Shown: piece by piece, positions 1 to 18,713 of the stretch
Layout: each line of letters starts with the position of its first letter
Numbering within the stretch: position 1 is the first letter of the stretch
DNA from: a virus
Taxonomy: Duplodnaviria; Heunggongvirae; Uroviricota; Caudoviricetes
Direction: 5' to 3' (one strand)
DNA: 18,713 bases
IMG/VR virus record: IMGVR_UViG_2663762939_000014
Translations under genes and position numbers: made by a program
The notes under the pieces: generated by a model
The model's input: the letters and a program-made list of their open reading frames with translations, nothing else
Databases searched by the model: none
What the model was told of the DNA's origin: nothing

Positions 1-288
1 TTAACGGATCAACATCCAGATCAGCAGACACGCCACCACCGGCACAGCAAAATCCATCAGGCTTGCCACATCCCACACGCGCGGATCAAAACCGCCCCAC
101 CACGGCATGTTAATCCTCTTGCCATGCCCAAACATTTCAATCCAGCGATATTCTGCCTGGGTGTGTTCACGCGCAATGAAGAACGTACAACCGGCTATCG
201 CACCGTAAGCCCAGTTTCCGGTAAAAAGACCAGCCAGTACCTGCACCGCTACGGCACAAAGCGCATGAAGTATCGACGTGATATCCAT
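1..288 (-). CDS. hypothetical small integral membrane protein (95 aa)
   Basis: ATG at 286-288 with AAGGA about 6 nt upstream; stop at 1-3; hydrophobic segments ILHALCAVAVQVLAGLF, AYGAIAGCTFFIA and LMDFAVPVVACLLIWMLI suggest 2-3 TM helices; starts 10 nt after the upstream ORF stop; no family recognised. Confidence 0.5.
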   Translation of the reverse strand: MDITSILHALCAVAVQVLAGLFTGNWAYGAIAGCTFFIAREHTQAEYRWIEMFGHGKRINMPWWGGFDPRVWDVASLMDFAVPVVACLLIWMLIR

Positions 289-297
289 CTGCTATCC

Positions 298-576
298 TTA
301 AAACCACTCCCTGAGCGGGCGCTCTGGTGTAACCACCCACTCACGGAACACGGAATCATCAAATCCATCGTCAAGAAGACGGATATTAACAAAGTACCCT
401 TCGTTTCGCGTGTATTCTGGTTCTCCGTCATCAGAAACATCTGTCTCCCTGAACGTAAAACCAATCTCATCAACCAGAACGGCATTCTGCAGCTCTTCGT
501 CCTCTTCCCAGTTAAGTTTCCTGAGAAATGCCCTGAAATCTGCTTTATCACTGAAACGCAACGTGAAATCTCTCAC
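298..576 (-). CDS. hypothetical small acidic protein (92 aa)
   Basis: GTG start at 574-576 overlapping the tail fibre stop (GTGA); GGGGAGG about 7 nt upstream; 24 Asp/Glu versus 12 Arg/Lys; no family recognised; not similar to lambda Tfa as I recall it. Confidence 0.5.
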   Translation of the reverse strand: MRDFTLRFSDKADFRAFLRKLNWEEDEELQNAVLVDEIGFTFRETDVSDDGEPEYTRNEGYFVNIRLLDDGFDDSVFREWVVTPERPLREWF

Positions 577-1838
577 TCCACAACCTCCCCAAGCTGCGCA
601 TCTGTTAGCTCTTTATGCCAGAGACGAAAATTCCTCACATGCCCAAATAAATGGCGTAATCCTGCTGTAGTTTGTCCACCAATGCGAATGGTTGCTGTAC
701 TCCGGATATATTCCCATTTGGTTTTAGTTTCGCTGCTTAACTTACCGTTACTGACTACACATGTGGACCGTTCGGACTTTACCCGCATACCAATAAGCAT
801 TTTTTCCAGCCCGGCATTTTCATTTATTCGTCGGTCTGAACCACCTATATCGCAATACGGAAAACCGTCGTACCCACCTGATGAACCAAACCCCATTACG
901 ATCCCCGCATCTGCCTGATGCCGGTATGTGTCAAAAACACGCGGTGCTGCATTTGGCGTTTTATACCAGTTCTTATGTACCTCACAAAGAACCGTAAAAG
1001 GAAGATTATAAAGATTATTCTTAATCGGAACTGTAACCATATCGCTTGCCCGCGTTACCGGTGCCGTCCCCGTAACAATAAAAGATGATGCGCCTGTACC
1101 AGCCTCAATCTGTGGAGTGGTTACATCGAGATAATCCCCTGATGCAACCATCTGCCCTGTATCCGGAGAATACTGGACAAAACCACCAACCGTATTTTCT
1201 GTTGTATCTGCTTTTAATGTAGCCTCAAAAAATATCCAGCCAGTTGCATCATCCTTAACAGACCTTGCTGTAACACGGCTTGTCTGACCTGTCTTGCTAA
1301 TTATGCGGGTGGTAAGGTTCAGGTTTGCTGCTCCTATTGATGTCCTTACCTCCCCATCATAATGTTCAAATAAAATACGAACGGCGATATTATCAACTTC
1401 ACTTTTTACCCGACAGGATATAGTTACATGCTTTTCGTCCCCTGAAGTATCAACCCCTCCGGTACTCGAATACAGCCCGATAATGGTATGCGCTTTACTT
1501 GTACCAACAATCGAATCCTGTACGACAAACCGGCCATAATTAAACCCGAAACTATCTGTGCCTGTTTCTGTAACGTCCAGTGAAGTTGACTTATTCCACT
1601 TCGAAGGGTCTGTACTGTTCGGGAAGAAGTTCGTTCTTTGCCCCTCAATAAGCAGGCCATCACACTCAAATCGTGGCTCATTAATTTCCGCCGTTTTCAG
1701 TTCGCCAGATTTGTTGATATATGTTGCCGTTGATGCGCGACTGAAATTAACCTGTTTATCACTGGCAACCTGAACCACATTATCACCAATCTTCACTTTT
1801 TTATAACCCGGTGGATTTGCCCCTATATTTCCAGACAT
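573..1838 (-). pseudogene. stf: C-terminal fragment of IS2-disrupted side tail fibre gene (distal receptor-binding region); native sequence is 573-1806, the first 9 codons of the track ORF (MSGNIGANP) are IS2-derived
   Basis: Native reading frame continues from the N-terminal fragment once IS2 plus one TSD copy is removed; ORF start ATG lies inside the IS2 terminal repeat; C-terminal end FGHVRNFRLWHKELTDAQL resembles a concanavalin/LamG-like lectin fold (inference). Confidence 0.7.
1807..1811. repeat. IS2 target-site duplication copy (CCCGG)
   Basis: Identical 5-bp CCCGG immediately flanking both IS2 ends (1807-1811 and 3143-3147). Confidence 0.85.
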
Positions 1839-2728
1839 CTGTTATCACTTAACCCATTACAAGCCCGCTGCCGCAGATATTCCCGTGGCGAGCGATAACC
1901 CAGCGCACTATGCGGATGCCATTCGTTATAATGCTCGAACGCCTCTGCAAGGTTCTTTGCTGCCGTTAACCCGTCTGGTTTGGGCATGATACTGATGTAG
2001 TCACGCTTTATCGTTTTCACGAAGCTCTCTGCTATTCCGTTACTCTCCGGACTCCGCACCGCCGTGTTCTTCGGTTCAAGTCCCAACATCCGGGCGAACT
2101 GGCGTGTTTCATTAGCCCGGTAGCATGAACCATTATCCGTCAGCCACTCCACTGGAGACGACGGAAGATCGTTGCCGAAGCGGCGTTCCACCGCTCCCAG
2201 CATGACGTCCTGTACTGTTTCACTGTTGAAGCCGCCGGTAGTGACCGCCCAGTGCAGTGCCTCACGATCACAGCAGTCCAGCGCGAACGTGACACGCAGT
2301 CTCTCTCCGTTATCACAGCAGAACTCGAACCCGTCAGAGCACCATCGCTGATTGCTTTCTTTCACGGCCACTCTGCCTGTATGTGCCCGTTTCGATGGCG
2401 GTACAGCAGGTTTTCGCTCAAGCAACAGCGCATTCTGGCGCATGATCCGGTAAACACGTTTGGCATTGATCGCAGGCATACCATCAAGTTCTGCCTGTCT
2501 GCGAAGCAGCGCCCATACCCGACGATAACCATACGTTGGCAGCTCTCCGATAACATGGTGTATACGGAGAAGCACATCCGTATCATCAGTGTGACGACTG
2601 CGGCGGCCATCCATCCAGTCATCGGTTCGTCTGAGAATGACGTGCAACTGCGCACGCGACACCCGGAGACAACGGCTGACTAAGCTTACTCCCCATCCCC
2701 GGGCAATAAGGGCGCGTGCGCTATCCAC
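1823..2728 (-). CDS. insD: IS2 transposase OrfB (InsD, 301 aa), normally made as an OrfAB fusion by -1 frameshifting
   Basis: Protein matches IS2 InsD from memory (DDE integrase-like catalytic region); overlaps orfA at the A AAA AAG slippery site. Confidence 0.9.
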
Positions 2729-3051
2729 TTTTTTGCCCGTCCATATTCAACGGCTTCTTTGAGGAGTTCATTTTCCATCGTTTTCTTGCCGAGCAGGCGC
2801 TGGAGTTCTTTAATCTGCTTCATGGCGGCAGCAAGTTCAGAGGCAGGAACAACCTGTTCTCCGGCGGCGACAGCAGTAAGACTTCCTTCCTGGTATTGCT
2901 TACGCCAGAGAAATAACTGGCTGGCTGCTACACCATGTTGCCGGGCAACGAGGGAGACCGTCATCCCCGGTTCAAAGCTCTGCTGAACAATTGCGATCTT
3001 TTCCTGTGTGGTACGCCGTCTGCGTTTCTCCGGCCCTAAGACATCAATCAT
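2686..3051 (-). CDS. insC: IS2 OrfA (InsC, 121 aa, helix-turn-helix regulator)
   Basis: ATG at 3049-3051 gives [24 protein letters not shown]..., matching IS2 InsC; the track ORF start at 3096 is an upstream extension. Confidence 0.88.
2728..2734 (-). other. IS2 programmed -1 ribosomal frameshift heptamer A AAA AAG (orfA to orfAB)
   Basis: Plus strand CTTTTTT at 2728-2734 is AAAAAAG on the minus strand, in the orfA/orfB overlap (OrfA ...AKKW...). Confidence 0.75.
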
Positions 3052-3126
3052 CTGTTCTCCAATGACTAGTCTAAAAACTAGTATTAAGACTATCACTTAT
3101 TTAAGTGATATTGGTTGTCTGGAGAT

Positions 3127-3981
3127 TCAGGGGGCCAGTCTACCCGGAGAATAGCCCGTAATCATATCCAGCGAATCATTAAAGGGTATCCACACATCCG
3201 GCAGCGGCTGTAAAACATATCTGTACGGCTCTGCTGTCTGGTTTGCGTATTCTCTGGCAGCATCTTCACTTGCTTTTGCTGCCGTCTGGCTTGCTGCCGA
3301 TGCTTTCGCCGAGTTCGCCGCCGCTGTTTCGCTCACCTTTGCGTTGGCTTCACTGTCTTTGGCATTCGTCTCACTGGTTTTCGCTGCCGTCTGGCTGGAT
3401 TTTGCGTTTTTTTCGCTGGCCTTTGTGGCTGTCTCGCTATTTTTCGCGCTGGTTTCTGATTTTTTGGCTGCTGTCGCGGAGTTTGCCGATGCAGTCTGCG
3501 AGGCCGCTGCCGCCTGTGCGCTGTTAGCTGCATTCGTTTCTGAGGTTTTCGCCGCGTTCTTCGATGATGTCGCTGCCGTTTCGGATTTCTTTGCCGCCGC
3601 TGCACTCTGTGATGACGCTCCGGCATGACGTGCCACTTCATTCACCATCAGCTCAAAACGGCGCAGTGCCTCCGGACGAACATCATCCTCCGTCATGGCA
3701 CCGAGAAAATCATTCAGCGTACCTGGTCTGGAACCTTCATAGACGGTAATGGTCCCGGCATGTGAAGGTGGAAAACCTTCAACCAGCAGGGTGACGCTGT
3801 ACTGGCCATACTCAACATCCATGCTGTAACGCCCGGCTTCATCCGGATTTTCAGAGGCCACCGTGTTCACCAGTACCGTGGTGCTGTTACGCTTTGCCTT
3901 CAGTTGAATAGTGCAGTTCTGTATTGGTTTTCCCGCACCATCTTTCAGCACACCTGAGATTTTTACTGCTGCCATATCCAC
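3127..3981 (-). pseudogene. stf: N-terminal fragment of IS2-disrupted side tail fibre gene (Stf-like anchor plus Ala/Ser/Thr-rich repeats); likely true start is the ATG at 3973-3975
   Basis: N-terminus (M)AAVKISGVLKDGAGKPIQNCTIQLKAKRNSTT...EGFPPSHAGTITVYE matches the lambda/Rac Stf N-terminus; last residues (RLAP) and stop are read from IS2; GGAG upstream of the ATG at 3975. Confidence 0.8.
3300..3640 (-). repeat. Imperfect tandem coding repeats (Ala/Ser/Thr-rich, SETNAK-like motifs) in the tail fibre shaft
   Basis: Repeated GCTGCCGTCTGGCT / TTTTCGC-type units on the plus strand; encodes KKSETAATSSKNAAKTSETNAANSA... low-complexity repeats. Confidence 0.6.
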
Positions 3982-3986
3982 TCCAC

Positions 3987-4012
3987 AAAAAAGCCCGCCT
4001 GAACCGGCGGGC
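3987..4012 (-). terminator. Putative intrinsic terminator downstream of lom
   Basis: Minus-strand hairpin GCCCGCC-GGTTCA-GGCGGGC followed by UUUUUU (plus-strand A-run 3987-3992, stems 3993-3999 and 4006-4012). Confidence 0.55.
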
Positions 4013-4039
4013 TGTCATAACACTGTGTTACCTGGCTAA

Positions 4040-4639
4040 TCAGAACTTATAACCGACACCCACGATGAAACCGTCAGTGCGCCAGTCACCACTACCGGAG
4101 CCTTCATAAGCAATATCAATGGCCACGGATTCGGTCGGGTTAAACTGCACGCCAGCCCCCCACGCCAGAGACGTGTTGCTGTGGCGACCGTCATCACTTC
4201 CGGTCAGCACATCGTGCGTTTTCCCCTTGTTGTCAGTTACGCGGAGATAATCCCCGGAGAAAGTCGACACACGGCTGTAAGCCACACCCACCATCGCATA
4301 CGCGCTGAACCATTCATTCACGCGTACAGACGGCCCCGCCATCACGCTGAACCAGCGGTTACGCACGGAATCTTCATGCCAGCGGGTATCGCTGTAGTGC
4401 GTTTTTTGCTCATCCTCAGCATTGGCATAACTGAAGGACGTAATCAGCCCCAGCGCGTCCGTAAACTCATAACGGTATTTCACGTTAATCCCGTTCAGAT
4501 TATCGCTGCCGGGAGCGTTCGTACGGGCATGAAGATACCCCGCGCTCAGTGTGGACTGATGTTCAGACGCCCATGCAGGCGCACCGGATACGGACAGACA
4601 GATGGCTGCGGACAAAATGGCTGCACATAATTTACGCAT
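4040..4639 (-). CDS. lom: Lom, Ail/Lom-family outer membrane beta-barrel protein (199 aa)
   Basis: Near-identical over most of its length to lambda Lom as I recall it (MRKL.AAILSAAICL.VSGAPAWASEHQSTLSAGYLHA...GFIVGVGYKF); signal peptide present. Confidence 0.93.
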   Translation of the reverse strand: MRKLCAAILSAAICLSVSGAPAWASEHQSTLSAGYLHARTNAPGSDNLNGINVKYRYEFTDALGLITSFSYANAEDEQKTHYSDTRWHEDSVRNRWFSVMAGPSVRVNEWFSAYAMVGVAYSRVSTFSGDYLRVTDNKGKTHDVLTGSDDGRHSNTSLAWGAGVQFNPTESVAIDIAYEGSGSGDWRTDGFIVGVGYKF

Positions 4640-4663
4640 AATTACCTCTCGCTTTTCTGCAAT

Positions 4664-4687
4664 AAAAAAGGCGCCATTTCTGGCGCC
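4664..4687 (-). terminator. Putative intrinsic terminator downstream of J
   Basis: Minus-strand hairpin GGCGCC-AGAAAU-GGCGCC followed by UUUUUU (plus-strand A-run 4664-4669), about 20 nt after the J stop. Confidence 0.55.
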
Positions 4688-4706
4688 CGTATATGGGTTA
4701 TAAAAT

Positions 4707-7700
4707 TCAGCTAATCGTGATGCCTGCAGTGGCTTTCTTCATCACAACAACCAGCAAATCGCTGATACTTGCTGTGGGATACCAGCCATTTACCCACCAT
4801 GCTGATACAGAAAACTCCAGCGTCATGTCGCCGCGACCAGCAGGCATATCAATAACACCACTGTAAACCAGCGTATTATCCATCGCGGTACGGTTATAAA
4901 TTTCAGCACCGTTTTTCTTCACTATCAGGCGGCATGACGAATAAGTATCGCTGTTCTCCCGCTCATGTCTGGCACCGCTGAAAGCCACCGCCGGAATAAC
5001 AATCTGCCGGTTAAACGGCTGATCGTCATAAACCCTGACGGTAATGGTTCCTGATGGCCAACGCTTCGGTGCACGGGAGTCACGAGGGAAAGCCTTACCC
5101 ACTGTTTTAACGAGATCGCCTTCAATCTGGTTTGCAGACAGTTTCCCTCTGATGACACAGTTCTTGTTAATGGTGACATTATTGAGCGTGCCGGTATTCG
5201 CCGTGATGGCTCCACTGATATCCGCATTGCGGGCTGTCAGCCTGCCATCCGGCGTCAGGGAAAACGTCGGAGGATTGCCGGATGACGTGATGCTCACCGC
5301 AAACAGTCGCTTCAGGAACACGTCGTTCATGAACAGCTGATTCCCCTGCGCCACAAACAGCGGCGTGGTGTTGCCGTTCTCCGGGGTAATCATCGCAATG
5401 CGATCGGCCTGCAGCAGAATGTTACTCAGGGTCTGACCATCAACATCCTCAATCCCCGCGCCAATCCCGGCCACATAGGGAATACCGTTTTTTGTTTTCT
5501 GCACCTTCAGCATATACATGGCATTCAGCTCATTGCGCGTGTCTGACTGAACCCGCTGGATTTGCTGTATGGTCACGGCCTGGTCACCCAGCTTTTTATC
5601 CGTGGTCGAGGTAATTTCACTCCCTTTTTTATCCACGTACTGGCGGACCTGTGCTATCTGTCGGGCGTTTTCTGACTGCCCCTGGCTGACAGTCTGTGAG
5701 ATTTCACTGCTCACCCGGTCCACTTTCTGGCTCACCTGCGCGATGGCCAGTGTCTGGTCCTCATTCTTTTTCGCAACCAGCTGCGTGAGGCTGTTTTCCG
5801 CCTTCCCGATTTTCCGGGTCACTTCTGCGATATCCGTGTCCATCCGCTGACGGATATCTTCTTCCAGTTGCGTGACCTCCGTACGCAGCGCTGAAGCATC
5901 AATGCGCTCTTTCAGTGCCTGGCCCAGAAGCGTCTCATCTATCAGCCCCCGGAAAATTTCCAGATACCCTTCACCATCATTGCTGGGCTGCCCGCTGGCT
6001 TCCACAAAAGCAGATTTTCCCACCAGGTTGACGCTTCGCACGTAAAACCAGAAATCCGTCCCCGGCTTAATCCGGCTCCCCTGGACAGTCCACTGACTGC
6101 CGGTCCCCAGATAACGGGCAGATTTTTCCACCTGTGCTGTGTTCGTGATGCGTTTTTCTGAGAACCAGAATTCAAACTGCACCGTCGGGTCATACACCGC
6201 CAGCACCGGTACCGCCGTTATCTGAAAATACCCCGGCGTCAGCTCAATGGTGGCGGGTTTTGCAGGCGCGTTAATCCGGAAGGTGGTGGTCGCAGGTTCG
6301 CCCTGCTGGCCGTAGCTGTTAATGGCCCGCACCGTCAGGGTGTATTCCCCCAGTGGCAGGCCGCTGAAACGGTGCTCCGTGTCTGCGGTGATGGCGGTGG
6401 TCACCAGTCTGGCATCCGTTCCCTTACCACTGGTCAGGCGCAGACTGAAGCGCACGCCCTTCACCACCCGCGGCGTGTCCCATTTAGCCTGCGCCAGATA
6501 CTGGCCGTCAGCTGCGCTCACCTCCACCGTCAGGTGCTGCACTGCCGGTGGGATAACGCTGTTCAGGGTGCCTGACTGCGGCTCAAAGCGGGCCCCGTTA
6601 TCCACGATGGCTTCTTTTTCAGGTACGTGCTGCACCGCCGTGATGGCAAAGGTGCCGTCCGTGTTTTCCCGGATGGAGACACAGCGGAACAGGCGACGAC
6701 GCAGTGACGGCAGGGAGAGTCCCCACACACCGTATGTCTCCACACCATCCGGCAGGGTGCTGACCTGTATCCGGTCAGGCGCGGGGTGTGCGGTGATGGC
6801 CACGCTCGCCGGCTTACCGCTGCCGTTAATCAGATTAACAGTGGCCGTGCCGGTCTCCGGCAGTGTCACCTCCCGGTCCAGCGTCAGGGTACGGCTGGCG
6901 GCATCGATGGACAGGACACGTCCGCCGGTCATGGTCCCGGCATAGTCGTTATCACAGATTTCAATGATGTCACCGGGTGTGTGACGCAGCCCCTGTGACC
7001 CGAGCGTGAAATCCACCGTCTGCGTTTCCAGCAGTTCGGTCTTTATCACCCACAGCCCGGCACGGTGGGCCTGACCGCGGCTGGTACAGCCGAACGCGTC
7101 CATCTTCAGCAGGTTGCGTCCGTAGCGCAGTATGGCTTCCGGGTCTTCCACCAGTTCCGTGGAGGTCTGCCAGCCGTTCTGCGGGTCGGTGTAATTCACC
7201 TCCACCGCCGTGTGCCGGTCCTTCAGGGCACTGAAGCTGTAGCGGAAACCCACGCCGTTATCATCCACCACCACATCGCTGCTGGTGTACGGCCACACCA
7301 CATCCGACGGGCGGTCCTGAACGAACGTCAGCGTCTGACCGTTCCATACCGGCATACAGCGCATCGCAGAGCAGAAATCACTGAGAACGTCCCACGCCTT
7401 ACGCTGTTGTGCCAGGTACGCATTAAAGGTCATCCGCAGCTCGGTCCCCCCGAAACCATCCGGGACCGTCTGGTCGCAGTACTGCCCGATGGCATACAGC
7501 GCCCACTTGTCCACATCCGCCGCCCCCAGACGTTTTCCCATGCCGTAGCGCGGGTGAGTCAGCATGTCCCACAGACACCAGGCCGGGTTGTTGCTGTATG
7601 CCGGTTTCAGGCTGCCGTCCCAGATACCACTGTACGTGCGTTTTTCCGGGTCATAGTTTGACGGCACCTGGATGATGCGACCGCGGATATGGTAGTTCAC

Positions 7701-8399
7701 CGTCATCTGCTGGCCGCCGAACTGCTCCGCATCCACCTGCAGCCCCACAATGGCCGTGTTCGGGTAGCACTGTTTCACATCGATGATTTCGGTGTATGAC
7801 GACCACAGCGTCTTATTCTGCAGCTGGTCCGTGGTGCTGTCCGCCGTCTCCCTGACCATCCGGATGTTAAAGGGCCGGGGAGGCAGATTATCCAGAATCA
7901 CCGAGGCCAGGAACTGCGAGGTGGTCTTGCCGTTAATGGTGACATCCTTTTCCGTCACCCAGCGGCCATTACGCTGTAACTGAATCAGAATCCGGACAGA
8001 GGAAGGATTACGGTCGCCCTTTGACGTGGTCTGCACCAGTGACTGCACCCCGAAGGTAACCCGCAGGCGGTCAATGTTCGCGGACGTAATGGTGCGCGTC
8101 ACCGGTTTTGCCTTCGTCACTTCCACGCCCAGTCCGGTTTCAGCTCCGGAGGACTCAAAGCCTTCCGGTGGTGTCTGCTCCTGCTCCCCGGCACGCCAGA
8201 CCGCAGTCACACCGTGTATCACGGGATTACCGTCCGTGTCCGTCAGCGGGGTTTTGTTCACCAGAATACTCTGCAGTCCCTTCACCGGACCTTCTATCGG
8301 TCCCTCACCAATCGCATCAATCACACTCATCATCTGCGTGGATTTGAGATTATCCTTCGCCTCACGAGGCGTGTGTGCCTTACCGCCACCTTTTCCCAT
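4707..8399 (-). CDS. J: Tail tip central fibre / host specificity protein J (1230 aa)
   Basis: Collinear similarity to lambda J from the N-terminus ([19 protein letters not shown]...[14 protein letters not shown]) through the fibronectin-like region; longer than the ~1132-aa lambda J as I recall it, with an extended coiled-coil segment and a divergent C-terminus. Confidence 0.93.
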
Positions 8400-8467
8400 A
8401 CAGCCTTCCCCTGAATAAATTAACCGCCACTTGCCATTCCGTACAGAAGTCGGATATCCTTCGCCCG

Positions 8468-8538
8468 AAAAGCATGAAACACATTTCTGCCATGCTAAAG
8501 AGAAACCCCGGTATCAGCAGATACCGGGGTTTTCTTTC
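8468..8538 (+). ncRNA. Candidate small RNA A in the I-J spacer (weak promoter to hairpin 1)
   Basis: Possible TTGCCA (8431-8436), 18-nt spacer, TATCCT (8455-8460); internal stem AGCATG/CATGCT (8471-8496); 10-bp terminator stem 8506-8515/8520-8529 followed by TTTTCTTTC; no credible ORF. Confidence 0.2.
8506..8538 (+). terminator. Intrinsic-terminator-like hairpin 1 (possibly bidirectional)
   Basis: CCCCGGTATC-AGCA-GATACCGGGG followed by TTTTCTTTC; preceded by AAA so the minus-strand copy is also followed by a short U-run. Confidence 0.5.
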
Positions 8539-8604
8539 ATGCCCACCGATAATCCTGTTGGTTAAAACCGGTAATGGCATAAAAATTCTGAATATCTTCA
8601 CATT

Positions 8605-8632
8605 TTCACAAACTGACTGTGGCGCGTATAAT
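8605..8632 (+). promoter_or_regulatory. Putative sigma70 promoter (TTCACA, 16-nt spacer, TATAAT)
   Basis: -35 TTCACA at 8605-8610 (5/6 to consensus), 16-nt spacer, perfect -10 TATAAT at 8627-8632, in an AT-rich non-coding spacer. Confidence 0.4.
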
Positions 8633-8638
8633 TTCTCT

Positions 8639-8738
8639 GCGTTAATTTTTTTGTCGTGATATAAGAATAATTCCTTACACTTAATCTTCGTAACTCTCCC
8701 GCAGTTCCTGTCCGCGATCACTGCGGGATTTTTTTATT
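8639..8738 (+). ncRNA. Candidate small RNA B in the I-J spacer (about 95-100 nt, antisense to the late operon)
   Basis: Predicted start about 7 nt after the TATAAT; AU-rich body with no ORF; ends in the strong terminator hairpin 8698-8727 plus T7 run. Confidence 0.3.
8698..8736 (+). terminator. Rho-independent terminator (plus strand only)
   Basis: 8-bp GC-rich stem CCCGCAGT (8698-8705) / ACTGCGGG (8720-8727), then seven T at 8729-8735; the minus-strand complement is not followed by a U-tract. Confidence 0.6.
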
Positions 8739-8742
8739 CTTT

Positions 8743-9423
8743 TTACCCCTGCCGCCCGATAACCACGACCTTTCCGCCCCCGCCTTCATCACGGGTGCTG
8801 ATGTCCTGGGATATACGGCGGGAGCCAACCAGCATTTCCCCGTAAGGCACCGGCATCGGGTTCCCCTGGGCAATCATGTTATCCAGTGAGGAAAAGTACG
8901 TGTTCTGTCTGCCGTTATCCGTTGCGCGGTAATCCGGTGTTTTTGCCTTCGGGGCCAGCATCTGGGCCACACCGCCCAGTATCATGCTGGCCCCCAGTGA
9001 AAACAGCATCGTGGTGGCAGAAAAACCGCCGGCACTCAGGGCTGTACCCCATAACACCATCGAGGCACCGGCCGTGAAGAAAGAGCCCACGATGGCTGCC
9101 GCCCCCAGCACAATCTGCAGTCCACCCTTTCCGGCCCCGGCCAGTCGCGGCACAATGTGGATGACCGTTCCCTCACCCAGCTGTTCGTGAAGACGGGCGT
9201 ACACCGCCTCCGGTGCCGTGTCATCACCGGCAATACGTATCTGGTACCAGCCTTCGTTCATCTGACGGCGAAAGCCCGGCATCTGCATCGACAGGGCGCG
9301 AATGGCTTCCGCTGCCGTGTTCACATACAGGCTGAGGCGGCGGCCAAATCGTTGTAAATCCCCGTAAAGGCGGATGCGTGCCAGTGGCGGTGACGCCAGA
9401 CAGAATGCGTTCGTCGTTGCCAT
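8743..9423 (-). CDS. I: Tail tip assembly protein I (226 aa)
   Basis: Similar to lambda I along its length (..ARI.LYGDLQRFGRR..., IHIVPR.AGA, QIVLGAAAI.GSFFTAGA, NTYFSSLDNM.AQGN). Confidence 0.92.
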   Translation of the reverse strand: MATTNAFCLASPPLARIRLYGDLQRFGRRLSLYVNTAAEAIRALSMQMPGFRRQMNEGWYQIRIAGDDTAPEAVYARLHEQLGEGTVIHIVPRLAGAGKGGLQIVLGAAAIVGSFFTAGASMVLWGTALSAGGFSATTMLFSLGASMILGGVAQMLAPKAKTPDYRATDNGRQNTYFSSLDNMIAQGNPMPVPYGEMLVGSRRISQDISTRDEGGGGKVVVIGRQG

Positions 9424-10064
9424 TTTTCGGAATACCTCTCCCGTTTACTCAGTTGTTCAGGCAGATGGTGAAGCAGCTCACCGTTGCCGCAGTAAATGGC
9501 GGCATGGTTCGGTACCGAAGCACCAAAGCAGCACAGCAGAATATCGCCCGCCTGTGCAGAGGACAGGGGCACCCGGTAAAAGCCGGTGACCGCCATATTG
9601 TCCAGGTAAAGGTTCTGACCGTTGCGCCACCAGTCATCCTCGCGATGAAAATCCGGCATTTCAGTCCCCGCCAGATGATAAGCATCCCGGAACAGCGTGT
9701 AACAGTCCGTCACCCCGTGCTCAAAGCGCCGTCCTGTCAGATGTGGCACACAGCGGAATTTGTGAATGTCACCCCGGCAGACCAGCCACCAGGGCAGGGC
9801 ACTCTTTATCTGCAGCCGCCGGTCCGCCTCGCTCAGCCAGGGCAGACCACCGGGATGACTGTGGACCAGCGCCACAATCTCCCCCTGCATCTCTGCCCGC
9901 AGCCAGTCTTCCGGTGCGATACGAAAATACGCCTCCGGCTCCGCGGAAATATTCACACAAGGGATATACCGCTCCCCCTCCGGCGTGCTTATCACGAAGC
10001 CGCACGACTCCGCAGGCGCACACCGCCGGGCATGCGCCAGAATCGCTGATTCAGTCTGTGTCAT
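9321..10064 (-). CDS. K: Tail tip assembly protein K (247 aa; MPN/JAMM plus NlpC/P60-like domains)
   Basis: Start at internal ATG giving MTQTESAILAHARRCAPAESCGF...; JAMM motif HSHPGGLPWLSEAD; NlpC/P60-like Cys (GVTDCYTLF) and His (VPNHAAIYCG); 103-nt out-of-frame overlap with I, as in lambda; the track ORF start at 10325 is an upstream extension overlapping L. Confidence 0.88.
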   Translation of the reverse strand: MTQTESAILAHARRCAPAESCGFVISTPEGERYIPCVNISAEPEAYFRIAPEDWLRAEMQGEIVALVHSHPGGLPWLSEADRRLQIKSALPWWLVCRGDIHKFRCVPHLTGRRFEHGVTDCYTLFRDAYHLAGTEMPDFHREDDWWRNGQNLYLDNMAVTGFYRVPLSSAQAGDILLCCFGASVPNHAAIYCGNGELLHHLPEQLSKRERYSEKWQRRTHSVWRHRHWHASAFTGIYNDLAAASACM

Positions 10065-10074
10065 AAACCGGGAT

Positions 10075-10773
10075 TTACTGCGAAAGTTTATTAATGGAAA
10101 GGAAACCGCCAAAATTGCCGACATTCCTGCGCAGTTCACACCCGCGCATGCACTTGCTGCATCTGTCCTTACGGATATCCGTGGTGGGTTTATCGAACTC
10201 ATCCGCCACAGCCCCGCCCGTGTAACCACACTCATCAGAGCGGTAGGTCCACATACAGGTGTTCGCCAGCATGATACGACCGGGAAACAGCGCCCCGTCC
10301 GTCTCGGTCGGTGTGGCCAGCACAAACGAGGCCGTCATGGCTGTCAGCTGCGACATCTGCTCCACCACCCAGCGGTCACTCAGCTCCTGCTCCGGGTCCG
10401 CCTCCGGATTGCCCGCAACGAAATTCACCGCATCCAGAAAACGGGCATACACCCGGCGGCGGACCACCGTGGCCCCCACCAGACTCTGCAGGTCTTCCGC
10501 CATCCCGGTGACCAGACCAAACAGATTGGACACCGTCAGCGATGGTCTGGCACTGCTGCCCTTCCCGTTCATCTCAAAGCCACTCCCCTCAATCGGGTAC
10601 GCCTGATATTCACGCCCCTGCCAGGTCACCGGCTCCCCTTTTTCATTCAGCTCATTGCAGAAAAAATACCGCTCACCGCCCTGCACCGTCAGGTCGATTT
10701 CCCAGAGTACCACCCGCGGTGACTGCTCTGACTTAACCGACTCGTTCAGACTTTCTTCGTGAATATCCTGCAT
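10075..10773 (-). CDS. L: Minor tail protein L (232 aa)
   Basis: Length and sequence character match lambda L; Cys cluster near the C-terminus (CSKCMRGC); 1-nt overlap with the M stop. Confidence 0.9.
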   Translation of the reverse strand: MQDIHEESLNESVKSEQSPRVVLWEIDLTVQGGERYFFCNELNEKGEPVTWQGREYQAYPIEGSGFEMNGKGSSARPSLTVSNLFGLVTGMAEDLQSLVGATVVRRRVYARFLDAVNFVAGNPEADPEQELSDRWVVEQMSQLTAMTASFVLATPTETDGALFPGRIMLANTCMWTYRSDECGYTGGAVADEFDKPTTDIRKDRCSKCMRGCELRRNVGNFGGFLSINKLSQ

Positions 10774-11102
10774 CAGTTCACCACCTGCTTAAACTCCGCG
10801 CTGAACTCAACGCGCAACATCCCGACCCGCGCAGACCACCCGGCACAGGTCACCTTTATCTGCCGGTATGCATAGGGTGGCTTCCACAAAAATGCCTTCC
10901 AGCCACCGTGCTCTGCCAGAAACGCTTCCAGATGCCGGGCCTCCTCCCGGGTCACGGAAAGCGTCACCCTGTATGTTTTCAGGTCAGCATTCAGCCCTGC
11001 CGCCATACGCTGTGAGTACCCGTCACCAAAACGCACTTCACGCACCGATGGCTGCGAGTTCACCTCCATATCCGGTTTCACTTTCCAGCGAAAGGTTTTC
11101 AT
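10773..11102 (-). CDS. M: Minor tail protein M (109 aa)
   Basis: Same length and position as lambda M; 4-nt overlap with the H stop (ATGA). Confidence 0.9.
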   Translation of the reverse strand: MKTFRWKVKPDMEVNSQPSVREVRFGDGYSQRMAAGLNADLKTYRVTLSVTREEARHLEAFLAEHGGWKAFLWKPPYAYRQIKVTCAGWSARVGMLRVEFSAEFKQVVN

Positions 11103-13672
11103 CGCCTGCCTCCGGAAAATACGCCGCCATCACGCATCTGCGCCTGAATCTCATCCTGCGCACCTTTACGGGCCATCTCATACACCGCTTTCATCAGCTG
11201 CGGCCCGGCCTGTCCGTTGATACCGTCGTTCTGAATCACCACGCTGTTGTTCTGCTCAAACCGGATACCTTCCGCCCGCCGCATCTGCGCCGGACTTCCG
11301 GCACCGCCGACATAACCACCTTCCGCATACCCGCGCATCAGACGATACAGGTTGCCGACACCAATCCGGCTGGTTGCCTCCTTCGTGAAGACAAATTCAC
11401 CACGGTGAACAATCCCCGCTGGCTCATATTTGCCGCCGGTTCCCGTAAATCCTCCGGTCGCAAAATGGAAGTTCGCCGCCGCAGCCTGAATGGCTGTACC
11501 GCCTGACGCGGATGCGCCACCACCAACAGCCCCGCCAATGGCGCTGCCGATACTTCCGACAATCCCCACCATTGCCTGCTTCAGAAAAATCTCTGTCAGC
11601 ATGGAGAGCACGGAACGGGTGAAACCACGCCAGTTCTGCTCACTGCCGGTCAGCATCGCCGCCATATTCTGTGCAATACCGTCAAAGGTCTGCGTGGCCG
11701 CGTTTTTAACCTGCGAAAAACTGTCCGTCGCACTTTCCGCCCACTCGCCCCAGCCGGACTTCATCCCGGCCATCCAGCTTCCACGAAGCTGCTCCTCCGC
11801 AGACCAGGTGTTCTTCAGTGCCGATGTGGCCTTCGCCAGCGCAGCCGGATTATCACCGTACACCTCACGAAGGCGCTGCTCTTCCGACTCCCGCTGCGCC
11901 TGACGGTCAGTGAGGCCGCGGGCTTTTGCGCTGATTGCCGCCTGCTTCGCGCTCTGCTGCTGTTCAAACCGCGCCGCCTGCTGTGCCAGCTCATTCAGCC
12001 GCTTCTGGTGTTCTATCTTGTCGCCCAGCTCAGCCAGCTGGCGTTTGTACTCCAGCGTTTCTTTCTCATGGGCCAGCAGGGATTTTTCCTGCTCAGATAA
12101 CTGCCGTTTCGTGGCGGCCTCTTTCAGGACCACATACTGATTTTCCGCTTCCCATAAATCCCGGCGCTGCTGGCTGATTTTCTCATTCACACCGCTGTGT
12201 TTTTCCAGCGTCCTGAGCTCGGTTTCAAGCGCCAGCATGGCTGCATGCGCCCGGTCTTCCTGGCGCTCACCGGCAGACACCTTCACACCTGACGGCTTTT
12301 TCAGCGTCGATTCATAATCCTTTTTTGCCGACGCCATCAGCGTGTTGTAATCCGCCTGCAGGATTTTTCCGTCTTTCAGGGCCTTATTCAGCTCTTTCTG
12401 ACGGGCGGTATATTTATCCAGCGGCGTCTGCAGGCGCTCATACGCCTTCTGCGCCTCTCCGGTATACTTCAGCTGTGACGCCTCACGCTCAGCCCGGTCC
12501 CTTGCCGCCAGTTCACCGGCTTTTTCCATATCCGACTGCAGCGTGGCCGCTGCCAGACCCAGACGGGCATTTTCCCGGTCATCCCATGCCCCCTGAAGGT
12601 TCGCACGAAAAGAGGAGGTCTTTCCCCGGCGCTGGCTCCGGCTCTGGTACCACTGCCATTTTTTATCCGCCTCATCAAATGCCTTCTGCGCACTGGCGAG
12701 CATATCCGCTGAGGATTCCGGACGACCGATATCCAGAATGGCATCCCACATCGATTTGAATGCCTTCCCTGTTTTATCCGCCCAGGTCTCCAGTGTTCCC
12801 ATGTTTTCTTTCAGGCGACGGGTCTGCTCATCAAAGCCTTTCGTGGCGATATCGTTCGCCGCCTGCAATGCCCCGGCCTCGTCTCCGGAACGCTGCAGCT
12901 GTGCAACATACGCAATCTGCTCTGCCGTCACGTTACGGAACTGGCGCGCCATCGCCATCAGTCCCGACGTCGGGTCAGTGGTCAGCTTCCCGAAGGCTTC
13001 AGCGACTTTATCCACCTCCACACCGGATGCAGACGCAAAACGCGCGACACTCTGGTTGATGGCATCAAACTGTTCACCACCACGCACACCGGCATTCACC
13101 AGGGCTGCCAGTGACTCTCTCGCCTGGTTAAACGTCAGCCCTGCTGCCTGCCCGGCTCTTGAGAGAGTCAGCATACGATCGGCAGTCAGTCCGGACTGAT
13201 TACCGGAAAGAACCAGAGTTTTATTAAACGCTGAAAGCGTGGAATCTCCCTGGTACCAGGCGTACACCAGCGCACCTGTCGCCACCGCCAGCGAGGTGAC
13301 CCCGACCATCGGCAGGGTGATCGCACCGGCAAGCCCCCTGAACATGGGGATCATCCCGCCGAAGGAGTCCTTCACCTGACCGCCCTGTTGCAGCAGGATG
13401 AGCCAGGGATTCTGACCACCGGCAAGCTGCGTGGCGATATCCGTAAACTGTGCGGGCAGGGTTCGCATGGCCGCTTTATACTGCCCGACGGAAATCCCGG
13501 CTTTTTGTGCAGCCAGCGCCTGGCGGCTCAGGCCCTGTTCAACAGCACTGGCGGTTTTTCTGGCGTCGGTATCCAGACCTGAAAAATGACGCCTTACCCG
13601 GCTCATCTGCTCATCGAAACGGACAGCATCCAGACTAAGGTCAATAACAAGATCACCAACCGGCTGGGACAT
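11099..13672 (-). CDS. H: Tail tape measure protein H (857 aa)
   Basis: Collinear with lambda H (..PVGDLV.DLSLDA.RFDEQM.RVRRHFSG..., coiled-coil core, Gly-rich C-terminus GGAVGGGASASGGTAIQAAAA). Confidence 0.93.
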   Translation of the reverse strand: MSQPVGDLVIDLSLDAVRFDEQMSRVRRHFSGLDTDARKTASAVEQGLSRQALAAQKAGISVGQYKAAMRTLPAQFTDIATQLAGGQNPWLILLQQGGQVKDSFGGMIPMFRGLAGAITLPMVGVTSLAVATGALVYAWYQGDSTLSAFNKTLVLSGNQSGLTADRMLTLSRAGQAAGLTFNQARESLAALVNAGVRGGEQFDAINQSVARFASASGVEVDKVAEAFGKLTTDPTSGLMAMARQFRNVTAEQIAYVAQLQRSGDEAGALQAANDIATKGFDEQTRRLKENMGTLETWADKTGKAFKSMWDAILDIGRPESSADMLASAQKAFDEADKKWQWYQSRSQRRGKTSSFRANLQGAWDDRENARLGLAAATLQSDMEKAGELAARDRAEREASQLKYTGEAQKAYERLQTPLDKYTARQKELNKALKDGKILQADYNTLMASAKKDYESTLKKPSGVKVSAGERQEDRAHAAMLALETELRTLEKHSGVNEKISQQRRDLWEAENQYVVLKEAATKRQLSEQEKSLLAHEKETLEYKRQLAELGDKIEHQKRLNELAQQAARFEQQQSAKQAAISAKARGLTDRQAQRESEEQRLREVYGDNPAALAKATSALKNTWSAEEQLRGSWMAGMKSGWGEWAESATDSFSQVKNAATQTFDGIAQNMAAMLTGSEQNWRGFTRSVLSMLTEIFLKQAMVGIVGSIGSAIGGAVGGGASASGGTAIQAAAANFHFATGGFTGTGGKYEPAGIVHRGEFVFTKEATSRIGVGNLYRLMRGYAEGGYVGGAGSPAQMRRAEGIRFEQNNSVVIQNDGINGQAGPQLMKAVYEMARKGAQDEIQAQMRDGGVFSGGRR

Positions 13673-14524
13673 ATCTCACACCTCCCGGAATCCCCGCTGA
13701 AGCCATCATTAATGCGGCATCATCCACCATGACATCCGCCACATCCGCAGACGATAAAATATCGCGCCCTCCGTCCCCACCGAACCGGACGCCTCCGGCA
13801 AGTCCTGCCGCTTTCTGCATCAGCATTTTGTCCTCATCCGGCCTCTCCACCTGCTCTTCCTCATGCCGGGGGACAAGCAGACTGAAATCAGAGGGATGCA
13901 TATCCGGATCGCAAAAAAACAGGCTGAGTACAGCGTACGTCAGCCCGGAAAAATGCATATCCAGCTGGGTATCCTGAAAATAATGCGTGCGGTAAAAACG
14001 GTGCCAGTCGGCATATTCGGTGGATGTCATCCCGGCAAGCATGGCGCGCCAGTCGGGTCTCCCCATCTCACGCGCCAGTCTGAGGGCAAAGTTCAGCTCG
14101 CCGTCGAAGACTTTCCCGCAGAAAAATCATCATCAGTCAGCGTGTTATTTTTCGCCACTTCAGTAATATCAGTATCCGGACGAACAGCTTCGATCATCCC
14201 GGACAGGCACAACACCACGTCTTCCGCCCGGGCAATGGCATCTGCAGGCCAGGTGGTGAGCACTTCCTGCTCTATCTTCATCACGGCCTCATTCATTGAC
14301 GGTGACTGCGTTTTCTGTGGATGGTTATGCCACAGGGACATCGCCACCAGAAACGCGCCGGTTCTGACAAGATCTTCCACACTCACCTGCAGGTTGCCGC
14401 TGGCTTCAGCCTCTTCTGCCCGCCGTTTCAGGAGGGCAAGATGCTCAATACGCTGCAGCGCAGACAGCTCAGAAAGCGTGACGGATACACCGTTATATTC
14501 AAATTGTTCTGTTTTCAGGAACAT
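13653..14524 (-). CDS. T: Tail assembly chaperone G-T fusion (about 289 aa), made by -1 frameshift at G GGA AAG
   Basis: T frame is open from the slippery site (GKVFDGELNFALRLAREMGRPDWR...) and is -1 relative to G; no independent start needed; stop at 13653. Confidence 0.85.
14093..14524 (-). CDS. G: Tail assembly chaperone G (143 aa)
   Basis: MFLKTE.FE.NGV.VTLSELSALQRIEHLAL.KR... matches lambda G; ends ...SAGKSSTAS. Confidence 0.92.
   Translation of the reverse strand: MFLKTEQFEYNGVSVTLSELSALQRIEHLALLKRRAEEAEASGNLQVSVEDLVRTGAFLVAMSLWHNHPQKTQSPSMNEAVMKIEQEVLTTWPADAIARAEDVVLCLSGMIEAVRPDTDITEVAKNNTLTDDDFSAGKSSTAS
14111..14117 (-). other. Programmed -1 ribosomal frameshift slippery heptamer G GGA AAG (G to G-T)
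   Basis: Plus-strand CTTTCCC at 14111-14117; GGA and AAG are in the G zero frame (Gly-Lys of ...SAGK...). Confidence 0.85.
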
Positions 14525-14542
14525 CGCTTATCTCTCAGCTCT

Positions 14543-15289
14543 TTAGCCACCCGGCACATTATTAACGGTAATTTCAGCCACCGCAGCAAACTGACCATTA
14601 CCGGAAATCACAGGGATGCTGACTTTTCCATCCTTAACCCCCGTCACAGTAATCGTCATATCTTTCACGCTAATGGTGGCTTTTGATGGATCGGCGGAAA
14701 TCGCCCTGAATGTCTTATCCGTTGCATTTTCCGGTTCCACAGTAACGGTCAGGGTGGTTGTTTTCCCTTTTTCAACCGTACCTGTCGGCGTTACCTTAAT
14801 CGCAGTGACCGGCGTAATTTTGCTGCGTTCTTCCGCTACAGAAGGTTTACCCACGTTAGTGACTTTCACCGTGCGGGTGATCACTTCTTTCGCCGTCACG
14901 GCCTTACCGATACTGCTGACCCAGCCACGAAACACATCCACCGTGCCATTCGGAAAACGGATTTTATAGGCCCGGACATCGCCGCTTTCAAACCAGCCTA
15001 TAAGCCCTTTCTGGCCTTCCTCTCCCGGTTTCCAGGCCAGCGTAAAACTGGTATCACCTGCAGATTTCTGTCCCTGCCCGGTCGCGGTCCAGTCCGCGTC
15101 TTCATCATCCAGGTAGTTATCATCGTAGGGTTCAGCCGTCATCTCGCCCGGCGTCAGATCCTTCACCTTAGCCAGTCGCTGCCAGCCATCGTCTGACAAC
15201 GGGTTTGCGTAAGCATCAGCCTTGCCGTTGTAAACCCACAGAGTGGTACCGGCACCTTTTACCGGCTCAAGGGGATTTGGTGTTGCCAT
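14543..15289 (-). CDS. V: Major tail tube protein V (248 aa, C-terminal Ig-like domain)
   Basis: ..[37 protein letters not shown]...[39 protein letters not shown] matches lambda V. Confidence 0.93.
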
Positions 15290-15296
15290 ATCGTCC

Positions 15297-15692
15297 TCAC
15301 ATCTCGTATGTAATGGAATAAGTCAGATCTGCAGAACTCCATAACGCCATATCGTCATCACGACGATACTCATAGCCCTGCGTAACCATCGTGGTAATCA
15401 GTCCTGCCAGTGCCGGGATCGCGGTCATCGCCGGGTAAATCCGGCTTTCCATCCACTGATCAAGCTCTGAATCCGGTACCTGTGCCGGTAAAAACACCTC
15501 AATATGCAGCGTGGCCCGCCAGGTATCTGCATCCAGCTCTTCACCGGTATACTCTGCATCCGTCAGATAAACCGCGATCGCAGGAAAATCCTCTTCGTCA
15601 AAAACAACGGGGCGACCATCAAACAGCGTCGCCCCGTGTTCATGCTGCTCGAGTGCATCCAGCACTGCGGCACGAATGTCAGTGTGTTTCAT
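15297..15692 (-). CDS. U: Tail terminator protein U (131 aa)
   Basis: Length and position as lambda U; 4-nt overlap with the Z stop. Confidence 0.9.
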
Positions 15693-16264
15693 CGTTTTAT
15701 CGCAATCCTCAGTTGTTGTTTCAGCGCGTATGCCAGTTCTTTAGGCAGGCGTTCACGCCGGATACGGTCAACATTCTCATCAAATGCCTGTTTCAGTGGG
15801 GCCGCCATCGGGATTTTCACCACCTGAATGGGAAGGCGATTACGCTTTTTCCTTCCCTTGTCGTCATTGCCCTCCTCATATCTGGCCTGAGGAAGACGTT
15901 GCATAACATGCCAGCGCCCATTATTTAATCGCTGGATAAATGCCCGCTGATAACGATGCTGACCGGCTTTGAGTATGCTGTCCGGACGACGCCCCAGCAT
16001 TCTGATCCCCAGCTTAATCACAGGGAGATCACCGCGGTTAACGATAATTTTTGCATTCGGATTTCTGACCGTGGCCCGTTTCAGTCTGGACCGTTCCTTA
16101 ACCAGTTTCCGGCGTACCTTTGTCTCCCGGGCAACCTGTGATGAAGACTGATTAATCGCCGTTGTGGCCACGCGGTTAATCGTCATTGCTGAAGCCGCCG
16201 GAATGGCGTTTTTACGAACCCGGCTCAGATTATCAATCGCCTGATCAAGCCCTTTTATCGCCAT
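15689..16264 (-). CDS. Z: Tail completion protein Z (191 aa)
   Basis: MAIKGL.QA..NLSR...ARETKVRRKLVKER.RLKRATV.NP...NRGDLPVIKLG...NGRWHVMQR...RERLPKEL.YAL..QLR..IKR matches lambda Z. Confidence 0.9.
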   Translation of the reverse strand: MAIKGLDQAIDNLSRVRKNAIPAASAMTINRVATTAINQSSSQVARETKVRRKLVKERSRLKRATVRNPNAKIIVNRGDLPVIKLGIRMLGRRPDSILKAGQHRYQRAFIQRLNNGRWHVMQRLPQARYEEGNDDKGRKKRNRLPIQVVKIPMAAPLKQAFDENVDRIRRERLPKELAYALKQQLRIAIKR

Positions 16265-16279
16265 AATTTCACCCTGCGT

Positions 16280-16633
16280 TTATCGTCGCCGGTTAACAGC
16301 GGGTGGTTGCCCACGGTTGAGCCAGAGATAACAGCTTCCCCCGTCATCCGGAGAAACACGATCCACCCAGAACATCTCGCCGTTAATGGTCAGCGTGTCA
16401 CCACGCCGCACGGCACGCACCGTATCCGTCCGCACAAATAATGACGGGCTGCTTCCTTCAATACGGACCCCGCCACCGGCAAAACCCAGCGACTCCGGAT
16501 CGTCAAAAACCCCCTGAACTTCGCCGCCACGTTGTGCTCCGGAGGTGAACTGCGCACGGATCCCCATCACTTCAACGATCGTACTGTCCACCCCGGCGAG
16601 GGCAGCATCAAAGGCATTCTGAAAATCACGCAT
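16280..16633 (-). CDS. FII: Head-tail joining protein FII (117 aa)
   Basis: ...GVFDDPE...GGVR.EGSSPSLFVRTD.VR..RRGDTLTI....FWVDRVSPDDGGSC.LWL.RG.PPAVNRRR matches lambda FII. Confidence 0.92.
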   Translation of the reverse strand: MRDFQNAFDAALAGVDSTIVEVMGIRAQFTSGAQRGGEVQGVFDDPESLGFAGGGVRIEGSSPSLFVRTDTVRAVRRGDTLTINGEMFWVDRVSPDDGGSCYLWLNRGQPPAVNRRR

Positions 16634-17009
16634 GCTCAGCCGTTCCGTGCTGTATCATGGCCGTTGCCAGTGATGATGGCACCAGAACACGCATACCCCG
16701 TAACGCCAGCTCAACGGGACGACCTGTCTCCGGGCAATACCCCATTACTTGCAGGCACTTCCGTACCCGGACGGCTTTAACATCATCCGGAGCATCCGTG
16801 TTGTTCAACTGCTCACCATCGTCTGTGTGATTTTGATCAGCCCCGCTCTCATCAGAGTGCATAATGCCCTCCGGGGAAACAGCAAGCTCCTCTTCCCACT
16901 CAGACACACGTTGAGCAATATCCGCAGCACTCCCCGACATATCCGCCTCGCGCCCCAGCAGGCCAGCCAGTTGACGAAGACGATTCAGATTTTCTTCTTT
17001 TGTTGCCAT
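16626..17009 (-). CDS. FI: DNA packaging / head assembly protein FI (127 aa from the ATG at 17009)
   Basis: Position between E and FII; acidic protein with lambda FI-like N-terminus (MATKEENLNRLRQL...); AGGAGG 5 nt upstream of the ATG at 17007-17009; the track ORF starts at an upstream GTG. Confidence 0.8.
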   Translation of the reverse strand: MATKEENLNRLRQLAGLLGREADMSGSAADIAQRVSEWEEELAVSPEGIMHSDESGADQNHTDDGEQLNNTDAPDDVKAVRVRKCLQVMGYCPETGRPVELALRGMRVLVPSSLATAMIQHGTAEHA

Positions 17010-17060
17010 CTCAGCCTCCTGTGAAAAAAGACACGGGGGCATTTCGCCCCCGCTCACGGA

Positions 17061-18089
17061 TTATTTCACCTGTACCACCACAAACTCATCCGGATCCGGC
17101 AGCACCATCAGCGGTGCGGACTGCGTCATGGTGAATTCACGGGCCGGATCGCCCACGGTCAGCCAGTGTTTCGGGTAACGGGAAGAGGCCACCACACCTT
17201 CGGACAACGCCTGCGCATCCTGAATGGCACCATAGCAACGAATGCCCTCTGCTGCCGTATTCCCCAGGACCAGTGTGCCCTCCGGCAGATAACGTTTTTC
17301 GGTACCGTCTTCTGCCACATAAGACGTTTTCGCCACCACAATGGCCAGATCGCCGTAATACCCCTTGAAGGACACCACCGCCCCCAGGTCTTTCACTGCC
17401 GTTTCGAGTTGTGAATTTGAGCCGCGACGGGTATCCAGTTTTTCGCGGAACAGCTTAAAGCCATTCAGCAGACGCCAGACCGTACCGTCCATAATGGCGA
17501 TATTCACAAGGCCGCTGGCCTGATCGCAGTAGAGGTCAATATCATGCGTCGGATCAAACGTATCACGGTCCTGCTCAGACCATTTTTTACCGTCAGCCTG
17601 CTCAATGTTATTTCCTTCAGAGCGCCCGAAATCCACCTCGACAGTATCAAACTGATCCCCTTCCATGGTGTATTTGCCATACAGCACGGCATTCACCGCC
17701 TGCATTTCTTCCACCTGGACAATGGCGTGCTCTTCCTGTTTGAGGTTATCGGTAATGATACGCAGACGACGGTAGGCCGGGTCGTTCAGCTGAGCCGGAT
17801 CTTCACCAGGAAGGCGCTCAACCGCCTGCTGGTAATTAAATTCGTGTTTGGGCTTGACGTAGCCCGGACGTAACACGCGGGTTTCACCACCGCGATGGCG
17901 AAGCACTTTTCCTTCAACGATCGGGGAGACATAGGCCGCCACCGGCGTTTTTCCGGTAATTTTGTCCAGCATCACCTCTTCGGTGTGGAAATTCACCGTA
18001 CGGCGGAAAAACAGCTCCAGAAACAGCGCACGGAATTTAACTTTTTGTTCGGTATAACCGAGTAACTGGCGGGTCGTAAACAATCCCAT
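17061..18089 (-). CDS. E: Major capsid protein E (342 aa)
   Basis: Collinear with lambda E (YVSPIV.G.V.R.RGG, PGYVKPKHE, AVKDLG..VS.KG.YGD.AIVV, TGDPAREFTM.QSAPLM.L.DPDEFV.VQ). Confidence 0.95.
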   Translation of the reverse strand: MGLFTTRQLLGYTEQKVKFRALFLELFFRRTVNFHTEEVMLDKITGKTPVAAYVSPIVEGKVLRHRGGETRVLRPGYVKPKHEFNYQQAVERLPGEDPAQLNDPAYRRLRIITDNLKQEEHAIVQVEEMQAVNAVLYGKYTMEGDQFDTVEVDFGRSEGNNIEQADGKKWSEQDRDTFDPTHDIDLYCDQASGLVNIAIMDGTVWRLLNGFKLFREKLDTRRGSNSQLETAVKDLGAVVSFKGYYGDLAIVVAKTSYVAEDGTEKRYLPEGTLVLGNTAAEGIRCYGAIQDAQALSEGVVASSRYPKHWLTVGDPAREFTMTQSAPLMVLPDPDEFVVVQVK

Positions 18090-18146
18090 AAATCAGTTCC
18101 TTTCATTAAGAAATCAGTCAGGCCAACGCGGTGGCCTGATAACGTG

Positions 18147-18494
18147 TTACGGCAGCGCCGCGTGACTCAGGGCACTGCCGGTAAAGGCGTTGGCCTTTTT
18201 GTGTTCATCCACACTTTCAGGCCAGCGGATTGCCTCCGTCGCAAAGGTCCCCGACTTGTAATAGGTCAGCACCGCCTCTGTGCCTTCAAGCGGCAGTACC
18301 AGTATGCCAACCGCACTACCGGCTTTCTGTCCGTCCCAGACCACCAGTTTCCCGGTGGCCCCATCCAGCATCAGGGGTGTCAGTGCCGGTGTTGCCGAGG
18401 AAATCCCGCTGCTGCCTGTGGCGGTGTGAGCCGGATCATTACCGGCAAAAATACGTACTTCCGCACGCTGTTCAGTGATGGTTTTCGTCACCAT
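18147..18494 (-). CDS. D: Head decoration protein D (115 aa)
   Basis: ..DPAHTAT...PA.TPLMLD....KLV.WDG...AVGIL...YKSGTF matches lambda D. Confidence 0.92.
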   Translation of the reverse strand: MVTKTITEQRAEVRIFAGNDPAHTATGSSGISSATPALTPLMLDGATGKLVVWDGQKAGSAVGILVLPLEGTEAVLTYYKSGTFATEAIRWPESVDEHKKANAFTGSALSHAALP

Positions 18495-18530
18495 ATTGTA
18501 AAAACCTCGTATTGATGTTCAGCACTGACT

Positions 18531-18713
18531 TCATGGCATGGCCATGAGCATTTTCACGTCCGCATCACCGTCTTCTGACGCCTGTGACACGCCCCCCTGG
18601 ACCGCAGCCGGTGAATGGTTCGCCATGAAATGTTCAAACAGGGCGGTTGTGGATGCAGAGACCGGTTCTGCCTTACCTGATCCCGCAGCCAGCACAGCCC
18701 GGGCGCTCTCCAC
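18531..18713 (-). CDS. C: C-terminal end of capsid protease/scaffold C-Nu3 (partial; 5-prime end outside the window)
   Basis: Open to the window edge; immediately upstream of D as in lambda; assignment by position and general character only. Confidence 0.6.
   Translation of the reverse strand: MESARAVLAAGSGKAEPVSASTTALFEHFMANHSPAAVQGGVSQASEDGDADVKMLMAMP

What the first reader, a model, noticed from the sequence alone, without database searches (positions are those of the whole stretch)
1..576. Two-gene module (acidic 92-aa protein plus 95-aa membrane protein) coupled to the 3-prime end of the tail fibre gene
Where lambda has tfa, this prophage has two small, tightly packed genes with good ribosome-binding sites: an acidic cytoplasmic-looking protein (net charge about -12) whose GTG overlaps the fibre stop, then a 95-aa protein with 2-3 predicted TM helices. 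Neither resembles lambda Tfa as I recall it, and I recognise no family. The region distal to tail fibres in lambdoid prophages is a known hotspot for morons (superinfection exclusion, anti-defence, receptor modification). A small acidic protein could be a DNA-mimic-type anti-restriction factor or a dedicated fibre chaperone; a small membrane protein could be an exclusion or abortive-infection component. The window ends at the stop of the second gene, so the module may continue beyond position 1.
Basis: partly seen in the sequence, partly recalled or inferred. Interest (0 to 1): 0.55.

Follow-up and report, generated by a model that had tools for sequence, protein, structure and literature searches.

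The report
Tail-fibre partner protein plus small membrane protein
The two small genes after this prophage's tail-fibre gene are real but separable: a tiny acidic protein that accompanies one common sugar-binding fibre tip in many unrelated phages, and a 95-residue membrane protein of unknown function that also occurs with other fibres and alone.

Summary
Both ORFs exist as described: 92 aa, net charge -12, GTG overlapping the fibre stop; and 95 aa with three predicted helices. Both are under purifying selection. Neither matches Pfam, NCBIfam, PADLOC, PDB or any paper found. They fall in PHROG 1361 and 1443, both of unknown function.

They are separable rather than one obligate module. The acidic protein follows a ~420-aa distal fibre module (GTA-head-spike-like plus LamG-like) in lambdoid, T1-like, T5-like, Nonagvirus, Dhillonvirus and rV5-like phages. 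It occurs in 196 phage records against 222 for the module. Its start overlaps the fibre stop in nearly all 100 loci examined. Remote homologues (PHROG 18574) hold the same position in Comamonas and Pantoea prophages. It is most likely a dedicated assembly or accessory partner of that fibre tip.

The membrane protein is absent from the seven virulent-phage fibre loci inspected. It follows other fibres and tailspikes and stands alone in Aeromonas, Leclercia and Silvania chromosomes, yet it also accompanies this fibre module in Escherichia, Comamonas, Pantoea and Chelativorans. Its function is unknown; exclusion or envelope conversion is a guess.

The locus does not continue past position 1. The fibre gene here is split by IS2.

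The parts
298..576 (-). Gene for the 92-aa acidic protein (PHROG 1361). GTG start at 576-574 overlaps the fibre stop; SD GGGGAGG at 590-584; stop TAA at 300-298.
   Evidence: (E 1.1e-40, full length)
1..288 (-). Gene for the 95-aa three-helix membrane protein (PHROG 1443). ATG at 288-286; SD AAGGA at 299-295; stop TAA at 3-1.
   Evidence: (E 4.6e-57)
573..1811 (-). 3' part of the side-tail-fibre gene. It encodes the exchangeable distal module of about 412 aa: a GTA-head-spike-fibre-like domain followed by a LamG-like end. This is the partner of the acidic protein.
   Evidence: NF048003, 74.5 bits against cut-off 36; 6tb9 Rcc01080
1812..3141 (-). IS2 insertion that splits the fibre gene. Transposase ORFs lie at 2686..3096 and 1823..2728 on the - strand.
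3142..3975 (-). 5' part of the side-tail-fibre gene: prophage tail fibre N-terminal domain and shaft, up to the conserved joint ...LPDVWIPFNDSLDMITGYSPG.
   Evidence: (PF08400, E 6e-68)

Best explanation
The locus holds two separable units, not one obligate module.

Unit 1 is a cassette. It consists of the last ~420 residues of the side tail fibre (a glycan-binding head with a GTA-head-spike-like domain and a LamG-like domain) plus the 92-aa acidic protein. The acidic gene's start codon overlaps the fibre stop. This cassette is exchanged between lambdoid, T1-like, T5-like, Nonagvirus, Dhillonvirus and rV5-like phages at a conserved joint (LPDVWIPFNDSL). The fibre has no self-cleaving S74 chaperone and no Tfa gene follows it.

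Inferred mechanism: the acidic protein is made in step with the fibre by translational coupling. It binds the conserved framework of the head, whose last 130 residues are basic, rather than the hypervariable receptor-contact part. It thereby helps the head fold or assemble on the trimeric shaft, and it may stay bound as an accessory subunit. Partnership with the fibre module is shown by comparative data; chaperone action is inferred.

Unit 2 is the 95-aa protein, a self-contained three-helix inner-membrane protein. Its invariant polar residues lie in the helices and in a K/R-rich stretch (residues 40-73) predicted to face the cytoplasm. It is typically the last gene of receptor-binding-protein clusters of temperate phages of several morphotypes. 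It is often, but not always, behind this same fibre module, and it also exists as a lone chromosomal gene. It therefore acts on its own. The most likely target is a conserved envelope or inner-membrane process, giving superinfection exclusion or envelope conversion. That function is a guess.

In this window the fibre gene is broken by IS2, so unit 1 is probably idle here.
For: Distal fibre module:
- It is homologous in all seven fibres compared, from lambdoid phages and prophages and T1-, T5- and rV5-like phages.
- It is found in 222 phage records, 204 of them at >=80% coverage.
- The acidic protein is found in 196 records, 189 at >=80% coverage, across the same groups.

Coupling and partnership of the acidic gene:
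- In 100 loci holding both, the acidic start overlaps the fibre stop by 1-4 nt in nearly all.
- Remote homologues (PHROG 18574, E 2e-11; hhalign E 1.4e-4) sit in the same overlapping position after remote fibre-module homologues in Comamonas and Pantoea.
- The family is uniformly acidic, net charge -8 to -18. The fibre's last 130 aa have pI 9.2.
- Pfam finds no S74 or Tfa-type chaperone domain in the fibre parts or either small protein.
- The homologous RcGTA head fibre is a single subunit that binds capsule polysaccharide (PMC7296036).
- Acidic-protein identity tracks the conserved fibre segments (rho 0.76 and 0.69) more than the hypervariable one (0.42).
- dN/dS is 0.26 between two lambdoid copies that lack a second fibre gene.

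Membrane protein:
- 562 homologues and 441 clusters at 50% identity; the 150 best listed are 63-146 aa with no fused domains.
- 18 invariant residues and a confident three-helix model. K/R residues are concentrated in 40-73.
- Contexts: after a P22-like tailspike behind a terminator; after a P2-like tail fibre assembly gene; after an S74-type fibre; between tailspike genes; lone chromosomal gene.
- Preceded by the fibre module in 9 of about 50 species-level loci.
- Much lower synonymous divergence than the acidic gene among lambdoids.
Against: - No physical evidence exists for any interaction, and no co-fold could be run.
- In most virulent phages inspected the acidic gene lies between the fibre and a second, S74-type fibre gene. 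An adaptor role fits that arrangement equally well.
- The mirror-type correlation is confounded by shared ancestry and linkage.
- The fibre-acidic-membrane trio recurs in Escherichia, Comamonas and Pantoea with tight spacing. A functional link between the membrane protein and this fibre type is therefore not excluded.
- In the lambdoid context the membrane gene has no recognisable promoter or terminator of its own. That fits late co-expression better than a classical lysogeny-expressed moron.
- Nothing supports the specific exclusion or conversion function beyond position.
Confidence: 0.55

Rival explanations
1. The acidic protein is a structural adaptor. It stays on the tip of the main fibre and docks a second, short fibre protein (coiled coil plus S74 self-chaperone), giving branched fibres. 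In lambdoids without the second fibre it is a leftover or has a secondary role.
For: In KarlJaspers, HMD-P4, HMD-P3, JenP1, PhiR11_1_star and the BL21 Qin-like prophage, the acidic gene is directly followed by a fibre-like gene. In KarlBarth two 'putative tail fiber protein' genes follow it. Seven of the ten downstream proteins scanned carry Peptidase_S74. Branched LtfA/LtfB fibres are documented in T5-like phages (PMC4728585). Mosaic acidic proteins swap their C-terminal third.
Against: The window, phage 21, ev243, PhiR40_1 and nearly all of the 80 IMG/VR prophage loci lack the second fibre gene. They still keep the acidic gene intact and under purifying selection. The C-terminal tail motif (..R.W.) does not sort cleanly by presence of the second fibre. 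DT57C-type branched fibres do without such a protein, as far as the papers read say.
Confidence: 0.2
2. The two genes form one functional module, in which the acidic cytoplasmic protein works with the membrane protein. Possible roles are exclusion, abortive infection, a toxin-antitoxin-like pair or an anti-defence pair hitch-hiking on the fibre operon.
For: The genes are adjacent with 9-12 nt spacing in many E. coli prophages. The same order, with overlapping stop and start, occurs in Comamonas. Trios are found in Escherichia, Comamonas and Pantoea.
Against: The acidic gene occurs without the membrane gene in all seven virulent-phage loci inspected. The 75 phage records holding the membrane gene include none of the T1-like, T5-like, Nonagvirus, Dhillonvirus or rV5-like carriers of the acidic gene listed. 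The membrane gene occurs without any acidic homologue in about 40 of 50 species-level loci. A second fibre gene is often inserted between the two. Synonymous divergence differs sharply between the two genes, indicating a recombination boundary. There are no PADLOC hits.
Confidence: 0.07
3. The acidic protein is a DNA-mimic anti-restriction or anti-defence factor.
For: It is small and strongly acidic, with net charge -12 and pI 4.3. It matches no known family.
Against: It sits in the late structural operon and is translationally coupled to a fibre gene in every lineage. It co-occurs almost one-to-one with one fibre module. Its alpha/beta fold resembles no solved mimic. Known anti-restriction proteins such as Ocr and ArdA are made early (general knowledge).
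Confidence: 0.03
4. The membrane protein is a small membrane enzyme or regulator of a lipid-linked envelope pathway (LPS, O-antigen, capsule or undecaprenyl cycle). It changes the glycan that fibres and tailspikes bind, which would be a single-gene conversion function.
For: About 18 invariant, mostly polar residues span alpha-, beta- and gamma-proteobacteria. That pattern is more typical of a conserved target or active site than of a phage-specific exclusion protein. The gene is linked to glycan-binding receptor proteins of many kinds. It occupies the slot where P22 carries gtr (general knowledge). Stable lone chromosomal copies exist.
Against: There is no similarity to any enzyme or transporter. 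The sequence is nearly constant while the neighbouring receptor-binding regions are hypervariable, so it cannot be receptor-specific. No partner genes are seen.
Confidence: 0.15
5. The membrane protein is a holin-like or lysis-timing protein.
For: It is about 95 aa with three transmembrane helices, like class I holins (general knowledge). In lambdoids it is apparently co-transcribed with late genes.
Against: It is not in or near a lysis cassette in any annotated context seen. It lacks the charged C-terminal tail typical of holins (sequence). It has a strongly conserved loop. Lone chromosomal copies lie in housekeeping contexts. It matches no Pfam family at all, holin families included.
Confidence: 0.05

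Closest known systems
Tail fibre assembly chaperones of the Tfa type (lambda Tfa, Mu U, P2 G; Pfam Caudo_TAP PF02413)
   Same: The gene lies immediately downstream of the fibre gene and is exchanged together with the fibre's distal part. It occupies the place where lambda has tfa. The role proposed here, in fibre tip assembly, is the same.
   Different: There is no sequence match and the protein is half the size. It is an alpha/beta domain with no structural neighbour. The fibre tip it accompanies is a lectin-like jelly-roll head, not the Tfa-dependent tip. Binding to the tip has not been shown.
Intramolecular S74 chaperone domains (T5 pb1, K1F endosialidase, DT57C LtfA/LtfB)
   Same: They solve the same problem of C-terminal folding and trimerisation of fibres. 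In many carriers such S74 fibres are encoded right after the acidic gene.
   Different: They are part of the fibre chain and are cleaved off (PMC4728585). The fibre here has no S74 domain, and the candidate helper is a separate 92-aa protein.
RcGTA head spike fibre Rcc01080 (PDB 6tb9; NCBIfam NF048003)
   Same: The first domain of the distal fibre module belongs to this family. Rcc01080 binds capsule polysaccharide as a single subunit.
   Different: In RcGTA the protein sits on the capsid, and the papers read report no small acidic partner. Here the domain is fused to a trimeric tail-fibre shaft and followed by a LamG-like domain.
Receptor-gene-linked exclusion and conversion genes (cor, T5 llp, P22 gtrABC, P2 Z/fun, HK97 gp15, T4 imm)
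   Same: They are small envelope proteins encoded next to receptor-binding protein genes or at the same cargo slots: after the P22-like tailspike, and after the P2-like fibre assembly gene. They act alone.
   Different: There is no homology to any of them. The protein is not a lipoprotein. In lambdoids it has no own promoter or terminator. It is highly conserved across bacterial classes and also chromosomal. No exclusion phenotype is known.

Membership tests
PHROG 1361 (unknown function) - acidic protein | Full-length profile match | tested here: met
   E 1.1e-40, residues 1-92 on profile positions 1-92 of 92. The sister family PHROG 18574 matches weakly (E 2.5e-4) and holds the Comamonas and Pantoea homologues.
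PHROG 1443 (unknown function) - membrane protein | Full-length profile match | tested here: met
   E 4.6e-57, residues 1-95 on profile positions 1-95 of 97.
Tfa-type tail fibre assembly proteins (Pfam Caudo_TAP) | Match to the family profile | tested here: not met
   No Pfam hit to Caudo_TAP or any chaperone family at E <= 1. No NCBIfam hit.
Tfa-type tail fibre assembly proteins (Pfam Caudo_TAP) | Gene directly downstream of, and co-inherited with, the distal part of the fibre gene | tested here: met
   The start overlaps the fibre stop in nearly all of 100 loci. The acidic protein occurs in 196 phage records against 222 for the module.
Tfa-type tail fibre assembly proteins (Pfam Caudo_TAP) | Binds the fibre tip and is required for its folding | not testable with these tools
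   No multimer prediction was available, and this needs experiment.
Self-chaperoned fibres (Peptidase_S74) | S74 domain at the C-terminus of the fibre | tested here: not met
   The fibre C-part shows only a weak Laminin_G_3 hit and NF048003. S74 is present instead in the second fibre proteins of other phages.
GTA head spike fibre domain (NCBIfam NF048003) - the fibre, not the two small genes | Score above the curated cut-off | tested here: met
   74.5 bits against a cut-off of 36, residues 63-264. PDB 6tb9 Rcc01080 matches at E 4.6e-6.
DNA-mimic anti-restriction proteins (Ocr, ArdA type) | Strongly acidic surface | tested here: met
   Net charge -12, pI 4.26.
DNA-mimic anti-restriction proteins (Ocr, ArdA type) | Sequence or fold similarity to a known mimic; early or leading-region gene | tested here: not met
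Moron (independent transcription unit inserted in a phage operon) | Own promoter and terminator | tested here: inconclusive
   In the lambdoid context no promoter or terminator was found on the gene's strand, and spacing is 9 nt. In P22-like Gally a terminator follows the tailspike gene, then a promoter-like site precedes the membrane gene, but promoter-like sites are not above chance.
Class I holins | About 100 aa with three transmembrane helices | tested here: met
   Helices at 4-23, 26-53 and 74-94.
Class I holins | Location in a lysis cassette; charged C-terminal tail | tested here: not met
   The gene follows fibre or tailspike genes, not endolysin genes. The protein ends one to four residues after helix 3.
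Known anti-phage defence systems (PADLOC-DB 2.0) | Match to any model | tested here: not met
   No hits for either protein at E <= 1.
Cor/Llp-type outer-membrane lipoprotein exclusion factors | Lipoprotein signal peptide with lipobox cysteine | tested here: not met
   There is no basic n-region. C11 is preceded by H-A-L, which is not a lipobox, and is not conserved in the family consensus. There is no PHROG or Pfam match to Cor or Llp.

The most novel reading that the evidence does not exclude
The 92-aa acidic protein founds a new structural class of trans-acting tail-fibre assembly or accessory proteins. This class would be specific to lectin-type (GTA-spike/LamG) fibre heads, would remain on the tip, and would serve as the docking point for a second fibre. 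Separately, the 95-aa protein would be a minimal three-helix membrane enzyme or regulator. It would act from the cytoplasmic face on a conserved envelope pathway, such as the supply of undecaprenyl-linked glycans, giving phages with glycan-binding receptor proteins a generic one-gene way to alter the cell surface or block entry.
Probability: 0.12. Interest if true: 0.75.

Novelty: new variant of a known kind. Interest (0 to 1): 0.42.

Why it matters
This fibre head is one of the commonest exchangeable receptor-binding modules of coliphages. It occurs in at least 222 sequenced phages of six or more groups and in many E. coli prophages, and these are groups of the kind used for therapy and host-range engineering. 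If the small acidic protein is needed for that head to assemble, any fibre swap or chimeric fibre must carry it along. Current annotations call it 'hypothetical', and in the papers found here it is not mentioned at all.

The membrane protein defines an uncharacterised, strongly conserved 95-100-aa family. It marks the end of receptor-binding gene clusters in temperate phages from alpha- to gamma-proteobacteria and is present in about a third of complete E. coli genomes (1906 of 5426). A function in exclusion or surface conversion would be a widespread prophage trait. Both are cheap to test.

For this particular window the finding is ordinary. It is one more copy of two catalogued but unstudied families, beside a fibre gene inactivated by IS2.

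Tried and rejected
Searches that gave nothing useful:
- Pfam, NCBIfam and PADLOC scans of both proteins found nothing.
- PDB sequence searches with single sequences and profiles found nothing.
- Foldseek against BFVD returned only uncharacterised phage proteins at E about 3e-4.
- The afdb50 library was not available.
- Literature searches on phage 21 side tail fibre, 'lateral tail fiber chaperone', LtfA/LtfB, BASEL, ECOR13 and accession numbers found no paper on either protein.

A corrected lead:
- The annotation 'putative lateral tail fiber chaperone' in KarlJaspers and HMD-P4 belongs to the next gene, an S74-type short fibre, not to the acidic protein.

Analyses of limited value:
- An IMG/VR scan with the KarlJaspers protein gave only 2 loci.
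- The alignment-based scan returned only close E. coli prophages.
- The mirror-tree-style correlation is confounded by linkage and ancestry and is used only as a weak hint.
- Promoter and terminator scans were not above chance.
- The tail-motif versus second-fibre test showed no clean rule.
- Rfam hits downstream in SCU-172 are tRNA-like noise.

Not possible:
- Co-folding of the fibre and the acidic protein.

Full report
**Observation**

Both ORFs are present as described. The 92-aa ORF (298..576, - strand) starts with a GTG whose last two bases begin the fibre's TGA (GTGA, 576-573). A GGGGAGG ribosome-binding site lies 7 nt upstream. The 95-aa ORF (1..288, -) starts 9 nt after the first gene's stop, behind AAGGA. 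The first protein has net charge -12 and pI 4.26. The second is predicted with high confidence (mean pLDDT 94.9) to be three helices, 4-23, 26-53 and 74-94.

Both genes are under purifying selection. dN/dS is 0.08-0.30 for the acidic gene and 0.12-0.31 (one close pair 0.50) for the membrane gene. Neither matches Pfam, NCBIfam or PADLOC. They fall in PHROG 1361 and PHROG 1443, both labelled 'unknown function'.

**Two corrections to the setting**

The upstream ORF is only the 3' part of a side-tail-fibre gene. Comparison with the identical locus of E. coli SCU-172 shows that window 1-1811 and 3142-4500 are contiguous there. The 1.33 kb between them is IS2. The insertion lies just after the conserved joint ...LPDVWIPFNDSLDMITGYSPG.

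The locus also does not continue beyond position 1. In SCU-172 the membrane gene is followed by about 350 bp, then a 3' fragment of tRNA-Ser, which looks like an attachment-site remnant, and then host zinT. In phage 21 and ev243 the downstream genes are unrelated cargo: sitABCD in one, a methyltransferase in the other.

**The acidic protein belongs to the fibre tip**

The last ~420 residues of the fibre are a distinct module. It has a domain of the GTA head-spike-fibre family (NF048003, 74.5 bits; PDB 6tb9 Rcc01080) followed by a LamG-like end. The same module, beginning at the same joint, ends all seven fibres compared. These come from lambdoid phages and prophages (the window, phage 21, ev243, the BL21 Qin-like prophage), T1-like KarlJaspers, T5-like HMD-P4 and rV5-like CarlMeissner.

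tblastn finds the module in 222 phage records, 204 of them nearly full length. It finds the acidic protein in 196 records, 189 nearly full length. The hosts are the same groups: Drexlerviridae, Demerecviridae, Queuovirinae, Dhillonvirus, Vequintavirinae, lambdoids and a phage-plasmid.

In 100 loci that hold both, the acidic gene's start overlaps the fibre's stop by 1-4 nt in nearly all. The exceptions are loci with frameshifts or insertions, and HMD-P3.

The pairing reaches beyond enterobacteria. In Comamonas (three species) and Pantoea, a ~390-aa remote homologue of the module (PHROG 5939) is overlapped at its stop by an acidic 95-188-aa ORF. That ORF matches PHROG 18574 (E 2e-11), the family that is the window protein's second-best hit. 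It also aligns to the acidic family by profile-profile comparison, at E 1.4e-4 with 33% identity over 58 columns.

**What the acidic protein probably does**

The protein is a compact beta-alpha-alpha-beta4 domain with a less ordered C-terminal tail. The tail carries invariant R89 and W91. The fold has no meaningful structural neighbour. The whole family is acidic, net charge -8 to -18, while the last 130 residues of the fibre are basic, pI 9.2.

Pfam finds no self-cleaving S74 chaperone and no Tfa-type domain in the fibre parts or in either small protein. The RcGTA relative of the head is a single subunit that binds capsule polysaccharide. This suggests three independent heads hanging from a trimeric shaft.

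From this I infer that the acidic protein is a dedicated partner of the head. Most likely it is an assembly factor made in step with the fibre, and it may remain bound. Its sequence follows the conserved framework of the head more than the hypervariable segment: rho is 0.76 and 0.69 against 0.42. That analysis is confounded by linkage.

The main rival is an adaptor role. In most virulent carriers inspected and in some lambdoids, the acidic gene is followed by a second, short fibre gene with a coiled coil and an S74 domain. However, the window, phage 21, ev243, PhiR40_1 and nearly all of the 80 IMG/VR prophage loci lack that gene and still keep the acidic gene intact.

A DNA-mimic or anti-defence role is unlikely, given the late, coupled, fibre-bound position.

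**The membrane protein is a separable unit**

It is absent from the seven virulent-phage loci inspected that carry fibre plus acidic gene. The 75 phage records that hold it include none of the T1-like, T5-like, Nonagvirus, Dhillonvirus or rV5-like carriers listed for the acidic gene.

Conversely, it follows other receptor-binding genes:
- a P22-like tailspike in phage Gally, behind a terminator;
- a P2-like tail fibre assembly gene in Halomonas phage phiHAP-1;
- an S74 'pyocin knob' fibre in a lambdoid prophage;
- a giant J-like protein in Comamonas;
- positions between tailspike genes in Cobetia phage Carin-5 and in a Salmonella contig.

It also stands alone among housekeeping genes in Aeromonas (after a pirin gene), Leclercia (between prlC and a MetE-like gene) and Silvania (next to a porin gene).

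The family has 562 homologues by word search and 441 clusters at 50% identity in the exhaustive search. The 150 best listed are 63-146 aa with no fused domains. It spans gamma-, beta-, alpha- and delta-proteobacteria. It is present in 1906 of 5426 complete E. coli genomes.

Eighteen positions are invariant: D2, H8, Q16, G29, R40, E41, Q44, A45, E46, Y47, W49, G56, R58, P62, G65, G66, F67 and D79. K/R residues are concentrated in 40-73, which predicts a cytoplasmic location for that conserved stretch (inference by the positive-inside rule).

Among lambdoids its synonymous divergence is 0.06-0.23, while that of the acidic gene is saturated. A recombination boundary therefore runs between the two genes.

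**A caveat on independence**

In the species-level genome scan, the fibre module precedes the membrane gene in 9 of about 50 loci: Escherichia, Comamonas, Pantoea and Chelativorans. In Comamonas the acidic gene's stop overlaps the membrane gene's start. A looser functional tie to this fibre type, or repeated co-transfer, is not excluded.

**Function of the membrane protein**

Nothing identifies it. It resembles no solved structure or family, and no paper was found. It acts without a fixed partner. It is linked to glycan-binding receptor proteins of temperate phages. It sits in slots where other phages carry conversion or exclusion genes, and its many invariant polar residues are conserved across bacterial classes.

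My best guess is an effect on a conserved inner-membrane or envelope process, giving superinfection exclusion or surface conversion. A small-enzyme reading is a serious alternative, and a holin-like role is an unlikely one. All of this is inference from context.

**Verdict**

The locus is not one obligate two-gene module. It is a fibre-tip cassette with its own small partner protein, followed by a separately mobile small membrane protein. Both belong to catalogued but unstudied families, and this copy sits beside an IS2-inactivated fibre gene. Interest lies in the families, not in this instance.

Noticed in passing
window 1812-3141: IS2 is inserted in the side-tail-fibre gene with a 5-6 bp duplication. 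The insertion point is just after the conserved joint between the shaft and the exchangeable distal module, so the fibre gene is a pseudogene here.
   Followed up: yes
L003 (E. coli SCU-172) 5590-5650, about 350 bp beyond window position 1: A 3' fragment of tRNA-Ser, not a whole tRNA, lies between the membrane gene and host zinT. It is probably the prophage attachment-site remnant. The Rfam 'hits' there are tRNA-like noise.
   Followed up: partly
L004 5290-5994, L005 3770-4447, L007 3786-4787, L152 2789-3844, L154 2783-3823, L155 2816-4972: In many phages a second, short fibre protein follows the acidic gene. It has an N-terminal coiled coil and a Peptidase_S74 self-chaperone. Some records label it 'putative lateral tail fiber chaperone'. 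The window lacks it.
   Followed up: partly
proteins P0244 and P0256 (alignment A3): These are mosaic acidic proteins. The N-terminal two-thirds belong to one subtype and the C-terminal third to another, with the joint near residue 55-60. This points to recombination inside the 92-aa gene.
   Followed up: no
L095 (phage HC6) 3501-3659, and five further records listed (four of ~47.7 kb, one of 73 kb): An unannotated remnant of the membrane gene (residues 41-93, 40% identity) lies directly after an 859-aa unannotated protein in these phage genomes.
   Followed up: no
L113 4484-4999, L116 and L122 4432-4998: The Pantoea and Comamonas homologues of the acidic protein carry an extra C-terminal extension of 75-95 aa (PHROG 6034, unknown function), which is absent in E. 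coli. In L100, the Comamonas copy without the extension, the stop overlaps the start of the membrane gene.
   Followed up: partly
L012, L101, L107, L108 (Aeromonas chromosomes): A homologue of the membrane protein lies just after a pirin gene in A. rivipollensis (L012). An upstream ORF of the same size and spacing precedes it in A. aquatica and A. media, and two of the 42 upstream neighbours scanned hit Pirin. This looks like a resident chromosomal gene, not a prophage gene.
   Followed up: partly
L001 (phage 21) 1445-4894: Phage 21 carries a sitABCD iron/manganese transporter operon immediately after the membrane gene, on the opposite strand. This shows that the slot beyond this gene is a cargo region.
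   Followed up: no
window 4040-4639 and 4707-8399: ORFs at the positions where the identical SCU-172 locus has lom (Ail/Lom family) and the J tail-tip gene lie upstream of the fibre gene. This gives the usual lambda order J-lom-stf.
   Followed up: no

Follow-up and report, generated by a model that had tools for sequence, protein, structure and literature searches.

A lambdoid side tail fibre gene interrupted by IS2 and carrying a distal cassette of probable glycan-binding function

The locus at 573-3981 of the window, that is, the whole stretch of 18,713 nucleotides of viral DNA that was analysed, is a lambdoid prophage side-tail-fibre gene (stf) inactivated by the insertion sequence IS2. 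Its reading frame combines a lambda collar and a heptad shaft with a distal cassette that is probably of lectin type and that probably binds glycan reversibly (Table 1). Whether a phage, or a delivery particle derived from lambda, can reach a given strain through its O-antigen or capsule layer is decided by side and lateral tail fibres. The present stf exemplifies the swapping of tail-fibre modules in an ordinary form that has already been catalogued, and it leaves the current understanding of tail-fibre modularity unchanged. What the window offers is a clean natural example of the cassette borders, together with a 92-aa gene shown as a member of the module.

Table 1. Features of the interrupted stf locus and its downstream genes
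Feature	Position	Strand	Basis or remark
95-aa hydrophobic protein gene	1..288	minus	PHROG 1443; 'putative membrane protein' in phage 21
92-aa acidic protein gene	298..576	minus	start overlaps stf stop (ATGA); conserved cassette partner
stf stop codon	573-575	minus	
Cassette lobe 2, pentraxin/LamG-like beta sandwich, about residues 534-688	576..1040	minus	ends in conserved ...LFGHVRNFRLWHKELTDAQL motif
Cassette lobe 1, 'GTA head spike fiber' domain, residues 330-531	1047..1652	minus	NF048003, PDB matches, AF2
Conserved N-terminal beta segment, residues 279-329 (...FSRASTATYINKSG...NEPRFE..GLLIEGQRTN)	1653..1806	minus	best-conserved block of the family
5-bp target-site duplication, two copies	1807-1811 and 3143-3147		CCCGG on + strand
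IS2 (IS3 family), 1331 bp	1812-3142	minus, same strand as stf	canonical ends and length, target-site duplication
IS2 orfB	1823-2728	minus	ORF list, 301 aa; overlaps orfA
IS2 orfA	about 2686-3096	minus	ORF list, 136 aa
Cassette start, first 30 codons (EPYRYVLQPLPDVWIPFNDSLDMITGYSPG), upstream of IS2	3143..3231	minus	homology start and GC drop; holds duplication copy 3143-3147
stf shaft, Ala/Ser/Thr/Lys-rich, about residues 105-248	3232..3663	minus	period 7, composition, GC 0.55
stf collar (tail-attachment) domain, residues 1-94 of 688	3694..3975	minus	PF08400 and lambda identity

The identity of the gene and of its interruption can be read directly from the window. Upstream of stf lie J (4707-8399, 1230 aa) and lom (4040-4639), the gene order of a lambdoid tail module, which is annotated likewise in relatives. 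The inserted element has every hallmark of IS2: a length of 1331 bp, canonical ends (TAGACTGGCC... and ...GGGGCAAATCCA), imperfect terminal inverted repeats (33 nt, 79% complementary), a pair of overlapping transposase ORFs and a target duplication of 5 bp; where the same element occurs in relatives, PGAP labels it 'IS3-like element IS2 family transposase'. The insertion point falls in codon 278 of stf. When the minus-strand segments 3981..3143 and 1806..573 are joined, a reconstruction proposed in the initial annotation, the result is 2073 nt with no internal stop. It encodes 690 aa if read from the GTG at 3981, and 688 aa if read from the ATG at 3975, the RefSeq start. Against an intact allele in E. 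coli SW070919, the rejoined gene shows 3 nt changes in 2067 (1 aa) and none across the junction; thus, zero bases were lost at the IS2 site. The initial annotation had suggested a search for intact alleles in related prophages, and they are indeed present there in E. coli as well as in the isolated phage Lambda_ev243. None of the complete genomes in the collection searched carries IS2 at exactly this stf site. The longest product from the interrupted stf start is a 284-aa ORF comprising collar and shaft, headless. As only this fragment can be made from that start, any particles would lack working side fibres, as those of laboratory lambda do. The distal part stays open in frame as an ORF of 421 aa (573-1838) that reaches into the right end of IS2. 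For this strain the fibre gene is dead, and the prophage could at best yield fibre-less particles.

The proximal part of the rejoined protein is lambda-like. Residues 3-132 match PF08400 (phage_tail_N; Pfam, E 3.8e-67, 224.8 bits against a cut-off of 26.6), and residues 3-159 share 74% identity with lambda orf401 by BLASTP. Together with the dissimilarity of the distal part to lambda (below), these results uphold the earlier description of a mosaic fibre, with a lambda-type anchor and repeats joined to an unrelated distal module. In Ur-lambda Stf, residues 1-91 form a collar around the gpV/gpM junction and residues 102-393 a coiled coil (PMC12617516). The shaft that follows the present collar is rich in alanine (31%) and serine (17%), and its self-identity at lags 7, 14, 21, 28, and 35 reaches 0.35-0.39 versus 0.15 expected from composition. 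This repetition resides at the protein level, as Tandem Repeats Finder reported no tandem repeats in the shaft DNA. The shaft is probably a trimeric coiled coil, the trimeric state being assigned by inference. Lambda and Ur-lambda Stf thus have in common with the present fibre the locus after J and lom, a homologous collar, and an Ala/Ser/Thr-rich heptad shaft, although the shaft is about 145 residues long here versus about 290 in lambda Stf.

The distal module is sharply delimited. The cassette begins at EPYRYVLQPLPDVW, 22-30 residues upstream of the IS2 site, and homology to the cassettes of other phages sets in at residue 249-256. Base composition drops from a GC content of 0.55 in the shaft to 0.447 in the cassette, at about nt 780 of the rejoined stf, ~60 nt before the IS2 site; the AT-richer distal part noticed initially is therefore real, and its GC shift, the homology start, and the conserved edge all coincide at the module border. 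IS2 had been placed close to the junction between repeats and distal domain. Its proximity to that junction holds, but the element lies inside the distal module, off its border. The module is also somewhat longer than the roughly 410 aa first estimated, at about 430-440 aa. Beyond the border, likeness to lambda ends: lambda has a gp37-like intertwined tip (its orf314 part) and a separate Tfa chaperone encoded by tfa, in place of which the present locus has the cassette and the 92-aa gene. A distal tip of the lambda Stf or T4 gp37 type was considered and rejected, since BLASTP against orf401, orf314, and Tfa matched only the N-terminal 159 residues and the low-complexity shaft. BLASTP finds nothing in the distal part that resembles lambda orf314 or Tfa (best E 2.9), in keeping with the earlier description of that part as unlike the lambda distal region, and tfa is absent from the window. 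In relatives, 3′ remnants of tfa follow a block of three genes (the cassette gene and the 92-aa and 95-aa genes), which indicates that this block occupies the place of lambda distal stf and most of tfa.

Structure prediction assigns the cassette a fold at high confidence. As a monomer, the AlphaFold2 model is all beta, with a pLDDT of 93.4 (above 90 in lobe 1) and a pTM of 0.90, and has the beta-sandwich jelly-roll fold of the concanavalin A-like/LamG/pentraxin type. The cassette appears to consist of two tandem concanavalin-like sandwiches, one similar to CBM4 and the GTA spike, the other to pentraxin and LamG domains. The C-terminal LamG-like lectin fold suspected at the outset is thus matched by the predicted structure, but not by Pfam-A, where no Laminin_G or CBM family matched at E <= 1. 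The NCBIfam model NF048003, 'phage head spike fiber domain', aligns through positions 1-181 of its 182 with residues 330-531 at E 8.3e-20, scoring 72.1 bits where the cut-off is 36. Among PDB sequences, lobe 1 matches Rcc01080 of the Rhodobacter capsulatus gene transfer agent (RcGTA; E 5e-6 with a single sequence, 2.3e-34 with a profile), Pa193 gp46 (E 5e-16), and CBM4/CenC (E about 1e-3), with CBM40 also among the profile matches. Fold and profile matches together comprise non-catalytic carbohydrate-binding modules, pentraxin/LamG domains, and the Pa193 baseplate wedge. Two of these matches proved of limited use. PDB 6TB9 contains the homologous GTA fibre, yet only its residues 2-10 are modelled, which precludes its use as a cassette template; and the top Foldseek matches, from Pa193 and E217, are baseplate wedge proteins (gp46/gp45) rather than tail fibres. 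A T5/DT57C-type tip was likewise discarded. Such tips carry an autocleaved Peptidase_S74 intramolecular chaperone at the C-terminus (PMC4728585); Pfam finds no Peptidase_S74 (PF13884) here, and the domain described in the DT57C paper differs. T5 pb1 and DT57C LtfA/LtfB nonetheless have the role that is probable for the present fibre, namely, that of lateral fibres which recognise O-antigen before the outer-membrane receptor.

The cassette is commonplace, a member of a very large family for which models already exist (PHROG 1419, NF048003); its match to phrog_1419 scores 1183.9 bits over residues 205-687. The cassette is present in 225 phage records and 3103 protein clusters. Of 5426 complete E. 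coli genomes, 296 carry it in full (~5% for the present allele alone), ST131 lineages included, and related alleles are carried by roughly 1200 E. coli genomes. The closest relatives are uninterrupted and have the same downstream genes as the window: RefSeq WP_182486402.1, from E. coli including ST131 strains, with 99.9% nucleotide identity to the window stf, and the Stf of Lambda_ev243 (LR597639.1), with protein identities of 99.3% in the cassette and 98.3% overall. Further afield, the same cassette terminates lateral fibres of Dhillonvirus, Drexlerviridae, Queuovirinae, T5-like, and rV5-like phages. In Gp22, the proximal lateral tail fibre of the T5-like phage IrisVonRoten (Bas32), the C-terminal cassette of ~430 aa is 61% identical and is followed by the same small gene; a 2025 paper describes it as a 'galectin-like' possible extra receptor-binding domain (PMC11990801). 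The anchors and shafts of the PHROG 1419 lateral fibres of IrisVonRoten, Dhillonvirus, Drexlerviridae, and Queuovirinae are unlike those of the present stf, and in several PHROG 1419 phages the small gene is followed by one for an additional distal fibre, which the present prophage lacks. A further comparison is with Rcc01080, the RcGTA head-spike fibre (NF048003), a two-lobed beta protein solved for residues 2-10 only, which has homology to lobe 1 and to the conserved N-terminal segment. Rcc01080 sits as a single chain on a pentameric capsid spike base via an N-terminal Leu-Gly repeat, whereas the present fibre sits on the tail. A search for literature on phage ev243 (Nesevirus) returned nothing relevant; a 2026 receptor-prediction preprint concerned with O-antigen-less hosts does not mention a side fibre with the present cassette; and the tips in the lambda-chimera Nature paper (P2, K1F, K5, and KL106) do not include it.

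Conservation within the family is uneven. The N-terminal beta segment reaches the family maximum, with a mean top-residue frequency of 0.63-0.78, and retains 94-97% DNA identity in E. coli alleles whose remainder has diverged. The cassette edges are conserved, and the bodies of both lobes are hypervariable. This pattern favours variable ligands over a fixed catalytic site.

The 92-aa gene is part of the mobile module and a dedicated partner of the cassette. Its product matches phrog_1361 (E 1.1e-40), so that the window reproduces the pairing of PHROG 1419 with an adjacent PHROG 1361 gene, whose synteny is conserved; the gene accompanies the cassette across phage families, and its GC content, 0.47, is likewise low. 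The fold of the protein has no solved neighbour and gives no functional clue. It may act as an assembly factor, or as a connector for a second fibre where one is encoded.

Taken together, these features make it likely that the disrupted gene encoded a lambda collar, a heptad shaft, and a lectin-type cassette that bound glycan reversibly; reversible binding of a surface glycan is the most likely function of the cassette. In the intact fibre, the collar domain would clamp the fibre to the tail at the gpV/gpM junction and be followed by the shaft of about 145 residues. The cassette, a short conserved beta segment and then two sandwiches, would replace the lambda gp37-like tip and Tfa chaperone, its conserved edges serving as scaffold and recombination sites and the hypervariable lobe bodies as probable ligand surfaces. 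The lectin-like heads of each fibre would attach reversibly to a surface polysaccharide that varies among strains, either O-antigen or capsule, and would leave it uncut, thereby concentrating the virion at the cell surface so that J could reach its outer-membrane receptor. The 92-aa protein would be translationally coupled to stf. The recent and clean IS2 insertion in codon 278 has inactivated stf. Two published observations are consistent with the glycan-binding role: the RcGTA head-spike fibre has been shown by experiment to bind capsular polysaccharide (PMC10218006), and O-antigen is thought to be the primary receptor for the lateral fibres of cassette-bearing phages (PMC8594841). Two others tell against it. 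Recognition of the O16 O-antigen in IrisVonRoten is attributed to a separate T-shaped fibre, Gp24, and many cassette carriers were isolated on K-12, which lacks O-antigen, so that the cassette is at least dispensable there.

One alternative is improbable, though worth weighing: that the cassette is mainly a docking platform which, with the 92-aa protein, holds a second distal fibre in a branched arrangement and is not itself the receptor binder. The BASEL paper does place Gp24 on the cassette-bearing proximal fibre, branched LtfA/LtfB fibres are established in DT57C, and the order of cassette gene, 92-aa gene, and further tail-fibre gene recurs in T5-like phages (IrisVonRoten, IME178), Queuovirinae (BRET, Dru_SM1), KarlBarth, and the lambdoid PhiR49_1. 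However, no second fibre gene follows the 92-aa gene in the window, its intact relatives (L001), Lambda_ev243, or PhiR63_2, though the cassette is intact there. Hypervariable lobe bodies are moreover unexpected for a conserved protein-protein dock, and the GTA homologue is a terminal capsule binder.

Two further alternatives retain the cassette as the business end of the fibre and are each very unlikely. It could act enzymatically in the manner of a tailspike, degrading O-antigen or capsule as a glycanase or lyase of the concanavalin-like superfamily; the variability of the lobes argues against a fixed catalytic site. Equally remote is a cassette that binds an outer-membrane protein rather than a glycan, as OmpC has been proposed for lambda Stf. 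LamG/LNS and BoNT HCN-type domains are often protein binders, and many carrier phages plate on O-antigen-less K-12. Nevertheless, carriers on K-12 reach their terminal porin receptor via a separate J-linked RBP locus, the homologue with experimental data binds capsular polysaccharide, the profile matches include the carbohydrate modules CBM4, CenC, and CBM40, and the extreme allelic diversity of the lobes suits O/K antigen diversity better than porins.

A broader proposition is more speculative than the glycan-binding reading and is advanced tentatively. Cassette and 92-aa protein might constitute a self-contained, Tfa-independent plug-in module that has reached at least five lineages of coliphage as well as gene transfer agents, with independent lectin heads displayed on a coiled coil as a collectin-like bouquet, not an intertwined trimeric tip, and with the 92-aa protein as a new kind of factor for assembling or branching fibres. 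In that case, the conserved PDVWIPF... and ...RNFRIWH edges would offer natural points at which to splice when delivery particles based on lambda are to be redirected to chosen O/K antigens.

The module does not extend further downstream. The initial annotation had envisaged exchange of the receptor-binding module together with two downstream genes, which holds for the co-travelling 92-aa gene with its GC content of 0.47 but fails for the 95-aa gene, whose membership is ruled out by conservation and composition. The latter gene, found in 75 phage records with full-length matches in 56 of them, mostly lambdoid coliphages, has a GC content at backbone level (0.531). It remains 87% identical in lambdoid phages where cassette identity is down to 45%. 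Among non-lambdoid cassette carriers the gene was not found, and it is absent after the KarlBarth fibre gene. The 95-aa gene is a lambdoid backbone or moron gene.

In the side tail fibre gene (stf) of the window, IS2 has killed a common, previously annotated lambdoid allele; the gene is a textbook instance of tail-fibre modularity. The mosaic that the initial annotation had described is confirmed, namely, a lambda-type collar, a heptad shaft, and an unrelated distal cassette. That interpretation was largely right, save for the border of the module, the second of the downstream genes said to travel with it, and its supposed rarity.

The gene is split by a complete IS2 element, which begins with TAGACTGGCCCCCTGAATCTCC, ends with ...ATATAGGGGCAAATCCA, has 33-nt imperfect inverted ends and both transposase ORFs, and carries a 5-bp direct duplication on either side (3143-3147 and 1807-1811). 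Removal of the element with one copy of the duplication joins 3981..3143 to 1806..573 in a single 2073-nt open frame, as first reconstructed, which encodes a Stf of 688 aa counted from the ATG at 3975. Only 3 nt (1 aa) separate the rejoined gene from its uninterrupted RefSeq counterpart in E. coli SW070919, and the two are identical at the junction, so the insertion is judged to be clean and evolutionarily recent. The longest product from the start of the disrupted gene is a 284-aa collar-plus-shaft fragment only. If the IS2 end drives outward transcription, a 421-aa ORF that opens within it could give a free, anchor-less head. The gene appears to be repeatedly struck by insertion sequences: the same allele in E. 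coli AVS0096 (NZ_CP076344.1, locus L002, 3564-6966) holds an independent IS3-family insertion about 300 nt deeper, and related stf alleles in several other genomes also contain IS elements.

Features of the side tail fibre locus (window positions unless a relative's locus, L002 to L012, is named)
Feature	Position	Strand	Remarks
J	4707-8399	minus	1230 aa, lambdoid tail module
Lom	4040-4639	minus	between J and stf in lambdoid tail-module end
IS2, complete	3142 down to 1812	minus	1331 bp; splits stf
421-aa ORF	573-1838	minus	ATG within IS2 right end; in frame across remainder of cassette
95-aa hydrophobic-protein gene	1-288	minus	'putative membrane protein' in phage 21 annotation
lambda tfa 3' remnant, last 39 codons	L003 5920-6036		80-87% identical
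lambda tfa 3' remnant, last 39 codons	L002 2851-2967		80-87% identical
lambda tfa 3' remnant, last 39 codons	L010 4820-4936		80-87% identical
lambda tfa 3' remnant, 20 codons	L012 4105-4164		80-87% identical

The proximal part of the fibre is conventional. Residues 3-132 match PF08400 (E 3.8e-67), residues 3-159 are 74% identical to lambda orf401, and this N-terminal anchor is found in 4690 of 5426 complete E. coli genomes, K-12 stfR among them. In Ur-lambda, cryo-EM places Stf residues 1-91 as a collar around the gpV/gpM junction, followed by a linker and coiled coil (PMC12617516). The shaft (residues ~105-248) is rich in Ala, Ser, Thr, and Lys and strictly heptad-periodic, with a self-identity of 0.35-0.39 at lags 7 to 35 versus 0.15 expected; a search of the DNA revealed no tandem repeat in it. 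The tail-tip protein J is longer than that of lambda (1132 aa) and has a long, apparently coiled-coil-like insert near residues 860-960.

Similarity to lambda stops, and similarity to another very large family starts, at residue 249-256 (EPYRYVLQPLPDVW...), where GC falls from 0.55 to 0.447 across ~60 nt. The border of the cassette therefore has to be moved upstream of the IS2 site, and the element, although near the repeat/distal junction as initially noted, lies at codon 278, 22-30 codons within the cassette rather than on its border. The whole cassette matches PHROG 1419 'tail protein' (1184 bits) and contains an NCBIfam NF048003 'phage head spike fiber' domain (72 bits, cut-off 36); a Pfam search of Stf returned no model for it.

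An AlphaFold2 model of the cassette, built with an 83-sequence alignment, is all-beta and confident (pLDDT 93.4, pTM 0.90). Its fold neighbours are carbohydrate-binding domain 4 of arabinanase AbnA (score 20.3), baseplate wedge gp46 of Pseudomonas phage Pa193 (18.0), the lectin-like HCN domain of botulinum toxins (16-18), sialidase CBM40 modules (about 15), pentraxins (about 14), laminin/neurexin LG domains (12-13), and catalytic members such as GH16 and alginate lyase (11-12). Foldseek gave the same picture, plus tandem-repeat galectins. Searched against the PDB, the sequence profile of the family matched the head-spike fibre Rcc01080 of the Rhodobacter capsulatus gene transfer agent (RcGTA; E 2.3e-34), Pa193 gp46 and E217 gp45 (about 1e-15), and a gp17 tail fibre (7e-10). 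Together, these matches point to a short, conserved beta segment ahead of two predicted tandem concanavalin-like sandwiches, or lobes, whose borders were set from profile-match ranges, secondary structure, and the conservation profile. Lobe 1 matches CBM4/CenC modules (E about 1e-3); lobe 2 matches C-reactive protein, BoNT HCN, CBM40, and an S-layer domain (1e-5 to 1e-3). The initial guess of a LamG-like C-terminal end was right. The sole PDB entry containing a cassette homologue resolves only its residues 2-10. The first ~100 residues, the inter-lobe strand (cassette 261-285), and the last ~25 residues are conserved across the family, and the lobe bodies are hypervariable; E. coli DNA follows the same pattern, with a 5′ block 94-97% identical though the rest of the allele has diverged.

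By homology and fold, the intact fibre would attach through its collar, as in Ur-lambda, and trimerize via the heptad shaft, and its predicted lectin-like heads would reversibly bind strain-variable surface polysaccharide, assisting J in getting to its outer-membrane receptor. Glycan binding is favored because the nearest homologue with data, the RcGTA head-spike fibre, binds capsule (PMC10218006), the lobes are hypervariable, and O-antigen is thought to be the target of the lateral fibres of siphoviruses carrying the cassette (PMC8594841). The best fold and profile neighbours, being non-catalytic carbohydrate modules, point the same way; that the cassette is an enzyme seems very improbable, and we give equally little credence to its binding a protein receptor. 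Synteny with second fibre genes lends some weight to a role as a platform on which a second fibre docks, which we nonetheless consider unlikely.

Downstream of stf lie genes for a 92-aa and a 95-aa protein. Just past the 95-aa gene, relatives retain the final 39 codons of tfa, so the block of cassette, 92-aa, and 95-aa genes stands where lambda has distal stf and most of tfa, and the remnants mark the former place of the canonical distal stf-tfa module, since displaced. No such remnant is present in L001, a relative with intact stf, or in the window, whose sequence stops at the 95-aa gene. The unit actually swapped between phages is nevertheless the cassette with the 92-aa gene. Of the two downstream genes initially proposed to have been exchanged with it, the 95-aa gene does not belong: its protein is 87% identical even where cassette identity is only 45%, its GC (0.531) is backbone-like, and it is absent behind the fibre gene of KarlBarth, a phage carrying the cassette and the 92-aa gene. 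Full-length relatives of the 95-aa protein come nearly all from temperate, mostly lambdoid, coliphages; phages of Aeromonas, Halomonas, and Salmonella give weaker or partial matches, and the one in Halomonas phiHAP-1 overlaps a putative gene for tail fiber assembly. The 95-aa protein may serve an exclusion function or represent a moron.

The module is far from rare. Among the 5426 complete E. coli genomes, the window's allele is complete in 296 and related alleles occur in 1224, with ST131 strains among the carriers. The cassette occurs in 225 records of isolated phages (lambda-like, Dhillonvirus, Drexlerviridae, Queuovirinae, T5-like, and rV5-like), including Lambda_ev243, whose cassette is 99.3% identical and whose downstream genes are the same. 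A protein library clustered at 50% identity contains 3103 related clusters; of the 150 with the best scores, almost all have the module spanning PDVW... to the extreme C-terminus, behind N-termini of greatly varying length. Gp22 of the T5-like phage IrisVonRoten is 61% identical to the cassette, and its C-terminal 'galectin-like domain' has been described as a possible additional receptor-binding domain (Humolli et al., 2025; PMC11990801). The module is thus already catalogued and noted in print. The remaining interest lies in the lectin-type cassette and its small 92-aa partner protein, rather than in the window locus itself. Coliphage-typical fibre genes with up to 64.5% identity to the cassette, together with the 92-aa partner gene, also occur in 'Campylobacter phage' C13, C15, and C11 (MG065692.1, MG065654.1, and MG065652.1) and 'Listeria phage' LM 4-11-1 (OR847733.1), which look like mislabelled or contaminated entries.

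Follow-up and report, generated by a model that had tools for sequence, protein, structure and literature searches.

A probable small-RNA gene of the PasB/EcOnc22-24 family, with a changed pairing region, in the gap between lambdoid prophage tail genes I and J

PasB, the pathogenicity-associated sRNA B of EPEC O127:H6 strain E2348/69, is encoded in prophage PP6 and gives a Northern band of the expected size, with a stability that depends on Hfq (Pearl Mizrahi et al., 2021, PMC8550237; Zhu, Shabalina and Storz, 2026, bioRxiv 10.64898/2026.05.13.724894). Deletion of hfq changes its level by log2 values of -6.79 and -2.39, and its baseMean values are 482 and 1082, against 4.8 for the tail gene I and 15 for J (PMC8550237; bioRxiv 10.64898/2026.05.13.724894). 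The RIL-seq data list a longest U tract of 7 and 37 interactions, of which 30 involve coding sequences or 5'UTRs; in 99-100% of its chimeras PasB is the second RNA, and its partners are mostly core-genome mRNAs, those from the accessory genome making up less than 2% of its chimeric fragments (PMC8550237; bioRxiv 10.64898/2026.05.13.724894). The 2026 survey, run with blastn at word size 28 and query coverage above 75% and covering variants a few nucleotides apart, placed pasB on 1107 chromosomes (bioRxiv 10.64898/2026.05.13.724894). We locate the 83-nt PasB on the minus strand of NC_011601 at 1466343-1466261, within PP6 and between the homologues of I and J.

Three further RNAs, EcOnc22, EcOnc23 and EcOnc24, were reported as Hfq-CRAC peaks in EHEC O157:H7 Sakai (Tree et al., 2014, PMC4104026, Table S2). 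EcOnc22 gives a Northern band of about 85 nt and is destabilised without hfq, and the targets of all three are listed as unknown (PMC4104026). We find that they lie between I and J in Sp15, Sp14 and Sp11, respectively, on the strand opposite the tail genes. At the AgvB marker the current Sakai coordinates lie about 137-146 nt above those of the 2014 paper, and after a shift of this size the EcOnc peaks fall on the sRNA body. The calibration point lies 0.2-1 Mb away, and for EcOnc22 the choice of the sRNA body over a site further left in the gap depends on this shift. EcOnc22-24 are very probably lysogen-made, Hfq-dependent sRNAs of the PasB kind.

AgvB and AsxR (RF02702, RF02703) are likewise Hfq-dependent sRNAs of lambdoid prophages that are expressed in the lysogen, and likewise make up a family whose 3' part is conserved while the pairing region varies. 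They differ in lying downstream of PR' at the Q/stx moron site, in their length of 51-60 nt, and in acting as mRNA-target mimics that sequester core sRNAs. The locus described here lies in the tail operon and matches neither RF02702 nor RF02703, which rules out this identity; as a positive control, the AgvB model scores 96.5 bits on Sakai. HnrS (EcOnc10-12, PLoS Pathog 2026) is also ruled out, being a different 66-nt sRNA at another site.

The DNA analysed here (the window, 18,713 nt of a Caudoviricetes virus, IMG/VR record IMGVR_UViG_2663762939_000014) carries I and J on its minus strand (Table 1). An earlier note on this DNA, made from the sequence alone, had described the spacer between them as AT-rich and had given the corresponding gap in lambda as only about 60 nt. 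The spacer is present as described, with a GC content below the 55% of the whole window, and the lambda gap is indeed 60 nt (from the end of I at 15444 to the start of J at 15505). RefSeq carries no annotation in the gap. We consider it likely that positions 8605-8735 of the plus strand form a self-contained small-RNA gene of the PasB/EcOnc22-24 family, oriented against the tail operon.

Table 1. Features in and around the gap between I and J (positions in the window).
Feature	Position	Strand	Details
I-J intergenic gap	8400-8742		343 bp, 41.7% GC; left module L1 plus sRNA unit
Left module L1	8400-~8582		Part of the I-J gap
sRNA unit	~8583-8735		Within the I-J gap
J	4707-8399	minus	
J start codon	8397-8399	minus	
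J Shine-Dalgarno	8405-8412	minus	GGGGAAGG
Weak promoter-like site	8431-8460	plus	TTGCCA-18-TATCCT; 9/12 matches; no other support
Symmetric hairpin	8503-8532	both	13 bp, AAACCCCGGUAUC/GAUACCGGGGUUU; U-rich tails UUUUCUUUC (plus) and UUUCUCUUU (minus)
Sigma-70 promoter	8605-8632	plus	-35 TTCACA 8605-8610, 16-nt spacer, -10 TATAAT 8627-8632
Predicted 97-nt sRNA, PasB-family allele A	8639-8735	plus	Colinear alignment with E2348/69 PasB
Three A-R-N triplets, read from the sequence	8663-8671	plus	AAGAAUAAU; possible Hfq distal-face contact (inferred)
Putative seed	8672-8689	plus	UCCUUACACUUAAUCUUC; C/U-rich, anti-Shine-Dalgarno-like, unpaired in the family consensus structure
Intrinsic terminator	8698-8735	plus	Stem 8698-8704/8721-8727, variable loop, U7 8729-8735
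I stop codon	8743-8745	minus	TAA; 7 nt past the sRNA 3' end
I	8743-9423	minus	

The plus-strand promoter, which the earlier note had called near-consensus, matches the two hexamers at 11 of 12 positions, and 60 of 5000 shuffles of the gap produced a match at least this good on one or other strand. Transcription is predicted to start at G8639. The terminator stem, CCCGCAG(U)/(A)CUGCGGG, spans 8698-8727, and the terminator ends 7 nt short of the I stop codon. Because the minus-strand form of the hairpin is preceded by an A-run and lacks a U-tail, the terminator is specific to the plus strand, as had been claimed: the U7 is found on that strand only.

The homology of the locus to PasB is colinear across promoter, RNA and terminator, with PasB aligning to window positions 8583-8742. 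Like the window allele, PasB is encoded in the I-J gap and runs opposite to the tail operon, its terminator adjoining the I stop codon (RNA 3' end and stop codon at 8735 and 8743 in the window, and at 1466261 and 1466255 in E2348/69), and the window shares this position and strand with the family of PasB and EcOnc22-24. The two have the same promoter hexamers at the same spacing and the same terminator stem with U7; 54 of 58 positions of the promoter are identical to those upstream of PasB (93%), and the terminator 3' arm and U7 are identical over 25 nt. They also share the order of their parts, namely a U-run, an A-R-N run, a C/U-rich core and the terminator, and the PasB Northern probe, taken as its reverse complement, agrees with window positions 8710-8730 at 20 of 23 positions. 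Identity to PasB is 74% over the whole RNA, 72% over the 83-nt form and 67% over the RNA body, compared with 95% for I and 98% for J. The terminator loop of the window allele is 5 nt longer than that of PasB, and the left half of the gap (L1, 205 nt) is unrelated to its counterpart in E2348/69 (L2, about 100 nt). The Sakai sequence also aligns with the window allele over promoter region, core and terminator, at 74% identity and with the same gap layout; its -35 and -10 elements, TTCCGG and AATAAT, are weaker than those of the window, and its seed reads UCCAUAACGUUAAUCUUC.

At the level of sequence, the homology to PasB in gene, position and strand is thus direct. The expression, Hfq dependence and trans partners of the window allele are proposed by analogy with PasB and partly with EcOnc22. 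The homology supports the earlier note's suggestion of a moron-like, lysogen-expressed, Hfq-type sRNA of roughly 95-100 nt, with its own promoter and terminator, and where that note could not say whether the locus matched any known prophage sRNA, PasB and EcOnc22-24 provide the match. The predicted length of 97-98 nt exceeds the Northern sizes of PasB (83 nt) and EcOnc22 (about 85 nt). The stretch equivalent to the 83-nt PasB, which was annotated from RNA-seq coverage, is 8654-8735, and the predicted 5' end therefore lies 15 nt upstream of the equivalent of the coverage-based PasB 5' end. A search of the window against Rfam 15, which the earlier note had proposed for the gap, gave no meaningful hit at the gathering threshold or at E-values up to 10; the family has no model there. 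A full-text literature search with fragments of the sRNA sequence returned no paper. We further note that the longest exact word shared by the window allele and the 83-nt PasB is 25 nt, shorter than the 28-nt word size of the 2026 survey, so the window allele was probably not counted there. The PasB-type records found here number 925, of the same order as the 1107 chromosomes of the survey, and the 613 records of allele A are not among them.

Comparison of 12 diverse alleles indicates which parts of the RNA are held constant. The seven terminator stem pairs are invariant while the loops vary, and RNAalifold recovers the terminator alone as a conserved structure; since the stem never varies, covariation speaks neither for nor against it. 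The folds of the 5' body differ from allele to allele, and we therefore do not claim a conserved structure in that part. Although the alleles share only about 74% identity overall, they retain the promoter hexamers, the terminator stem and an RNA core, and this conservation goes beyond chance.

The window allele has sequence features expected of an Hfq-dependent sRNA, with seven U residues at its 3' end where at least six are looked for, and an A-R-N run upstream. A-rich A-R-N runs are found at the equivalent place in other alleles (AACAAAAACAAC in PasB and AAAAAUAAC in Sakai). The putative seed follows this run and differs from the PasB seed at 4 of 18 positions. With the RIL-seq partners of PasB, the duplexes predicted by RNAduplex were long, rich in loops and not interpretable, and the longest perfect helix was instead compared with that in shuffled sequences. 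In this test PasB nucleotides 39-49 are perfectly complementary over 11 bp to the Shine-Dalgarno/GUG region of napF, and nucleotides 37-47 over 11 bp to the Shine-Dalgarno region of yijD, both within the RIL-seq chimera regions and with none of 300 shuffles as long in either case; a long perfect helix was found in only two of the six partners tested. Against the napF and yijD start regions the window allele forms helices of only 7-8 bp, through other parts of the RNA and at chance level, and it does not share seed and target with PasB in this comparison. With the seed UCCUUACACUUAAUCUUC in place of the PasB seed UCCUUCACAUUGAUCUUC, the 11-bp napF and yijD helices are lost. The window allele, which combines the same promoter and terminator with another seed, thus probably has a partly different set of targets.

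These observations are consistent with a mechanism in which the host sigma-70 RNA polymerase would start at about 8639 in the lysogen and stop at the U7 terminator, giving an RNA of about 97 nt that may be trimmed to about 82 nt. Hfq would bind this RNA at the U-tailed 3' hairpin and at the upstream A-R-N run, and thereby stabilise it. The single-stranded, C/U-rich seed would then pair in trans with Shine-Dalgarno and start-codon regions of host mRNAs, most likely lowering their translation, presumably by occlusion of the ribosome-binding site.

The earlier note had called the candidate RNA antisense to the late operon, a description that is right only as to position. The RNA overlaps neither the coding sequence of I nor the ribosome-binding site of J, lying 7 nt from the former and more than 230 nt from the latter, and the partners of PasB are in trans. 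An RNA acting mainly in cis might nonetheless control J and the genes downstream, through RNase III cleavage of a duplex or through transcriptional interference, or might itself be soaked up by the late mRNA during lytic growth. Its convergent orientation, its full complementarity to the I-J part of the late transcript and the fixed I-J position of all alleles are in keeping with such a role. We regard it as improbable, given the distances involved, the abundance of PasB while I and J are almost silent, and the RIL-seq data, in which I and J are missing from the RNAs and the partners given are in trans; phages with the unit also remain inducible, as ASU11 is by mitomycin C.

The left module contains a second hairpin, at 8503-8532, which the earlier note had offered as the possible end of a second short RNA or as a bidirectional element. 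The symmetric hairpin is present, and folding of the segments that contain it gives z-scores of -7.3 (plus strand) and -6.1 (minus strand). Lambda and the modules L2 and L3 each have, at the same relative position, a GC-rich hairpin whose U-rich tail is on the tail-gene strand; in lambda it stands upstream of the J ribosome-binding site. The lambda gap differs in having no sRNA unit and a stem of unrelated sequence, and the window hairpin, unlike that of lambda, is symmetric with U-tracts on both strands. The hairpin is most likely a hairpin or terminator of the tail-gene (minus) strand upstream of J, and a role as the end of a second sRNA is less likely. A plus-strand RNA of about 70 nt running from the weak promoter-like site to this hairpin has in its favour the plus-strand U-rich tail, an upstream stem (GCAUG...CAUGC) that gives an sRNA-like shape, and the near invariance of L1 in 1446 genomes. 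We assign it a low probability. The promoter matches at only 9 of 12 positions (the scanned region of 2.4 kb has four sites of this type, and its shuffles have 1.3 +/- 0.9), L1 offers no testable sequence variation, and the hairpins at the same place in L2, L3 and lambda have their U-tail on the tail-gene strand only. In addition, the commonest L3 variant preserves pairing, as G-U, on the tail-gene strand but has a C-A mismatch on the other, and the RNAs listed by RIL-seq include no second one from the E2348/69 gap.

The window allele could also be an inactive relic, a PasB homologue that no longer yields a functional RNA. Its body is 33% diverged from that of PasB, and promoter-less relics exist: STEC prophages carry a near-identical RNA body without its promoter, behind sodC. 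Decay of this kind is very improbable in the window, where the promoter is intact and closely similar to the active PasB promoter and the terminator and U7 are intact. Moreover, the allele is 100% conserved across hundreds of genomes even though the window and ATCC 25922 differ by about 4% in the sequence flanking it.

Two mechanical ORFs span the gap, at 8380-8721 (minus) and 8375-8659 (plus), both without a Pfam match. Sister prophages (L2 and L3) have unrelated sequence in the left half of the gap, so these ORFs cannot be conserved, in agreement with the earlier note's view that the gap holds no credible ORF. A small protein (113-aa or 66-aa on the minus strand, or 94-aa on the plus strand) can be set aside as hardly credible: one of the ORFs is annotated as a hypothetical protein in phage ASU11, but they cross both the hairpin and the sRNA body, indels between the alleles have lengths that are not multiples of three, and RefSeq and Pfam give them no support.

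About 27% of complete E. coli genomes contain all 343 bp of the gap, and about 31% contain part of it. Many ExPEC genomes have the entire gap at 100% identity, and ATCC 25922, CE10 and VR50 are among the strains with the identical gap. Allele A occurs at 99% identity or more in 613 E. coli records and is present in about 11% of complete E. coli genome records, and phage ASU11 also carries the unit. When one genome per species was scanned for the exact pattern, the promoter turned up in Escherichia albertii only. We observe four lineages: allele A (ExPEC), PasB with PasB-2, the Sakai type and the sodC-linked type. Comparison of the I-J junction across prophages indicates that the left module and the sRNA allele reassort independently. 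The I-J gap is a recurrent moron site that holds either the sRNA or sodC. More tentatively, and with the balance at present against it, the gap may serve as a seed-exchange cassette, in which a conserved promoter and terminator frame a pairing region that diverges fast or is swapped.

The locus does not represent a new kind of system. The kind is already known, and what is new is only the changed pairing region of this allele, a diverged and unannotated copy. Its assignment gives DNA without RefSeq annotation a name and a testable function, and unites two independent discoveries, EcOnc22-24 in EHEC (2014) and PasB in EPEC (2021), as a single family with a fixed prophage position. Since the seed of the common ExPEC allele is different, findings on PasB, the napF and yijD pairings among them, should not be extended to strains like ATCC 25922. 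If the seed-exchange reading is true, each lambdoid prophage lineage would supply its host with a different Hfq-dependent regulator, and allele A would regulate a set of core-genome mRNAs of its own in extraintestinal E. coli.

The window covers the late region of a lambda-like prophage, given on the strand opposite its genes, with capsid and tail genes running from right to left and ending in M, L, K, I, J, lom and a tail-fibre gene. The I-J gap measures 343 bp and is AT-rich, as the earlier note described it (41.7% GC versus 55% for the whole window), and the lambda gap given there as about 60 nt is indeed 60 nt. The near-consensus promoter, plus-strand-specific terminator and second, symmetric hairpin reported in the gap are likewise all present. 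A promoter match as good, on either strand, arises in 60 of 5000 shuffles of the gap. The terminator hairpin lies 65 nt 3' of the promoter, and its U-tail is confined to the plus strand. The gap carries no annotation in any RefSeq genome, and the proposed Rfam search of 8400-8742 returned no match in Rfam 15. At the far side of lom, an IS2 element (IS3 family; ~1815-3140, orfA 2686-3096, orfB 1823-2728), whose ends we take to be IS2 terminal repeats, appears to break the tail-fibre gene. Only the N-terminal domain (3127-3981) remains beside lom, and the prophage is therefore probably defective for side tail fibres.

Features in and around the I-J gap (window coordinates)
Feature	Position	Strand	Remarks
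I	8743-9423	minus	stop codon 8743-8745
J	4707-8399	minus	start codon 8397-8399
lom	4040-4639	minus	
Left module L1	8400-8582		window type; about 180-205 nt
Second hairpin	8503-8532	both	very stable, symmetric
Sigma-70 promoter	8605-8632	plus	TTCACA-16 nt-TATAAT; 11/12 consensus positions
Terminator hairpin	8698-8727	plus	CCCGCAG(U)...(A)CUGCGGG; U7 at 8729-8735

The earlier proposal of an Hfq-type sRNA gene in this spacer is borne out by a colinear counterpart in EPEC E2348/69. PasB is an 83-nt sRNA of prophage PP6 (NC_011601 1466343-1466261, minus strand), flanked by E2348C_1436 and E2348C_1437 and detected with the Northern probe AATCCCGCAGTGATCGCGGAGCT (PMC8550237, Table S6). These flanking genes are homologues of I and J, and PasB lies in the 240-bp gap between them in the opposite orientation. 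Window 8583-8742 aligns colinearly with the E2348/69 gap: 54 of 58 promoter positions are identical, as are the 3' arm and U-tail of the terminator. Reverse-complemented, the Northern probe agrees with window 8710-8730 at 20 of 23 positions. Identity is 67% in the RNA body 5' of the terminator and 74% over the whole RNA. This comparison identifies the window as carrying a real sRNA gene of a known family (PasB/EcOnc22-24), and its version as a common allele (allele A) with a changed putative seed.

On Northern blots PasB runs at the expected size; it requires Hfq for stability and falls by log2 6.79 and 2.39 on hfq deletion (PMC8550237). Its RNA-seq baseMean is 482 under virulence-activating and 1082 under non-activating conditions, against 4.8 and 15 for the flanking tail genes (PMC8550237); expression of PasB in the lysogen thus does not depend on the late operon. 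At 97-98 nt, the predicted transcripts exceed the 83-85 nt estimated from Northern blots and coverage, and the start expected from the -10 element (8639) precedes the coverage-based 5' end of PasB by 15 nt (window 8639-8654; E2348/69 locus L003 4344-4359). The true 5' end may be 15 nt downstream of 8639, through U-run processing or imprecise coverage mapping. We further note that the U-run between the two candidate ends holds 6-9 U depending on the allele and could be a processing site.

RIL-seq assigns PasB 37 partners, of which 30 are coding sequences or 5'UTRs; PasB takes the second-RNA position in 99-100% of its chimeras, and accessory-genome partners contribute <2% of its chimeric fragments (PMC8550237). 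A purely cis-antisense role is unlikely, because the sRNA leaves both the I coding sequence and the J ribosome-binding site uncovered and the PasB partners are in trans. Possibly, the late mRNA soaks up the sRNA during lytic growth.

The same locus is occupied in EHEC Sakai, where three homologous Hfq-CRAC peaks were listed, EcOnc22 in Sp15, EcOnc23 in Sp14 and EcOnc24 in Sp11, with a ~85-nt Northern band for EcOnc22 that is destabilised without hfq (Tree et al. 2014, Table S2; PMC4104026). On NC_002695.2, all three coordinates fall within the I-J gaps of these prophages, opposite in strand to the tail genes. The 2014 table was drawn up on an older genome version: AgvB1, at 1941783-1941835 there, is now at 1941920-1941981, or ~137-146 nt higher, so EcOnc coordinates must all be lifted before they are used. 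Shifted or not, the peaks stay in the gap on that strand; once shifted, the EcOnc22 peak covers the PasB-like RNA body in Sp15, an exact placement that we infer from the AgvB calibration. A 2021 review gives no EcOnc22 targets. In Sakai Sp10 (L133 728-982), Rfam places STnc100 (145.8 bits) adjoining AgvB in convergent orientation.

An exact-pattern scan for the promoter found at least 120 IMG/VR viral contigs and, among the matches listed, one Escherichia albertii contig. Adding loci taken from E. coli genomes gives no fewer than five types of sRNA: window type A, PasB and PasB-2 (separated by a position-27 SNP described by Zhu et al., bioRxiv 10.64898/2026.05.13.724894), a shorter variant, a hybrid and the Sakai type. 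The -35 and -10 hexamers are kept in all promoter-bearing types, although weaker in the Sakai and CUPS_TF types, as are the first RNA bases, the U-run, an A-R-N-rich run, the C/U-rich core UCCUUnnnnUUrAUCUUC and the terminator stem; the remainder of the RNA, including loops, varies between types. Variation is concentrated in the RNA: window and E2348/69 are 95.5% identical in I, 97.9% in J, 93% in the promoter and 67% in the RNA body, and window and phage ASU11 are 98.7% identical over left module and promoter and 67% in the body.

Allele A is found at ≥99% identity in 613 complete E. coli genome records, the Sakai type at ≥95% in 535 and the PasB type at ≥95% in 925, only 34 of the latter being ≥99% identical to E2348/69. 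A 2026 survey using blastn at word size 28 reported 1107 chromosomes with pasB, its variants being "a few nucleotides" apart (Zhu, Shabalina and Storz; bioRxiv 10.64898/2026.05.13.724894). Since the longest exact word common to PasB and the window is 25 nt, allele A was, by the survey's stated method, probably not counted.

Many STEC prophages carry a sodC (Cu/Zn superoxide dismutase) moron in the gap on the sRNA strand (L125 1-700, E. coli O157:H7 E32511; L126, 2014C-3655; region equivalent to window 8583-8742). There, the 3' end of sodC, with a terminator hairpin of its own, stands in place of the sRNA promoter, and an allele-A-like body (about 94% identical) with its terminator persists between sodC and I, possibly a relic or the product of read-through. 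That the window allele is itself an inactive relic is unlikely, because its promoter and terminator are intact and it is 100% conserved across hundreds of genomes, even if promoter-less relics do occur behind sodC.

Comparison of the I-J junction across prophages, as the earlier note advised, resolves the part between J and the sRNA promoter into three unrelated modules, L1 (window), L2 (E2348/69) and L3 (Sakai), which combine freely with the sRNA alleles; lambda lacks the insert. L1, whose extra ~100 nt is window 8400-8500, offers no variation to test: 1442 of 1451 E. coli records match it at ≥99% identity, and it has no remoter relatives. Window and ATCC 25922 share the whole gap at 100% identity despite flanking tail genes that differ by ~4%, which points to a recent sweep or strong constraint.

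A GC-rich hairpin recurs in every module at an equivalent position (window 8503-8532; L003 4425-4470; Sakai-type locus L130 3735-3770). In L2 and L3 a U-rich tract follows the stem on the tail-gene strand only, and the lambda gap (L134 846-905) likewise has GAAACCGCCUGCGGGCGGUUUUGUCAUUU, a hairpin and U-rich tract on that strand. In lambda and all three modules the hairpin, with its U-rich tail on the tail-gene strand, sits just upstream of the J ribosome-binding site, the feature being kept and the sequence not. We know of no function described for it. The commonest L3 variant has a stem position that is G-U on the tail-gene strand and a C-A mismatch on the other; one locus has a compensating U-A pair there. 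Given these counterparts, the likeliest reading of 8503-8532 is that it represents, in this lineage, the ordinary hairpin or terminator found on the tail-gene strand 5' of J; a terminator of this kind would be passed by Q-modified polymerase, as in lambda late transcription. IMG/VR contig L046 has lost ~46 nt between direct repeats of TTTCT (equivalent to window ~8487-8533), which takes out exactly this hairpin and shows it to be dispensable for carriage of the element.

The hairpin of the earlier note (8506-8538) stands, while the second short RNA attached to it does not fare as well. Being symmetric, the L1 hairpin could also stop plus-strand transcripts, but the promoter at 8431-8460 that would start a second plus-strand sRNA is weak (9/12 matches), nothing else favours it, and RIL-seq of E2348/69 lists no second RNA from the gap; we regard it as quite improbable. 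The conserved small protein that the note named as a possible refutation is not supported.

The best-supported PasB partners are E2348C_2648 (71 chimeric fragments), the napF 5'UTR (70) and map (67), followed by yhhX (57), hflX (55) and fabR (50) (PMC8550237, Table S3). We searched these six chimera regions for the longest perfect helix with PasB, with 300 shuffles each. Two contain a perfect 11-bp complement to the PasB core: PasB nt 39-49 pair with UCAAUGUGAAG, which covers the Shine-Dalgarno and GUG start codon of napF, and nt 37-47 with AAUGUGAAGGA, which covers the yijD Shine-Dalgarno at the fabR-yijD junction. A helix as long appeared in 0/300 shuffles for either; the other four regions gave helices only at or near chance length. 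The two helices place the seed in the conserved core and suggest that PasB pairs at ribosome-binding sites, the usual route by which such sRNAs repress translation.

PasB and the much commoner PasB-2 are separated by a single C/A difference at position 27 (L003 4318), which falls within both helices and cuts them to 6-7 bp, so these two variants may differ in targets. The seed region reads UCCUUACACUUAAUCUUC in the window allele versus UCCUUCACAUUGAUCUUC in PasB, and with allele A, as with PasB-2 and the Sakai allele, both the napF and yijD helices shrink to chance length. Allele A would thus be expected to keep the family architecture and Hfq dependence with a partly different target set.
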